64,000 bases of DNA. Origin: Dehalococcoidia bacterium. GTDB taxonomy: Bacteria; Chloroflexota; Dehalococcoidia; Lucifugimonadales; Australimonadaceae. A program made the position numbers and the translations under genes. Positions within the stretch are counted from its first letter, which is position 1, and the number at the start of each line of letters is the position of its first letter. The stretch spans positions 985,076 to 1,049,075 of the forward strand of contig OZ220477.1 in assembly GCA_965116015.1 (NCBI GenBank). The letters run 5' to 3'. Under the pieces are notes generated by a model. That model was not told where the DNA came from, made no database searches, and saw nothing but the letters and a program-made list of their open reading frames with translations. Below are positions 1 through 64,000 of the stretch, piece by piece.

Positions 1-1335
1 AGCTTCCACGGCAATCCGCTCTTCCGCTAGGCAGCGCGCCTGCGCAAATTGCATGAAACGGTTGTCCAAGTACAGATACGACGGCTCTACCGACATATCG
101 TGATATTCCTTGAGCGAGTATCCGAATCTGTTGAATGTATCCGCAGGGCCAATAAGAACAAACGCGCCTGGTCCGCTACGGCCTATTCGCCCAATACGCT
201 GCCTGTATGACTTGCGAGACGGCGGCAGCCCTATGTTCAGCCCAACAGCCAGTCTAGGTATGTCGATTCCCAGTTCAAGGGCTGTGGTTGATACGACTCC
301 GCGTATCCTCCCTGTGCGCAGCTGCTCTTCGATCCGACGGCGATTCTCTGCAGCAAGACCCGCGCGGTATGGGGTGACTTTAGAGGCTTCAAGTTCCTTT
401 TGAATAGCAATAGCCAGGCTTTCTGCGCCTTGGCGAGAGTCTATGAATGTAATGAAAGATCCTTCTTTTCCTTCTGACAGCAGAAATTCCTGTATTGCTT
501 TTGCGATCTTAGTCTCGCCACCTTCAGGGGCTTCGATGTGTGCAATGATACGACCGTAGCTCGGCGCGCCGTCATCTGTATGATCAACGGCGGTGAAGCG
601 CGTCCCCACTAATTGCTCCATGTGCTCGCTTGGGCTTGCTATAGTAGCGGTTGCACCTATGTACTGAAGCGGTTGTCGGTTGCCAGACGCCGCAGTGATG
701 TGGTCGCGGGCTGCGGTTAGCCGTCTGCTGAAAAACGCAAAGCTGCTACCAAAGACTGCTTCGAGGGTATGAGCCTCGTCTATAACTACCAGCGACAGCG
801 CGCTGATGAACTTCTTTATGGCCGGCATCGACAGCCTCGACATCATCCATGCGTGGCATACATCTGGCGTCATGACCAAGATGCTTGACTGCCTCATTAT
901 TTCTTCCCGGTCCCCCGTTAAGACTGATCCGTCAATTTGCCCAACGACGCTTTCATTCATTCCTAGTTTACGAGCCATTTCCTTCCAGCTTCGTAGCTGA
1001 TCGGTAACAAGTGCTCTCAAAGGATAGAACACTATCGCTTTGCTGGTAGGCTCAAGCAAGACTCTATGGCAGACCGCAGATTGAAAGATCAAGCTCTTGC
1101 CAGAGGCTGTCCCTGAAGAAATTACGACATTCTCGCCTTGGCCTATCAAATCAAGCGCCTTAGCCTGGTGAGACCATAGACCCAAGGAGTGAGCCTTCTC
1201 CAAGTATGGCCCCACCGGAGAATCGAACAAGAAGCGCGGAATCTCTGCATATCGAGCTTCACGCGCCGGAATTTCAAAGCTCTCGCGGATTGTGAAGGCG
1301 GAATTCTGCAGCAGCTTCCTGAGGGCTTGATACAT
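1..1335 (-). CDS. DEAD/DEAH-box helicase, MrfA/YprA (DUF1998-associated)-like, runs off the left edge
   Basis: Not in the ORF track; translated by hand from ATG at 1335 (GGAG upstream): MYQALRKLL...LWSHQAKAL...SSGTASGKS (Walker A)...YPLRALVTDQ...VVIDEAH...ATAT...STTALELGIDI...QRIGRIGR. Visibly lower GC than the neighbours. Confidence 0.85.
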   Translation of the reverse strand, partial: MYQALRKLLQNSAFTIRESFEIPAREARYAEIPRFLFDSPVGPYLEKAHSLGLWSHQAKALDLIGQGENVVISSGTASGKSLIFQSAVCHRVLLEPTSKAIVFYPLRALVTDQLRSWKEMARKLGMNESVVGQIDGSVLTGDREEIMRQSSILVMTPDVCHAWMMSRLSMPAIKKFISALSLVVIDEAHTLEAVFGSSFAFFSRRLTAARDHITAASGNRQPLQYIGATATIASPSEHMEQLVGTRFTAVDHTDDGAPSYGRIIAHIEAPEGGETKIAKAIQEFLLSEGKEGSFITFIDSRQGAESLAIAIQKELEASKVTPYRAGLAAENRRRIEEQLRTGRIRGVVSTTALELGIDIPRLAVGLNIGLPPSRKSYRQRIGRIGRSGPGAFVLIGPADTFNRFGYSLKEYHDMSVEPSYLYLDNRFMQFAQARCLAEERIAVEA

Positions 1336-1400
1336 CTTCTTCGGCTCCTTCCTGCACTTGATAAGGACTACTATCCTACCAGTCCCCCTCCCCTGCCCGC

Positions 1401-2876
1401 CTAGCCGTTGGCGCTGGCGCGGCGGATGTCCTTGCGGACTTTGCCGTCGGCGGTGAAGAGTTGCGGCCAGCGGGCTCGGAGCTCCTGAGCCTCCGCCTGC
1501 GTTTTGCGAGCGACAGGCGGGAATGTGCCGAGCCGGTCGTATGGCCGGCACGCGTCGATGATCATTCGGTTGTTGTAGTAACGCGGACCCTCGCCAGCAT
1601 AGGCCATAGGGTCGAGCGAGGTGCTCCACATACGCTTGACAATGTCGATGTCCTCGGTCACCTCGGTGCGGGTGCAGAGCGCCCATAGCACTTCGTTCGT
1701 GTCGGTGGGGTCGATGTCGTCGTCGACCACTATTACGAACCGGTTGGCGTACGCGCCGGCATGGACGGCGGTCGTGGCGTGGCCGACCTGTTTGGCGTGG
1801 CCGGGGTACATCTGCTTGATGGCGATGACGTTGAGGAAGCGTCCGCCGCCGGCTTCGTGGGACCATGCGCCGACGACGCCGGGGACGCCTGCGCGCTCGA
1901 GCTCGTCCCACAGCATCGCGGCGCGGAGGGGGCTGCGGAAGTAGGTGTTGTCGTTAGGGGGTTTGCCGGGAAGGCAGCCGACGACGATAGGGTCGTTGCG
2001 CCAGAGGACGGAGCGCACGTTGATGATGGGCATCTCGCGTTCGCCGCTGGCGTAATAGCCGGTCCATTCGCCGAACGGGCCTTCGGGGTGGAATTGGTCG
2101 GGGGGAATCTCGCCTTCGATGACGATCTCAGCTGTTGCGGGCACGGGGAGGCCGGTGTGAGGGGCGGAGACGACATCGAGAGCGTCGCCGCGGATGCCTC
2201 CGGCGACGGCGAATTCGTCTTCGCCGTAATCGACCTCCAGGCCGCCGAGAAGCAGGAGGAGGGGGTCGTGGCCGAAGGATACGGCGACAGGGCATGCCTG
2301 TCCCTTGGCCCAGTACTTCTCGCGGATGATGCGGCCGTGCTTGCCGGGAGAGATCATGATGCCGAGGGTGTTTCTGTCGTGCGCCTGCACGCGGTAGGTT
2401 CCAGCGTTGACCCATCCAGTGTCGGGATCGCGCATCACGACGATGTTGCCGGTGCCGAGGTAGTTTCCGCCGTCTTCGGAGTGCCAGAAGGGGGCGGGGA
2501 ATTGGGCGATGTCGACGTCGTCGCCTGTTTGCCGGTTTTCGAGCACGGGGCCGTCCTCGACCTGGCGCGGGGGAACGGGCTGAAACGTTTTGAGCTTGTC
2601 GCGCCACGCCTGCACGAATTGCTGGCGGGTGAGATGCGTGGGCAAGCCGAGGCTGAGACAGACTCGGGGCAACGAGGTAAGGACGTTGGCGATGAGCTTG
2701 TAGTTGTCTGGCAGGCCTTTGATTTTCTCGAAGAGGAGCGCGGGGTTCTCCATCTCCCATTGGTAGAGGTCGACGAGGCCTCCGATCTCCAGGTCTGGGT
2801 CGGCGCCCTCGACGCGGGTGAGCTCGCCGATCTCGTCCACAAGTCCAATCCACTCTCTAAGGTCGCGTACTGGCAT
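1401..2876 (-). CDS. UbiD-family (prFMN-dependent) decarboxylase
   Basis: DLREWI N-terminus, NAGTYR, AEIVIEG, EGPFGEWTGYY and VVDDDIDP motifs. Confidence 0.9.
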   Translation of the reverse strand: MPVRDLREWIGLVDEIGELTRVEGADPDLEIGGLVDLYQWEMENPALLFEKIKGLPDNYKLIANVLTSLPRVCLSLGLPTHLTRQQFVQAWRDKLKTFQPVPPRQVEDGPVLENRQTGDDVDIAQFPAPFWHSEDGGNYLGTGNIVVMRDPDTGWVNAGTYRVQAHDRNTLGIMISPGKHGRIIREKYWAKGQACPVAVSFGHDPLLLLLGGLEVDYGEDEFAVAGGIRGDALDVVSAPHTGLPVPATAEIVIEGEIPPDQFHPEGPFGEWTGYYASGEREMPIINVRSVLWRNDPIVVGCLPGKPPNDNTYFRSPLRAAMLWDELERAGVPGVVGAWSHEAGGGRFLNVIAIKQMYPGHAKQVGHATTAVHAGAYANRFVIVVDDDIDPTDTNEVLWALCTRTEVTEDIDIVKRMWSTSLDPMAYAGEGPRYYNNRMIIDACRPYDRLGTFPPVARKTQAEAQELRARWPQLFTADGKVRKDIRRASANG

Positions 2877-2954
2877 TCCGGTCTCCTTTGCAGGCGCAAG
2901 CGCGGCGCGATTGTACTCGATGCGCGCGGGAGAGATTCGGGGCGAAGGAGCGGG

Positions 2955-3377
2955 TTAGAGGAGGGAGTCGCTGTCGAGCAGCGTTCGCGCGAGGTCGTCG
3001 TTGTCGGTTGTTACGGCGGCGACGGCGGATCCGGCGTGGCGGTGGATGATGTGGGTAGTGCGCACGTTGAGTCCGGCCTGCTCCAAACGCTGCACGACGC
3101 TGGCGAGGGCTCCGGGGCGGTCGAGGAGGTGGAACACGATGGCGTCGGAGGTTACGGCGCGAAGGTTGGCTTTGAGGAGCGCGTGGAGCGCTGCGTCGTC
3201 GTCGCTCGTGCTTAGCGTGATGACGCCGAGCTCTCCCGCGAGTTGCCCGTCGATAGCTTCGATGCTGATGCTCTCTTCAGCGAGGAGGCCGGCGACGTAG
3301 GCAAGCTGATCCGGCTCATGCGGCGCGATGACGATGAGGCGGTGGCTGGGATTGTTGTCGCTGGCGGGCTGGCTCAT
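2955..3377 (-). CDS. tandem ACT-domain protein
   Basis: Two ACT-like repeats (HEPDQLAYVAGLL..ISIEAI; DRPGALASVVQRLEQAGLNV); 4-nt overlap with the upstream decarboxylase. Confidence 0.75.
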   Translation of the reverse strand: MSQPASDNNPSHRLIVIAPHEPDQLAYVAGLLAEESISIEAIDGQLAGELGVITLSTSDDDAALHALLKANLRAVTSDAIVFHLLDRPGALASVVQRLEQAGLNVRTTHIIHRHAGSAVAAVTTDNDDLARTLLDSDSLL

Positions 3378-4552
3378 TGCTTAGTTGGAGGCCATTCGAG
3401 GCAGTCGGCGACGATGTCGTCGATCATCTTGCGGGTTACGTGGGGCATCGTGATGAGGTGGGCAAAGTCGCCAAGCGGGGCGAGCTGCCATAGGAAGAGG
3501 ACGTAGGGAGAGGGGCGGGGGATGATGACGGTGGGGCTGTTCTTGCCTCGCCAGGCGGGGATGCCGTTGGCGTTGAACTGTTGCACGGCGTACTCGGCCG
3601 TGTCGAGCATATTCGCAACGACTTTGCGGAAGCCGTCGTTCCCATGCTTGGTAAGGGAGCACCAGAGGATGACGGGGGCAATTGCGCTTCGGGAGCCGAG
3701 GAGAGTGGTGTCGAGAGCGCCGACGTATTCGATGGCGCGGCCTATCTGCGCGGTGTGCTCGCGTTTCGTCACGACGACGCCGCAAGGCACGGGAGAGCCG
3801 AACATTTTGTGGCCGGAGACGGCGGCGCTGTCGATGCCGCTGTCGAAGCCGAACGGTTGGGGGTCGTCGACGAAGGGCAGGATCATGCCGCTAAGGGCCT
3901 CGTCGGCGTGGATGTAGTAGCGGGTGAGCGCGAGGTCGTCGATGATGCCGCGGATGCGGTCGAGGTTGTCGACGGCGCCCTTCATCGTTGTGCCGATGTT
4001 GGCGATGATGAGGGCGGGAGCGTCGCGGTTGATGCGGATCGACTCGCGGAGGTCGTCGTAGTCGATCTCGCCGTTCTCCTGGCTGCGGATCATGATGTTG
4101 CGGATATTCAGGATGTGGAGAATCTTGAGCACCGAGTAGTGGGTGTCTTGAGAGAAGTAGGCGATGGGTTCGTGGAGCATCTCTCTACCCACGTAGATGC
4201 CGTACATATTGCCTTCGGTGCCGCCGGCGGTGACGTAGCCCCAAGCGTTGTCGGGGGACAGGCGAAGGAGTTCGGCGACCGCGCGCACGACTTCGCGCTC
4301 GGTTTCGTGCGTGTTGGCCTGGTAGCGGGAGTAGCCGAACGGGTCGCCCACGTTGTTTGCGGCGAAAGTGAGGAGCGGGTAGAGCGCGGAGTAGTCGAAA
4401 TCCTGGTTTACGGGGTAGCCGGCGGAGAACGGGCCAACGAGCTGGAACTCGGAGAGCACTTGGCGGATGCGAGCGTCTAGTTCAGTTTGGCTCATAACGT
4501 CCCCAAGGAGTTGACAGGCCTCATCATAGTGAGCCCGCAGGAGGCTAGTCAA
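3374..4552 (-). CDS. hdc: PLP-dependent histidine decarboxylase-like (group II) enzyme
   Basis: GYPVNQDFDY, NNVGDPF, WGYVTAGGTEGNMYG, THYSV, HAD.ALSG, SGHKMFGSPVPCG (PLP lysine), H.ITMPH; substrate could also be serine. Confidence 0.8.
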   Translation of the reverse strand: MTSLLRAHYDEACQLLGDVMSQTELDARIRQVLSEFQLVGPFSAGYPVNQDFDYSALYPLLTFAANNVGDPFGYSRYQANTHETEREVVRAVAELLRLSPDNAWGYVTAGGTEGNMYGIYVGREMLHEPIAYFSQDTHYSVLKILHILNIRNIMIRSQENGEIDYDDLRESIRINRDAPALIIANIGTTMKGAVDNLDRIRGIIDDLALTRYYIHADEALSGMILPFVDDPQPFGFDSGIDSAAVSGHKMFGSPVPCGVVVTKREHTAQIGRAIEYVGALDTTLLGSRSAIAPVILWCSLTKHGNDGFRKVVANMLDTAEYAVQQFNANGIPAWRGKNSPTVIIPRPSPYVLFLWQLAPLGDFAHLITMPHVTRKMIDDIVADCLEWPPTKQ

Positions 4553-4609
4553 ACCGCGAGGCGGGACACGGAATCGGTTCCGCTGAGGCTGCGCCGTGTC
4601 CGGTCGCCA

Positions 4610-5056
4610 TCATCCTCCCAACGCGTTCATGAGACGGCGGCTGAATTCGGCGCGCGTCTCTTCGATCTTGCGCTTGACGGCGGAGCCGCCCAAAGCGGCG
4701 AGCTTGCCGTAGAGGTTGAAGTCCATCAGGTAGTCGACCTGCGTTCCTCCGGAGGGAGTCTCCGCAATCTCGGTGGAGAGGCGCTTTATCTGCAAGCGGT
4801 TTCCTGCGCGGTCTTGCCCTTCGCCAGAGAGAACGATGCGGCGACCCTCTTCGACCTCGGCGACGGTCATTCTGACGTCCATGCTTACTTTGAACGGCCC
4901 TACCCGCTGGGCCATTCGGAGCTGATAGGCGGTGTCGCTAAGTTTGGCGATGCTCTCGCATCCCGGAAGACACTCGGCGACGCGCGATATGTCCCAGAAG
5001 AAGCTCCAGGCCTCGGCGGGAGGCGCGTTAACTGCGAATCTGTCGGCAATTTCCAT
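4610..5056 (-). CDS. CoxG/SRPBCC family protein
   Basis: VNAPPAEAWSFFWD..RVAECLPGCE, GKLAALG; last gene of a cox-like operon. Confidence 0.85.
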   Translation of the reverse strand: MEIADRFAVNAPPAEAWSFFWDISRVAECLPGCESIAKLSDTAYQLRMAQRVGPFKVSMDVRMTVAEVEEGRRIVLSGEGQDRAGNRLQIKRLSTEIAETPSGGTQVDYLMDFNLYGKLAALGGSAVKRKIEETRAEFSRRLMNALGG

Positions 5057-5062
5057 TAGCTG

Positions 5063-5524
5063 TCAGCTGTCGCCTTTGACCAGGGATTCGATCGACCGCA
5101 GTATGCCTGCATAGCCTGTGCAGCGGCAGATGTTGCCGCCCATATAGCGGATGATTTCTTCGCGGGAGGGGTTGGGGTTTTCGTCGAGGAGGGCCTTCGC
5201 GAGCAGAATCATCCCCGGGGTGCAGTAGCCGCACTGCAATCCGAAGTTGTCGACGAACGCCTGCTGGATGGGATGAAGTCCGCCGGCGGGGGTGATGCCC
5301 TCGATCGTGACGACGTCCCGCCCCTCGACTTGCCCGACGAGGAGGCTGCAGGAGCTAGCGGCGCGCCCGTCGAGCAGGACGGCGCAGGCGCCGCAGATGC
5401 CGCTGTGGCAGTAGTCTTTCGCGCCTTTCAGCCCGAGGTGGTTGCGCAGAGCGTCGAGGAGCGTGGAGGCTGGGGGAACGTCGATGCTCTGGGGAGCGCC
5501 GTTGACTGTGAGGTTGACGCGCAC
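5063..5524 (-). CDS. CoxS-like [2Fe-2S] subunit of Mo-hydroxylase
   Basis: CHSGICGAC, QCGYCTPG and NICRCTGY cysteine motifs. Confidence 0.92.
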   Translation of the reverse strand: MRVNLTVNGAPQSIDVPPASTLLDALRNHLGLKGAKDYCHSGICGACAVLLDGRAASSCSLLVGQVEGRDVVTIEGITPAGGLHPIQQAFVDNFGLQCGYCTPGMILLAKALLDENPNPSREEIIRYMGGNICRCTGYAGILRSIESLVKGDS

Positions 5525-5527
5525 GGA

Positions 5528-7864
5528 TTACTTCTCCGCCTCGCCCTTTGCCGCAGCTGTTGCATCGAGGGCCGCGAGAATCTTGTGGGGAAGGAGGGGC
5601 ACTTCGTGGAAGAGCGTTCCTGTTGCGTCGTAGACAGCGTTCAGGACAGCGCCGGGAACGACGACGGCGCCGATTTCGCCCATTCCCTTGGCGCCGAAGG
5701 GGCCGCCCTCGAACGGGTGGTCGACGAGGCAGGGAGCGTAGGCGGGCATCGTTTCCATAGTGGGCAGGGGATAGTCGAAGAGGGCGCTGTTGACGAGCTG
5801 CCCGCCATCGTCCCACACCATCTGCTCGAAGAGCGTGGGGCCTATCTCCTGCCCTACCCCGCCCTCGAGCTGGGTCTCGATGGAGAGGGGGTTGACGGCA
5901 GTTCCGGTAGTGGCGGCGGCAGCGGCCTTGACGACGCGGATATGGCCTGTCTCGGCGTCAATCTCGACCTCAACCGCGCAGGATGCGAACGTCCAGAATG
6001 TGGACGCGATCGGGTAATCGGCGCCGTCGGGAGCGCGGTACGAGCCGCCGACGACGCATTCGCCAGTTGCGGCGATGGGCGCGCCGACGCGCTGAGCGAG
6101 CTCGGGGAGGCTGATGAGGGGAGCGCCGCCGCTCGATGCGGAGACGCCGTCGCCGGCAAGCTCGAGGGAATCGGCGTCGCGCTCGAGCAGTTGCGATGCG
6201 GCCTCGATAATCTGGCTCCGCGCTCTGCCGGCGGCTTCGACCACGGCGACGCCCATATGGTAGGTAGAGCGGCTTGCGGTCGTGGAGCTGTCGACGGGGA
6301 CGCGGTCGGTGTCGCTGTGGACGATGCGGATTGATTCAAGGCCGACGCCAAGCGCGTCGCCCGCCAGCTGCGCCATTGTTGTATCCGAGCCTTGCCCGAT
6401 GTTCACCGTGCCGATGCGCGTCTCGAATACGCCGTCTTCACCGAGGACGACTTCGGCGGAGTTTTCGGACATCTGGCGTGGAGGCGTGAGGGTGTATTTG
6501 ATCGTGCAGGACACGCCGCGTCCGCGCAGGATCTTGCCGTCGGGCGAGGAGGCGAGCGGCGTGTCCCATCCGATAGCGGCGGCGGCCTTGTCGAGGCATT
6601 CGCGGGCATGGGCTGAGCGGAGATAGTCGCCGGTGATGTGGATGTCGCCGTCGCGAACGAGGTTCTTGCGGCGAATCTCGAGGCGGTCGATGCCGAGGTC
6701 GCGGGCGATGCGGTCGAGCTGCGCCTCGTAGGACATCGTGTGCTGCGTAGTGGGCAGGCCTCGGTACGGGGCTGACGGCGGCTTATTGGTGTAGACGGCG
6801 TAGCAGTCGACGCGAGCGTGGGGGATTTTGTAAGGGCCGGTAGCGACTTTGAGCGTGTTGTTGGCACTGCGGGCGCCGCTGATGGCGTAGGCGCCGACAT
6901 CGACGGAGAAGGAGTTGCGTCGGGCGACGATGGTTCCGTCGCGCATCACGCCGGTCTTCATTCGGTTCGCGTAGGCGGGCCTGAGGTACGTTTGGAACGT
7001 CTCTTCCTGGGTGAACACGTAGCGAACGGGGCGTCCCGCCAGTTTCGCCGCCGCGGTGATCACGCACTCGATGCGGTCGCGGCTCTTGCTTCCGAACCCG
7101 CCGCCGACGTAGGGGACGATGACGCGCGCGGGCATTCCGAACATCCGCTCGAGCTCGCGGCTGAGCGGAAACGGCGACTGGCAATTCGTCCAGACCGTGA
7201 TCCTGCCGCCGTCGACCTGCGAGATGACTGCGTGGAGATCGAGCGCGCAGTGCTGCACGGGGGGAGCCGAGAATTCGTCCTCGTACACGAAATCCGCCTC
7301 GGCGAAGCCTTGCTCTACGTCGCCTCGCGCGAGCGTGGCCTGGTGGCAGATGTTCGTGCCCGCAACAGGACGAAGCTCCGGGGCGATAGGGAAGAACTCG
7401 TCGTGCACGCGAGGAGCGCCCTCGGCCAGCGCGGACGCAACGTCCAGCGCCGCCGGCAATTCGATGTACTCGACATCGACAAGCTCCGCTCCCTCCTCGG
7501 CTGTTGCGATGTCCTCCGCCACGACAACTGCGATGATGTCGCCGTGGTGACGCGCCTTGTCCATCGCCACAAGGGGGGCGTCGCGGTAGACGAACCCGTA
7601 GAAATCCTCCATATCCGGATCGGCGCGCACCTCGTCGCGTGTGAGGACGCAGACGACGCCAGGCAGGGCGCGGGCAGCCGAGGCGTCGATGCGCTCGATG
7701 CGAGCGTGGGGGAAGGGGCTGCGCACGATCTTGGCGTGGGCCATGCCAGGCACGACGAGGTCGCCCATATATTCGACACGCCCGGCCGCCTTGTCAGCGG
7801 CCTCGAGGGTCGGCATCGATTGACCGACGAGGCGTGTTACGCGGTCGCTCGTTGCAGCGCACAT
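5528..7864 (-). CDS. xanthine dehydrogenase-family molybdopterin large subunit (CoxL-like)
   Basis: RSPFPHARI, YVGGGFGSK, GQGSDT, GPFGAKGMGE; active-site loop APYRGLP. Start uncertain (ATG 7864 or 7816, rather than 7912). Confidence 0.88.
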   Translation of the reverse strand: MCAATSDRVTRLVGQSMPTLEAADKAAGRVEYMGDLVVPGMAHAKIVRSPFPHARIERIDASAARALPGVVCVLTRDEVRADPDMEDFYGFVYRDAPLVAMDKARHHGDIIAVVVAEDIATAEEGAELVDVEYIELPAALDVASALAEGAPRVHDEFFPIAPELRPVAGTNICHQATLARGDVEQGFAEADFVYEDEFSAPPVQHCALDLHAVISQVDGGRITVWTNCQSPFPLSRELERMFGMPARVIVPYVGGGFGSKSRDRIECVITAAAKLAGRPVRYVFTQEETFQTYLRPAYANRMKTGVMRDGTIVARRNSFSVDVGAYAISGARSANNTLKVATGPYKIPHARVDCYAVYTNKPPSAPYRGLPTTQHTMSYEAQLDRIARDLGIDRLEIRRKNLVRDGDIHITGDYLRSAHARECLDKAAAAIGWDTPLASSPDGKILRGRGVSCTIKYTLTPPRQMSENSAEVVLGEDGVFETRIGTVNIGQGSDTTMAQLAGDALGVGLESIRIVHSDTDRVPVDSSTTASRSTYHMGVAVVEAAGRARSQIIEAASQLLERDADSLELAGDGVSASSGGAPLISLPELAQRVGAPIAATGECVVGGSYRAPDGADYPIASTFWTFASCAVEVEIDAETGHIRVVKAAAAATTGTAVNPLSIETQLEGGVGQEIGPTLFEQMVWDDGGQLVNSALFDYPLPTMETMPAYAPCLVDHPFEGGPFGAKGMGEIGAVVVPGAVLNAVYDATGTLFHEVPLLPHKILAALDATAAAKGEAEK

Positions 7865-8715
7865 AGCAAAGCTCGCTCCACCAGCGTTTTCATCACCCTG
7901 CGCTTGTACCACGCCGGGCCCCGCACGTCATCTATGGGGTCGGTCTCTTCTGCCGCGGACGCGGCGACCTCGGCGACGCGCGAGGGCGACGGAGCCTCTC
8001 CCGCCAGCCCGCGCCCTGCCTGCGCGACGATGGGCACAGGCCCGGCGGCTCCCATCACGATGCGGGCTGACGAGCACACGCCCGATGACGGATCAACGGT
8101 CGCCAGGACGGACGCATTAGCGACTGGTTTGTTCTCCGGAGAGCCTATGGCGAATTTCATGTGGCAGCCTCCCGCGCCCGGGCCTGGATGCGGCACATCG
8201 AGGCCAACCACCAACTCGCCGGGCTCTAGCGCCGTTTCATAGGGGCCGAGGTAGAAGTCCTCGAGAGCCGACGCGCGGCTGCCCGACGGCCCCGCGATAC
8301 GCACCGTGGCTCCGTAGGCGATGAGCGCCGCAGGCGTGTCCGTCTGTGGTTCGCCGTAGGCGACAGCGCCGCCGACCGTCGCGACGTTCCTCACTCGCAC
8401 GTTGGCGACTTGCGAGGCGGCCTCCGCAAGCAGGCCGTACTCCCGGCGCACGCCCTCGTTTAACTCGAGTGCGCGGATGCGCGTGAGCGCGCCGATGCGC
8501 AGCTCTCCGTTCTGCTCGAGGCCGTTCCGCTCGAGGCCGGTTAGTTCTTCAATGGCGCCGATGTCGACGACGTACTCGGGGCGCACGACGCCGAGCTCCA
8601 GCATCACGACGGCGGCGCTGCCGCCGCCCAGCACGAGCGACGCGTCGGCGTTTTCAGCCAGGAACGCGGTCGCTTCCGCAATCGTAGCGGGGCGCACGTA
8701 TTCGAACGGCTGCAT
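7837..8715 (-). CDS. CoxM-like FAD-binding subunit
   Basis: MQPFEYVRPAT, LGGGS, VRNVATVGG, DDVRGPAWYKR. Confidence 0.9.
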   Translation of the reverse strand: MQPFEYVRPATIAEATAFLAENADASLVLGGGSAAVVMLELGVVRPEYVVDIGAIEELTGLERNGLEQNGELRIGALTRIRALELNEGVRREYGLLAEAASQVANVRVRNVATVGGAVAYGEPQTDTPAALIAYGATVRIAGPSGSRASALEDFYLGPYETALEPGELVVGLDVPHPGPGAGGCHMKFAIGSPENKPVANASVLATVDPSSGVCSSARIVMGAAGPVPIVAQAGRGLAGEAPSPSRVAEVAASAAEETDPIDDVRGPAWYKRRVMKTLVERALLCALQRATA

Positions 8716-8719
8716 ACTG

Positions 8720-9718
8720 CTAGCGAGCCTTCCGGATAACGTCCTCGGCGAAACCGAAGAGGTACTCCTTGCGGGCCTCGAGCGTCGCGGGCAGGTTGTA
8801 GAAGGTCACGCCCACGTAGTCCACGCCCGCCTCGGCCAGCTGACCGAACTGTTCGAGGCAGTCGTCGCCGTTGCCAGCAGCCGCCCAGTCGTCGATTCTG
8901 GAATCGCTCTCGATGTTGATCCGCACCATTGTGTCTTCCTGCATATTCCAGGCGCTGTACATCCGGTAGGAGGACTGCGCCGCGGCTTGGGCTTCGGCGA
9001 TAGCGGAGTCGCGGTCTTTCGCGAACGCCACGCCCCGCGAGATTGTTACACGTCCGGCGTCATTGCGGCCGGCAGCGGCGCGCTCGTTGCGGTAGAGGTC
9101 AACGAGCCTCTGGATGTTGCCGAAGCCGACTTGCGGCGCGATGTAGCAGGCGTCGGCGATGCGGGCGGCGCGGCGCACTGCGCCGTCGCTCTGGCAAGCG
9201 ATCCAGATGGGGGGGTGCGGCTGCTGCACGGGGAGGAATCCCATCCGGGCGCCGTGGATAGTCCAGTAGCGGCCTTCGTGGTCGACTTCCTCGCCAGACC
9301 AGAGGCGTTTCATCAGCGCGATCGATTCGGCGAGGCGCGGAGCGCGGTCCTTGCGGGTTGCGCCGACGGCTTCGAGTTCGGTTTCCCGGTATCCGATGCC
9401 GACGCCCAGCGTGAAGCGTCCGTGGCAGATGTGATCGAGGGTTGCCGTGTCTTCGGCGATCTGGACAGGGTTGTGGAGCGGCAGCAGGACGATGCCGGTG
9501 AGCAGGCGCATCGTTCCGGTTTCGGGAGCGAGGCGAGAGAGAACTTGAAAGGGCTGAGGCCAGATTGTGGGATGCGACACCCAGTGCTGGGGCATTGTGA
9601 CGGCGGAGAAGCCGCTGTCGCGGGCGACATGGCATATCTCCACGAGGTCGTCGAGTTGCTCATACAGGGGGCGAGTTCGGTCGGTCAGGAAAGAACGCAG
9701 GTAGAGGCCGAATTGCAT
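8720..9718 (-). CDS. LLM-class flavin-dependent oxidoreductase
   Basis: LLPLHNPVQIAEDTATLD, GRFTLGVGIGYRETE, PVQQPHPPIWIA. Confidence 0.9.
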   Translation of the reverse strand: MQFGLYLRSFLTDRTRPLYEQLDDLVEICHVARDSGFSAVTMPQHWVSHPTIWPQPFQVLSRLAPETGTMRLLTGIVLLPLHNPVQIAEDTATLDHICHGRFTLGVGIGYRETELEAVGATRKDRAPRLAESIALMKRLWSGEEVDHEGRYWTIHGARMGFLPVQQPHPPIWIACQSDGAVRRAARIADACYIAPQVGFGNIQRLVDLYRNERAAAGRNDAGRVTISRGVAFAKDRDSAIAEAQAAAQSSYRMYSAWNMQEDTMVRINIESDSRIDDWAAAGNGDDCLEQFGQLAEAGVDYVGVTFYNLPATLEARKEYLFGFAEDVIRKAR

Positions 9719-9853
9719 AGCGATTCCGTCGCATTAAGGTCGGAAGAGAGCCTACCAGAGAGGGAGAGCGCCTGCCATCGCCAGATCTCTCGCCTTGCCC
9801 TGGCAGGCGCCTCGCAGCCATCCGCCTTGACTGCGGGACGCGTTCACTCCAGG

Positions 9854-10663
9854 TTACTCCAGGAGGAACTGCCGAACGGCGGAGACGTACGCGTCCGGCT
9901 GTTCGAGGTGGACCCAGTGGCCGCCGCCAGCAATCTCTACGAGCCGGCAGTTCGGAAGCTCCTGCTCCATACGCAGAGCGACTTCGCGGCGCAGCAGCGT
10001 GCTGTCCGCGCCGCGGACGATGAGGGTGGGCGCGCCGACGCTGGGCAAGCTCTCCCACACGTCGGGGCGGTCGTACTGAGTCACGACATCGCGGCTGCGC
10101 TTCCACGTGTAGCCGCCGTTGCCGGTTGGTCTGGCCAGCGCGGCGGCGTTCCTGCGCAGCTCCTCGTCGCTTGCGTTCGGCTGACGGGAGCGCAAACGCT
10201 CCACTACGGATTCGAAATCGGGGTAGTTGTCGGATTCGCCCTTGTAGCGGGAGATCATGGCGACAGAGCCGGGGTTGTAGGAGTCTGGGTCCATATCGGT
10301 AATCACGAGGCGGGACGCGGCCTCCGGATGCTGGGCGATGCACATCCACGCGTTCTTGCTGCCCGCCGAGTGGCCGATGAGGGTTGCGCCGGCGAGGCCG
10401 AGCTCGTCGATGACCGCGTTCGTCTCGGCCACGTAATCGGCCAGGCGGTAGGATTCCGCGCGGGGGCTGTCGCCGTGCCCCCGGTGGTCGAGCGCGACGA
10501 CGTGGAAATCGCCGCGCATCGACTCCGCGAATGTGGCCCAGAGCGCTGCGGAGTCTTGGAGTCCGTGCAGGAGCAGGAGATGCGGAGCGTCGGGGTTGCC
10601 CCAGTCGAGGTAGTGCAGATCGAGGCCGTGGGCGCGAACGGAGCCGTCGGTTGGAGTGGTCAT
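9854..10663 (-). CDS. alpha/beta-fold hydrolase
   Basis: LLLHG, DHRGHGDS, GHSAG nucleophile elbow, GHWVHLEQP. Confidence 0.9.
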   Translation of the reverse strand: MTTPTDGSVRAHGLDLHYLDWGNPDAPHLLLLHGLQDSAALWATFAESMRGDFHVVALDHRGHGDSPRAESYRLADYVAETNAVIDELGLAGATLIGHSAGSKNAWMCIAQHPEAASRLVITDMDPDSYNPGSVAMISRYKGESDNYPDFESVVERLRSRQPNASDEELRRNAAALARPTGNGGYTWKRSRDVVTQYDRPDVWESLPSVGAPTLIVRGADSTLLRREVALRMEQELPNCRLVEIAGGGHWVHLEQPDAYVSAVRQFLLE

Positions 10664-10700
10664 AGGGGCGTCTTTCCGGCGCCCTGGTTGGGCGTGCGAG

Positions 10701-10730
10701 AGCGTAGAGGCGCGCCAAGTGCCGCGTCAA
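10701..10730 (-). promoter_or_regulatory. putative sigma70-type promoter for the hydrolase/LLM/cox operon
   Basis: TTGACG-18nt-TACGCT on the minus strand upstream of 10663. Confidence 0.4.
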
Positions 10731-10922
10731 CCGCGCGAGAAACGGAACAAGCCGTCCAGCGCAGAACATCTGATGTCTGTGCGCTCCTCAGCAAGCTGAC
10801 GCCCTGGCGGCGCAAAGCGATGCACGGCTTAGGCAAGCTGGAGAGTTCCGACGCCAACTGGCCAAGCAATTCCAGCGAGTCCGGGTTGGCCCGGACTCGC
10901 CCATTCGCCGCGTAGTCGCAGT

Positions 10923-12008
10923 TCACACTACGGTTATCGGATGCGGCGCGGCGGCCCAGAACTCGTATCCGCGCTCGTTCCACTTCATCGTTTCGGGCTC
11001 TGGTTGCGTGTTTCCGGCGGTGTCGGTGGCGCGCATCGTAATGGCGTGCTCGCCCTTCGGCGCATCCCAGATGAACTCCCACCGGCAGCCGCCAAGCGGG
11101 ATGTTGGGCTCCTGTATGATCGCCTCGGCCCATGTCTTGCCGCCGTCGAGGCTGTACTCGACCATGCTAATGGCGCCGTGACCCGACCAGGCGTAGCCGC
11201 GAATGGCTTGCTCGCCCGCCTGCAACGTCGCCGGCCAGGCCAGCGCGATGCCGGAGCGCACGGGCGTTGTCGTGAGGACAGGGCCCCACGCCGGCGGCTC
11301 CGCGGGGAAGCCGGGACCTTCGAGCACATACTCTTCCGTGTTCCGCATCACGTGGATGGGCTCTTCGGCCACGTGTATCTTGCCGACCCACTTGATGCTG
11401 TTGACGCCCACCCATCCGGGGACGACGACTCTGGCGGGGTAGCCGTGGTCGGGAGGAAGCACGTCGCCGTTCATTGCGTAAGCGACGATAGTGTCGGGCT
11501 CCATTGCTTTGGCGACGGACATCGGGCGCTCGACTGCCGCCTTGTCGAGCCCGGTGGGCATCACGTCGACGGCTGAGGGCTTGAGTCCGGCGCGCTGGAG
11601 GATCTCGCGCAGCGGCGCGCCGGTCCACTCCGCGACGGCGTAGGAGCCGTAGCGCCAGGGCCGCCCCTTCGGCATCTTCCCCTGATATTCCTTGAAGAAG
11701 ATGCGTCCGTTGCCCGCGCACTCGATGAACCGCGTCGCTGTCGTCGACGGCATTCGCAGCAGTTCGTCGTAACTGATGCTCAGGGGGTTCTCGACGCCGG
11801 GGCCTTCGACGCTGAGCGTCCACGTTGCGGCGTCGATGATGGGGGTCGGGCCGTGGTTGCGAATGTAGAAGAGCGAAGCGGGCGTCAGATAGCCCCGCCC
11901 GTACAGCTGCTCCCACCGCGTCTCAACGCACACGTCGTGGTGAAAGAACATCTCGTCCGGCGTCGGCTTCACGTGCGTGCCGGGAGGCGTAGGGTTCTGC
12001 TGGGTCAT
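10923..12008 (-). CDS. sulfite oxidase-family molybdoenzyme (Moco plus dimerisation domain), no obvious Tat signal
   Basis: FYIRNH, ECAGNGR (Mo-ligand Cys), EWTG, AYAMNG..LPPDHGYPARVVVPGWVG..SIKW, VEYSLDGG.TW, RATD.AGNTQP; AAGGAG RBS. Confidence 0.9.
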   Translation of the reverse strand: MTQQNPTPPGTHVKPTPDEMFFHHDVCVETRWEQLYGRGYLTPASLFYIRNHGPTPIIDAATWTLSVEGPGVENPLSISYDELLRMPSTTATRFIECAGNGRIFFKEYQGKMPKGRPWRYGSYAVAEWTGAPLREILQRAGLKPSAVDVMPTGLDKAAVERPMSVAKAMEPDTIVAYAMNGDVLPPDHGYPARVVVPGWVGVNSIKWVGKIHVAEEPIHVMRNTEEYVLEGPGFPAEPPAWGPVLTTTPVRSGIALAWPATLQAGEQAIRGYAWSGHGAISMVEYSLDGGKTWAEAIIQEPNIPLGGCRWEFIWDAPKGEHAITMRATDTAGNTQPEPETMKWNERGYEFWAAAPHPITVV

Positions 12009-12043
12009 ACGGCGCTCCTTCTCACCGTCCGCATCGGGGGCAT

Positions 12044-12077
12044 AAAGAAACCCCGCAGCGCGCTGGGCGCTACGGGG
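12044..12077 (-). terminator. intrinsic terminator (attenuator) in the leader of the sulfite oxidase-like gene
   Basis: Minus strand CCCCGTAGCGC-CCAGC-GCGCTGCGGGG-TTTCTTT: 11-bp stem with one G-U pair followed by a U-rich tract, 36 nt before the gene start. Confidence 0.8.
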
Positions 12078-12147
12078 CGATGGCGAGCAAGATTGCGCGA
12101 GGCGCGCAACACGCCGAGCAGCAACAGGAACAACACGCGCACGCCAT
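12070..12147 (-). CDS. cysteine-rich leader peptide (25 aa)
   Basis: GGAGG, 5 nt, ATG; translates MACACCSCCCSACCAPRAILLAIAP*, 8 Cys in the first 14 codons; stop lies inside the terminator 5' arm. Confidence 0.78.
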   Translation of the reverse strand: MACACCSCCCSACCAPRAILLAIAP

Positions 12148-12182
12148 CGGACCCTCCGAACGCAAGGACTTGGGATGCGCGG

Positions 12183-12211
12183 ACTCTACGACGCAGCGCG
12201 GAGGGCGTCAA
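12183..12211 (-). promoter_or_regulatory. sigma70-type promoter for the Cys leader/sulfite oxidase unit
   Basis: TTGACG-17nt-TAGAGT on the minus strand, about 35 nt upstream of the leader ATG. Confidence 0.6.
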
Positions 12212-12286
12212 CTACGCCTGTCGCGCTCCAGGAGCCGCTCGCCGCTTGCCCCGTGGGCTGCGCGCGGATAGCATCCTTGCGCAGTT

Positions 12287-13150
12287 ATGAAGCCATTCCT
12301 CTTGCACGAGCCGACCACTATCGACGAGGCGGTTGGGCTGCTCGCTGAGGGCGACGGCGACGCCAAGATCTACGCCGGCGGCACGGAACTGCTGCTGGCG
12401 ATGAAAGCCGGCGTGCTCCAGTGCGCCTCCCTCGTCAACGTCAAGACGATTCCCGGCCTGGATTGCATCGGGGTCGAGGATGGCGAACTCGTTATCGGCG
12501 CAGCTGCGACCCACAGCGCGATAGAGCACAGCCCAGCCGTTCAGGAGCAGCTGCCGCTGCTGTGCGAGGTGGAGCGACGCGTCGCCAACGTGCGCGTCCG
12601 CAACGTGGGGACGCTTGCGGGCAACCTCTGCTTCGCCGACCCGCACTCCGACCCCGCCACGCTGCTGCTCGCGCTCGAGGCGACGCTCACGGCGGCAGGA
12701 CCGCAGGGAGCGCGCCAGGTCGCCATCGCCGATCTGCAGCTCGGCGCCTACGAGACCTCCCTCGGCGAGGACGAGCTGATCGTCGATGTTCGCATCCCTC
12801 TCCCATCCGCCAGCACGCGGACGGCGTACCTGAAGTTCGGGCATCACCACCGCCCGACTCTGGGGGTGGCCGCCGCGCTCGACGTAGAGGGCGACGTGAT
12901 CGCCGACGCGCGGCTCGCGCTCGGGTGCGTGGGGCCTGTCGCCTCGCGATTGACGCGCTCGGAGCAGGCGCTGCGCGGCGCGCGCGCGAGCGCGCTCGAC
13001 GCTGGGTCGGCGCCGCTGCGGGAGGCGGCGTCCCTCGCAAGGGAAGACGCCGAGGCCATCGACGATCTCCACGGCTCGGCGGAGTACAAGGAACATCTAA
13101 CGGGCGTGTTTGTGGAGCGCGCAATCCTCAGCGCGCTGATGCGGCGCTAA
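12287..13150 (+). CDS. CoxM-like FAD-binding subunit
   Basis: YAGGTELL, VRNVGTLAGNLC.ADP.SD, DDLHGSAEYK. Confidence 0.9.
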   Translation: MKPFLLHEPTTIDEAVGLLAEGDGDAKIYAGGTELLLAMKAGVLQCASLVNVKTIPGLDCIGVEDGELVIGAAATHSAIEHSPAVQEQLPLLCEVERRVANVRVRNVGTLAGNLCFADPHSDPATLLLALEATLTAAGPQGARQVAIADLQLGAYETSLGEDELIVDVRIPLPSASTRTAYLKFGHHHRPTLGVAAALDVEGDVIADARLALGCVGPVASRLTRSEQALRGARASALDAGSAPLREAASLAREDAEAIDDLHGSAEYKEHLTGVFVERAILSALMRR

Positions 13151-13179
13151 TGCGATGAGGGACAGGGAAGGAGCATAGC

Positions 13180-13668
13180 TTGAACGGATCGGAACGCGGC
13201 GTCGCTATCGCATTCGAACTGAACGGGCGCCCGGTGGAGACAGTCGTTGCGCCGGAGACTGCGCTCATCGATATGCTGCGCGACGAGTTCGAGCTGCGCG
13301 GAGCCAAACGCTCCTGCGATATGCAGGTGTGCGGCGCATGCACGGCGCTGCTCAACGGGAAGCCTGTAAGCGCCTGCACCGTGCCTGCGTTCGAGGCGCG
13401 CGGCGCGTCTGTCCTCACCGTTGAGGGTCTGGCCGCAGACGAGGGTTCGCGCCCGCTGTTGGAGGCGTTCGTCGACTGCGCAGCGTTCCAGTGCGGGTAC
13501 TGTACGCCCGGGATGCTGCTCACCGCGAAATCGCTGCTCGACGCGCGCCCTCGCGCGTCGGAGGACGATGTCAAGGACTATATGAACGGCAATCTGTGCA
13601 GGTGCACAGGCTACAAGAAGATTGTCGAGGCCGTGCTGCAGGCGGCGGGAGGAGCGGGAGGAGGATGA
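13180..13668 (+). CDS. CoxS-like [2Fe-2S] subunit
   Basis: CDMQVCGACT, QCGYCTPG, NLCRCTGY. Confidence 0.9.
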   Translation: MNGSERGVAIAFELNGRPVETVVAPETALIDMLRDEFELRGAKRSCDMQVCGACTALLNGKPVSACTVPAFEARGASVLTVEGLAADEGSRPLLEAFVDCAAFQCGYCTPGMLLTAKSLLDARPRASEDDVKDYMNGNLCRCTGYKKIVEAVLQAAGGAGGG

Positions 13669-15920
13669 CCAGCGAGCCCAATCCCGGCGGAATCGAGCGC
13701 GCCTTTCGCACTGTGGGGCAAGCTGTCCGGCGCGTCGACGCCGACGACAAGCTGTCGGGCCGGGCGCAGTTCACTGGCGATTTGCAGATTGCAGGGATGG
13801 CCTACGCCAAGCTCGTGACCAGCCCCCTGCCGCATGCGCGGATCGTGAGCATCGACGCAAGCGCCGCGAGAGCGCTCCCGGGCGTCTATGCGGCGCTCAC
13901 CGCAGCCGAACTCGTCGGAATGGAAACGCACTACGGCTCCGACAAGAAGGATCGGCCGGTGGTCGCCATCGACAAGGCGCGATTCCAGGGCGAGCCGGTC
14001 GCAGCCGTCGCCGCGGTCGATCTTGCTACGGCGGAGGCCGCTGCTGAACTCGTGGAGGTGGAGTACGAGGAACTCCCCGTCGTGATGGACATCGCCGCGG
14101 CCCTCGACGCCGGAGCCGAGGCCATCCACGACTCGAATCTCTGTCATGAATACGGCTACGAGTGGGGAGATGTTGACGCCGCGTTCGCCTCGTGCGACCG
14201 GGTGTTCGAAGACACGTTCACGTTCCCGATGGTGTACCACTACGCGATGGAGCCGCACGCCTGCATTGCGAGCTACGAGCCTGACCGCATCCGGCTTTGG
14301 ACATCGGCGCAGCATCCGTTTCTCGTGCGGGCGGAGATCGCCCGGCTCTTCCGCCGTCAGCTCGACCAGGTGCAGGTTGTCTCGCCGTACGTGGGCGGGG
14401 GTTACGGCAGCAAGTCGTACACAAAAATCGAGCCGGTTGTCGTCGCGTTGAGCCGGGAAGCAGGGCGGCCGGTTCGCCTTGCGCTCACGGTCGAGGAGGC
14501 GATGCGCACAGTTCGGCGCCACGCCGCGAGGGCGACCATCCGAACCGGAGTTATGAACGACGGGGCGATCGTCGCGCGGGAGTGCGCGGCCTACGTCGAT
14601 ACTGGCGGCTACACCGACAACGGCGTGCGCGTTACGGAGCGCATCGCCGACCGAATGCCCGGGCCGTACAAGCTCGCCCACGTGCGGACGAGGTCGTACG
14701 GGGTGTTCACGAACACGACGCCGGCAGGCTCCTACCGCTCCATCGGCGGGCCCCAGGCCGTCTGGGCAGGGGAGTCGCAGATCGACATCATCGCGGACGC
14801 GCTGGGCATCGACCCGGTTGAACTGCGAATCAGGAATCTCGTCCCGCAGGGCGAGGAAGTGCGACGCGGCAAGCGGCCCATCGAGGGGAATCTGGAGCCG
14901 TCCTTGCGCCGCGTGGCCGAGGAGTTTGGTTGGGCAGGCTACGCGCCAGGGCCAACGCCCCCGGGCGTGAAGCGCGGCATCGGGTTCGCGTGCAGCGTCA
15001 CCAACTCAGGGGCCAGCCCGACCTCCACCGCCCTCGTTCGTCTCCACGCCGACGGCAGCGCGACGGTGTATATGGGGAGCGCCGAGATGGGGCAGGGCTC
15101 ACGCTCAGCAATGGCGCAGATCGCCGCCGAGGAGCTCCGCATTCCCTACGAAAAGGTGCGCGTAATCGCATCCGACACCGACGCTGTGCCGTTCGACCGT
15201 TCGACGGGGTCGAGCCGGTCGACGACGCTGATGGGACTTGCCGTGCACGACGCGGCGGTCGACGTGCGCGAGCAGGCGTTGCGGCTCGCCGCCGAGTATT
15301 TCGAGACGTTTCCAGAACAGCTGGAAGCCGAAGACGAGCAAGTGAAATTCCGGGGGGAGACGGTCACGTTCGGCGCTCTTATCCGTGATATGTTCGGCGG
15401 CTCCGGCGGCGAGCTCATCGGCAGGGGGTACGTTACGCCGAGACACGCGAGCGGCAAGCTGCGCATGGATCCCGTCTTCTGGGAGGTGAGCATCGGAGCC
15501 GCGGAGATTGAGGTCGACACCGCAACCGGCGAGCTGCGCATCCTGCGCTATTACTCCGCCGCCGACCCGGGAAAGGCGATCAATCCCAAGCAGGTCGAGG
15601 GGCAGGACGAGGGCGCCGCGATGCAGGCCATCGGCCACACGCTCTTCGAGGAGATGGTCTACGATGAAGGGCAGCTCCTCAATCCGAATATGATTGATTA
15701 CCGCGCCCCAACGTTCGCCGACTTGCCCGGGGTTTTCGAGACTGTCCTGATCGAGAATGGCGACGGGCCAGGGCCGTACGGAGCGAAAGGCGTCGGCGAG
15801 GGCGGCATTGTCGCCGTCGCGCCAGCTGTGGCGAACGCACTGTTCAACGCCACGGGAGCGCGTGTCAAGGATCTCCCGCTCACGCCTGAGCGCGTCTGGC
15901 GGGCGCTTCAGAGCCTGTAG
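13665..15920 (+). CDS. xanthine dehydrogenase-family molybdopterin large subunit (CoxL-like)
   Basis: ATGA overlap with the coxS-like stop, GGAGG RBS; YVGGGYGSK, loop GSYRSIGG, EMGQGS, GPYGAKGVGE. Confidence 0.9.
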   Translation: MTSEPNPGGIERAFRTVGQAVRRVDADDKLSGRAQFTGDLQIAGMAYAKLVTSPLPHARIVSIDASAARALPGVYAALTAAELVGMETHYGSDKKDRPVVAIDKARFQGEPVAAVAAVDLATAEAAAELVEVEYEELPVVMDIAAALDAGAEAIHDSNLCHEYGYEWGDVDAAFASCDRVFEDTFTFPMVYHYAMEPHACIASYEPDRIRLWTSAQHPFLVRAEIARLFRRQLDQVQVVSPYVGGGYGSKSYTKIEPVVVALSREAGRPVRLALTVEEAMRTVRRHAARATIRTGVMNDGAIVARECAAYVDTGGYTDNGVRVTERIADRMPGPYKLAHVRTRSYGVFTNTTPAGSYRSIGGPQAVWAGESQIDIIADALGIDPVELRIRNLVPQGEEVRRGKRPIEGNLEPSLRRVAEEFGWAGYAPGPTPPGVKRGIGFACSVTNSGASPTSTALVRLHADGSATVYMGSAEMGQGSRSAMAQIAAEELRIPYEKVRVIASDTDAVPFDRSTGSSRSTTLMGLAVHDAAVDVREQALRLAAEYFETFPEQLEAEDEQVKFRGETVTFGALIRDMFGGSGGELIGRGYVTPRHASGKLRMDPVFWEVSIGAAEIEVDTATGELRILRYYSAADPGKAINPKQVEGQDEGAAMQAIGHTLFEEMVYDEGQLLNPNMIDYRAPTFADLPGVFETVLIENGDGPGPYGAKGVGEGGIVAVAPAVANALFNATGARVKDLPLTPERVWRALQSL

Positions 15921-16013
15921 CCACTACCCTGCCCTACTTCTCGCAGAGCGCGAGACGCACACGACGCTCCCCCGATTCGGCAAGGGCGAGGCCGGCGTTG
16001 CGGGGCGTCATCG

Positions 16014-16224
16014 GCAGCCTTCTGGCGCGCGCGGGACTGCCGCCGACCGACTAGCCATAGCCGACCGAGTCGACGCAGCCTTCTGGCGCGCGCGGGACTG
16101 CCCCCACGCCCGCGATGACAGACCCCTGTCAGTCGTGCGCTCGCGCGCCACGCCAGAACTGCCCCCACGCCCGCGATGACAGACCCCACCCACGGGGCAG
16201 CCTTCTGGCGCGCGCGGGACTGCC
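16014..16224. repeat. 61-nt-period mosaic direct repeat
   Basis: GCAGCCTTCTGGCGCGCGCGGGACTGCC at 16014, 16075 and 16197; ACTGCCCCCACGCCCGCGATGACAGACCCC at 16097 and 16158. Confidence 0.85.
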
Positions 16225-16230
16225 GCGTCC

Positions 16231-16259
16231 TTGACAGTGGCTGTGGAGCAGTCTAGGCT
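16231..16259 (+). promoter_or_regulatory. sigma70-type promoter of the suf operon
   Basis: TTGACA-17nt-TAGGCT. Confidence 0.7.
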
Positions 16260-16284
16260 ATTGTTGACCCAATCAATCGACAAT
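16260..16284. promoter_or_regulatory. putative Rrf2 (IscR/SufR-type) operator
   Basis: AT-rich 25-mer ATTGTTGACCCAATCAATCGACAAT, an imperfect palindrome (ATTGTTGA...TCGACAAT) directly after the -10 box; resembles IscR type-1 sites. Confidence 0.55.
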
Positions 16285-16329
16285 TAGCAGACAGGCAGCG
16301 CCCTTGGCGCCGGAGCCGCTGGCATCACG

Positions 16330-17781
16330 ATGACAAACCGCGCCGTTCAAGAGATCGCCGGGCAGTCGTACCAGTACGGGTGGACGACCGATGTAGAGGT
16401 GGAGGCCGCCCCTCCCGGGTTGAGCGAGGATATCGTCCGCTGGATATCCGCCAAGAAGGGGGAGCCGGAATGGCTGCTGGAGTGGCGGCTCCGAGCGTAT
16501 CGCCATTTCATGCGCCTCCTGAGCGACGAGCGCTCGCCCACGTGGGCAAACATCGCGCACCCGCCCATCGACTACCAGGCTATCCAGTACTACGCAGCCC
16601 CGAAGCCGAAGCTCGAACTCGAGAGCCTCGACCAGGTTGACGAGGAGATTCTGCGAACGTACGAGAAGCTCGGCATTCCCCTCGAGGAGCAGAAGCGGCT
16701 CGCCGGCGTCGCCATCGACGCAATCTTCGACAGCGTGAGCGTGGCCACCACGGCGAAGGACACGCTCGCCAAGCACGGCATTCTCTTCTCCTCTGTTTCC
16801 GAGGCTGTGAAGGAGCATCCCGAGCTGGTGCGGAAGCACCTCGGCTCGGTCGTGCCCCACACAGACAACTTCTACGCGGCGCTCAATTCAGCGGTGTTCT
16901 CGGACGGTTCATTCGTCTACATCCCGCCGGGGGTGCGCTGCCCTCTTGAGCTGTCGACATACTTCCGCATCAACGCGGAGGGGTCCGGGCAGTTCGAGCG
17001 CACCCTTATCATTGCGGACAAGGGCTCGTACGTGAGCTACCTGGAAGGGTGCTCGGCTCCTATGCGCGACGAGAATCAGCTCCACGCCGCGGTCGTTGAG
17101 CTGGTGGCTCTCGACGACGCTGAGATCAAGTACTCGACGATTCAGAACTGGTATCCCGGCGACGAGAGCGGCAAGGGCGGCATCTACAACTTCGTCACCA
17201 AGCGCGGGAAGTGCGCGGGCGTCCGCTCCAAAATCTCCTGGACGCAGGTTGAGACCGGCTCGGCAATCACGTGGAAGTACCCAAGCGTTCTGCTGCAGGG
17301 CGACGGCTCCGTTGGAGAGTTCTATTCGGTCGCTCTCGCCAAGGGACGCCAGCAAGCGGACACCGGCACGAAGATGACGCACATCGGCAAGAACACCTCG
17401 AGCCGCATCATCTCCAAGGGCATCTCGGCGGGGCGCGGGAACAACACTTACCGCGGCCTCGTGAAAGCGCTTCCGGGCGCCGCCAACACGGTCAACTTTA
17501 CGCAATGCGACTCGCTGCTTATCGGCGATGAATGCGGGGCTCACACCGTTCCCTACATCGAAGTCGAGAACCCCACCGCAAGCGTGGAGCACGAGGCGTC
17601 GACGACAAAGGTGAGTGAAGACCAGATCTTCTACTGCCAACAGCGAGGTCTTAGCCGCGAAGACGCCCAGTCGATAATCGTCAACGGGTTCGTGAGGGAG
17701 GTTGTTCGCCGCCTGCCTCTTGAGTTCGCGGTGGAGGCGAACCGTCTGCTCGACCTGAACCTCGAAGGGACGGTGGGGTGA
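16330..17781 (+). CDS. sufB: Fe-S cluster assembly protein SufB
   Basis: [59 protein letters not shown]. Confidence 0.97.
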
Positions 17782-18533
17782 TGCTGGAAGTCCGGGGGCT
17801 CCGCGCCGAAGTCGGGGGAGTGGAGGCGCTGAAGGGCGTCGATCTCGTCGTGGGAACAGGCGAGACGCACGCCATTATGGGGCCGAACGGCTCGGGCAAG
17901 AGCACCCTAGCGTACGTGCTGGCCGGGCGTCCCGGCTACGGAGTCACAGCGGGATCGGCAACGTTCGACGGCGCCGACCTGCTCGCTATGCCCCCGGAGG
18001 AGCGCGCGCGCAGCGGGCTGTTCCTCTCGTTCCAGCATCCCATTGAGATCCCGGGCGTGCGCATGGATCACTTCCTCCGCGCCGGCTACAACGAGCTGAT
18101 GAAGAGCCGCGGCGGGGACGAGCTCGACCCGCTCAAGTTCGACCGCCTCATCCGCGCCAAGGCCAAGCTCGTTGAGATGGATCCGGCCCTCATCAAGCGC
18201 TCCGTGAACGAGGGGTTCTCCGGGGGCGAGAAGAAGCGAAACGAGGCGCTCCAGATGGCTATCCTCGAACCACGCCTGCGCATCCTCGACGAGATCGACT
18301 CCGGCCTCGACATCGACGCGCTCCGCGAGGTGTCGGCCAGCATCAGGGAGATGGCGGGGCCTGCAACGTCCACCATCGTCATCACCCACTACGAACGCCT
18401 CCTTGCTCACCTCCAACCGGACTACATCCATATCCTTGTAGATGGCCGCATCGTGCGATCCGGAGACATCTCTCTCGCCGCGGAGATCGAAGCCCGAGGC
18501 TACGACGGGGCCGACTCCCCCGTTAGCGCATAA
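17778..18533 (+). CDS. sufC: Fe-S cluster assembly ATPase SufC
   Basis: [40 protein letters not shown]. Confidence 0.97.
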
Positions 18534-18536
18534 CCG

Positions 18537-19895
18537 ATGACCCAGCTCGCCGACCCGACAGCGCGCTACGCCGAACAGTCCCGCGCCTTCGAGCGCAACG
18601 GCGCGTCGGTTGATCCTGCGTGGCTCCGCGACGTCCGCCGGGCCGCCCTTGCAGACTTCCGGCGTCTTGGCTTTCCCACCGAGCGGCGAGGCAATGAGGC
18701 ATGGAAATACACGAATCCGCGCCCTATCGCCGAGGGAGCGTTCACCCTTGGGGAAGGCGCAACGGGCGCGCAGGTCGATCTCGCAGCGTACGAGCTCCCC
18801 TGCCCGCGCGTCTATCGAGTCGTGTTCATCGACGGGCGCTACGAGCCGGCGCTCTCCACCGAGCCGCCAAGCGAGGCCGCCCTGCGCAGAGGCGTTCTTG
18901 GCCAGGCGGACGACGGGCCTGTCGTGGGGCGCCTCGCCGACGCCATCGAGTACCGGTCTCCCGCTGTGCGCGAGCGGCTCGCGCGAATCGCGCGCGCCTC
19001 CGACAGCGGGTTCGCCGCTCTCAATACGGCTTTCCTGCACGATGGCGCGTTCGTTCACGTGCCGGAAGGCGTCGCGGCCCGCGAGCCGATATACCTGCTG
19101 TTCATCTCCACCGGGGCGCCGAATGTGGCGACGCACCCTCGCGCGCTCATTATCGCGGGACGCGGGAGCAGCGCGACTATCCTCGCGAGCTACGAGAGCC
19201 TCGACGGCGGCGTCTACTTCACCAACGCGGTTACGGAGGTGGCCACGGAGCAGGACGCCGACTTGCGCCTCTACACGCTGCAACGCGAAAGCGGCGCCGG
19301 CTACCACGTAGCCTCTGTGCAGGTTCAGCAGGGCCGGGACAGCCGGTTCACGTCGGTGACAGTCGATCTCGGCGGCAAGCTTGTCCGGCGGGATCTCGAC
19401 ATCGAACTCGCGGAGCCTGGCGCCGCCGCCGGCCTCTACGGCCTGTACTACGCCAACGGCGACCGCCATATCGACAACCACACGTTCATCGACCACGCTG
19501 TTCCAGGCGCCAAGTCCGACGAGGTGTACAAGGGAATCCTCGCCGACCGGTCGCGCGGCGTTTTCGCTGGCCGCGTCCTTGTTCGGCCCGGCGCTCAGCA
19601 GACTGAGTCGCGGCAGGTGAACAAGAATCTGCTGCTCTCTCACGGGGCGGAAATCGACACGCAGCCGAGGCTGGAGATCTTCGCAGACGATGTCGTGTGC
19701 ACGCACGGCGCAGCCGTCGGACAGCTCGACGAGCAGGCGCTCTTCTATCTCAAGAGCCGCGGCATCGGTGAAAGCGTCGCGCGACAGCTCCTCGCGCATG
19801 GGTTCGTCGCCGAGGCGCTGAACGCCATCGAGGACGACGCCGTTCGTCAGTACGTCGACGCGGCGGTCTCCGATTGTCTGGGGCGGAGCGCGTGA
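18537..19895 (+). CDS. sufD: Fe-S cluster assembly protein SufD
   Basis: EAWKYT, FAALNTAF, PRLEIFADDVVCTHGAAVGQLD..ALFYL.SRGI. Confidence 0.95.
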   Translation: MTQLADPTARYAEQSRAFERNGASVDPAWLRDVRRAALADFRRLGFPTERRGNEAWKYTNPRPIAEGAFTLGEGATGAQVDLAAYELPCPRVYRVVFIDGRYEPALSTEPPSEAALRRGVLGQADDGPVVGRLADAIEYRSPAVRERLARIARASDSGFAALNTAFLHDGAFVHVPEGVAAREPIYLLFISTGAPNVATHPRALIIAGRGSSATILASYESLDGGVYFTNAVTEVATEQDADLRLYTLQRESGAGYHVASVQVQQGRDSRFTSVTVDLGGKLVRRDLDIELAEPGAAAGLYGLYYANGDRHIDNHTFIDHAVPGAKSDEVYKGILADRSRGVFAGRVLVRPGAQQTESRQVNKNLLLSHGAEIDTQPRLEIFADDVVCTHGAAVGQLDEQALFYLKSRGIGESVARQLLAHGFVAEALNAIEDDAVRQYVDAAVSDCLGRSA

Positions 19896-21142
19896 TGTAC
19901 GACATCCAGCGCGTCCGCAACGACTTCCCGATCCTTCAGCGCAGGGTCAACGGCGTCCCGCTCGTTTATCTCGACAACGCCGCCACGTCGCAGAAGCCGG
20001 CGTCGGTCATTCGGGCGCTCGTCGATTATTACGAGGGATACAACGCCAACGTTCACCGGGGGGCGCACACGCTCGCTGTGGAAGCCACGATGGCCTACGA
20101 GGAGGCTCGTGAGAAAGTGGCGCGCTTCATCAACGCGCCCTCTCCGGAGAACGTTGTGTTCGTGCGGAACACGACGGAGGCCATCAACCTGGTCGCCCTC
20201 GCCTGGGCGATGGAGCGCGTCGGCGAGGGAGACCGCATCGTGGCCACCGAGATGGAGCATCACTCCAACCTCGTGCCGTGGCAGCATGCCGCGCGCGTGA
20301 AGGGCGCTCATCTCGATCTGCTGGCCGTCGGGCCCGACTATACGCTAGACATGTCCGACCTCGACGCGCTGCTCACGCCAAGCGCCAAGTTGGTCGCGCT
20401 CACGCACGCCTCCAACGTGCTCGGCACGGTTACGCCTGTCGAGCAGGTGTGCGCCGCCGCCCGCAGAGCGGGAGCGCGAACGCTTATCGACGGAGCGCAG
20501 AGCGTTCCGCATATGCCTGTCGATGTGCAGCGGATCGGCTGCGATTTCCTCGCATTCTCAGGGCACAAGATGCTCGGGCCTACAGGCATCGGCGCGCTCT
20601 ACATCGCTCCCGACGTCCTTGGGGAAGTCGAGCCGTTCCTGCGCGGCGGCGAGATGGTGCTCGAGGTAACCTACGACGACGCGACTTGGGCGCCGTCGCC
20701 GATGAAGTTCGAGGCCGGCACGCCGAACGTCGCCGACGCTGTCGCATTCGGCGCCGCCGTCGATTACCTCTCCGCTCTGGGAATGGACCAAGTTCGCGAG
20801 CACGAGATTGCCATCACTCGCTACGCCCTCGAACGGTTCAGAGAGCTCGAGGATGTCGAGACCTACGGTCCCGCCGACCTCTCCGTCCGCGGGGGGGTTG
20901 TGTCGTTCTATATGAGCGACGTTCACCCCCACGACATCAGCCAGATACTCGACAGCTGCGGCGTCGCAATCAGGGCAGGACATCACTGCGCGATGCCTCT
21001 TGTCCGCAGCAAGCTCCACGTTCCAGCCACCGCCCGCGCAAGCTTCTACCTCTACAATACCGAGGAAGAGGTCGACACGCTGATAGAAGGCCTCAAGCGT
21101 ACTCTGGAGTACTTCAGCGATGCGAACGCCCGACGGCCTTGA
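19895..21142 (+). CDS. sufS: cysteine desulfurase SufS
   Basis: VYLDNAATSQKP, FSGHKMLGPTGIG, RAGHHCAMP; start taken at the TGATG overlap. Confidence 0.96.
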   Translation: MYDIQRVRNDFPILQRRVNGVPLVYLDNAATSQKPASVIRALVDYYEGYNANVHRGAHTLAVEATMAYEEAREKVARFINAPSPENVVFVRNTTEAINLVALAWAMERVGEGDRIVATEMEHHSNLVPWQHAARVKGAHLDLLAVGPDYTLDMSDLDALLTPSAKLVALTHASNVLGTVTPVEQVCAAARRAGARTLIDGAQSVPHMPVDVQRIGCDFLAFSGHKMLGPTGIGALYIAPDVLGEVEPFLRGGEMVLEVTYDDATWAPSPMKFEAGTPNVADAVAFGAAVDYLSALGMDQVREHEIAITRYALERFRELEDVETYGPADLSVRGGVVSFYMSDVHPHDISQILDSCGVAIRAGHHCAMPLVRSKLHVPATARASFYLYNTEEEVDTLIEGLKRTLEYFSDANARRP

Positions 21143-21575
21143 CGACCTCTATCAGGAGGTCATTCTCGACCACTACCGCCGCCCGCGCCGCCAGGGAGTA
21201 ATCGAAGACCCCGACCTCAAGTCCGAGGGGTTCAACCCTTTCTGCGGCGATCAGGTTCTCCTTACGCTCAGTCTCGGCAAGAACGGCGCTATCAGCGACG
21301 CTGCGTTTCAGGGGGAGGGCTGCTCCATCAGCCAGGCTTCGGCCTCGATGCTCGCCGATCGCCTCGCTGGAATGACTCTCGACCAAGCGGACGCGATGGT
21401 TCGCATGTTCAAGGGCGTCATGCAAGGCGCGGAACTCAGCGCGGAGGACGAGGAGGAGCTGGGGGAGATTGCCGCGCTCCAGGGCGTCCGCGCGTTCCCT
21501 ATCCGCGTCAAGTGCGCGCTCCTCAGCTGGACTACCCTTCAGGACGCCATCGCCGACTACCGCAGGAGCGGCTAG
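21120..21575 (+). CDS. sufU: SufU (NifU-like) sulfur acceptor
   Basis: LYQEVILDHY, NPFCGD, GCSISQASAS, RVKCALL. Confidence 0.95.
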   Translation: MRTPDGLDDLYQEVILDHYRRPRRQGVIEDPDLKSEGFNPFCGDQVLLTLSLGKNGAISDAAFQGEGCSISQASASMLADRLAGMTLDQADAMVRMFKGVMQGAELSAEDEEELGEIAALQGVRAFPIRVKCALLSWTTLQDAIADYRRSG

Positions 21576-21724
21576 CCGCTCCTGCGCCTGAGGGCAGGGC
21601 GCTCCACTTATGGCTTGGCTGCGAACCGCGGCTCGCGGCGCGCGCCTGGAGGCGCAAATGGCGCACTGACACTCCACTCGCCTCTCGCAATCCGCCGGGG
21701 AGGACGCGGAGAGAGGCCGGCGCT

Positions 21725-22045
21725 CTAGTCCTCCTCGACTACGACGGCGGTGCCGTAGGCTAGCAGTTCCGATGCGCCCGCCATCACTGTGGAGGTGACG
21801 AATCGGGCGCCGACGATCGCGTTCGCGCCGAGCATCGCCGCCTCTTCAGACATGCGCTGCGCAGCCTGCGCTCGGGACTCCGCCAGCAGCCGGGTGTATT
21901 CGGTAATCTCGCCGCCAATGACGCTGCGCAGGTTCGCGACGATGTCCCGCCCCACGTGTCTGGCGCGGATCGTGCTGCCCTGCACGAGGCCCTTCACTTC
22001 CACTATGCGCTTGCCTTCCAGTTGGTCGGTCGTCGCGATAATCAC
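21725..22045 (-). CDS. YbjQ/UPF0145 family protein
   Basis: GTG start with GAGGAG RBS; GLVQGST.RARHVGRD...GGEITEYT..L..SR...GANAIVG.RF...ELLAYGTAV. Confidence 0.88.
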   Translation of the reverse strand: MIIATTDQLEGKRIVEVKGLVQGSTIRARHVGRDIVANLRSVIGGEITEYTRLLAESRAQAAQRMSEEAAMLGANAIVGARFVTSTVMAGASELLAYGTAVVVEED

Positions 22046-22178
22046 AGGCGCTCTCCTCTTCTCTCCTCTTGGGGTTTGCTCCATTGTACGCCCAGGAGTT
22101 GCTCGCCCTGTAATCGAACAGCGCCGCGGCCTCCGCCGCAAGCAGCGCGGGGTTTGCTACGCGCATTGATCCTCGCTC

Positions 22179-24590
22179 TCATACGAGCGCCGCCTCTGTG
22201 GCGCCGTCCCCGCCACGCTCACGGGGGGCGAATTCGTACGAGGCTACCGCCGAACTGGAGGCGAGACGACGCCATACCGCCTGCCGCAACGCTCCCGTGC
22301 CTTTCCCATGGACTATCCGCACGTTCGACAACCCTTGAGCGAGCGCAGCGTCCAGCCGCTGGTCGAGTATCTCCAGCGCCTCATGGACTCGCTCGCCGCG
22401 AAGGTCAATCTCCTCGCTGACGCGGGGCGATCCGCTTGGGTACGCCAAGCTGACGCTGGAGCGACTTCCCTTTTCAGGACCGGGCTCAGGCGCAAGCTCT
22501 CCTGCGCGGCGCACACGGGCGGCGTCCAGTTTCAGGCGCGCGGAGCCGACCTGCACTTCGACGCGGTCTGAGGCGTCCGCGTTCGAGAGCACGATGCCTG
22601 CGAGGCCGAACGAGCCGATCTCCACGCTCTCGCCGGCGCGAAGTTCCGTCCGCCGGCGCGGGGGGCGCGCTTCCTTGCCGAACGACTTCGCGCGAACTAT
22701 CCGTTGCGCCTCTTCGACATCGGCCGCCGCTTGCTCCAACACGCGCGGGGGAGGCGGAGCGCTGCGGAACGCCTGCCACTCCGCCGCCGATTCAGCCTGG
22801 CGCAGCTTCCCTTGCACGCGCTTCGCCTCCGCCAGCAGCTCCGCCCGCGCCTCCTCGACTACAGTAGCCTGCGCGGCTTCGAGATGCTCGATGCGCTTCT
22901 CAAGCTCGGCGGTAAGCCGGACGGCTTCGGCGCGCTGCGCTTCCGCCTCGTCGAGTTTCTCTCGAACGATGTGGCGCTCGCGCTGCATAGTTGCAAGGAG
23001 ACTCTCCACATCCCGATGGCGCGGGTCGATGTAGCCCTGCGCCGCCGCGACGATATTCTTGTCGAGTCCGATGCGCGCGGCGATCTCCATTGCGTAGCTG
23101 CGCCCTGGGAGGCCCATCGTCAGTTTGTAGGTGGGCCGGAGCGTAACGGGGTGGAGCTCGACGCTTGCGTTCTCCACGTTGCCGCGCTCGTCGGCGAACC
23201 CAGCGAGCGAGCGATGGTGAGTCGTAGCTACTGTGGGCGAGCCTCTGTCCGCAAGCTCTGCGATTACTGCTTTGGCGAGCGCAGCGCCTTCCTCCGGGTC
23301 TGTTGATGCGCCGAGTTCGTCGAGCAGCACGAGCGAGCGCGGGGTCGCGTGCTCGAGCGTTCCGATGATTGCCGTTACGTGCGAGCTGAACGTGGAGACA
23401 GCGCGCTCGATGCTCTGCTGGTCGCCGATGTCGGCGTACACGCTATCGAACAGCGGGAGCCGCGCATCCGGCGAGCAGGGCAGCATCATGCCGCTCTGCC
23501 GCATAAGCGCCAGGAGGCCGAGCGTTTTGAGGGCGACGGTCTTGCCTCCGGTGTTCGGGCCGGTGATGACAAGGACGCTCACTGGCGGACGCAGCGCGAG
23601 CGACACTGGCGCGGCGCCGCGCAGCAGCGGATGCCGCGCCGCTACGATCTCCACGCTGTCGGCGCGCTCCGCGAGCGTTACGCCGTCGTACGTTCTGGCG
23701 TAGCGCGCCTTGGCGAGCGCCAGGTCGAGGCGGCCGGCGATGTCGAGGGCGCGGAGCGCTTCGGGGGCGCGGCGCGATACGCTTGCCGACAGCTGCCTGA
23801 GCGCGCGGAGCTCCTCGTCGCGCTGGGCGGCTTCCGCCTCGCGCCAGCTGTTCGTGCGCGCTACGTTGGAGAGCGGTTCGATGAAGAGCGTCGCGCCGGA
23901 GTCTGAAACGCCCTGAACGATGCCGGGAACCCTGCCCTTGAAATCGGCTTTGACGGGCACGACGAGGCGGTCGCCGCGCACGGTGAAGAGGCGGTCCTGC
24001 AGCGCCTCTGCGGCGGCGTCCGAGTCGATGACGGCCTGGATGCCGCCGGCGGCGGCATGGTAGGCGTCGCGGCTCTCCTTGCGTCGCTGGCGGAGCATCG
24101 GGGCGGCGGCGTCTTTCAGTTCGCCGATCGGAGTGAGTTTGGCGCGGATCTCGCGTTCGAGGGAGCGGAAGTCGGGGATGTTGCGCGCGAGGGAGCGCAG
24201 GAGCGGGGTTCTTCCGCGCTCCGCGCCGCCCAGCGCCTTTGCCTTCCGCGCGAGTTCGAGCGCGTCGGCGACAGCGATGAGTTCATCGCCTGCGAGCAGG
24301 CCATGCATCGCCGCGCGCTGGAGCAGGGGGCGCGGGTCGCGGGAGAGCGTGAGGTCGGGATGTCCGGAGCCGATGAGGAGGGACGCTTCGGCAGTCTCCT
24401 GCTGCATCTGAGCGACGGCGGGGCCGTCGTATGCGGGGGCGAGCGCGAGGGCGCGCTCCCGCGACATCGGCGTGCGGGCGTGCTCGGCGAGCGCCTCGCG
24501 GACTCTCGGGAGCTCCAGGAGTTCGAGCGAGCGTTCGCGCAGTTCTGCGCCGGACAGGGGGGCGGGCAAGGCATCGGGGACGTCGGTCAT
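22179..24590 (-). CDS. mutS2: endonuclease MutS2
   Basis: SDSGATLFIEP, ITGPNTGGKTVALKT, DIGDQQSI, LDELGASTDP.EG, C-terminal Smr domain (IDLRG, VHGKGTGALR, GGDGAT). Confidence 0.95.
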   Translation of the reverse strand: MTDVPDALPAPLSGAELRERSLELLELPRVREALAEHARTPMSRERALALAPAYDGPAVAQMQQETAEASLLIGSGHPDLTLSRDPRPLLQRAAMHGLLAGDELIAVADALELARKAKALGGAERGRTPLLRSLARNIPDFRSLEREIRAKLTPIGELKDAAAPMLRQRRKESRDAYHAAAGGIQAVIDSDAAAEALQDRLFTVRGDRLVVPVKADFKGRVPGIVQGVSDSGATLFIEPLSNVARTNSWREAEAAQRDEELRALRQLSASVSRRAPEALRALDIAGRLDLALAKARYARTYDGVTLAERADSVEIVAARHPLLRGAAPVSLALRPPVSVLVITGPNTGGKTVALKTLGLLALMRQSGMMLPCSPDARLPLFDSVYADIGDQQSIERAVSTFSSHVTAIIGTLEHATPRSLVLLDELGASTDPEEGAALAKAVIAELADRGSPTVATTHHRSLAGFADERGNVENASVELHPVTLRPTYKLTMGLPGRSYAMEIAARIGLDKNIVAAAQGYIDPRHRDVESLLATMQRERHIVREKLDEAEAQRAEAVRLTAELEKRIEHLEAAQATVVEEARAELLAEAKRVQGKLRQAESAAEWQAFRSAPPPPRVLEQAAADVEEAQRIVRAKSFGKEARPPRRRTELRAGESVEIGSFGLAGIVLSNADASDRVEVQVGSARLKLDAARVRRAGELAPEPGPEKGSRSSVSLAYPSGSPRVSEEIDLRGERVHEALEILDQRLDAALAQGLSNVRIVHGKGTGALRQAVWRRLASSSAVASYEFAPRERGGDGATEAALV

Positions 24591-24700
24591 GCAATATCGC
24601 ATTGTACGCCTCGGTGTGCGCTCCTTTGCGGCTCATGCTAGACTGAAGCACTGCGCCGAGACCGGCAGGGCCTCTACGCAAATGAACACCCGGGGTTGCT

Positions 24701-25324
24701 GTGCGGGTTATCGGTCTCACTGGCGGCATCGGCGCTGGAAAGAGTGAAGCAGCGAGAGTCCTTGCAGGGCTTGGCGCCGTCATCATCGACGCGGACGCCG
24801 AGGGCCACCGGGCGTACGAGAAGGGGACTATCGGCTGGAGGCGGATCGTCGAAATCTTCAGCTCCGATTTGCTCGACGATGAGGGAGAGGTGGATCGCGG
24901 GAGGCTTGGCGATCTCGTGTTCGCCAGCCCTCAGGCGCTCGCCTGGCTGAACGCCGCTATCCACCCCCTGATCCGGCAGCGGATAAGCCGGGCCATCAGC
25001 GATCACCGGGGCGCCGGGCGCGATGTGGCGGTGGTCGACGCCGCGCTGCTCTACCAGGCAGGGTGGGACGACCTGACGGACGAGGTGTGGGCGGTGTCGT
25101 CGCCGCCGGCGGCTGTGGTTGAGCGGCTGAAGCGGCGCGGCTTGTCGCCGGACGACATCCGGCGGCGGTTGGAGACTCAGGGGCAGACTGAGCTCGTGCT
25201 GGCGCGAGCGGACGCGCTGATCGACAACTCGGGGACGCTCGAAGATCTGAGCGAGCGCGTGCGGCGGTTGTGGGAAGAGAGAATTCTAGCGAAGGGCAGT
25301 GCAATCCATGGCGGAACAGATTAG
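24701..25324 (+). CDS. coaE: dephospho-CoA kinase
   Basis: [32 protein letters not shown]. Confidence 0.93.
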
Positions 25325-26177
25325 CCAGCTTTATCAGCAGCACAACATTGAGGAGTATTTCGTCGAGACGGAGCCGTTCTATTTGGAGGTCGCCGACGAG
25401 GTGGACATCTTCGAGGCGGCGTACGCGCAACGCGTGCCGATTCTTCTGAAGGGCCCGACGGGCTCCGGGAAGACTCGCTTCGTGGAGTATATGTCGTGGC
25501 GGCTCAACGAATCGCGGCGCCGCGACGGGCGGAGCCATCAGGTGTCGCCGCTTGTGACGGTGGCCTGTCACGAAGATCTTACGGCGAGCGACCTGGTAGG
25601 GCGCTACTTGCTGGAGCCGGAGGGGACGCGTTGGATCGACGGGCCCCTTACGCGGGCGGTGAAGCACGGGGGCATCTGCTACCTTGACGAGGTGGTGGAG
25701 GCGCGGAAGGACACGACGGTGCTCATCCACCCGCTGTCCGACCACCGTCGGCTGCTTCACATCGAGAAGATCGGGCAGGTGCTGGAGTCGCATCCGAATT
25801 TCCTGCTGGTCATCTCGTACAACCCTGGCTATCAGAGCGCGCTGAAAGACCTGAAGCACTCCACGCGGCAGCGGTTCGTGGCGATCGAGTTCGATTTCCC
25901 GCCGCGCGATCTGGAGGGGCCGATCATCGAGCGCGAGAGCGGGGTGGACCGGGTGTCTGCGCAGCAGCTGGCGCTGCTTGGCGAAAAGGTGCGGAACCTC
26001 GTTGGGCAGGGGCTGCAGGAGGGGGTGAGCACGCGATTGCTCATCTACGCCGGCAAGCTCATCGAGCATGGCATTGCTCCGCGGCGGGCGTGCGAGGTTG
26101 CGGTGGTATGGGGGCTCACCGACGACCGCGATGTTCAAAGCAGCGTGATGGAGATTGTTACGTCGATCTTCCCGTAG
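25308..26177 (+). CDS. CbbQ/NirQ/NorQ-family MoxR AAA+ ATPase
   Basis: [67 protein letters not shown]. Confidence 0.93.
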
Positions 26178-26186
26178 GGCACTCTC

Positions 26187-26843
26187 GTGAAACACACTGC
26201 TTTGCAGACTGCCGCTATCCCGACGCACGCGTCCGCGCTGCTTGCCGGAATCCGGCAGGCGCTGTCCGGGCGGGAGCCGTTGTGCGAGGCGGTCGACGGC
26301 GCTACGCCTGCGGCTGTGCTCGTTCCGCTTCAGTATCACGACGGCGACTGGCATATAGCGCTGCACATCCGCTCTCAGCACGTGGGGCAGCATCAGGGCG
26401 AGATTGCCTTTCCGGGGGGGAAGCTTGAGCGCGGCGATGTGGATATGCTGGCCTGCGCGCTCCGCGAGACGTGGGAAGAGATGGGAATCCGGCCGGAGGA
26501 TGTCGATGTGCTCGGGCCGCTCGACGCGATTCTGACGCGAACGAACTTCCTTGTTTGGCCGATCGTGGGGGTTGTCCCCTACCCTTACGCGTACCAGGTG
26601 GACGAGGGGGAGGTAGCTGAGGTTATCGAGGTTCCGCTGTCGCACCTGCTGAGCGAGTCTGCGTCGAGGCGCGAGGCGCGGCTGGGGCTTGATGGGGAGC
26701 TTGTCGAGCGGGTGGCGTACGTTCACGGGGAGCATCTCGTGTTCGGGGCAACGGCATGGATACTTGCGCAATTGGTTGAACTGGCGGCGGAACTGGCGCA
26801 GGAGCTTGCGCGCGCAGGCGGGCTGGTCGCCGCCCGCGAATAA
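26187..26843 (+). CDS. Nudix CoA pyrophosphatase
   Basis: AAVLVPL, H.GEIAFPGG, ALRETWEEMG Nudix box, VFGATA. Confidence 0.9.
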   Translation: MKHTALQTAAIPTHASALLAGIRQALSGREPLCEAVDGATPAAVLVPLQYHDGDWHIALHIRSQHVGQHQGEIAFPGGKLERGDVDMLACALRETWEEMGIRPEDVDVLGPLDAILTRTNFLVWPIVGVVPYPYAYQVDEGEVAEVIEVPLSHLLSESASRREARLGLDGELVERVAYVHGEHLVFGATAWILAQLVELAAELAQELARAGGLVAARE

Positions 26844-26852
26844 GGAGCCTAT

Positions 26853-29800
26853 GTGACGGACGAGCACGACGCCATCATTGCAGAGCTGGGGAAGCACCCG
26901 TCGGCGCTCCTGTCGGCGTACGAGCAGGCCGCTGATTCGGTGGCCGGAGTGGTGGGGCCGGCTCCCGCGCTCCGCTGGGCGCAGGAGGGGGTTCGGATCG
27001 CGCAGCAGGGTCCGCGGGCCTGGGAGGCGGCGACCGAGTATTTCAAGGCGTCGCCGGAGGTTGTGAACGTCATCGGTTTCACGCAGCTCGAGCGGTGGGT
27101 GGAGAGCGGCATTGAGCTGACCGCGGACGCGCCGGTGATTGCGGCGTCGTTCTTCCGTGCGAGTCCGCGCGTGCTGCCGACGCTTGCACCGCGGCACATT
27201 GCTGGCTGGGCGTCGCTCGGCCGCAAGCTCTCGAGGGGGACGTGGAAGTCGTCGAGCCTGGCGGCTCGCTTCTTCGATGTGAGCGACGATCTTGTGCAGC
27301 AGGTGAGCTTTCACGAGATGCAGCTGTTCGTTGCGCTCGTGCAGACGCTGGCGAACCGGTCGTACGATCTTGCGGCGGAGGCTCTCGTGCTGGGGCAGCG
27401 GGTGCTGCCTTCGGTGTCGGAGCGAGAGGAGCTTATATCGCTGGCGACGGCGCTGGCGGAGACGAGCTGGCGAGAGGTTCGGGGGTCGTTCGAGGCGGCG
27501 TCGCGCGTGACGTCCAGCCTCGACCGGCGTCTGCGTCCTCGCTACTTTGCGCTTGCTGAGCGGCTTGCCCGGCAGGGGCTTGGGAACGTGTCGGGATTTA
27601 TGGTGGAGAGCGCGCAGGCGCTCGCCCGAATCCCGCAGGAGCAGCAGGCGGCTGTGCTGGAGCGGGCGGAGGATCTTGCGGGCGCTTCGGCTGAGGCTGT
27701 GAGCGCGTTCCTCCGGACTGCTCCACAGGTGCTCGAGCGGATCAGTCCCGCGCAGCTCGATACGTGGTTCCAGCGCGGGGTCGAGCACTTGCGGGAGAAC
27801 GTTGACGGAGGGGTGGCGTACTTCAAGCTGGAGTCTGCGCGCGCGGAGGCGCTCATCGATCAGCTTTCGTCGAGCATCGAGCTCGAGAAGGTGCAGGGTC
27901 TGCTGCATATGTACGCCAACGCGCTCGCCGGGACGGACGTGGAGCTGCACGCAGCCGACGACATCACTCACCGCAACATTGGCTGGGTGCATGTTGAGCT
28001 TGCCACGACCGACGGGAAGAGCGTGTTCTTGCCGAAGACTGTGGATCTGCGGGAGACGAAGCGGGAGAACTTCGCGTGGCTCAAGGTTGTCGCCACGCAT
28101 CAGGTTGGGCATCTGGAGTTCGAGAGCTTCAAGTTCGATTTCCATTCGGAGTCCAGCAGCTTCGCCGACTACCGGCAGGGGCTTGCCGAGGGACTGGGGG
28201 CGAAGCCGGGGTCTACGGAGATAGCTTCGTTCTTCGACATCTTCCCCACGCGGGCGATGGCCGCCGACCTCTTCTCGATCGTGGAGGACGCGCGGATCGA
28301 TCATCAGCTCACGGCCCAGTACAGGGGAATCGCTCCCGACTATGCGCAGGTGCAGGGGGAGGCGCTCGCGAACCGGGGGCCGATCGAGTTGATGCCCGCG
28401 CAGCAGGCGCTGATCGAGATGCTCATCCGGATCAGCCTGGGGGAGGAGTCGAACGTTCGCGCGCCCTCCAAGTTCGTGCGGCAAGCCGAGCAGCTTGCTG
28501 GTTTGCTGAAGGCTGTGCGGAGCAGGGACGCCAACGTGCAGGACTCGGCGGAGGCGGCGCTGCGGATGTACTACGCGCTGTCGCAGGTTCCCAATGAGAT
28601 TGTGCCGCTGGACGACTGGGAGAGCGTTGATCTTTCGAGGGCGCAGTTCGAGGAGCCGGAGCTTCAGGAGATTATCGACCAGCTCCGGGCGGAGGCTGAG
28701 CAGTCGGAGGAGGAGGCGTCCGGGGACGATTATGAGTCGCCGGAGGATGTTGAATATCGCGGGGACTTCAAGCCGGAGATGGTGCAGCTGCTGGCGCAGA
28801 TGCGGGGTCAGCCGGAGCCGGGGGACGACGAGGGAGCGGAGGGGGCTCAGGGGATCTCGCAGGCCGAGCTTGAGCAGGCGCTGCGGGATTCGACTGAGGT
28901 TGATCTGGGAGACGACGCCGAGGTTACGACGGTGGCAGCGAATATGATGAAGGAGATGGGAGCGGACGCGCCGCAGAATCCGGCTGGGTCGGGATACAAC
29001 CAGATTCCGCATGTGGATGAGGATGGGGGGCCTCTGGAGGCTCGGGAGCCGCGCTCGTACGTTTACGACGAGTGGGACTTCCGGGCGAACGATTATCGTC
29101 CGCGGTGGTGCGTTGTGCAGGAGCGGGTCGCGGTGGCGGGGGAGCCGGAGTTCTACAGCGAGACGCTGCATGCTTATGCGGGTTTGGTGGATCAGATCAA
29201 GCGGCAGTTCGAGTCTGTTCGTCCTGAGATGTACCGCAAGATGAAGCGGTTGCCGGAGGGGGAGGATATCGATATCGACGCGGGGATCGAGGCGCTGATT
29301 GATCTGCGGAACAAGATGACGCCGGACGAGCGGATTTATTGGCGGCGCAATAAGGATGAGCGGGATGTTGGGGTTGTTTTCCTGCTTGATATGAGCGCGT
29401 CGACTGCGGAGGCGGTGGAGGAGAGTTCAAGGGACGCCGACTGGAGCGCGCCGGGGGATCCGGTGGCGTACACGGCGTGGCTGCGGGCGCGTCGGGGGGA
29501 GGCGGGGCGTCGCCCCTACAAGCGGATCATCGATGTGGAGAAGGAGTCGATGGCGCTGCTGATGAACGCGCTGGAGACGATTGGGGATCGGTATGGGGTT
29601 TACGGGTTTTCGGGGTTCGGACGTGAGAATGTTGAGTTCTATGTGATTAAAGAGGTTGAGGAGCGTCTTACGGACAGGGTGAAGCGGCGGCTGGACAAAG
29701 TTGCGCCTCTGCACGCTACGCGGATGGGGCCGGCGATCCGTCATGCGACGACGAAGCTGGCGCACATCGACGCGAAGACGAAGTTCATGTTCGTTATCAG

Positions 29801-30047
29801 CGATGGGCGTCCGCAGGATCGCGGGTACTCGCGGGAGGGAGTGGAGAAGGAGTACGCGGTGCAGGATACGCGTATGGCGCTTATGGAAGCGCGGCAGTAC
29901 GACATTACTCCTTTCTGTCTCACCGTGGACCGGAACGGGCACGACTACCTGCGCACGATGACGGGCGATCTGAATTATGAGGTTCTGCCCGACATTCTTG
30001 AGCTTCCGCGGCGGCTGCCGCAGCTCTACAAGAAGATCACGCTGTAA
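26853..30047 (+). CDS. CbbO/NorD-like VWA-domain protein with long N-terminal extension
   Basis: YDEWDFR..DYRP.WC.V.E, FLLDMSAST (MIDAS), TRMGPAIRHA, ISDGRPQD. Confidence 0.9.
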   Translation: MTDEHDAIIAELGKHPSALLSAYEQAADSVAGVVGPAPALRWAQEGVRIAQQGPRAWEAATEYFKASPEVVNVIGFTQLERWVESGIELTADAPVIAASFFRASPRVLPTLAPRHIAGWASLGRKLSRGTWKSSSLAARFFDVSDDLVQQVSFHEMQLFVALVQTLANRSYDLAAEALVLGQRVLPSVSEREELISLATALAETSWREVRGSFEAASRVTSSLDRRLRPRYFALAERLARQGLGNVSGFMVESAQALARIPQEQQAAVLERAEDLAGASAEAVSAFLRTAPQVLERISPAQLDTWFQRGVEHLRENVDGGVAYFKLESARAEALIDQLSSSIELEKVQGLLHMYANALAGTDVELHAADDITHRNIGWVHVELATTDGKSVFLPKTVDLRETKRENFAWLKVVATHQVGHLEFESFKFDFHSESSSFADYRQGLAEGLGAKPGSTEIASFFDIFPTRAMAADLFSIVEDARIDHQLTAQYRGIAPDYAQVQGEALANRGPIELMPAQQALIEMLIRISLGEESNVRAPSKFVRQAEQLAGLLKAVRSRDANVQDSAEAALRMYYALSQVPNEIVPLDDWESVDLSRAQFEEPELQEIIDQLRAEAEQSEEEASGDDYESPEDVEYRGDFKPEMVQLLAQMRGQPEPGDDEGAEGAQGISQAELEQALRDSTEVDLGDDAEVTTVAANMMKEMGADAPQNPAGSGYNQIPHVDEDGGPLEAREPRSYVYDEWDFRANDYRPRWCVVQERVAVAGEPEFYSETLHAYAGLVDQIKRQFESVRPEMYRKMKRLPEGEDIDIDAGIEALIDLRNKMTPDERIYWRRNKDERDVGVVFLLDMSASTAEAVEESSRDADWSAPGDPVAYTAWLRARRGEAGRRPYKRIIDVEKESMALLMNALETIGDRYGVYGFSGFGRENVEFYVIKEVEERLTDRVKRRLDKVAPLHATRMGPAIRHATTKLAHIDAKTKFMFVISDGRPQDRGYSREGVEKEYAVQDTRMALMEARQYDITPFCLTVDRNGHDYLRTMTGDLNYEVLPDILELPRRLPQLYKKITL

Positions 30048-30093
30048 GGGTCGCTAAGGGTCCCGAGGGGCGCAGGCGGGCTCCCGGTTGGGG

Positions 30094-33000
30094 CTAGCGG
30101 CGGTCTTGGCGGGGGGCGGAGCGTTCGCGGACGGTGATTGCGCCGTCGTTGCCGAGCGATTCGTGGAAGGCTACGCGGGTGCGCTTGCCGCCATGAATCT
30201 GGGGTTCGCGAGCGAGTTTCTCACGCAGTAGTTCGAGGGGGCCGCCCGGTTCGCAGAGCTCCGGCGGCAAGCCGAGCACGTCGACGAGGAGGCGGCGGTC
30301 TAGCTCTGCGCGCGATGGGTCTTCGTCGATTTGGTCGAAGGGGAGGAAGCGGAGTTCGGCCATCGCTTCGAATGCGGCTTTTGCAGCGGCGTGCTGCTCG
30401 GCAGTGAGGGTTCGCGTGTCGAGGGCGGGGATGTTGGGGATTCCGGTGACTGTGATGCTTCCCCTACCCGACTGGGTTTTGTTCGCCGCCCACCAGTGCA
30501 TCAGGAGTCCCAGGGTGGAGTTGCACCAGAGGGCGAACGCGTACTCGTGATCAGGATCGTCGAAGATGATCGATGGCCACGCTCTGCCTCCGAGACATCG
30601 GCGCTCGGTCATCGCGACGATAAGGGACTGCGAGTTGAACCGCAGGTCGGCGTTGTAGTGGGCTCGGGTGGCGGTGTCCCATATTTTGGAGACGGCCTCG
30701 CTGTCGACGGGGAGTCCGTCGGAATCCGGTTCGACGGTCAGGCGGCGCTCGCGTTTGTTGTCGTGCGCCCAGAGGACGGGATAGGTGGGGGCGGGAGATT
30801 GGAGCGGGCGTACCCGGAAAGCTCCTCGCGGCGTGTTCGTAGGGCTACCGATCAGGCGATGGACGGGGCCTGTCCTAGCGATTGCGGAGATGGGGACGAT
30901 GGGGAGGTGAATATGGGTAGTTCCGAGGCGGGCGAAGTGGGTTAGCTGTCCGCGAGCGAGGTTGAATGCGGCCTGCGCCAGAGCGCAGTCGGCGATGCCG
31001 ACGAATTGCCAGGGGCCGTCGGGTGGGAGCGGCGCAGAAACGACCGCCTACGGTGCGGTCGTTTCTGCGCCGCTCCCGATTTTTATGGGCTGGAATTCCC
31101 CATCTTCGATGGCGCCGACTGCGCCGTCGGCGCGCATCCGCGTGATTTCGGCTGCGAGGAGTTCAGCTTCTTGGGTGGAGCGCGTCTGCCGGTTGAGTAT
31201 GGCGAATGTGGCGCGATGCTGCGGCAGGTCAGGGTCTCGGCGGGCGATGAGGAGGCACTCGGCCATCCCTGTGTCGGCGGAGAACGAGGCTTCGTCGCTG
31301 CCGGCTCCTGCGATGGTGACGACGGTGATGTCTTCGTACTTTTCCCGCCAGGCGGCGCGGGCGTCGTTCCAGGAGATTCCGCTCATTGCGCTGAGGGGGA
31401 GCACGAGGGCGATCGTTCCGTCGTTGCGGGCTTTGCGGGAGGCGAGCTCGGCGAAGTGCGACGCCAATCCGGCGTAGTCGTTGGAGGGAGCGCCTCTCGT
31501 GAGCGTCTTGACACGCGCGGACATCGCCTCCTGCTCGCGGTGGGTCTTCTCGAAGGCGGCGTATGCGGGTATGGGGACGTCCGCGTGGCTTGCCTCGTGG
31601 TTGGTGGGGCGGGTGAAGGGCGGGTTCATTATCACGAGGTCGAACTCTCGGTGGCCTACCCGCGAGACGAGGTCGCTCACTTCTTCAGGTTCGCGGGCGC
31701 CCGACATCACTGCGGCGGCTTTATCAATCAGGGACGGCTGCACGTGCTCGGCGAGGAGGTCGAGCGAGCCGACTGCGACGGGGCCGCTAGGCTGATCGTC
31801 GAGGGGGACTGTCGAGGGGATGTCGCCGTAGGGCATCGTGAGGAGGCATTCGCCGTCGAAGGGGGTGGCTGGGCGGCTGCCTGCGAGCATTGCGGCGGTG
31901 AGGTGCACGGCCATCGGGAGGACGTCGAGGCCTACGAGTCCGTGCTTCATCATTGGGGCATGGAGGGCTTCGGCGTCGCCGCCGTGGAGTTCGTGGAGGA
32001 GGGACATTCGGTGGTAGGCGGCGGAGAGGAGGGTTCCTGTGCCGCAGGCGAAGTCGCCGATCTGGACGCCTGCGAGGGTGTCGGCGTCGGCCCAGTCTGA
32101 GCCGCCGGGCGGGCGGTGGGTGGGGAGGGCGAGGCCGGCGAGGAGGGCTGCGGCTTCGGGTCGGGTGTAGTAGGTGGCGAGGAATTTGCGGTCGGCGATG
32201 AGTTTCTGGAAGACGACGCCCATAAGGTCGTGGGAGCGGGTTACGCCTCCGGCGACGAGCTGCTGGGCGGTTCGCCAGAGCGCGCCGAGGATTGCGTGGG
32301 AGGTTTGGGCTGGCATCCGGGAGACGATCTCTTTGGCGGTCCAGAAGATGGGCCAGTAATTGACTTTGAGGATGCGCTCCCACTCGAGGCAGAGCTCGTC
32401 GGCGGTGAAGCGGCCGCCGGGGCGGAAAGCGCTCACGGAGCGGATGCTGTGGCGAGGGGCGTCCTCGTCTGCGGGGGAGTTCTCGGGCGCGTTCGGGTCT
32501 TCCGGGACTTGGAAGCTGGCCTCGGCGAGCGATTCGTGGAAGACGAGGGCGTTCGCGACGACGGTCATCGCCATACGGCGCGTCTGGCCGTTGGGGTCGT
32601 CGGCCTGGCCGAGGGTTGTGGCGATCTTGGCGGCGAGTTCGGCGCCGTAGGGATGCCGGCGGGCGAGTTCGTTCGCCGCCAAGTCGACTCCCGCCTCGAA
32701 GCTGAAGGCGAGCGCCTCGATGCGGGGGGCGGGGAGCGTCGCCCGCTGCACGAGCATTGCGAGGTTGAGGACGCTTCCTTTGATCCAGCCGTCTTCGGGG
32801 AGGCGTTCGGGGGGTTGGTCGTTGGGGCGCCGGGTGTAGAGCGCGTATTCGAGGTCGCGGGAGCTGCGGATGCCGCTCCGGAGGGGCTGGCCGTCGAGCC
32901 AGGTTAGTTCGTCGGGGTAGACGAGGGCGATGGCGGTTTCGATGGGGCGTCCGTTCGTTTTCTTTCCGAGGCGGGATCTGGCGTCGGTCTCGGCGCTTGC

Positions 33001-33186
33001 GTAGTTGGCGCGCTCGGCTTCGATGACGACTGGCCATCCGCTGGCGTCTTCGATGATGATGTCGGCGCGTCCGCCGCCGTCGAGGGCGCCGAGTTCTTCG
33101 AATCTGACTGTCCAGCTGTTGCGGAGGTTTCCGAGCGTTTCGCCGAGGGCGGCGTTGATGGTTTGTTCGTGGGTGGGGCCGAGCAT
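30094..33186 (-). pseudogene. type IIG-like fused restriction-modification enzyme (~1030 aa) interrupted by one in-frame TAG at 31048-31050
   Basis: N-terminal nuclease-like RADIII...VVIEAE, YYTRP, DFACGTGTLL (motif I), VIMNPPF (motif IV). I translated 31047 to 30612 by hand; it is open and in frame with the 30094..30612 ORF. Confidence 0.82.
31025..31077. repeat. perfect 23-bp inverted repeat with 7-nt loop containing the premature stop
   Basis: GGGAGCGGCGCAGAAACGACCGC-CTACGGT-GCGGTCGTTTCTGCGCCGCTCCC. Confidence 0.97.
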
Positions 33187-33221
33187 AGCGGCGAGTTTAT
33201 CCGTGAGCTGGAGGGGGCGCT

Positions 33222-33291
33222 AGCAGGGCGTGTCGCGCGGCGCAAGTTGGGGCGGAGTCGGAGGGCGCCAGCAGGGCGTGTCGCGCGGCGC
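33222..33291. repeat. 22-bp direct repeat, two copies, intergenic
   Basis: AGCAGGGCGTGTCGCGCGGCGC at 33222 and 33270. Confidence 0.75.
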
Positions 33292-33349
33292 CGGTGGGCG
33301 GGGAGGCGGTGTCGTTGGGGCGGGTATTCGGTAGTATCATCTGCGAGCT

Positions 33350-34585
33350 ATGGATTTTGAGCTTGCGTGGACGCCGGAGCAGGAGGACTTCCGCAAGGAG
33401 GTTCGAGGGTGGCTTGAGGTCAACGCTCCGCGGATTCCGGATCATGCGGACCCGGCGAAGCTGACTCGCGCGGAGTACGAGCAGCAGCGGGAGTTCGGGC
33501 GCAGGCTTGGGGCGAAGGGGTGGCTGTATCCGGCGATGCCGTTGGAGTACGGGGGCGGGGGGATGTCGCTAGAGCTTGCGATGATCCTCGAGGAGGAGCT
33601 CGACGCGCACAATCTGCCGCTGCCTCCGTACTACGACACGGGAGGCAAGCTGGGGGCGATGGCGATTCTGGTGTGGGGGGACGAGGATCAGAAGCCGCAT
33701 TTCCTGCCGAGGATTCTCCGGGGAGAGGCGCGCACATGGCAGCTGCTGACGGAGCCGGAGTCGGGGTCGGATCTTGCGAGCGTGCGGACTACTGCGATGC
33801 GGGACGGGGACGATTATGTGGTGAACGGGACGAAGATCTTCGTGGGGAGCAATCACGGAGCGGAGTATTCGTGGACTATCGTTGTCACCGATCCGGAGGG
33901 GGAGCGTCACGCGAATCTTGGGTGGTTGATGATTCCGATGGATCTGCCGGGCATTACGGTGGAGCCGATGGATCTGCTGTTTGTGGGCGGGGAGCGCGGG
34001 GCGGCGAGCGGGGTGAAGAACACGGTGTTCTTCGACGATGTGCGCGTTCCGGCGTTCAATCTTGTCGGGGGCGAGAACAATGGGTGGAAGGTGGCGGGGA
34101 CGCATCTGGAGATCGAGCACGGGCTGCTGCGGAGCGCGGTGCGCGAGGATGCTCTGACGCGGCGGGTGTTCGAGCACGCCCGGGGGGCAATGCGCGAGGG
34201 GAAGCCGCTTACTGACGATCCGGATGTTCGGGACCGTTTGGTTGATTTCTATATCGATTCCGAGGTGACGCGGCTGCTGCACTTCCGCAACTATGCGTGG
34301 CGTGCGCAGGGGAAGCAGCTCACGTATGAGGCTCCGCAGGCGTATCTGTATCAGAAGCGCAGCCAGCTTTCGCGGGCGCGGGCTGTTCTGGATGTTATGG
34401 GCCTGGAGGCGCTGGTTGCGGATCCGGACGAGTGGGCGGTCGCGGAGGGGCATATCGAGACGCATCAGCGCGCCTCTATTGTGGATCAGCATCCGGGGGG
34501 GACGGCGGAGATTCAGCGGGTTATCATCGCGAGGCGGCTGGGGATCGGGCGGGAGGCTCGCGAGGAGCCGGGGAAGCTTCGCTAG
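33350..34585 (+). CDS. acyl-CoA dehydrogenase (alpha-type subunit)
   Basis: TEPESGSDLAS, YVVNGTKIF, VFFDDVRVP, GGENNGWKV, GGTAEIQR.IIA. Confidence 0.92.
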   Translation: MDFELAWTPEQEDFRKEVRGWLEVNAPRIPDHADPAKLTRAEYEQQREFGRRLGAKGWLYPAMPLEYGGGGMSLELAMILEEELDAHNLPLPPYYDTGGKLGAMAILVWGDEDQKPHFLPRILRGEARTWQLLTEPESGSDLASVRTTAMRDGDDYVVNGTKIFVGSNHGAEYSWTIVVTDPEGERHANLGWLMIPMDLPGITVEPMDLLFVGGERGAASGVKNTVFFDDVRVPAFNLVGGENNGWKVAGTHLEIEHGLLRSAVREDALTRRVFEHARGAMREGKPLTDDPDVRDRLVDFYIDSEVTRLLHFRNYAWRAQGKQLTYEAPQAYLYQKRSQLSRARAVLDVMGLEALVADPDEWAVAEGHIETHQRASIVDQHPGGTAEIQRVIIARRLGIGREAREEPGKLR

Positions 34586-34589
34586 GGGT

Positions 34590-35684
34590 ATGGATCTTCT
34601 CCTCAACGAGCAGCAGCGAATGCTGCAGGCGGCGGTGGAGGAGCTTCTGCGGCGCGACTTCCCGAAGGATGTTCTCGCGGCCATCGACGCGGGAGCTGCA
34701 AGCGCCAGGGATCGATGGGAGGCGATCGCTTCCACGGGTATTCTGGGAATACTCGTTCCGGAGGAGTACGGGGGAGCCGGAGGGTCGTTCTCGGACGCGG
34801 GAGTCGTGTTCGAGGAGCTGGGCAAGGGTCCGGCGCCGGGGCTGGCGTTTTCGTCGGGAGCGCTTGCGGCTCTCGTGATTCTGGAGGCCGGGAGCGCGGA
34901 GCAGAAGCGGGCGTGGCTGCCGGCGATCGCGGACGGGAGCGCGGCGTTCGCTGTCGCGGCGACAGCGTCGGGGGCGGGATGGGACTGCGAGCATGCGGAT
35001 TTCGAGGTCGAGGGCGGAAGGGCGCGGGGCGTGAGTTTGAGCGTTCTCGACGCTGCGGCGACGCATTTTCTGGTCGCGGCGCGGATGGCGGGAGGGGTCG
35101 GGCTTGTGGTCGTTCCCGCCGATGCGCGGGGGGCGAGCGCGCGGGCGGTCGCGGGAATGGGGGCGGGCCTGGGAGAGCTGAGGCTCGATGGCGCGGAGGT
35201 GGACGGCGCGGCGGTGATTCCGCCGGGCGAGGAGACGGACAGGGCTGTGGGGCGGGCGGCGCTGCGGGCGTCGGCGCTGCTTAGCGCGTATCAGGCGGGC
35301 GGGATCGACCGTGTGTTCGAGATGTGTTTGACGTATAGCCGGACGCGGCGGCAGTTCGAGCAGCCTATCGGTCGTTTTCAGCGGGTGCAGGATCACATTA
35401 TCGATATTGTGAATCACCGCGACGCGGCGCGCTGGGCGACGAACGAGGCTCTGTGGAGGCTCGATACGGGGAGGCCGCCGGAGGCGGGGGTTCATATGGC
35501 CGCGGCGCTGGCAAGCGAGGGCTACTATCTGGCGTGCAATTCGGCGCACGATGTTCACGCGGGCGTCGGAATCGTTCGGGAGTACGGGCTTACGCTCCAC
35601 ACCAAGATGTCGCGGACGCTGTACGGTTATCTTGGGAGCCCTCTCTATCACCGGCGTCGGATCGCCAGGGCGCTTGGTCTTTAG
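34590..35684 (+). CDS. acyl-CoA dehydrogenase (beta-type subunit)
   Basis: Start MDLLLNEQQ; VPEEYGGAG, RRQFEQPIGRFQ, HAGVG..REY.L. Confidence 0.9.
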   Translation: MDLLLNEQQRMLQAAVEELLRRDFPKDVLAAIDAGAASARDRWEAIASTGILGILVPEEYGGAGGSFSDAGVVFEELGKGPAPGLAFSSGALAALVILEAGSAEQKRAWLPAIADGSAAFAVAATASGAGWDCEHADFEVEGGRARGVSLSVLDAAATHFLVAARMAGGVGLVVVPADARGASARAVAGMGAGLGELRLDGAEVDGAAVIPPGEETDRAVGRAALRASALLSAYQAGGIDRVFEMCLTYSRTRRQFEQPIGRFQRVQDHIIDIVNHRDAARWATNEALWRLDTGRPPEAGVHMAAALASEGYYLACNSAHDVHAGVGIVREYGLTLHTKMSRTLYGYLGSPLYHRRRIARALGL

Positions 35685-35699
35685 CGGGGGAGCGCCGCT

Positions 35700-36926
35700 G
35701 TGCTTTCGCCCTACCGCGTTCTCGATCTGGCCGACGACCGGGGGATCTTCTGCGGGCGGGTTCTTGCGGATCTGGGAGCGGAGGTTCTCAAGATCGAGCC
35801 TCCCTCCGGCGATCCTGCGCGGCGCATCGGGCCCTTTTACGGCGACGATCCGGGAATCGAGAACAGCCTGTTCTGGCAGCTCTACGCGGCGAACAAGAAG
35901 AGCGCGGCAATCGATATCGGGACGCCCGCGGGGAGGGATGTTGTGCTCCGGCTCGCCGCCGGCGCGGATTTCCTGATCGAGTCGTTCAGGCCGGGGCATC
36001 TGGACGAGCTTGGGCTGGGCTACGACGCTGTCGCGGGGGTGAATCCCCGGCTCATCTACGTTTCCATTACGCCGTTCGGGCAAACGGGGCCCTACCGGGA
36101 TTTTCTGGCGACTGATCTTGTGGGGGCGGCTCTTAGCGGGTTCGCGTATCTGACTGGGGATCCGGACAGGCCGCCTCTGCGGGTGAGCGTTCCGCAGTTC
36201 TGGACGCTTGGGGGAGCGGCGGGGGCGGCCGGGGCGATGGTCGCGCATTCGCATCGCGTCCACACTGGGCGGGGGCAGCGGGTGGATGTTTCGTGCGCGC
36301 AGACGCTGACGCGGACGCTGTCGCACGCTCCGCAGTTCTGGGATATGAACGGGGTTGTGCTGGAGCGCGCGGGGCCGTTCCGGCCTATCGGAAGCGGGCG
36401 GATGTTGCGGGTTAATTTCGAGTGCGCGGACGGGTATGTGAATTACATTCAGCCTGGCGGGGCGACGGGCGGTCGCGCTATGGCGGCGATGAGCGCGTGG
36501 ATGGAGGAGGAGGGGGAGGGGAGCGCTCTTCTGAGCGGCACGGATTTCGGGGCGTACGGTTTCGGGCAGCTGCCGGACGCTGTGCTGGAGGAGATGAGCG
36601 TTGCGCTGGAGGCGTTCTTCAAGAGCCGCACGAAGCGGCGGCTTTCGGAGGAGGCGATCGCGCGGCGGGCTCTCCTTTTTCCGGTGAACGATCCGGCGGA
36701 TGTGCGCGCCTATCCGCAGCTTGCCGCCAGGGGTTTCTTTCGGGAGGTCGAGGGGCCGGACGGCGGGGCGCTCACGACCCTGGGGCCGTGGATCAGCGCG
36801 AGCGAGCGGCCTATCGCTATTCGTCGCGCGCCGCGTCTTGGGGAGCATACGGACGAGGCGCTCGCCGCCGCCGGGCTGGCTCCGGACGATGTCCGCGCTC
36901 TGCGCGAGGCAGGGGCGACGCTGTGA
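35700..36926 (+). CDS. CaiB/BaiF family III CoA-transferase subunit
   Basis: RVLDL, LADLGAEVLKIEPP.GDP.R, ANKKS, SITPFGQTGPY, APRLGEHT. Confidence 0.92.
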   Translation: MLSPYRVLDLADDRGIFCGRVLADLGAEVLKIEPPSGDPARRIGPFYGDDPGIENSLFWQLYAANKKSAAIDIGTPAGRDVVLRLAAGADFLIESFRPGHLDELGLGYDAVAGVNPRLIYVSITPFGQTGPYRDFLATDLVGAALSGFAYLTGDPDRPPLRVSVPQFWTLGGAAGAAGAMVAHSHRVHTGRGQRVDVSCAQTLTRTLSHAPQFWDMNGVVLERAGPFRPIGSGRMLRVNFECADGYVNYIQPGGATGGRAMAAMSAWMEEEGEGSALLSGTDFGAYGFGQLPDAVLEEMSVALEAFFKSRTKRRLSEEAIARRALLFPVNDPADVRAYPQLAARGFFREVEGPDGGALTTLGPWISASERPIAIRRAPRLGEHTDEALAAAGLAPDDVRALREAGATL

Positions 36927-38134
36927 GGGCGCCGTTCGAAGGTCTGCGGGCGCTCGATTTCTGCTGGGTCGTAATCGGGCCGATGACGACGCGCTACCTC
37001 AGCGACTTCGGGGCGACTGTGCTCCGCGTGGAGTCGGCGCTGCGTCCGGATGTTATTCGTCATGGTCTTCCGTTCGCGGAGGGGAAGGGCGGGGTGAACA
37101 GGAGCGGGTACTGGGCGAACTACAACAGCGGGAAGCTTGGGCTGGGGCTCAATATGGCGGACGAGCGGGCGCGTCGCATCGCGTTCCGGCTGGCGACTGA
37201 GTGGGCGGATGTTGTGACTGAGAATTTCACTCCGGGGACGATGGAGAGGTGGGGGCTTGGGTATGAGGCGATAAGCGAGCGGAATCCGGGGGTGGTTATG
37301 TTCAGCGCGTCGATGCTGGGCCGTGGGGGGCCGTACGACGCGCAGCCGGGGTTCGGTCCGGTGCTCACGGCGCTTTCGGGGCACACGCACTTCACAGGGT
37401 GGCCCGATCGGGCGCCGGCGAGTCCTTACGGGGCCTACACGGATTTTCTTATCCCGCACATAGCTGTTTCGGCGATCATCGCGGCGCTTGATCACAAGCG
37501 GCGGACGGGGCGCGGGCAGCGGCTCGATCTCTCGCAGCTGGAGGCGGCGCTCTACTTCGCGGGGACTCCTGTGCTCGACTATCTTGCGAACGGCCGGGTT
37601 TCGGGACGCGCCGGCAACGCCGATCCGGCGATGGCGCCTCATGCGATCTACGCCTGCGCGGGGGAGAATCGCTGGTGCGCTATCGCATGCGCGACCGACG
37701 AGCAGTGGCAGGCGCTGGCGAACCTTGCGGGGCGTCCGGATCTTGCGGGGGATCCCGGGCTGGCGCGCTTGCCGGGGCGCAAGGCTCGGGAGGCGGAGCT
37801 CGACGAGGCGATCGAGGCGTGGACGCGCAATCTTGCGCCGGACGAGGCGATGCGCCGGTGTCAGGCCGCCGGGATTCCCGCAGGGGCGGCGCTCGATTCG
37901 CGGGGGCTTTTCGGGGATCCGCAGTATGCGAGCCGGGGGCACTTCGTGTTTCTGGAGCATCCGGAGATGGGACGCTACGCATCGGACGCGAACAGTTTCC
38001 TGCTGTCGGAGGCCGCGGCCTCTTACCGGCGCGCTCCTCTGCTGGGGGAGCACACGGAGGGCATCCTGCGGGAGATTCTGGGGATGACCGCCGAGGAGAT
38101 TCGGGCTCTGGCCGAGGACGGGGCGCTCGATTAG
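36923..38134 (+). CDS. CaiB/BaiF family III CoA-transferase subunit
   Basis: GTGA overlap; FEGLRALDF.W..GP, ENFTPG.MERWGLGY, AYTD (catalytic Asp), APLLGEHT. Confidence 0.92.
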   Translation: MRAPFEGLRALDFCWVVIGPMTTRYLSDFGATVLRVESALRPDVIRHGLPFAEGKGGVNRSGYWANYNSGKLGLGLNMADERARRIAFRLATEWADVVTENFTPGTMERWGLGYEAISERNPGVVMFSASMLGRGGPYDAQPGFGPVLTALSGHTHFTGWPDRAPASPYGAYTDFLIPHIAVSAIIAALDHKRRTGRGQRLDLSQLEAALYFAGTPVLDYLANGRVSGRAGNADPAMAPHAIYACAGENRWCAIACATDEQWQALANLAGRPDLAGDPGLARLPGRKAREAELDEAIEAWTRNLAPDEAMRRCQAAGIPAGAALDSRGLFGDPQYASRGHFVFLEHPEMGRYASDANSFLLSEAAASYRRAPLLGEHTEGILREILGMTAEEIRALAEDGALD

Positions 38135-38183
38135 GGGGGGCGCGGCGCTTCTGTTCCGGGCGCATCCTGAGGGGAGTTGCGGG

Positions 38184-38603
38184 TTAGCGTCGGGCGGGTG
38201 TCTGCGCTTGGGGGCGCTTCCGGGCGATCCCAAGCAACAGGACAATCACGAGGGCGATCCAGGCGGGAATCGACAGCAGTGTTGTTCCGATGTAGATGAG
38301 CTCCGCGAGCCCGAAGGTGGCTACGATGAAGCTCAGGATTGAGAGTGCGACAAGCGGGGCGCCGACGATGTAGGCGACGAGAGGGGAGCGGCGGTGGAGC
38401 AGGGCGAGGGCGAGGCTCAGGGGGATGGAGGCTATCCAGGAGGCGACGAAGACGATGGAGAGCAGGCGATAGCCGTACTCGAAGTCGTCGCGGTCGAGGG
38501 GTCTGGTCCAGCCTACGGCGAAGTAGATGGTGAAGAGCGCGACGACGATGAGAGGGAGGCTGAGAGACAGGGCTAGCGCTTTGAGCAAGAAGGTAGAGGT
38601 CAT
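38184..38603 (-). CDS. hypothetical membrane protein (about 4 TM)
   Basis: Four hydrophobic segments; GGAG RBS. Confidence 0.7.
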   Translation of the reverse strand: MTSTFLLKALALSLSLPLIVVALFTIYFAVGWTRPLDRDDFEYGYRLLSIVFVASWIASIPLSLALALLHRRSPLVAYIVGAPLVALSILSFIVATFGLAELIYIGTTLLSIPAWIALVIVLLLGIARKRPQAQTPARR

Positions 38604-39088
38604 CGGTCGCGCTCCGCTGCTAAGTGTGGGGGCATTATCGGCATCGGCGCCGGCTGCGCGTCAAGGCGCGGGGGATCCGCTTTCGGCGGGATGATGGGCG
38701 GCGGTCAAGCGCGCGCTGTGGGCGGAGCGTCTGGGGGCTGGCGGTCGCTATGATGGGCGCCGACGGCAACCTCGTCGTCCGGCGGAGCGTGAGCGATGCC
38801 CGCGAGCCTGGCGGTGAAGGCGGCGGCGGTTGGGAAGTCGGGATTCGCCGCAGGGGCTGAAGGGGGGATCGGGCGCGGGCTGGTGTCGGATGCAAGCGCT
38901 ATGGCTATGACGCCGGGGGCGTGGGGAAATCGCGCGCAAGAACGGCAAGACGACATTTGCGGCGGCTACGATGCCGGGGGCGTGGAGGAATCGCCGGGGG
39001 GCTGACATCAGAGGATGTACGGCGGAGGCTTCCGGCGCGATAAGATTCGCTTACTGACGCGCTAGACGCGCAAAACAGGAGACATACG

Positions 39089-40453
39089 ATGCAACGGCGC
39101 GACAATCTTCAGGAAGCAGCCCTCGCCCATCTGTGGATGCCGACCCAGGACTGGAGCGAGCTGGCGGAGGACGGGGTTACGGTGATGACGGAGGGGGACG
39201 GCGTACGCATCCGGGACGCCGACGGGAACTGGGGCTACGACGGGATATCGGGGCTGATGCTGGTTAACGTTGGGCACGGACGCAAGGAGATTGTCGACGC
39301 CATCGCGGGGCAGCTTGGGCGGCTGCACTACGCGAATACGTTCAAGTACGGGGCGGAGCCGGTGATACGTTTCGCCGAGAAGGTGGCTTCGCTCACGCCG
39401 GGGGATCTGAATCGCGTGTACTTCACCAGCGGAGGGTCGGAGGCTGTCGAGACGGCGCTCAAGGCGGCCTACCGGTATCACTTCAACCGGGGAGAGCCTG
39501 GGAGGCGGAAGTTCATCGGGCGGGAGGGTTCGTATCACGGGACGACACGGGGGGCTTTGAGCGTTTCCACGTCGGGAGCGCTTGATCGTCCGAGCTACGA
39601 CGAGATTCTGCCTGACAATTTCCGGATGGCGCCGCAGCCGGCCTACCACCGGCGCGAGGACAGGTCGGAATCGCTGGAGGACTTCACGGCGCGCTGCGCG
39701 TTAGCGGTCGAGAGCATCATCCTGGAGGAGGGGCCGGAGACTGTGGCGGCGGTTATCGGAGAGCCGGTATCGTTCTCGGCGGGGGTGGCGGTTCCGGGGG
39801 AGGGGTACTGGCCGATGCTGCGGGAGATCTGCGATCGCCACGGCGTACTGCTCATCGCGGACGAGGTCATCACGGGGTGGGGTCGCACGGGGAGGTGGTT
39901 CGGGATGGAGCATTGGGGGGCGACGCCGGACATTATGACGATGGCGAAGGGGATTACGAGCGGGTACTTTCCTGTGGGGGCGTGCGTGGTTCGGGATGCT
40001 GTTTTCGAGGAGTTCAAGGGCGGGCCGGAGAAGACGTACCGCCACGGAATCACCTACGGGGGGCATCCTGCGGGCGGGGCTGCGGGGCTGGCGAACGTCA
40101 GCATTATGGAGCGGGAAGATCTCGTGGGGAACTCTGCGCGTATGGGCGAGAGGCTGCTGCGGAACCTCGAAGCGCTGCGGTGGCATCCTACGGTGGGCGA
40201 CGCGCGAGGGCTTGGGCTGATGTGCGCCGTCGATCTTGTGGCGGGAGAGGGTTCGCAGGAGGCGCTCAGCGATGTTCCGGGGGCGGCGAAGTTGCTCAAC
40301 CGGAAGCTTGCGGACGGCGGGCTGTTCATCCGGGCGGCGCGTCAGGCGTTCTTCGCGCCGCCGCTCACGGTTACGGAAGCTGATATCGACGATATGACTG
40401 CGATCTTCGACCGCGCCCTGACTGAGACCGAGCGCGAGCTCGGCCTCGCATGA
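39089..40453 (+). CDS. class III PLP aminotransferase
   Basis: SGGSEAVETALK, SYHGTT, LLIADEVITGWGRTG, MAKGITSGYFP, HGITYGGHP. Confidence 0.93.
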   Translation: MQRRDNLQEAALAHLWMPTQDWSELAEDGVTVMTEGDGVRIRDADGNWGYDGISGLMLVNVGHGRKEIVDAIAGQLGRLHYANTFKYGAEPVIRFAEKVASLTPGDLNRVYFTSGGSEAVETALKAAYRYHFNRGEPGRRKFIGREGSYHGTTRGALSVSTSGALDRPSYDEILPDNFRMAPQPAYHRREDRSESLEDFTARCALAVESIILEEGPETVAAVIGEPVSFSAGVAVPGEGYWPMLREICDRHGVLLIADEVITGWGRTGRWFGMEHWGATPDIMTMAKGITSGYFPVGACVVRDAVFEEFKGGPEKTYRHGITYGGHPAGGAAGLANVSIMEREDLVGNSARMGERLLRNLEALRWHPTVGDARGLGLMCAVDLVAGEGSQEALSDVPGAAKLLNRKLADGGLFIRAARQAFFAPPLTVTEADIDDMTAIFDRALTETERELGLA

Positions 40454-43238
40454 GGGGGCGAGGGGTTCGTTTCTGCACGGCGGCGTTTCTTCTGTGCGCG
40501 GTCATCGCCGTGTGCGCGGGGGCTTGCTCTGCGCCGACGCCTACCCCAACGCCGACGCCTACCCCAACGCCGACGCCTACCCCAACGTCGACGCCTACCC
40601 CAACCCCAACACCTACCCCGACGCCGACGCCTGTGCCGGCTACGTACTCCATTCTCTACGAAGCTGCGCGGTCGCTCAGCGGCGACAGGGGATTGGTGGA
40701 GACCGAACTCATCCTTTCGGTGACCAACACGGGGGAGCTCGACGGCGTGGACGTTCCTGTGAGCGTGTCGGTGAACGGTGAGGCGGCGCAGGCTGCGAGT
40801 CCGATTCCCCGGCTCTCCGCTGGGGAGTCGATGCCGCTTGTTATTCCGAGCGCGCTTCCGCCGGGGGAGCATCAGGCGCTGTTCCGCGTCGGGAACGAGG
40901 AGCTGGAGTCGACGGTTCGCGTCCTGGCGGCGGATCTTGGGATTGCGGTGGAGTATCACGCTATCGTCAGCGATGGGGTGATTACGGTTGAGGCGCGGAT
41001 CACGAACAGCGGCAACCTTGCGGCGGAGAGCGTCGTTGTCTCCGCCGCGTGGACGCCGCAGGAGGGAGCGGAGGGGATGGAGGGCGCCGAGGAGAAGGCC
41101 GCCGTGCTCGCCGCGATCGGTCCTGGGGAGAGCCGCGACGCTGTGCTTGCGCTAGACGTCCCCACTGGGGCGTACGACCTTGCGGTTGCTGTCGCGACGC
41201 AGAGCGTCGAGGCCGACGCCGACGACAATGCGGCGGAGTATCCGCTTGAAATCGAGTACGCGCTCCTTGATGTCGGCGTGGGCGAGGCGGAGACGACAGG
41301 CTACGAGACTGACGGCGACGGGGTTGTCCGTGTCGGCGTGCGGATCGCCAACGCGGGGGTCGCGGACACGGGGGCGCTTACGGTCGGGGCGAGGTGCGGC
41401 TCTGACGGCGCTGAGCCGTCGTGCGGCGCGACGACCGAGATTGCGTCGCTTTCGCCCGGCGGGAGCGCGGATGCTGTGCTGTCGCTGTCGCTGCCGCAGG
41501 GGAGACCGTCCTCACAGTGTTCGCGGGCGCCGACGAGGACACGTACCGCTGGGGCGAGCGCAACACAGTCGAGTACGCCGTGCGCGTGCCCGAGAAGCCG
41601 GCGATCGATCTCTCGCTTGCGGCGTCGGTGGAAGTGAGCGGCTACTGGTCGGACGGCACAGCTGATGTCGAGGCGGCTGTAACCGTGCGAAACGACGGCT
41701 ACCAGCCTGTCGACGGTCCGCTGAGCGTGACGATTGCCTGCGCGCCTGAGGGTTTGGACGCGCTGGACGGCGATTCCGTGCTGGACGATTGCGGCGGAGT
41801 TGCGGGGGTTGCGCTTGCGGACGGTTTCGGGCCCGCGACGGTTGCGTCGACTGTGCGCGTTCCGATGGGGACGGCGGTGTGGGCGTCGCTGGCGGGGGGA
41901 GCGGAGGCGGCGTTCGGGGCTGCTGTTCCTGAGCGCATCGTCGGGGTCGAGCGCGAGGTCTGGGAGTGCTACAGCGATCGCCCGGCGGCGAAGCCTACGC
42001 GCGAGAACGACTTCCGGGGCGGGTGCGGCGGGTGGCAATCTCCGAGGATTGTGAAGTGGGATCACGACGAGCCGGTGCGCGTTTGGGCGGATCCGACGGG
42101 GAACTGGCAGTACATCGCGATCCTGGAGGAGACGCTTGATGAGCTTGCGCCGTTGCTGAACCTTGAGTTCGAGTGGGTAAGCGACAGCGCGGATGCGGCG
42201 CTTAAGGCGTATGTTGGCGTGCCGTCCAGCCGCAACGCGTCCATCGACTTCCCTGACTACTGCGAGGATGCAGCCGGTTGCGGCGGTCCGGATTTCATCA
42301 GGAACGGGCTGATAATGAGCGCCACCCTAAGCGTGTGGTTGGACTGGGACGACGACAGGGTTGAGATCAAGCACATAACTATTCACGAAGCTCTTCACGC
42401 CCTCACGAACGTACATCATCCGGCCAACCCTCTCAGCATGATGTCCATCAGGACTGCGCTTCGTCTTGACCGCCTCCTCAGCTTCGACACGAAGCTGTAC
42501 GAGCTGCATAGCAACCCGCTCGTCGAACCTTACATGACGATGAACGAGGTCGAGGCGCTCATCGTGTTCGCCGACGAGTTGCTTGACGCTCCGCTCAAAG
42601 AGACGGGCGCGGAGAGTGGACTCCGGCTTGCTGAGCTTGCCTACGCGGCACTCATCGACGCGGGGTCCGCGCGCTTCCGCGTCAAGGGGCACTGGGGAGA
42701 CAGCCGCGGTTGCCGCAGCGGCACGTTCTCCGGCGTCCATACGCTTGGGAATCTTGGCAACGGGGCTCCGCGCATCACTCGATTCGACAGCGGGCGGGAG
42801 AGCGTCATCGTGCATTATTCTGAGAACGGAGGTTGGCGCTACTGGTGGAACCAGCGAGGTGCGTGGCGTGAAGTGGACAGCATCTCCAGTGCTGGAATCC
42901 GCTGGCGCTCTGCCTACACTGACCCTGTCGATATGCTCATCAGCATTCTGCGGTACGCGGATGAGGAGGACATCGGGGTTTATGCGCTTCCATCGGGCGC
43001 GGCTCAGTTGGACGTAAATCTGGATGCCGCGAGGGCGAGTCCTAGCTGGGCGAGCGGTCTGACTCTGCAAGTGAACATCACGCTGGATACGGAAACGTAC
43101 GAGATACAGGATTACGAGATGCGGTGGGACTTCGACGTATCCGGCCTTTTCGGCCTTTCGTGCTCCGCTTACGAGGCGCGCGGCTGGAACGAGGGGTATG
43201 GGGTCAGGATATCCTTGCCCGCCGGAATCGCCGGCTAG
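40450..43238 (+). pseudogene. frameshifted lipoprotein: lipobox, PT linker, CARDB/Ig-like repeats, zinc metalloprotease domain
   Basis: Signal peptide ending AGAC; repeated VTNTG/ITNSG/IANAG/VRNDG motifs; HEALHALTNVHH. The two ORFs join if G4 at 41499-41502 is G5 (LPQG-ETVLTVF). May be a sequencing error. Confidence 0.72.
40534..40632 (+). repeat. 18-bp tandem repeat encoding a Pro-Thr linker
   Basis: CCGACGCCTACCCCAACG units, about 5.5 copies, degenerating 3'. Confidence 0.9.
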
Positions 43239-43343
43239 GGGGGCGCGGTCGCGGGGAGCGTCGGCGGCGCGTCGAGGGGGAGGCTGGGAGTGGGAGGGGG
43301 TTCGGCTGGTAGAATCGGGCAAGCTCAGCGAGAGGAGCGCGCT

Positions 43344-43691
43344 ATGGCCAACTATATCCTGCTGATGAACCTCACGCGCGAGGGGCAGGAGTCCCTTCTG
43401 GCGAATCCTGATTTCATGGTGCAGGCGGCGTCGGAGACGGAGGTTCCGGGGGTGCAGGGGCTGGGTCTGTACGGGGTGCTCGGGCCGTACGATTTCGTGA
43501 ACATCATCGAGGCGCCGGACAACGATGCGGCGGCGCGGTATTCGATACGGCTCGGGGTGAATGCAGGGGCGCATATCACTACGCTTCCCGCGGTGCCGAT
43601 CTCGCTGCTGCACGAACGGGAGCGGGGAGCGTCGCCGGAGCTCTCGAGCGGGGTCGAGCTCAACCCGGGGAGCCTCCCGGGGGTCAACTGA
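43344..43691 (+). CDS. GYD-domain protein
   Basis: MANYILLMNLT.EG, LGPYDFV.IIEAPD, TTLPA; GAGGAG RBS. Confidence 0.85.
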   Translation: MANYILLMNLTREGQESLLANPDFMVQAASETEVPGVQGLGLYGVLGPYDFVNIIEAPDNDAAARYSIRLGVNAGAHITTLPAVPISLLHERERGASPELSSGVELNPGSLPGVN

Positions 43692-43785
43692 CGGGGTCGT
43701 GGTCTGGGTGTGGGGGCGGGAGCATCGGGCTGGGCAGCAGGCGTGTGGGAGCGTCGGGGCGGGGTCGGAGGGGCCGCGGGGCGCG

Positions 43786-43814
43786 TTGACGCTCGGGGGC
43801 GCCGCTGGTAGGCT
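43786..43814 (+). promoter_or_regulatory. sigma70-type promoter of the thrC-like operon
   Basis: TTGACG-17nt-TAGGCT about 105 nt upstream of the ATG. Confidence 0.6.
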
Positions 43815-43918
43815 AGGATGCAAGCCGAGATGAGAGTTCCCGCTCTTTAGGGCGGGTGTATGGCGCATGCGGAGTAGGCTAACCGCCGCACGCGCCGTTG
43901 TTTATGAAGGGGGTTGCC

Positions 43919-45145
43919 ATGGCGTACACCGCCGCTCTGCGCTGCAAGGAGTGTTCCCGCGAGTATCCGATCAGCGCTTTCAATGTTTGCGATTTCTGTT
44001 TTGGTCCGCTCGAGGTGGTCTACGACCTTGATGTGATTGCGGAGCGTACGAGCCGCGAGCGGATTATGTCGGGGCCGCAGAGTTTGTGGCGCTACGCGGA
44101 TTTCCTTCCGGCGGACTACAACCCGGCGATCGATATCAACGCGGGGTTCACGCCGCTGATACGGTCGCGGCGGCTGGCGGAGCGTCTGGGTCTGCGGGAG
44201 CTTTGGATAAAGAACGATAGCGTGAACCCGTCGTATTCGTTCAAGGATCGGGTTGTGGCTGTGGCCTCGGCTATGGCGCTGCAGCTTGGGTTCGACACTA
44301 TCGCTTGCGCGTCGACGGGGAATCTTGCGTGCTCGGTGGCGGCGCATGCGGCGCGGGCAGGGCTCGAGGCGTACGTGTTCATTCCGTCCGACCTCGAGAG
44401 GGGGAAGGTGCTCGGGGCGGCTGTCTATAATCCGACGATGGTGGCTATCGACGGTAGCTATGATGTGGTGAACAAGCTTTGCAGCGAGCTTGCCGACCAG
44501 TATCGCTGGGCGTTCGTCAACATCAATGTGCGGCCGTTCTACGCGGACGGTAGCAAGACGCTGGGGTACGAAGTGGCGGAGCAGCTGGGGTGGCGGGCGC
44601 CGCAGCATGCGGTGGCGCCTTCGGCGTCGGGGGCGATGTTCACGAAGATTCATCAGGGGCTGAAGGAGTTCGAGCGGGTGGGGCTGATCGGCGGGGTGGA
44701 GACGCGGATGCACTGCGCGCAGGCGCGCGGGTGCTCGCCGATCGCTTCCGCGTACGAGAAGGGGAGCCTTACTATCGAGCCTGTGAAGCCGGACACGATC
44801 GCGAAGTCGCTTGGGATCGGGAATCCGGCTGACGGCTACTATGCGCTGAAGACGATCGAGGCGTCGGGGGGCTCGGCGGTGATCGCGGAGGAGCACGAGG
44901 TGGCGGAGGGCATCAAGCTGCTGGCGGAGACTGAGGGGATCTTCACTGAGGGAGCCGGGGGGGTGGCGGTCGCGGGGCTGAAGCGCCTGGTGGAGCGGGG
45001 GGAGATTGGGCCGGACGAGTCGACGGTGGTGTACATCACGGGGAACGGGCTGAAGACTACGGAGATTGTGGCGGATGTGGTGAATCCTGTGCGGATCGCG
45101 CCGACGGTGTCAGCGTTCGAGGAGGCGATGGCCATCCGGGCCTGA
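43919..45145 (+). CDS. thrC: threonine synthase-like PLP enzyme
   Basis: N-terminal CKEC/CDFC, GFTPL, NPSYSFKDR (PLP Lys), CASTGNLA, GSKTLGYE.AEQLGW, ITGNGLKT. Confidence 0.88.
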   Translation: MAYTAALRCKECSREYPISAFNVCDFCFGPLEVVYDLDVIAERTSRERIMSGPQSLWRYADFLPADYNPAIDINAGFTPLIRSRRLAERLGLRELWIKNDSVNPSYSFKDRVVAVASAMALQLGFDTIACASTGNLACSVAAHAARAGLEAYVFIPSDLERGKVLGAAVYNPTMVAIDGSYDVVNKLCSELADQYRWAFVNINVRPFYADGSKTLGYEVAEQLGWRAPQHAVAPSASGAMFTKIHQGLKEFERVGLIGGVETRMHCAQARGCSPIASAYEKGSLTIEPVKPDTIAKSLGIGNPADGYYALKTIEASGGSAVIAEEHEVAEGIKLLAETEGIFTEGAGGVAVAGLKRLVERGEIGPDESTVVYITGNGLKTTEIVADVVNPVRIAPTVSAFEEAMAIRA

Positions 45146-45150
45146 GCGTT

Positions 45151-45396
45151 ATGGCGGCGATGCAGCGCGTGCGGTTCACGTTTCCCGACAGGCTTATCAA
45201 GGAGCCTGTTGTGTATCGGATGGGGCGCGATTTCAGCGTTGTGACGAATATCCGTCGCGCGGATGTTCAGGAGAGTATCGGGTGGGTGATTCTTGAGGTT
45301 GAGGGGGAGGTTGAGGAGATAGAGCGCAGCCTTGAGTGGGTGCGGTCGCAGGGCGTGCGGGTGGATCCTGCGCTGGGCGATTTGGTGGAGCCGTAA
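45151..45396 (+). CDS. NIL-domain protein
   Basis: FTFP..LIKEPVVY...VVTNIRRADV...GWVILEVEG...GVRVDP. Confidence 0.85.
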   Translation: MAAMQRVRFTFPDRLIKEPVVYRMGRDFSVVTNIRRADVQESIGWVILEVEGEVEEIERSLEWVRSQGVRVDPALGDLVEP

Positions 45397-45417
45397 TTTA
45401 TGGGAGGACACGAAACG

Positions 45418-45696
45418 ATGAGCGTTATGGTGCGCATACCTGGGCCTCTGCGGCGCATGACGGACGGCGCCGACAAGGTGCACGTCGACGCGGATGATCT
45501 GAGCGGTCTTATTGCGGCGCTTGAGGATCAGTATCCGGGGATGAGGGAGCGGTTGCTGGACGAGAATGGCGAGGTGCGCTATTTCGTGAACTTGTATCTG
45601 AATAACGAGGATGTGCGGTTCCTCGGGGGACTCGGCGCGGCGGTTAAGCCGGGCGACGAGGTGAGCATTGTGCCCGCGGTGGCGGGCGGGGCGTAG
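45418..45696 (+). CDS. MoaD/ThiS/CysO-family sulfur carrier ending -GGA
   Basis: VRIPGPLR, FVNLYLNNEDVRFL.GL, IVPAVAGGA*. Confidence 0.9.
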   Translation: MSVMVRIPGPLRRMTDGADKVHVDADDLSGLIAALEDQYPGMRERLLDENGEVRYFVNLYLNNEDVRFLGGLGAAVKPGDEVSIVPAVAGGA

Positions 45697-45783
45697 CCTC
45701 CGGTCGGGGCGCCGCCCCGCCGGCGAGGCGCATCGCCGACTCCCCTTCCCGTCCGCGTTGCGCGCGCGGGCGACAGGAAAGTT

Positions 45784-46491
45784 GTGACGCAGCCGCCATC
45801 GAATGACGACAATCTTTATACGGAGCGGGAGCTCGCGGAGATCGACGAGCTGAATCGCGCGACTCGCAGCGACGGGGGGTTTCTGCAGAGCCGCTGGTGG
45901 AAGCGGATCGGGATCGCGTTCGCTGTTGTTATTGTGGCGTCGTTCGCGCTGCCGATTGTCGCCGGACTGGGGAGCGGCGGAGGGGGCGGAGGGTCGTCTG
46001 ATCTTGCGCCGGCGGAGAGTCTTGCTGTTCCGGATTTCGCGTTGGAATCGGCGCAGGGGGGAGTTGTGCGGTTGTCGGAACGGGCGGGGGCGAATTCGGC
46101 TGTTGTGCTTGTGTTCTACCGGGGGTATTTCTGAGGGATCTGCCGCAGCCAGCTCGGTGAGTTGGAGGAGGCTTACGAGGGGATTCGGAAGCTGGACGCC
46201 GAGCTTCTTGTGATCAGTACGGATACGGTTGAGGATGCGCGGCGGATGCGCGATGAGGTTGGGGCGTCGTATCCGGTGCTGGCGGATCCGGACGCGGAGG
46301 CGGCGTCGACGTACGGGATTTTCGATCTGCTTGGGGACGGGGTTGCGGCTCCGGCGACGTTCATTATCGCGGGCGGGGGGCTTGCGGCGAGTCACGTGGG
46401 GCAGGACATCGGGGATCGGGTGTCGGGCGCGGGGATCGTTCAGGCGCTGCGTGAGCTAGCGGGTGCGGGGTCGTCGGGGCGGGCGGGTTAG
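45784..46491 (+). CDS. membrane-anchored AhpC/TSA peroxiredoxin-like selenoprotein (UxxC), Sec at TGA 46132-46134
   Basis: The two track ORFs are in one frame; reading through gives PDFALES...VLVFYRGYF-U-GICRSQLGEL...LLVISTD...YPVLADPD...PATFII; hairpin just 3' of the TGA. Confidence 0.85.
46135..46172 (+). promoter_or_regulatory. putative bacterial SECIS element
   Basis: Stem CCAGCTC-GGT-GAGTTGG (46149-46165) starting 14 nt after the UGA, G-containing apical loop. Confidence 0.65.
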
Positions 46492-46846
46492 GGCGGGGGG
46501 TGATTGACTCTATGGAGTAGTCCATGCCCCGGGATTGGCACCAGAGCTCCGCTGCCCTGCGCTTTCGCTGCACATCCGGGGAATCCGCCATGTTCGCCGC
46601 TTTGACTTCGATGAGGGCGAGCGAGCCATCCGTGTACTCAACGAGGAAGTCGGGGCGGTAGGAATGCTGGCGGTGGCGGTTGTCCACCCAGCCAATCGTG
46701 ATGCGGTGGCGCTTTGTCCACTTGCAGACAGTAGAATCTGCTTCGAGGCGGTCCATCATAAGCCGCTCGTGGCCAGAGTCGTAAACTTCGAAATTCCAGG
46801 CGCTCTTCTTCGGCTGCTCGTAGTTTCCGCGCTCAATTCCCGGCAT
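46364..46846 (-). CDS. TnsA N-terminal-like PD-(D/E)xK endonuclease
   Basis: YDS..E...M..LE.D, YRPDFLVEY.DG...LIEVK; overlaps the res gene stop. The true end may be TAA at 46488 if G6 at 46495-46500 is G7. Confidence 0.8.
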   Translation of the reverse strand: MPGIERGNYEQPKKSAWNFEVYDSGHERLMMDRLEADSTVCKWTKRHRITIGWVDNRHRQHSYRPDFLVEYTDGSLALIEVKAANMADSPDVQRKRRAAELWCQSRGMDYSIESITPRPNPPAPTTPHPLAHAAPERSPRPTPDPRCPAPRDSPQAPRPR

Positions 46847-48836
46847 GCTCGATCATTCCTCCTATGATGTCGGTGCGTCCGGTGAGGAGCTTCTCCATTT
46901 CGTTGAGACGGGGAAGGGCGCGGCGAAGGGCAGCGTCTTCCGCGAAAGCGAGAGGCTCGCCATCAAGAAATCGCTGTTCGAAGTGCTCGCGCAGCGGCTT
47001 GTCCACCCAGCGGCGCATATGGGCGGAATAGCCCGCGTCAATCGTTGCTTGCTCTCCTATCTGACGCAGGCGTTCGCGTATCTTCTCTTTAGCTCCTTCC
47101 GTGGAGAGGGTCTCCTCTTCTGCAGCAATTTCCGCAGGAGCGCTCATGCGCCTCGTCCAGCCCCCTGAGGCAAGCTCTCGGCCAATCACTCCTGAGAGCT
47201 TCACTTCGGTGATTTCCACTGCCTCGGGACTGTATTCGAGCGAGGCAAGCAGGTCAGCCCAATCGCGAGCGGGCTTGGGCGGCCGGGTCACGACAACTGG
47301 GTCCAGCGTGGGTTCGGGATCCGAAGGTTCAGGAATCGTGATGATTAAGTCGGTATTGACGATTTTCTGCGGGGGAGGAGAGTCGCCGCGCTCCTCCCGT
47401 TCGTCGAACTCCTGCTGTACGCCTACGTTCTTGCGAACGCGCGCACCCAAGAGATCCCACAGCCACTCATGATCCAGTTTCTCATGGTCAACCACCGCGC
47501 ATATCTGCGGTTCGTTCGGTGCGATATCCGGATGGCGCACACGGCGCAGGCCCCGCCCGATAATCTGAGGGCCGTAGACCGTGCTTCCGATCTTCCGCAG
47601 CAGCAGGATGACCGCCACTTCGGGCACGTCCCAGCCTTCGCGCAGCATTGCGACGCTCACTACTGCGTCGTACTTCCCGCTACGCCCGATTGCTGCAGCG
47701 TGGGCGCGCGCGCTTTCATCCTCGTCCTCGGTTACGACCAAGGCGCGCAGATTGAACTCATTCGTCAGCACTTGGGCTGCTTTCTTCGCATCCGCCTTGC
47801 AGACCGCTACTACGAAGAGCACGGGGCTGTAGCGCCCTGCCGCATTCCGTCTCGCTTCCTGCAAGCGATTCAGCGCGATGCTGATCTGCTGGCTCATCGG
47901 CTTGGAGTCCGTTACCCATTGCGTAGCGCTCAGGCCGGCCTTGTCCACTTCGTCCCAATCGATTTCTTCCACTCTCCGATGTTCGCCGGTTACCGCATCC
48001 GTATAGGTCAGTTCCACTGCGTCGATGTTTGGCTGGTAAACAACGGGTTTGGCGATGACGCCATCGTTCAGCGCTTTTGGAATGTCGTACTCGTAGATCA
48101 TCTTGCTGTCGGGGGCTTTGCCATCAGCGCGGTCGGGCGTTGCAGTGGTGTCGAGGCGGAACGAGTAGCCTGCGTGCTCGCGTAGCTCCGACAACGTGCG
48201 GTAGTACTCCGGCGCGGGGGAGTTGTGCGCTTCGTCGTTGAAAATAGCGAACGGCGTGCTCTGTGCGCCGAAGAGGGCCCAGAGATTCTCCTGCCCGGTT
48301 TTCGACGATTTGTAGAACTGGTGAATATTCGCCAACACCACGTTGGAGCCGAACAGATCGGTCGCGGAGGCTCTGGAAGATCCTCCCAATGTGGTGAGCG
48401 CAAAGGGGTTCGCGGCAAACGGGGCGCCGGGCGGGATTAGGTTTCGGTCGGTAAATATCTTGCCTTGAGTGAAGTCTGCCTCCAGGCGGTCGCGCACAAT
48501 GAGATTCGGGCAGAGAATGAGGAAACGCTGCACGTTGTGCGCAAGGCGCAGCCAAACCATCGTTGCGGCGATGAGGGCTGTCTTTCCTCCACCCGTTACG
48601 ATGTTCAGCAGCAGTCCGTCTTCCCAGAAATCACGACGCCCAACCTCACGCGAATAGATGACGCGCAGCAAAGCGTCCCACTGATGAGGCCAAAGCCCTC
48701 CCGCCCGAGGCCGCAGTTCGTCCTCAGGGTCGGCGAGAAACCGCAAGTACTCTTGGGTCGCGTCGTGGGATGGTGCGAAGTGGCCAGCCACCCAAATTCC
48801 GAAGTCGCTCTCGTAGCCCTCGAATACGTTCTGCAT
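46833..48836 (-). CDS. type III restriction Res-like SF2 helicase subunit
   Basis: LWPHQ, TGGGKT, CPNLIV.DRL, NDEAH, TATP, MLREGWDVP, QIIGRGLR. Confidence 0.85.
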   Translation of the reverse strand: MQNVFEGYESDFGIWVAGHFAPSHDATQEYLRFLADPEDELRPRAGGLWPHQWDALLRVIYSREVGRRDFWEDGLLLNIVTGGGKTALIAATMVWLRLAHNVQRFLILCPNLIVRDRLEADFTQGKIFTDRNLIPPGAPFAANPFALTTLGGSSRASATDLFGSNVVLANIHQFYKSSKTGQENLWALFGAQSTPFAIFNDEAHNSPAPEYYRTLSELREHAGYSFRLDTTATPDRADGKAPDSKMIYEYDIPKALNDGVIAKPVVYQPNIDAVELTYTDAVTGEHRRVEEIDWDEVDKAGLSATQWVTDSKPMSQQISIALNRLQEARRNAAGRYSPVLFVVAVCKADAKKAAQVLTNEFNLRALVVTEDEDESARAHAAAIGRSGKYDAVVSVAMLREGWDVPEVAVILLLRKIGSTVYGPQIIGRGLRRVRHPDIAPNEPQICAVVDHEKLDHEWLWDLLGARVRKNVGVQQEFDEREERGDSPPPQKIVNTDLIITIPEPSDPEPTLDPVVVTRPPKPARDWADLLASLEYSPEAVEITEVKLSGVIGRELASGGWTRRMSAPAEIAAEEETLSTEGAKEKIRERLRQIGEQATIDAGYSAHMRRWVDKPLREHFEQRFLDGEPLAFAEDAALRRALPRLNEMEKLLTGRTDIIGGMIEHAGN

Positions 48837-48840
48837 TGGA

Positions 48841-50661
48841 TTAACTCACTTCTATTTCCGCGCTGTGCATTCCCTCTCCGCCTTTGTCATCCTGCACTTT
48901 GCAGGCCACTGTGAAGGCGCCAGCGCGTGGGAATGTGTGCTGGGCAGCGAGGGAGGCGCGTTCAGCCCATGGCAGACGCTCCGCGTGGAACGTCCGCCCG
49001 TTGTAGTCGAAGTCCCACTGCACGTTGATGATCTTGGCGTCGGGGTTGTATGTCTGCGTGTCGCTTGCGTCGAATCCGTAGTGCAGCGGCTTGAGCCGAC
49101 GATTCGCAAAGGAGACTTCTGGAGGTTGCACGAACGTGAGGAAATTCGAGTAGTCGCCGCGCTCGGTGGACTGCGAGGCGACGTGCTGCCGGAACGAGGG
49201 GGAATCTATGCGCACTTGCTCCAAGCGAACGAATGCGATGTGGGCAGCTCCGCGCTCGCGGAGTTCTTCAGCGGCTTGAACAGCATCCGGCGCGAATCCC
49301 CACGCCAGCATCACGCCATCGCGTAGTCCTTCCTCGTTTGAATAACGCGGCAACCTCGCAATCGCCTGAGCGAAAGCGTTAACGTCTTCAACCGTAACCG
49401 GCGAGGTGAGAGAGGGAGAGCCAACCCATACAGGCGCCTTTGCGTTCGAGCCTTTGTAGCCGTGGATGCCCTCGTCCGCGCTCGTAAAGCGAGCGTCGTA
49501 GCAGCAAAGCACGAAGCTGCGGAATTCGTCCGGCGGCATCTGCGACAGCCGCTCCGCCTCGTAGATGCCCCACTGCTCTATCGTGAAGTCGGGAGGCGCG
49601 CCCTCTTCCAGGGTGCGCACGATGGCTTGCCGCTTCAGTCGCTCAGCGGTAACTGCTATTGCAACGCGCGATTGGTCGCAACCGAGGAACTTGCGCTGCA
49701 GTCGCTATGCGACTGCAGCGCAAGTTCCGCCACCTACGAAAAAGTCAGCTACGACATCACCCACTTTCGACGACGCTTTAATGATGCGCTCAAGCAATGC
49801 TTCGGGCTTTTGAGTAGGGTAACCAACTCTCTCATTCGCTGTTTGTGACATCGTGTAATCAATCAGTTCATCATTATCCCAGAAGGAGTCTACTGGTTTT
49901 CCTCCTTTCAAGTAGTACCGCTTCCCATCCTGAATGAAGTACTTACCTTTTTCATCTTCTAGATTGTATTTTTCACGCATCCATTTGGACACCGGTCCGC
50001 GTATTTTGTTGTGATGGCTCTTAAGGGACTTAGCGTAATAGAAGATAATGTCATGCTTTCTCGGAAACCATCTCGCTACATTAAACCCGCCCAGTCCATA
50101 GTGCCAGATTACCTCGTTGCGGAAATTCTCATACCCAAACATCTTGTCCATTTCGACTTTGATGTAGTGGCTGGCGTGCCAGTCGCAGTGCACGTAGATG
50201 GAGCCCGTAGGCTTGAGAAGGCGCTTCATTTCGTAGAGGCGAGCGTTCAGCCAGACGAGGTAGCCGTCCAGACCTCCTTCCCAGATATCAGTGAACGAGC
50301 GCTCCTCGTTGTCGTCGCCCCAGAGGACGTTGTAGTTACGGTTGGAGAAGAAGGGCGGATCGATGTAGATGAGGTCAACGCTTTCAGAGGGAATCTGGCG
50401 CATCACGTGGAGGCAGTCTCCCCAGATGAGGCGATTGGGGTCGTGCGGCTCTTCTCTGCCAAGCTTGACGCGCTCGACAATCTGGGTAGGAAGGTTGACG
50501 ACGGGATAGTGGTTGCGGAATCCGGTGTTGCGCGAGTCCCACCCCAGCGGGGTGCGCGCGACAGGCACGTTCCCGAACCTGGCAGGCGGTCGGTAGAACT
50601 CCTCCTGCTGCGGCAGCGGCTCCGCTACGAGGTCGTCAGGCTGCAGTTGCTCATCAGCCAT
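48841..50661 (-). pseudogene. type III Mod-like DNA methyltransferase (~606 aa, C-terminal PKD-like domain) interrupted by one in-frame TAG at 49705-49707
   Basis: LIWGDCL, IYIDPPF (motif IV), YPTQKPEALLERII, DFFVGGGT (motif I) CAAVA*RLQRKFLGCD continues in frame into 48841..49620; PKD-like WDFDY..HTFP.AG.FTVACKVQDD. Confidence 0.85.
49686..49728. repeat. perfect 20-bp inverted repeat with 3-nt loop at the premature stop
   Basis: GGAACTTGCGCTGCAGTCGC-TAT-GCGACTGCAGCGCAAGTTCC. Confidence 0.97.
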
Positions 50662-50775
50662 GGGCGCGCGCCTCCGAGTCCCTAGAATGGGCGAGCGGAT
50701 AGTACCGCACTGGGTATGCCGCTGCGAGGCTTTCCCAATGCGGGATTCCCGCACAACCGGAAGCGCCCCCCTAGC

Positions 50776-52437
50776 CTACTCGGCGAGGTCGCGGACTACG
50801 GTTTGGGCCAGCTCGTAGGGCGCTCCCCGGTGGACGGCGGAGCGACCTGCGGCGCTCAGGAGGATCCAGGAGAGTTGCCCCGCTACGCTCTTTTTGTCGC
50901 GGGTCATTGCTTCGAGGATGGACTCAGGAGCGACTCCAGTGTAGGCGGTGGGGAGGCCGAATCTGGTTAGGAGGGATGTTTGACGCTCGACTAGTTCGGG
51001 CGGGGTTACTCCCAGGAGCGCTCCGAGTCGGGCGGCGCCGGTCATTCCGATGGCTACGCATTCTCCGTGGAGGTAGGCGCCGTATCCAGCGGCGGCTTCG
51101 ATTCCGTGCCCGATGGTGTGTCCGTAGTTGAGCAGCTGACGGCGTCCGCTGGTTTCGCGCTCGTCTTCGGTGACGATGCGGGCTTTGACGGCGACGTTGC
51201 AGGCGATGACTTGCGTGGCGAGTTCGGGGTCGTCGAGGGCGAGGAGGGATTCTGCGCGCTCTTCGTAGAGGTCGACGAGCGAGGCTTCGAGGGCGAGTCC
51301 GTGCTTGAGGGCTTCGGCCCATCCTTCGCGGAGAGCGCGCGGGGGGAGGGTGCGGAGGGCGGAGACGTCGGCAAGGGTCATTATGGGGTGGTGGAATGCT
51401 CCGACCATGTTCTTGGCGGCGAGGAGATCGACGGCGGTTTTGCCTCCGATGCTGGAGTCGACCATTGCGGTGAGGGATGTGGGGACTTGGACGAGGCGGA
51501 TTCCGCGGAGGAGGGTTGCGGCGACGTAGCCTGCGAGGTCGCCGACGACTCCGCCGCCGACGGCGACGATGGCGTCGCGGCGCTCGACGCGCTGCTTCGC
51601 GAGCCATTCGTAGAGCGCGGCGGCGGTGGCGAGGGTTTTGCTGGCTTCGCCGGCGGGGAAGGTGAACAGTCCCATTTCGATGCCGGCGCTGTGGAGCGAG
51701 CGCTGGGCGGCGCGTCCGTAGGGGTGGACGACGTGGCTGTCGCAGACGATGAAGGCTCGTCCGGAGAAGCCTGTTTCCGCGAGGCGGGAGCCAAGTTGCC
51801 CTTCGAGCGTGTTCCACCCGACGAACACGGGGTAGGCGCCGGATTCGACTGTGACAGTGGCGGCGAGCTGCGGGTCGGCGCTCCAGCGGGCGGGGGCGCC
51901 GAGTTTTCTCCAGGCGCGGGCGATCTCGTGCGCGGTCTGCTCGACGCCGAGGTTGTCGGTGGCGATCGTCCAGTGCGCGAGGGCGTAGGCCCACTGACGC
52001 TCGCGCTTGAGCGACTCGATGCGTCCCAGGGGGTCGCCGGCGCGGAGCATAGGGCGGGGCATCGCTTCTGCGCCGTCGTGCTCGGGGATGGCGGAGAGGC
52101 GGCGGAGGATGGTTTCGGGGCGGGCTTCGAGGGCGACGACGAATCCGGAGTCGAGCATTGTGGTTCGGGATGGCGTGAGCATCACGGAGCCGGCGCCGGT
52201 GGAGACGACGACGCGTTGGCGGGCTGCGAGTTCGGCGATGGCGTCGCGTTCGAGGTCGCGGAAGGCGGGTTCGCCGTCGTCTTCGAAGATGCGCTCGATG
52301 GGTTTGCCGGCGCGCTGGACGATGAGCTCGTCGGCGTCGGCGAATTCCCAGCCGAGGAGGCGGGCGAGGCTTCGTCCGGCGGCGGTTTTGCCGGTTCCGG
52401 AGAAGCCGATGAGGAAGATGCGGTCGGCGGTGGTCAT
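50776..52437 (-). CDS. aroB: bifunctional shikimate kinase / 3-dehydroquinate synthase (AroK-AroB)
   Basis: IFLIGFSGTGKT, GEPAFRDLE; then GEASKT, GGGVVGDLAG, VPTSL.AMVDSSIGGKT, LNYGHTIGH. Confidence 0.93.
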   Translation of the reverse strand: MTTADRIFLIGFSGTGKTAAGRSLARLLGWEFADADELIVQRAGKPIERIFEDDGEPAFRDLERDAIAELAARQRVVVSTGAGSVMLTPSRTTMLDSGFVVALEARPETILRRLSAIPEHDGAEAMPRPMLRAGDPLGRIESLKRERQWAYALAHWTIATDNLGVEQTAHEIARAWRKLGAPARWSADPQLAATVTVESGAYPVFVGWNTLEGQLGSRLAETGFSGRAFIVCDSHVVHPYGRAAQRSLHSAGIEMGLFTFPAGEASKTLATAAALYEWLAKQRVERRDAIVAVGGGVVGDLAGYVAATLLRGIRLVQVPTSLTAMVDSSIGGKTAVDLLAAKNMVGAFHHPIMTLADVSALRTLPPRALREGWAEALKHGLALEASLVDLYEERAESLLALDDPELATQVIACNVAVKARIVTEDERETSGRRQLLNYGHTIGHGIEAAAGYGAYLHGECVAIGMTGAARLGALLGVTPPELVERQTSLLTRFGLPTAYTGVAPESILEAMTRDKKSVAGQLSWILLSAAGRSAVHRGAPYELAQTVVRDLAE

Positions 52438-52451
52438 TGGGGCGGGCTCGG

Positions 52452-53681
52452 CTAGCGTGGCGACGGGGCGGAGGCGTCGGAGCGCGGGCCGACCGTCGCC
52501 AGGTAGGCGGCGCAGTTGCGTTTCGTTTCGGCGATGTGGTCGCCGCCGAACTTCTCCATAAGGGCGTCGGCGAGGGTAATCATCGTCATTGCTTCGGCGA
52601 TGACTCCGCAGGTGGGGACGAACGTGATGTCGCTGCGTTCGTAGTGGGCCTGGTCGAGCTCGCCGGTTGTGAGGTCGACGGACGGGAGGGGGGAGATCAT
52701 TGTGGCGATGGGTTTGACGACGGCGCGGATGATGAGCGGCTCGCCGGTGGTCATTCCGCCTTCGAGTCCGCCGGCGTTGTTGGTGCGGCGGGGCCAGGGC
52801 CGGGTCCACCCGCCATTGCTGTTCCGCTCCCATTCGTCGACGGGCTTGATGACATCGTGGACTTTCGAGCCTCGGAGGTCGGCAAGTTCGAACCCTTTGC
52901 CGATCTCGACGCCTTTGACGGCGTTGACGCTGCCGACGGAGGCCATCAGCCGCGTGCTGAGCTTCGTGTCCCACTGGATGTGGGAGCCGAGGCCTATGGG
53001 GAGGCCTGTGGCGATGACTTCGACGACGCCGCCGAGGCTATCGCCGGCGGCTTTAGCGGCGTCGATCTCGGCGGTCATTCGGGCGCTTGCGTCGGGGTCG
53101 GCGCACCGGACGGGGGAGGATTCGACGGCGTCCCAGTCGATGGGTTCGGGAGGGCAGGCCTGCACGCCGCCGATGTTGGTTACGTGGCTGTGGACCTCGA
53201 CGCCGAATTCGGAGAGGAATGCGCGGCAGACGGCGCCGACTGCGACGCGAGCGGCGGATTCGCGGGCGGAGGAGCGTTCGAGGATGTTCCGGGCGTCGTG
53301 CTGGAGGTATTTGCTGATGCCGGGGGTGTCGGCGTGGCCGGGACGCAGGCGGTGGATAGGGGTTACGTCGCCGTCGACGGGGATTTTCGCCATTGTGTGC
53401 GTCCACGGTTTGCCGTCCGGACCGTTGCCGGTGGAGTGGTCGCGGTTCTCGATGAGCATCGCGATGGGGGCGCCGGTGGCGACGCCGTGGCGCACTCCGG
53501 ATTGGAGGACGGCGTAGTCGGTTTCGATCTGCATCCGGGCGCCGCGTCCGTAGCCCATCTGCCGGCGGGCGAGGTCTTCGCGAATCTTCGTTTCGGTTAC
53601 GGGTATGCCGGCAGGCAGCCCTTCGAGCAGGGCGACGAGCGCCGGGCCATGCGACTCGCCGGCGGTGAGGAATCGGACCAC
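52452..53681 (-). CDS. aroC: chorismate synthase
   Basis: FLTAGESHGPAL, RPGHAD, LERSSARES, NNAGGLEGGMTTG, ERSD. Confidence 0.96.
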   Translation of the reverse strand: MVRFLTAGESHGPALVALLEGLPAGIPVTETKIREDLARRQMGYGRGARMQIETDYAVLQSGVRHGVATGAPIAMLIENRDHSTGNGPDGKPWTHTMAKIPVDGDVTPIHRLRPGHADTPGISKYLQHDARNILERSSARESAARVAVGAVCRAFLSEFGVEVHSHVTNIGGVQACPPEPIDWDAVESSPVRCADPDASARMTAEIDAAKAAGDSLGGVVEVIATGLPIGLGSHIQWDTKLSTRLMASVGSVNAVKGVEIGKGFELADLRGSKVHDVIKPVDEWERNSNGGWTRPWPRRTNNAGGLEGGMTTGEPLIIRAVVKPIATMISPLPSVDLTTGELDQAHYERSDITFVPTCGVIAEAMTMITLADALMEKFGGDHIAETKRNCAAYLATVGPRSDASAPSPR

Positions 53682-53842
53682 GGCGGACCTCCCCTGAATC
53701 GTTCCGCATCATTCTACCGGAGCGGCGGAGGGAGCGCGCGGGCTATTCGGTTGTCTGCCCGGGGGAGGGGCGATCGTCCAGGGGGCGGGACGTGGTATGC
53801 TGCGCGCATCCGAGGCTCCAGTACCGATTCAGGGAGGGCGAG

Positions 53843-55177
53843 ATGCTTTCGGCAAGCGACAACGAGATTCTCACAAGAGTGGGCCGTGGAACGGTGATGG
53901 GGGAGCTGATGCGGCGCTACTGGATTCCCGCTGTGCTCTCGCGCGAGGTTGAGCGCGACGGCGTGCCGCATCGCACGCGGTTGCTGGGCGAGGATCTCAT
54001 CGTGCTGCGACTGACGAGCGGGAAGGTCGCGGCTATGTCTCCGGCGTGTCCGCACCGGGGGGCGTCGCTCTTCTTCGGGCGGAACGAGGAGGAGGGGATT
54101 CGGTGCGGGTATCACGGGTGGAAGTTTGATGAGACGGGGGCGTGCGTCGATATGCCGAGCGAGCCGCCGGAGAGCAATCTCCGCGCCAAGGTGAAGCACG
54201 CGGCGTACCGTGTTCGGGAGCGGAACGGCGTTGTCTGGATCTACATGGGGCCTTGGCACGACGATCCGCCTCCGCTGCCCGATCTCGAGTGGAATATGGT
54301 TCCGGAGTCGCACGTTTATCTGACGAAGCGGGTTGCGCAGAACAACTTCTTCCAGACTCTGGAGGGAGAGATCGACTCCAGCCATAGCGGTTTCCTGCAC
54401 TCGACGTTCAAGGATCCGTACCGGATGATGACGAAGCAGGAGCAAGGGATGGTGTACAAGATGCGGGATCGCCATCCGCGGTTCGAGGTTCTCGACACGG
54501 ACTACGGAGCGCTTATCGGCGCCCGCCGCAACGCGGAGGAGGGCGCCTACTACTGGCGCATCACGCAGTTTATGTTTCCGTTCCACACTATGATTCCGCC
54601 TTACGGGAACGATCCGCTGCTGAGCGGGCACGCCTACATTCCGATGGACGATGTAAATGTGCTCGCTGTTTGCTTCACGTACAACCCTGTGAGGCCGCTG
54701 GCGGAAGAGGAGCTGGACAATCTGAAGTTCGGGCGCGACGGACAGCAGGGGCTTCACCCCACGGTGGACGCGTTCCTTCCGCCCATCCCGAACCGTCCGG
54801 AGGGGGCGTGGTGGCCCAAGCACCACATCGACAACGATTTCAACGTTGATTGGGAGCGCCAGAAGACGCTCCAGTTCTCGGGGCTGCCCGGGACGTGGAC
54901 TCAGGACTCGGGGATGCAGGAGACGATGGGGAGGATCGCCAATCGTTCGGGGGAGCGTCTCGGGGTGAGCGACACCGGCATCATCCGCACACGGCGGGCG
55001 CTGTTGAGAGCCGCCAAGATGCTTGACGAGTACGGCGTCGAGCCTGTGTCGGCGTCCGACCCGACGGTGTACAGCCTGCGTTCGGCGGCGGTCGTGCTGC
55101 CGCGGGACGGGGACTGGGTGAAGCAATCCGCGCAGTATCGGGAGGCTACGCCGGGAGCGCACTACGCGGCCGTTTAG
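53843..55177 (+). CDS. Rieske non-heme iron oxygenase alpha subunit (phthalate 4,5-dioxygenase/LigX-like)
   Basis: MGELMRRYWIP, CPHRGASL..G.NEE.GIRC.YHGWKF, EGEIDSSHSGFLH, QD..MQE.MG. Confidence 0.92.
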   Translation: MLSASDNEILTRVGRGTVMGELMRRYWIPAVLSREVERDGVPHRTRLLGEDLIVLRLTSGKVAAMSPACPHRGASLFFGRNEEEGIRCGYHGWKFDETGACVDMPSEPPESNLRAKVKHAAYRVRERNGVVWIYMGPWHDDPPPLPDLEWNMVPESHVYLTKRVAQNNFFQTLEGEIDSSHSGFLHSTFKDPYRMMTKQEQGMVYKMRDRHPRFEVLDTDYGALIGARRNAEEGAYYWRITQFMFPFHTMIPPYGNDPLLSGHAYIPMDDVNVLAVCFTYNPVRPLAEEELDNLKFGRDGQQGLHPTVDAFLPPIPNRPEGAWWPKHHIDNDFNVDWERQKTLQFSGLPGTWTQDSGMQETMGRIANRSGERLGVSDTGIIRTRRALLRAAKMLDEYGVEPVSASDPTVYSLRSAAVVLPRDGDWVKQSAQYREATPGAHYAAV

Positions 55178-55219
55178 CGGGGCGCTGTTTCGGGCGGCGC
55201 CGGGAGCGATTACGGCGGA

Positions 55220-56095
55220 CTAGACCGGGGCGATGGGTTCGTCGGCGTCATCGTCGGCGGGTTTCGCGGGCTGCACGATGTAGCCTTCGCGGACGACTCC
55301 GGCGGCATGGTCGAGCTCGGGGGCGCGTCCCATCATCGCGACTTCGCCTCGCCAGAACTTGTACGCCGTCCACGCGGCGATTGCGGCGTCGAGCTGGTCG
55401 TGCGTCGGGAGGGAGTCCGGGGCGCCGGCGGCGGGCAGTCTGACGCCGATGTCGGCGAGAAGTTGGGCGCGCGCCTCGCGCCCTGCGCGCGTGGTTTTCG
55501 CGGGAAGCGGGTCGGTCGCGAGCAGTTTCCAGGCTGCGCCGGGGAACACTTCCAGGAGCGTTGCGTCTGACGGGGGCATTCCGTCGTAGCCGAGCAATCT
55601 GAACCGGCTGCCGCTCGTAGCAAGCTTGTGGAACAGGCGCACTGATCCCCGGATGAAGCCTGCGAACGGAGCGCCCTCTTCCGGCAGGGCGTAGGGCGAA
55701 TGTCCAGGGGCGTTGACAAGGCGCTCGGCCTCGCGCATCGTCGCGCCGGGGTCGCCCGCGAGCCCCTGCGGGCCGTCGACGGCCAAGATGAACGACCGGC
55801 CAAGGGCGGGTTTGGGGATGATGCCGGCGCCGTCTTCGCGGTAGCTCCACTGTCCGAACTCGCATGCGAGTTCGGCGTTGAGGATGGCGTAGTCGCAGGG
55901 GCGAGGGGAGTTTACGGTTGGGTCGGCGAGGTCGAGGCCGATGAAGACGCGTCCGCCGCCGACGCCGCGCTCTCCGCCTCCGCGTCGCTGGGAGCGCCGT
56001 CGGCGCCATTTCGCGACGTATCGAGCGGTGGTGGAGACGGCGATGATGGAGGCTCCCGCCGCGCCGTAGAACCGAGGGTTGTTGAGCGACGCCAT
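55220..56095 (-). CDS. DUF429-like (RNase H-fold) protein
   Basis: FIGLDLA, AVDGPQGL, MREAER, LEVFPGA, HDQLDAAIAA. Confidence 0.75.
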   Translation of the reverse strand: MASLNNPRFYGAAGASIIAVSTTARYVAKWRRRRSQRRGGGERGVGGGRVFIGLDLADPTVNSPRPCDYAILNAELACEFGQWSYREDGAGIIPKPALGRSFILAVDGPQGLAGDPGATMREAERLVNAPGHSPYALPEEGAPFAGFIRGSVRLFHKLATSGSRFRLLGYDGMPPSDATLLEVFPGAAWKLLATDPLPAKTTRAGREARAQLLADIGVRLPAAGAPDSLPTHDQLDAAIAAWTAYKFWRGEVAMMGRAPELDHAAGVVREGYIVQPAKPADDDADEPIAPV

Positions 56096-56191
56096 TGGCT
56101 AGAGTCTAGCAGGCTTCCTGGCGCTCTTAGGGGGAAGAGGACTGCTTTCCCGTGGTTACGGCGCTCAGGGAGCGTTTTCCCTGAGCGCGCC

Positions 56192-56635
56192 TCAATCGCT
56201 CTTTCCCCGGCGGCTGTCGAGCCAGGTTTGGAGGATTACGGCGGCGGCGGCGGCGTCCGAGGCGCCTTTGGGGAGGCGACGCCCTGCCCTGCTGCGGCTG
56301 CTCCGGTCGTTCGGTCGGCGCATGCTGCGCTCGGCTTGCGCGGTGGAGAGGCGCTCGTCGATAGTTTCGATCGGGAGCGCCGTGGCCTCGCGCAGCAGCG
56401 CGACGAAGCGCTCAACCGCTTCGGCTTGCGCGCCCGCTCGCCCCGACAGGAGATACGGAATCCCAACGACGATGATGTCCGCGGAGCGCGACTGCGCCTC
56501 AGCCGCGGCCTGCGCCGCTGCGGAGGAGTCCGCGGGGCCGTCGATGACGCCAACGGGAACTGCGATGCCGGTTTGGGTGTCGCCCGCCGCGACGCCGCTG
56601 CGGCGAGCGCCAACGTCGAGGCCGAGAGCGCGCAT
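56192..56635 (-). CDS. ruvX: Holliday junction resolvase-like RuvX/YqgF
   Basis: ALGLDVG.RR.GVA, IVVGIP, IDERLST, DAAAAAVILQ. Confidence 0.93.
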   Translation of the reverse strand: MRALGLDVGARRSGVAAGDTQTGIAVPVGVIDGPADSSAAAQAAAEAQSRSADIIVVGIPYLLSGRAGAQAEAVERFVALLREATALPIETIDERLSTAQAERSMRRPNDRSSRSRAGRRLPKGASDAAAAAVILQTWLDSRRGKSD

Positions 56636-56693
56636 CAGTCGCTCTCCCTACCTGCTCGTCTTGGGGAGTTGCGATTGAGGCCGAGCGCGCGCA

Positions 56694-59567
56694 TCAGGTG
56701 GCTTGTCGCTCTACGATGGCGGCTACGCTGGCAAGGGCGTCGTCGAGCTTGGAAGCGTCCTTGCCTCCGGCCTGCGCTAGCCGGGGTTGCCCGCCTCCGC
56801 CGCCGTCCATCCGCCTGGCGGCTTCCCGCACTATGGCTCCCGCGTCGAGGCCTCGGTCGACGAGGTCTTGCGTAACCATTGCGATGATTGCAGGCCGTCC
56901 ATTGAGCACGCTTCCTAACGCCACGACTGCCGAGCCTAGCTTGTCGCGCAGCCAGTCGCCTAGCGCTCTGAGTCCTTCGGGGCTGGCGGCGCTGCTCCGG
57001 GCCGCGAGGACGGTTACGCCGGCGACGGTTCGGGCCTGGGCGAGGAGCTCTTCCGCTTCCGCGCGCGACGTTTCGCGCCGGCCTCCCTGGACAGCGCGCT
57101 TCGCTTCTTCGACCTGCGCGAGGAGGGCGTCGACGCGCTGGGGGAGGTTGGGAGAAGCGACGCGGAGTTTGGCGGCGGCCTCATCCAGGACGCTCAGCCG
57201 CTGGGTGATCCACTCGTCGCTTCCGCGTCCTGTTACTGCCTCGATGCGCCGAACGCCGGCGCCGACGCTGCTCTCGGCGACGATGCGGAAGTCGCCGATC
57301 TGGCCGGTGCGGTCGAGGTGTGTTCCGCCGCAGACTTCGAAGCTTATGGGAGCGTCTTCGCCTATCTGTACGGTGCGGACGCGATCGCCGTAGCGTTCGC
57401 CGAAGAAGGCGAGGGCTCCGGTCGCGGTGGCGTCTCTGTAGGTCGTTTCGTTCTTCAGGAGCGGGAGGTCGCTGCGGATCGCCTCGTTGATGCGGCGTTC
57501 GATCTCGCGGAGCTCGCCGCGCTCGACAGCGGCGACGTGCGTGAAATCGAACCGCAGACGCTCAGGGGCGACGAGGGAGCCGGCTTGCCGCACGTGCGAG
57601 CCGAGCGCGTCGCGGAGGACAGCGTGGAGCAGGTGCGTGGCGGTGTGGTTGCGGGCTATGTCGAGCCGGCGATCGCGGTCGATCTCGGCGCGGACGGCGT
57701 CGCCGACGGCGATGGATCCGGAGTCGATCGTTGCGGTATGGACGATGAGGTCGGCCAGGGGTTTCTGCGCGTCGCAGACGCTGGCGGCGCCGCCCACCGA
57801 GACGATGCTGCCGGTGTCGCCGACCTGTCCGCCGCCCTCGGGGTAGAACGGTGTTTCGCGCAGGACAATCTCTACGGCGTCGCCCGCTGCGGCGGCTGGC
57901 ACTGAATCGCCGTTCTTGAAGATGCCGACGACGACGGCGCTGGCCTCGGCGCTGTCGTAGCCGAGGAAGGGGGTTTCGCGGACGCCGAGAGATTCGTAGA
58001 CGCGGAGGGCGTCGCGTCCGCCGCCGAAGTGGGCGGCAGTGCGGCCTCGCTCACGCTGCGCCTCCATCTCGCGGTCGAAGCCGTCGCGTGTTTCTTCTGT
58101 AACCTCCAGGTCATAATCGGGAGCCACTTCCATTGTTAGCTCTGCGGGAAAACCGTAGGTGTCCGCTAGGACGAAGACCTCGCGCCCCGTTAGCTGCATA
58201 GCTCGGTCGCGGGCTTCACGAAAGCGCTCTGTGTCCGCAGCCCACCACGCGTCGCCCTTGCCCAGAATCTCCTCGAAGTGGTCGACAACGCTCCGCTTCA
58301 AAGCTCGCGGAGCATCCGCCGATAGCAGTGTCGAGTCATGCATAGCCTCAAGCGGGACGCCGATGGCATTGGCGCTCTTGCCAGGGTCCTCCACTGTGCT
58401 CTTGAAGGTGTTTTTCAAGGAGCGCCTGAACGCAGAGATTCCCTCCAAGTACTCCCAAGCCTCGCTGAGCGTGCGAAGAAACCGCTCTTCCTCTTGCCCC
58501 GCAAGCTGCATCACCAGCGCCCCATGCTCCAACAACTCAGGGTATTGGCCGGACATCCTTTCGATTACTGCTTGAGCTGTCTTCGCCATGTAGCGCTCTG
58601 CAGGGTTCTTGAGGCGAGTCCTGGCGAAGTAGACTGCGCGGCGGATGACTCGGCGCAGCACGTAGCCTCGCCCTTCATTCGACGGGGTTACGCCATCAGC
58701 GATAAGGAAAGCCGCCGCGCGCGCGTGCTCCGTAACGATACGGATGGCCGAATCCACATCCGGGTCGTCGCCGTAGTTCTTCTTCGAAATCGCTTCGACG
58801 CGTTTGCGGACGGGCTCGAGCAGGTCTGTCTCGTAGGCTGAGGGAACGCCTTGCATAATGGCGGTGATGCGTTCGAGGCCCATTCCGGTGTCGATGCCGG
58901 GGGCGGGGAGGTTCGTGCGCGAGCCATCCTGCGCCTGGTGGAACTGGGGGAAGACGAGGTTCCAGATCTCGACGTAGCGGTTGGTGTCGTCGCCGGGTTT
59001 GGCGGCTGGGTCGAGGCTGGCGCCGAGGTCGTAGTGCAGCTCGCTCGACGGGCCGCATGCGCCTTCGTCGCCGGCAGGGCCCCAGAAGTTGTCTTTGTCG
59101 CCAAGCGCGATGATTCGGTGGTCCGGCACGGAGCTTTCTTCGATCCAGATGCGGCGCGCTTCGTCGTCGCTGTGGTGCACGGTTGCCCAGATGCGTTCAG
59201 GGGCGAGCTTGAGGATGTCGGTTACGAACTCCCAGGCCCACTTAATGGCATCGCGCTTGAAGTAGTCGCCGATGCTGAAGTTGCCGAGCATCTCGAACAT
59301 CGTGTGGTGGGTCGCGTCGCCCACGATGTCGATGTCGGTGGCGCGGAAGCACTTCTGGCAGGAGGTCATCCGGCGGCTTGGAGGCTCCTCGTCGCCGGCG
59401 TAGTAGGGCTTGAAGGGGGCCATTCCGGCGGACGTGAGCAGGAGGGTGGGGTCGCCGGCGGGAACGAGCGACGCGCTGGGCATAACGAGGTGGTTCTTCG
59501 CGGCGAAGAAGTCCAGGTACGCCTTGCGGATGTCGTCGCCTTTGGTTGGGAGAGCGTCGTTGGACAA
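56694..59567 (-). CDS. alaS: alanine--tRNA ligase with an internal insertion
   Basis: DPTLLLTSAGM, HHTMFEMLGNFS.GDYFK, IDTGMGLER, DTYGFP, NHTATHLLH, EVCGGTH, GGGGQPRLAQAGG. Confidence 0.97.
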   Translation of the reverse strand: MSNDALPTKGDDIRKAYLDFFAAKNHLVMPSASLVPAGDPTLLLTSAGMAPFKPYYAGDEEPPSRRMTSCQKCFRATDIDIVGDATHHTMFEMLGNFSIGDYFKRDAIKWAWEFVTDILKLAPERIWATVHHSDDEARRIWIEESSVPDHRIIALGDKDNFWGPAGDEGACGPSSELHYDLGASLDPAAKPGDDTNRYVEIWNLVFPQFHQAQDGSRTNLPAPGIDTGMGLERITAIMQGVPSAYETDLLEPVRKRVEAISKKNYGDDPDVDSAIRIVTEHARAAAFLIADGVTPSNEGRGYVLRRVIRRAVYFARTRLKNPAERYMAKTAQAVIERMSGQYPELLEHGALVMQLAGQEEERFLRTLSEAWEYLEGISAFRRSLKNTFKSTVEDPGKSANAIGVPLEAMHDSTLLSADAPRALKRSVVDHFEEILGKGDAWWAADTERFREARDRAMQLTGREVFVLADTYGFPAELTMEVAPDYDLEVTEETRDGFDREMEAQRERGRTAAHFGGGRDALRVYESLGVRETPFLGYDSAEASAVVVGIFKNGDSVPAAAAGDAVEIVLRETPFYPEGGGQVGDTGSIVSVGGAASVCDAQKPLADLIVHTATIDSGSIAVGDAVRAEIDRDRRLDIARNHTATHLLHAVLRDALGSHVRQAGSLVAPERLRFDFTHVAAVERGELREIERRINEAIRSDLPLLKNETTYRDATATGALAFFGERYGDRVRTVQIGEDAPISFEVCGGTHLDRTGQIGDFRIVAESSVGAGVRRIEAVTGRGSDEWITQRLSVLDEAAAKLRVASPNLPQRVDALLAQVEEAKRAVQGGRRETSRAEAEELLAQARTVAGVTVLAARSSAASPEGLRALGDWLRDKLGSAVVALGSVLNGRPAIIAMVTQDLVDRGLDAGAIVREAARRMDGGGGGQPRLAQAGGKDASKLDDALASVAAIVERQAT

Positions 59568-59665
59568 GGCAGTCCTCGCTGACGCCTGGCCTTGAGGGCA
59601 GGCGGGGCGGCGTTAGAGTTGGGGGCAGCAGGGAACGAGCCGCGAGCGCGCCGCGGTCTGCGAGC

Positions 59666-59695
59666 AGGATACGAACGCGCTCTCGGGAGTGTCAA
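59666..59695 (-). promoter_or_regulatory. putative sigma70 promoter of alaS
   Basis: TTGACA-18nt-TATCCT on the minus strand. Confidence 0.55.
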
Positions 59696-59764
59696 CGGCG
59701 GCGGGGGCGGGCTCCGGCTCCCGCTGGGCGGTTCCGAGCGTGCGGCGCGCAAGTCGGGCGGTCG

Positions 59765-59793
59765 TTGACGCTCCCTTAGCCCTATGGTAGTGT
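59765..59793 (+). promoter_or_regulatory. putative sigma70 promoter upstream of otsA
   Basis: TTGACG-17nt-TAGTGT with TG extended -10. Confidence 0.5.
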
Positions 59794-59936
59794 CGCGCTA
59801 TCCTCAGGGCGTTCCTGCGCCTGGCGGTTCTATGGCGCGCTTGACCTTCCGACAGAGGATCTCTTCTCCTAGCAGTGGAACTGCAATTACAGACGCGGGC
59901 TGTGCGCTCGCGGCGTAGCGCGCGGAGGTAGGGCGC

Positions 59937-61460
59937 GTGGTCGGCGCGTCGGAGGCCAGCCAGCGCCGCAACGCTCTCCGAGCGGTTGCGGACGAGCTCC
60001 TCAAGGGGCGCCGCCTGATACTGGCGTCCAATCGCGGGCCGATGGAGCATCACGTCTCGCCCAGCGGGGAGCTCCAGCCGCGCCGGGGGAGCGGGGGCGT
60101 CGTCACCGCGCTGAGCGGTCTCACCCGGTATGTGGACTTCACGTGGATAGCCTCCGCGATGGGCGAGGGCGACCGGCGCGCAGCGGCGGCGAGCGGCGGG
60201 AGGGCTATGCCGTCGCCGCTGCCCGGGCAGAAGGTTTCGGTGCGGTTCATCACTACGCCACGGCGGGCGTACCACAAGTACTACAACATTATCTGCAACC
60301 CTCTTTTGTGGTTCATTCAGCACTATATGTGGAGCTCGCCGTACACTCCGCGCATCGACGAAACCGTCTACGACGCTTGGGAGAACGGTTACGTGTACGT
60401 GAACCAGCAGTTCGCCGACGCTATCGTCGACGAGGCGGCGCAGTCGCCCCTTCGTCCGCTCGTGATGGTTCACGACTATCAGCTGTATCTCGTTCCAAAG
60501 ATGGTTCGGGAGCGGCTGCCCAACGCGCGGATTCATCAGTTCGTGCACATTCCGTGGGCGACGTCGAGCTACTGGGAGCTCCTTCCGGCGATGATCCGCA
60601 CGGCCATCTGCGAGAGCCTGTGCAGCGCCGATATCGTGGGGTTTCAGACGAGCCGGGATGTGCGCGCGTTCCTTGGGAGCTGCGATTCGTTCATCGACGA
60701 CGCGCAGGTGAACTATCAGGAGCGGATGGTTTCGCTGAACGGCCGCGTTACTTACGCGCGTTCGTACCCGATCTCTATCGAGGTGGACGAGGTGCGGCAG
60801 ATCGCCGCCTCTCCGCGCGCGGCGGAGTACGAGGAGCGCCTGAAGCCGCTGCTCGGAAAGCAGACTATCGTCCGAGTCGACCGGGCCGAGCCAAGCAAGA
60901 ATATCGTGCGGGGGTTCAGCGCGTACGAGACGCTGCTCGACCGCTATCCGGAGCTGCGCGGAGAGGTGCGTTTCCTTGCGTTTCTTGTGCCGTCGCGCAC
61001 GCATATCCGGCAGTATCAGCGCTACCTCGAGGAGGTCGACGCGGCCATCAAGCGCGTGAACGACCGCTTCGGAACTGACGATTGGACGCCGATTGAGGTG
61101 TTCTACGAGAACAATTACGTTCAGGCTATCGCCGCTATGCGGAGCTACGATGTGCTGCTGGTGAACGCGGTAATCGACGGGATGAACCTTGTGGCGAAAG
61201 AGGGCCCTGTCGTCAATCAGCGCAACGGGGCGCTTGTGCTGTCCGAGGCTGCCGGCGCCTACGAGCAGCTGAAGATAGGCGCTCTTCCCGTCGCCCCCGC
61301 CGACATCGAGGGGGCCACGCGCGCGCTCTACGAGGCGCTCACGATGCCTCCCGCCGAGCGGCGGCGGCGCGCCGCGCTCCTGACGGAGTCGATCGAGCGC
61401 GAGAACATCACGGAGTGGATCCGGCGTCAGCTGCAGGACATCGCGGCGCTTGATGGTTAG
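59937..61460 (+). CDS. otsA: trehalose-6-phosphate synthase
   Basis: ASNRGP, GGVVTAL, VHDYQL, FVHIPW, RVDRAEPSKNI.RG, DGMNLVAKE, LSEAAGA. Confidence 0.93.
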   Translation: MVGASEASQRRNALRAVADELLKGRRLILASNRGPMEHHVSPSGELQPRRGSGGVVTALSGLTRYVDFTWIASAMGEGDRRAAAASGGRAMPSPLPGQKVSVRFITTPRRAYHKYYNIICNPLLWFIQHYMWSSPYTPRIDETVYDAWENGYVYVNQQFADAIVDEAAQSPLRPLVMVHDYQLYLVPKMVRERLPNARIHQFVHIPWATSSYWELLPAMIRTAICESLCSADIVGFQTSRDVRAFLGSCDSFIDDAQVNYQERMVSLNGRVTYARSYPISIEVDEVRQIAASPRAAEYEERLKPLLGKQTIVRVDRAEPSKNIVRGFSAYETLLDRYPELRGEVRFLAFLVPSRTHIRQYQRYLEEVDAAIKRVNDRFGTDDWTPIEVFYENNYVQAIAAMRSYDVLLVNAVIDGMNLVAKEGPVVNQRNGALVLSEAAGAYEQLKIGALPVAPADIEGATRALYEALTMPPAERRRRAALLTESIERENITEWIRRQLQDIAALDG

Positions 61461-61496
61461 GGGTTGTGGGGAACAGTTGTTTAGGAGCAGGCAACA

Positions 61497-62960
61497 ATGA
61501 CCACGCAGCTATCTGCTGAAGTTCGCGTCGCCGCATTCATTGACGTGGACAACCTGGTGATATGCGCGCAAAATTCCGGCTTACCTTTCAACCTCAAGCT
61601 CATCTTGCAGCGTGTGCGCCAGGAAGGTCTCCTGATGTCGGCTCGAGCGTATGCCGACTGGACTAGCAACACTCTAAGGCCATTCATTGCCGATTTTCGC
61701 TCGCTTGCCGTCGAATTGATTGAACTTTCAACGATGATCTCTGCTAGCGAACACAAGAATACGGCCGATATGCAGCTTGCAGTCGACGCGCTAGAGATGG
61801 CGCTGTCGCCCTACAAACCTGTAGTAATCGTAATTGTTGGCGGCGACCGTGATTATGTCCCGCTTGTGCAAAAGCTGAAGCGGTACGGCGTTCGCGTCGT
61901 GGGCATCGGAGTCCGGGTTGGAGTTTCTCGCATACTCGCGCAAGCTTGCGATAGTTTTGTCTTCTATGACGATTTGTTGCCGCCAGATGAAGAAGACCTC
62001 GCGCCGCCAGCCGAGCCGGACCAGAGCAGCGCCTTCACGCTCATGCGAACGGCTATCGACGCTCTCGACTCCAGCGGCAAACCGGCTACTGGCGCCGCTG
62101 TCAAACAGATGATGCAGCAGCTCGACCCGACTTTCGATTTAGCCCGCTACAAGAGCCTTAAAGAACTGGCAACGGAGGCTCAGAGACTCGGTTTCGTCAA
62201 GGTTCACGCGCAGCCTGGCACCGATATGCTCCTAAGCGCCGGCGTCCAGAGGCCAGTCTCAAAGGGCCGTACTCGAACTGAGCGGGACTATGACTTTTCT
62301 TCGGCAGGCGCAGCCGCCGCAAGCTACCGCGCGATTCTCCAAGAGGCGCGAATCCCACTTTTATCTCGGGCTGTTCGAAATAGACTGATTGAGATGCTTG
62401 AGGCCGAAATAGCGGCATCGGACGATAGAGCGCTCTCTATGGACCAGATGAGGGACTTGGCGACGCAAGACGGCCATGCATTCCTGGCAGTGCAGAAGTT
62501 CCTTTATACGATGAATCTAGGAGAGTGCTTCCTGCCTTCCGGCGAGCGGCGCCCCCGTACTTTGGGCATACCGGGAGAAACCCATATACCAGTCTCGCTA
62601 GTTGGCGCAGTCAGCAGTATCGAACCGGCAATCCATCAGCGGTACATCCGAGTATTGGACAAGAAAGCTAGGTTAAATCCGGACGGCGTTTACGAACTGC
62701 TCTACGACGACTCGTTGCCCGTTAACGAATCAGAGCGCGAAGAGATTCTGAATCTGGTGACGGAGTGGTGCGATCAGATGCAGCCCCCTCCTCTTTTGTG
62801 TTGGCGCTGCGCGACGCAAGTCGCAGGACGCGTTTGTAGCCGCTTGCGAGTGAATCGCCGCGCAGGTCATCGCGTGGTCGTCGATGTGGCGCAAAGAGGC
62901 GAGCCCCCACGACCCCCCAACGACCCCTACAGGGCGGCGGCGAGCCAGTGGAGGAGCTGA
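61497..62960 (+). CDS. NYN-domain (LabA/DUF88) protein with OST-HTH/LOTUS-like region
   Basis: FIDVDN, RAYADW, KNTADMQLAVDA, GGDRDYVPL, ACDSFVFY, KQMMQQLDPTFD; lower GC. The true end may be TAG 62839 (see homopolymer finding). Confidence 0.85.
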   Translation: MTTQLSAEVRVAAFIDVDNLVICAQNSGLPFNLKLILQRVRQEGLLMSARAYADWTSNTLRPFIADFRSLAVELIELSTMISASEHKNTADMQLAVDALEMALSPYKPVVIVIVGGDRDYVPLVQKLKRYGVRVVGIGVRVGVSRILAQACDSFVFYDDLLPPDEEDLAPPAEPDQSSAFTLMRTAIDALDSSGKPATGAAVKQMMQQLDPTFDLARYKSLKELATEAQRLGFVKVHAQPGTDMLLSAGVQRPVSKGRTRTERDYDFSSAGAAAASYRAILQEARIPLLSRAVRNRLIEMLEAEIAASDDRALSMDQMRDLATQDGHAFLAVQKFLYTMNLGECFLPSGERRPRTLGIPGETHIPVSLVGAVSSIEPAIHQRYIRVLDKKARLNPDGVYELLYDDSLPVNESEREEILNLVTEWCDQMQPPPLLCWRCATQVAGRVCSRLRVNRRAGHRVVVDVAQRGEPPRPPNDPYRAAASQWRS

Positions 62961-63724
62961 CGCACGCCGCTTGGACCATCCACGGCGTAGTCCGCCACGT
63001 CTGTCAGGGCTGGCGGGGCGTCGGCGGCGAGGACGGCGACGCTTGCTCCGCGCACATCGCCGGCGGTTCGCATCTCGGCGATGGCGCGAAAGGCGTCGAC
63101 ATCTGTTAGGTCGTCGCCGATGGCCATCGCGGCGACGATGCCTTTTCTGCGGATGTAGGAGCGCACGGCCTGGCCCTTCGAGAGGGCGACCGGCGGGCGA
63201 ACTTCAACCAGCATCTTGCCGTCACGCACGCGCATACCGCTCGCCGCTCTGGCGGTGAAATCCAGGATCCGGCGGCGAGCGGCGGCCGGGTCGAGGGCGC
63301 GCCGGTAGTGGATGGAGAGCGTAGGGCCTTTGTCTTCGACGAGGACTCCCTCCAGTGCCGCTTCTCTGTGCGCCCTGCGGGCAATCTCGCGGATGCGGGG
63401 CGCGTATGGGAGCGCCGCCGGCTCGATCCAGCGGACGCTATCCTCGAGCCATTCAGTCCCGTGATTCCCCGAGTATGCGATGTTGTCGAGGGCAACCATA
63501 TCCCGGGCCTGCTCGACTGCGCGTCCGGTGATGGCGACGACCGCGATCTTGCCGGCGAGGCGGGCGAGCGCGTCGCGCGTGTCTTCGGGGACGGCGGCCC
63601 TGGCGGGGTCGTCGTGGATCGGCGCAAGTGTGCCGTCGATGTCGGTGAAGAGTCCCGCCGGGCTGCGCCGCATCAGGTCGAGGGCTTGCTGCGGGTTGCG
63701 GAGGATGTCTGGCGGACGGCTCAC
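62927..63724 (-). CDS. otsB: trehalose-6-phosphate phosphatase
   Basis: TDIDGTLAPI, ITGR, GNHG.E, EDKG...IHYR, EVRPP, SKG.A, GDDLTD.DAF. Confidence 0.93.
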   Translation of the reverse strand: MSRPPDILRNPQQALDLMRRSPAGLFTDIDGTLAPIHDDPARAAVPEDTRDALARLAGKIAVVAITGRAVEQARDMVALDNIAYSGNHGTEWLEDSVRWIEPAALPYAPRIREIARRAHREAALEGVLVEDKGPTLSIHYRRALDPAAARRRILDFTARAASGMRVRDGKMLVEVRPPVALSKGQAVRSYIRRKGIVAAMAIGDDLTDVDAFRAIAEMRTAGDVRGASVAVLAADAPPALTDVADYAVDGPSGVRQLLHWLAAAL

Positions 63725-64000
63725 GGGACGGCCTGGGAGGCGGCAGGATTTGGCGGGGGCTGTCCAGCCGGGTAGACGAGCTTCCGCACAGGGTAGTTGA
63801 TCTCGATGCCCTCTTCCCTGAAGCGAGCGTGCAGCCTCTTGATGAGGTCGTTCGTGACGATGAACGAGCCGATGCGGTCGGTGGCCTGGAGGAAGACCCA
63901 GAATTCTACGTTCGAGTCGCCGAAGCGCTCGAAGCCGAACCAGGGCTCCTCGTCTTTCACGGAGGCGTCATTCGCGGCGATCGTTTCGCGGCAAACATCG
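63721..64000 (-). CDS. MscS mechanosensitive channel, C-terminal part
   Basis: FERFGDSNVEF...F.EEGIEINYP.R; frame continues off the right edge. Confidence 0.8.
   Translation of the reverse strand, partial: DVCRETIAANDASVKDEEPWFGFERFGDSNVEFWVFLQATDRIGSFIVTNDLIKRLHARFREEGIEINYPVRKLVYPAGQPPPNPAASQAVP

Follow-up and report, generated by a model that had tools for sequence, protein, structure and literature searches.

A perfect palindrome with an amber codon at its tip in a Dehalococcoidia methyltransferase gene: a possible enzyme-independent on/off switch

Is a DNA methyltransferase gene that is broken by one stop codon, placed at the tip of a perfect palindrome, a gene that has been lost or a gene that could be turned on again? 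This question is raised by the Mod gene in the window (the whole stretch of DNA analysed here, 64,000 nucleotides from a Dehalococcoidia bacterium), whose features are as follows.

48841–50661, minus strand: Mod reading frame, 606 codons plus stop, interrupted by TAG alone (PF01555, E 2.1e-37)
50350–50361, minus strand: catalytic motif IV, Asp-Pro-Pro-Phe, residues 102–105 of P0001
49723–49740, minus strand: SAM-binding motif I glycine loop, Phe-Val-Gly-Gly-Gly-Thr, residues 309–314
49709–49728, right arm in plus coordinates: the 5' arm on the coding strand, encoding Gly-Thr-Cys-Ala-Ala-Val-Ala
49706–49708, loop of 3 nt: TAT on the plus strand, ATA on the coding strand
49705–49707, minus strand: amber codon TAG, codon 320 of P0001, the sole internal stop of the Mod frame
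49686–49705, left arm in plus coordinates: 20 nt, 100% complementary to 49709–49728; it codes, as the 3' arm of the minus (coding) strand, for Arg-Leu-Gln-Arg-Lys-Phe and supplies base 1 of the Leu327 codon
48850–49074, minus strand: PKD-like domain at the Mod C-terminus (PF18911, E 9.2e-06, 26.1 bits against a cut-off of 27)

The palindrome and the gene around it

A reading of this DNA from its letters alone (the sequence-only reading) had claimed a 20-bp perfect inverted repeat in Mod with an amber codon at its apex, and this is what we find: two 20-nt arms, 100% complementary, fill 49686–49728 around a 3-nt spacer, and the coding strand runs in frame through GCA TAG CGA at the loop, the only part that inversion of the hairpin alters. 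From 50754 to the terminal stop at 48841–48843, the TAG at 49705–49707 is the only in-frame stop, and a frame opened at the ATG at 50661 runs to 606 codons when TAG is read through. Only one other pair of inverted repeats of at least 12 nt lies within 48000–51500 (12 nt, 92%). As single-stranded DNA, the palindrome folds with −29.3 kcal/mol, compared to −11.6 ± 2.1 for 200 shuffles (z = −8.4), and of 71 distinct 43-nt segments at the homologous site in other genomes, 70 have only 3–10 of the 20 positions complementary. Such a palindrome is far beyond what chance could plausibly yield.

By its sequence, Mod belongs to the beta class of N6/N4 DNA methyltransferases and is extended at the C-terminus; motif IV (DPPF, 102–105) precedes the predicted target-recognition region and motif I (FVGGGT, 309–314) follows it. 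Residues D102, P103, P104 and F105 as well as G311 and G312 are invariant across 121 aligned sequences, and the final two codons of the glycine loop lie inside the palindrome. Full-length homologues have 590–680 aa; the PF18911 match at the C-terminus is weak and stays under the Pfam cut-off. Among PADLOC profiles, MTase_II matches best (E 7.6e-60) and MTase_III next (E 1.1e-41), while NCBIfam matches remain under their cut-offs. Two further reading frames follow on the same strand.

46833–48836, minus strand: SF2 helicase (ResIII), 667 aa, the helicase half of a split Res
46364–46846, minus strand: TnsA-like / PD-(D/E)xK nuclease ORF, 160 aa, the nuclease half of the split Res (PF08722, E 7.5e-11)

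The helicase frame begins at 48836, 4 nt past the Mod stop, just where the sequence-only reading had placed the start of Res, and the spacing is similarly tight in relatives; co-transcription has not been shown. The nuclease frame overlaps the helicase frame by 14 nt, and the two match one 871-position type III REase model at 135–354 and 738–826. Mod, helicase and nuclease are best described as a putative three-gene, type III-like restriction-modification system: a mod gene directly upstream of res is present (4-nt gap), and the single-polypeptide Res of type III systems, an SF2 helicase followed by a PD-(D/E)xK nuclease, is replaced by two ORFs. Is the split itself a sign of decay? A separate helicase ORF of about 661–669 aa is conserved in 8 other loci, and the nuclease ORF is conserved in other loci as well; because helicase and nuclease are split in all 8 other loci examined, we reject this idea. 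A 518-aa ORF at 44839–46395, which had no family match in profile searches and was not seen next to homologous systems, is not counted as part of the system.

What does the palindrome cost the protein? The family consensus at the site, GGGTTAVVA-Q-RLGRRWIA in our alignment, agrees with the GTTAAVAxxLGRxWIG that the sequence-only reading had given as the approximate usual sequence, and the arms depart from it: among 120 aligned homologues none has the arm-encoded Cys315 (Thr in 109), Gln323 (Gly in 99) or Lys325 (Arg in 102), and only one has Leu327 (Ile in 112). The view that these odd residues are the price of the palindrome holds by sequence comparison. The invariant motif residues G311, G312, R324 and D330–R333 are retained in every palindromic allele, and the protein made in the ON state would carry Cys315, Met320, Gln323 and Lys325. 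At the stop position itself, 114 of the 120 homologues have Gln, so that a simple CAG-to-TAG change needed to be excluded by separate evidence. Of 71 homologous loci, 40 have the codon CAG there and 27 have CAA, and the closest full-length relatives of the window's Mod (L018 and L019, 68–74% identity) encode this Gln with CAA and CAG. A motif pattern search in 82 Mod loci left 11 without the motif, of which 10 were re-examined, the eleventh, L003, being identical in location to L031: five of the ten have DIS for DQS, with Gln at the site, three carry insertions of 16–29 aa at the site, and two are truncated.

Loop states in related genomes

We scanned 401 genomes each of the order, the class and the phylum with a pattern for the site (GGN three times, 15 nt, GCWWWG, 27 nt, Asp-Gln-Ser-Arg), which matched the homologous site in seven genomes, that of the window (G000) included. 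Four have GCA-TAG within perfect arms: 20 bp in the window's genome, 20 bp in G352, 14 bp in G168 and 15 bp in G533. A fifth genome, G197, has a perfect 14-bp palindrome at the same codon with the loop TAT, giving GCT-ATG (Ala-Met), and G214 and G245 have GCT-ATG at the site without the long stem. The homologous site thus occurs with ATA in four alleles, with TAT in three, and with no other loop; no AAG, TTG or other Ala/loop combination that the pattern can detect was found among the scanned genomes of order, class and phylum. The GCT-ATG loop is the exact reverse complement of the GCA-TAG loop, and the third base of the Ala codon tracks the state in all seven alleles (GCT with ATG, GCA with TAG), as is predicted by an inversion and not by point mutation. 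The alleles are related, and this count, like that of the covariation below, overstates their independence. Outside the window, palindromes at this codon are found in four other genomes of the class, with differing arm sequences. In all five palindromic alleles the arms are perfect, and the two loop forms are exact reverse complements, as loop inversion by template switching requires; an identical arm sequence in both states is known at the peptide level only.

The proposal of the sequence-only reading that inverting the loop turns GCA-TAG into GCT-ATG and restores a 606-aa Mod is therefore supported by sequence comparison, and the absence of any flipped allele, which it had named as a refutation, is countered by the TAT loop in the G197 palindrome. 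The codon comparison that it had called for yielded the GCT-ATG palindrome of G197, and it also showed Gln as the usual residue, a point against that reading, with CAA or CAG in the closest full-length relatives. Could the amber codon then be an ordinary nonsense mutation, a single C-to-T transition in an ancestral CAG, to which the palindrome is unrelated? The codons of the homologues and of L018 and L019 speak for it. However, GCA-TAG also sits in the perfect-palindrome loop of three other genomes (G352, G168, G533), whose Mod genes are 55–58% identical to the window's, and every Met allele is GCT-ATG. Furthermore, the window's gene is a mosaic: the 30 codons preceding the site are closest to palindrome-bearing G352 (0.84–0.87 nucleotide identity) and not to L018 and L019 (0.58–0.73). 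We consider a plain nonsense mutation very improbable.

Several candidates from these searches were set aside. One match of the phylum scan, G1006, is due to chance and has no Mod homology, and a metagenome scan with one arm gave a single match, L017, which is likewise a chance hit, unrelated and without a palindrome. In-frame TAG codons in G011 (upstream of the true start) and G004 (outside any palindrome) are unrelated. Genus scans around G352 (22 genomes) and G168 (30 genomes) found no new alleles.

The stem has changed along with the alleles. Four distinct arm sequences occur among the palindromic alleles, and both partners have changed in 9 of the 20 stem pairs; covariation scores 0.400, compared to 0.170 ± 0.029 after shuffling (none of 500 shuffles reaches 0.400) and at most 0.12 with the partner arm slid. 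Not one G-T occurs among the 69 stem pairs of the five palindromic alleles, all of them Watson-Crick, which is more readily reconciled with copying of DNA than with an RNA fold under selection. Template switching alone keeps arms perfect, and the covariation is consequently no proof of selection for a switch. The pairing also bears on the idea that TAG is decoded by pyrrolysine or a suppressor tRNA, or is read through or bypassed via an mRNA hairpin, with the gene always expressed. Some recoding signals do feature stop codons within stem-loops, and the Mod frame is collinear with its homologues across the stop. Against this, selected RNA stems would be expected to contain G-U pairs, of which there are 0 in 69; ARAGORN found no tRNA with a CTA anticodon among the 48 tRNAs of the whole genome, the only one with a stop anticodon being tRNA-SeC; and the reverse-complement Met alleles would be left unexplained. 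We find decoding of the TAG scarcely credible.

Loop inversion and the state of the interrupted genes

How could a 3-nt loop be inverted? Each arm is the exact reverse complement of the other, so that a growing strand, after copying one arm during replication, could anneal to the other arm in the opposite strand, copy the loop as its reverse complement and rejoin its own template via the second arm. Such an inter-strand template switch would not require a recombinase, and its sole sequence change would be that of the coding-strand loop from ATA to TAT, converting GCA-TAG (Ala-stop, OFF, the state of the present genome) to GCT-ATG (Ala-Met, ON, 606-aa Mod). The inverted form retains perfect arms, so the reverse step should be equally possible; the same copying of one arm from the other would preserve a perfect stem even as the sequence of the arms drifts. 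An OFF gene would yield a Mod cut within SAM-binding motif I. In type III systems, Res is inactive without Mod; with Mod truncated, the whole system should hence be silent. That the OFF state also lowers res expression, that the ON form is an active methylase, for which there are no assay data, and that the loop flips frequently enough within one population to act as phase variation are all inferences. Measurements in E. coli show template-switch events to be rare, and a rate for the present element is lacking. On the whole, we think it probable, without being certain, that the palindrome is an enzyme-independent ON/OFF switch operated by template-switch inversion of its hairpin loop; switching within a population has not been shown, as only contigs were available.

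The layout, a variable segment flanked by inverted repeats, could also suggest an intragenic inverton flipped by a site-specific invertase. Yet a 3-nt segment is far too short for the synapsis of two recombinase-bound sites. The genome contains no serine recombinase (PF00239 / Resolvase family), and its three tyrosine recombinases (PF00589) lie at 841–843 kb, 942–943 kb and 1152 kb, the nearest about 92 kb from the element at 1034.8 kb. Intragenic invertons that introduce premature stops are known, but flips of 7 bp are treated as enzyme-independent in the same paper (PMC10028968). By geometry alone, a recombinase-driven inverton is effectively refuted, and we leave it practically no weight.

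What can be said about the loop in the source population? Three runs of one study were found, all in the form of Logan contigs without raw reads, in which TAT and ATA cannot be counted. In run X1, one contig (3254 nt, depth 214) covers 48700–49715 with 0 differences, spanning one arm, the loop in its OFF form and 7 nt of the other arm; it is the only contig across the loop and possibly comes from the same sample as the assembly. The X1 contigs end at 49715 or start at 49709, and by the k=31 graph these breaks can be accounted for in full by a co-occurring minor strain (depth 15 versus 200) that shares the palindrome block and differs in the flanks. They are thus no evidence of two loop orientations. 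Run X2 contains a strain that is about 5–10% divergent, with contigs that stop at 49705 and resume near 49719; the break at 49705 fits loop heterogeneity and low cover equally. Palindromes are troublesome for some library preparations and assemblers, and the loop orientation or the palindrome itself might be an error of long-read assembly or polishing. The X1 contig is identical to the assembly, with the reservation that the sample may be the same, and the design recurs in four other assemblies, on contigs of 92 kb to 3.2 Mb, and in gene calls of several sources, making an artefact most improbable in our view. Of the palindromic alleles seen as DNA, four of five are OFF; a one-way killing event would give the same picture.

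Such an event is at the core of the main rival to the switch: a one-way mutational hotspot, where the hairpin is a by-product of template switching, occasional inversion to TAG kills Mod, and the OFF alleles are young, decaying pseudogenes without any adaptive, reversible switching. Besides the excess of OFF alleles, it can call on the frequent loss of restriction-modification systems, on the lack of read-level support for both orientations in data that consist of contigs only, and on the homologue L087, which is truncated by a rearrangement exactly at the site homologous to the palindrome. In addition, perfect arms and compensatory changes are accounted for by template switching alone (PMC8794818).

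The state of the OFF genes argues against it. Each of the four TAG-bearing Mod genes has exactly one internal stop and no frameshift, the helicase ORFs of these loci have 0 stops, and helicase and nuclease genes are intact. Between OFF alleles, pS is 0.66–0.90, with synonymous sites near saturation, and pN is 0.08–0.29 upstream and 0.20–0.37 downstream of TAG; for G352 and G168, dN/dS downstream of TAG is 0.07 (L084–L086 were left out of this calculation, having several frame breaks in the extracted sequences). Purifying selection acts on both sides of the TAG, and the OFF genes are not in decay. Truncation at this point also recurs. Of 777 short relatives (110–350 aa) of the N-terminal part of Mod, the best 120 include nine clusters that end exactly at Ala319: the window's own, those of G168 and G533, and six new ones, 56–86% identical to the reference Mod proteins compared. 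Two Ala319-ending clusters finish in an arm peptide that is found open and Met-containing in G197 and P0041. The truncation point is a hotspot on this evidence; the six new clusters are known at the protein level only, their stop codon and hairpin being unseen. A one-way process would require a very recent TAG in at least four lineages plus the six truncated protein clusters, despite strong purifying selection downstream of the stop, and the inverted product, by keeping perfect arms, makes the reverse step mechanistically no less likely than the forward one. We regard a one-way hotspot as unlikely, though far from negligible. What comparison among relatives can show is that both loop states exist at this codon, that the stem covaries, and that the OFF genes are intact apart from the stop and are held by purifying selection.

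Known switches, other hairpins and what a loop switch would mean

Several known systems resemble the switch that we propose. In the phasevarions of Haemophilus, Neisseria, Moraxella and Helicobacter, type III mod genes change the length of a repeat tract by slipped-strand mispairing, which shifts the frame. As in these genes, a Mod with Res directly downstream would be toggled between open and terminated by a local, reversible, recombinase-independent DNA change within the ORF, and ON and OFF forms of the same local element exist, here among species (four TAG and three ATG loops). In contrast to them, inversion of a 3-nt loop would make or remove an amber codon without a frame shift, and the hypermutable simple-sequence repeat in ORF or promoter that defines phasevarions is missing: the Mod gene has no simple-sequence tract, Tandem Repeats Finder reporting only a 12-nt repeat in two copies (83% matches) in 48800–50800. 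The hosts also differ, being environmental Dehalococcoidia and not host-adapted pathogens. Type I hsdS shufflons, for example in Streptococcus pneumoniae, exchange target-recognition domains over hundreds of bp by recombinases; they share with the window's Mod inverted repeats in restriction-modification genes that produce epigenetic variants, but alter specificity instead of switching ON and OFF. Minute inversions of chloroplast DNA hairpin loops, reportedly described by Kelchner and Wendel in 1996, are similar in that short loops between perfect inverted repeats flip repeatedly without a recombinase; unlike the present in-gene loop, they are located in non-coding spacers and have, to our knowledge, no known function.

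A 2025 review (PMC11868660) mentions palindromes, hairpins and template switching 0 times. The intragenic invertons of Chanin et al. (PMC10028968) also invert between inverted repeats wholly within a gene, recoding it or adding a premature stop; they are interpreted as the work of invertases and span tens of bp (one example: 57 bp), whereas Mod has a mere 3 nt between repeats that close directly into a hairpin, and no invertase is at hand, so that neither the recombinase nor the length needed for synapsis is present. Closest in its proposed chemistry is template-switch mutation at hairpins (Loytynoja and Goldman 2017, PMC5453318; Monttinen and Loytynoja 2022, PMC8794818), which is documented to produce stems without mismatch, compensatory changes of several bases and inverted loops; loop inversions are reported from bacterial rRNA genes. 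The multi-base changes that preserve Watson-Crick pairing are met in our stem, but these papers, to the extent that their text was at hand, treat a mutational process that shapes RNA genes and contain no in-frame sense/stop toggle of a protein-coding defence gene, recurring across several lineages. Our literature search found no paper joining template switching at hairpins or quasipalindromes to phase variation; most subscription journals lie outside its coverage, and absence is unproven.

Is the Mod palindrome alone in its genome? Across the 2.39 Mb, perfect intragenic hairpins with arms of 14–29 bp occur in four other defence methylase genes (two HmaB-type methylases, one Eco57I/MmeI-type enzyme and one N6_N4-methylase-HNH fusion), and 5 of the 13 longest hairpins of the genome reside in such genes. 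Inverting the loop would toggle a stop in two of the four and recode 1–3 residues in the others, possibly in target-recognition regions. One might suppose that defence methyltransferase genes of these Dehalococcoidia generally use perfect hairpins within the gene as a contingency device that needs no recombinase; this is a tentative idea, possible and on balance doubtful. If true, it would establish a new class of micro-invertons, through which template switching during replication varies restriction-modification and related systems in their ON/OFF state and perhaps in their specificity.

Restriction-modification methylases are known to vary in phase through slippage of repeat tracts and through inversions driven by recombinases, for the most part in host-adapted pathogens. 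The loop switch, if true, would add a third route, enzyme-free and contained in 43 bp, with a hairpin tip that reads Met one way and amber the other. Template-switch mutation, hitherto considered a source of mutation clusters and RNA stems, would then be usable as a genetic switch, and its signature, a perfect in-frame palindrome with a loop of W-W-W followed by G, could be searched for in metagenomes. Likewise, "pseudogene" calls on split methylase genes in environmental MAGs would need re-examination. The presence of the same device in either state across related bacteria suggests, as far as sequences can tell, a new kind of on/off gene switch.

A palindrome with an amber codon in its loop

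The Mod gene of the type III-like restriction-modification system (48841-50661, minus strand) contains one in-frame stop between 50754 and its terminal stop at 48841, and this amber codon sits at the centre of a palindrome:

49686-49728, plus strand: palindrome of a 20-nt arm, the loop TAT and a 20-nt arm, the arms exactly complementary
49705-49707, minus strand: amber TAG in the frame GCA TAG CGA, the coding-strand loop being ATA
Mod residues 102-105: motif IV (DPPF)
Mod residues 309-314: motif I glycine loop (FVGGGT)
Starting 4 nt past the Mod stop: ResIII helicase, 667 aa
After the helicase, overlapping it by 14 nt: TnsA-like nuclease, 160 aa

Read through the TAG as X from the ATG at 50661, the Mod frame comprises 606 codons. 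A match to PF01555 (E 2.1e-37) marks its N-terminal part as an N6/N4 DNA methyltransferase of the beta class, and a weak PKD-like domain lies at the end of the C-terminal 290 residues. Given the position of the glycine loop, the palindrome starts within the SAM-binding motif; the hairpin has a folding energy of -29.3 kcal/mol (z = -8.4). The sequence-only reading had described a perfect 20-bp inverted repeat with an amber codon in its loop inside this motif, in a frame that loop inversion would fuse into a 606-aa Mod and that Res follows after 4 nt: arms, stop, codon count and gap are all as described, and relatives carrying the inverted GCT-ATG exist. Could the TAG be decoded in vivo? This is unlikely, because no tRNA carries a CTA anticodon. 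An assembly artefact is unlikely as well, since the loop is the same in a Logan contig, possibly from the same sample, and four further assemblies have the same design.

In single type III / BPTD_3080-type restriction enzyme models, the helicase ORF corresponds to the front and the nuclease ORF to the rear. A frameshift as the origin of this division was rejected and the split is native: all 8 other loci examined share the order Mod-helicase-nuclease (helicase ~661-669 aa, nuclease HSP 110-133 aa). Directly downstream of the nuclease gene lies a 518-aa ORF (44839-46395) without a Pfam, NCBIfam or PADLOC match, which was not found beside the homologous systems at the 8 other loci looked at. Upstream of Mod, a 732-aa ORF (50776-52974) combines a shikimate kinase with a 3-dehydroquinate synthase domain in one fused protein, its N-terminal ~185 residues being without any match.

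Proposed ON and OFF alleles of Mod

The host genome, G000, is a single contig of 2.39 Mb (64.8% G+C). For the most part, the relatives that a scan of a genome collection brought up are Dehalococcoidia MAGs. The best 120 full-length relatives (522-710 aa, mostly ~590-680; 57-74% identity) carry Gln at the stop position in 114 cases, and Met, Glu and Ala in two each. The family-atypical residues of the window Mod fall exactly in the palindrome arms: Cys315, Gln323 and Lys325 occur in none of the 120 and Leu327 in one, while the invariant G311, G312, R324 and D330-R333 are retained. The arm deviations T to C and G to Q given in the sequence-only reading are among these residues. Among 71 distinct homologous 43-nt segments (from 82 loci; 11 loci fell outside the motif regex), 3-10 of 20 positions are complementary, with the sole exception of locus L032 in genome G197 (16/20). 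There, the same codon lies in a perfect palindrome of 14 bp whose arms have another sequence and whose loop is TAT; the open frame reads GCT ATG (Ala-Met).

At L087 (3960-4200; a Dehalococcoidia MAG), all Mod similarity is lost directly behind Ala-Gln-Arg-Leu-Gly, where the palindrome lies in the window gene; this is a rearrangement or truncation. In L031 (= G058), L043 and L054 and in proteins P0092 and P0095, insertions of 16-29 aa occur exactly at the palindrome site, in the helix following the motif I glycine loop; inserted sequence is tolerated there, or attracted.

Whole genomes were scanned with a degenerate pattern for the Mod site that accepted any A/T loop, giving matches in 6 of 401 genomes of the order, 2 of 401 of the class and 2 of 401 of the phylum; these samples overlap, with G000 in all three, and one of the two phylum matches was discarded as a chance match without Mod homology. 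The homologous site was matched in 7 genomes. GCA-TAG lies within perfect palindromes in four: G000 and G352 (20 bp each; two arm positions differ, both compensated), G168 (14 bp) and G533 (15 bp; another order, and arms different again). GCT-ATG is found in three, in the 14-bp palindrome of G197 and, without a long stem, in G214 and G245. The synonymous third base of the Ala codon tracks the state in 7/7 alleles, GCT with ATG and GCA with TAG, since no other loop or Ala/loop combination occurs among them. At the level of sequence, this linkage reads as the signature of a three-base loop inversion and not of a point mutation.

The stem covaries. In the seven-sequence alignment, 9 of 20 stem pairs are changed on both sides, and the covariation score of 0.400 (0.170 +/- 0.029 in 500 shuffles) is reached by 0/500 shuffles and drops to at most 0.12 when the partner is slid by 1-3 columns; in the five palindromic alleles, every one of the 69 stem pairs is a Watson-Crick pair. 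As the alleles are related, the 7/7 and covariation figures overstate their independence.

From the family consensus, the simplest reading is a single CAG-to-TAG transition, which fits the Gln found across the family and in the window's nearest full-length relatives, L018 and L019. It leaves unexplained why GCA-TAG recurs within the palindromes of three distant alleles and why there are GCT-ATG partners, among them the flipped codon in the perfect palindrome of G197. Furthermore, compared with L104, L018 and L019, the window Mod has a mosaic structure: over the 30 codons that precede the site it is most similar to the palindrome-bearing G352 (0.84-0.87 nt identity), whereas from ~75 codons past it the gene is nearest L018 and L019 (0.71-0.82 vs 0.40-0.58), to which its C-terminal domain is closest. 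The Mod genes of G197, G214 and G245 (L106 vs L107/L108) are nearly identical in their C-terminal part (pN 0.02-0.03), with an N-terminal pN of 0.18 and different middle regions, which suggests that the target-recognition domain has been swapped. Another N6_N4 methylase, encoded by a genome from the same genus (L124; G004:C1:105572-106477), has an in-frame TAG outside any palindrome; this looks like an ordinary nonsense mutation.

The four TAG-bearing Mod genes have exactly one internal stop each, and the helicase ORFs beside them have none. Between TAG alleles, synonymous differences have reached or nearly reached saturation, or exceed it (pS 0.66-0.90), and pN stays low, at 0.08-0.29 upstream and 0.20-0.37 downstream of the stop; for G352 vs G168, downstream pN is 0.200, pS 0.740 and dN/dS 0.07. 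During most of the divergence time, the region behind the TAG has thus been under translation and selection, as far as such rates can tell; the TAGs would then all have to be very recent, unless the state alternates. The serious rival, which we hold clearly less probable than the switch, is a one-way hotspot that merely kills Mod: 4 of the 5 palindromic DNA alleles are OFF, and there is no read-level evidence of loop heterogeneity to set against it.

A further indication comes from truncated proteins, for which a large protein collection was searched with Mod residues 120-319 among entries of 110-350 aa. Among the best 120 of 777 matches, nine clusters end exactly at Ala319, the residue before the stop (the window's own, those of G168 and G533, and six new ones; 56-86% identity to the reference Mod proteins compared), and every other truncation point occurs once. 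Two of these clusters end in the arm peptide that G197 and P0041 show open and Met-containing; the same arm type thus occurs in both states, at the peptide level only, the cluster DNA being unseen. P0123 (Logan; 313 aa), which at 78-82% identity is more similar to the window's N-terminal fragment than any other relative, stops five codons short of the palindrome site, behind a five-glycine run (protein level only), and may represent a divergent strain seen in sequencing runs X1 and X2.

Other perfect hairpins in the genome

In G000, ~60 perfect hairpins have arms of 13 nt or more. Arms reach at least 18 nt in 13, and 5 of these 13 lie within defence methylase genes, Mod included.

G000:C1:527676-527706: HmaB methylase, 14-nt arms, 3-nt loop
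G000:C1:527908-527948: same gene, 18-nt arms, 5-nt loop
G000:C1:594585-594629: Eco57I/MmeI-type R-M enzyme (1128-aa ORF), 22-nt arms, 1-nt centre
G000:C1:778083-778146: DUF1156/HmaB-like methylase (1039-aa ORF), 29-nt arms, 6-nt loop
G000:C1:1210738-1210791: N6_N4-methylase-HNH fusion (651-aa ORF), 24-nt arms, 6-nt loop
G000:C1:952304-952351, 1773864-1773901, 1482690-1482722: long open frames, arms 15-24 nt
Window 31025-31077: 23-nt arms, 7-nt loop, overlapping the 3' end of ORF 31048-33186 (minus strand, 712 aa)

In the Eco57I-type gene, a flip of the central base would change the present AAG (Lys) to TAG; the only homologue checked (G057, 45% identity) lacks ~10 residues at the hairpin, which is therefore a lineage-specific insertion. 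Flips in the methylase genes other than Mod and the Eco57I-type gene would recode 1-3 residues: Leu to Lys (14-nt arms) and Arg-Asn to Ser-His (18-nt arms) in the HmaB-type DNA adenine methylase (976 aa, PADLOC HmaB E 1.4e-272), and three residues without a stop in each of the DUF1156/HmaB-like and HNH fusion genes. That perfect intragenic hairpins are a general device of methylase genes is conceivable but unproven. The three long frames (544, 867 and 963 aa) have no Pfam or PADLOC match, and in a 65% G+C genome their status as genes is not established. The hairpin at 31025-31077 looks like a terminator.

A putative template-switch toggle

A segment of 3 nt cannot be inverted by a site-specific recombinase. 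G000 encodes three tyrosine recombinases, each ~92 kb or more from the element, and no serine recombinase; recombinase-driven inversion is effectively excluded. The mechanism that fits, and most likely the one at work, is an inter-strand template switch at the hairpin: the nascent strand would copy one arm, pair with the complementary arm on the other strand, copy the loop as its reverse complement and go back to its own template. The same switch would copy one arm from the other, explaining both the perfect stems and the simultaneous compensatory changes. Since the inverted product retains perfect arms, the reaction would be symmetric, permitting ON (GCT-ATG) and OFF (GCA-TAG) to interconvert. 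Inter-strand template switching at hairpins has been described (PMC5453318), and hairpin-loop inversions of this kind are reported in bacterial rRNA genes (PMC8794818).

Comparative evidence supports the loop inversion proposed in the sequence-only reading: both loop states occur, the two arms of the stem have changed together, and the OFF genes are undamaged and under selection. That switching takes place within a population fast enough to matter, that the ON protein is active and that OFF silences restriction are inferred, the last by analogy, because Res depends on Mod in type III systems; OFF may also reduce res expression through lost translational coupling. On comparisons of sequence alone, we hold it rather probable that the Mod palindrome is an ON/OFF switch, its flipping within a population being an inference.

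How does this compare with known switches? Phase-variable mod genes are switched by repeat-tract slippage, and type I systems by recombinase-driven hsdS shuffling. In contrast, no repeat tract was found in the window Mod, which has a hairpin loop instead. Intragenic invertons are interpreted as invertase-driven segments of tens of bp (PMC10028968), whereas the present element would invert 3 nt and no invertase is proposed. By term counts, neither palindromes nor hairpins nor template switching come up in a 2025 review of phase variation (PMC11868660), and within an incomplete coverage of the literature we found nothing joining hairpin or template switching with phase variation. Because the known switches differ and no paper was found that joins these themes, we regard the finding as a phase-variable Mod with a new mechanism, population-level switching being inferred. 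It would surprise a specialist that a toggle between sense and amber, only 43 bp long and independent of any enzyme, should recur in Mod genes.
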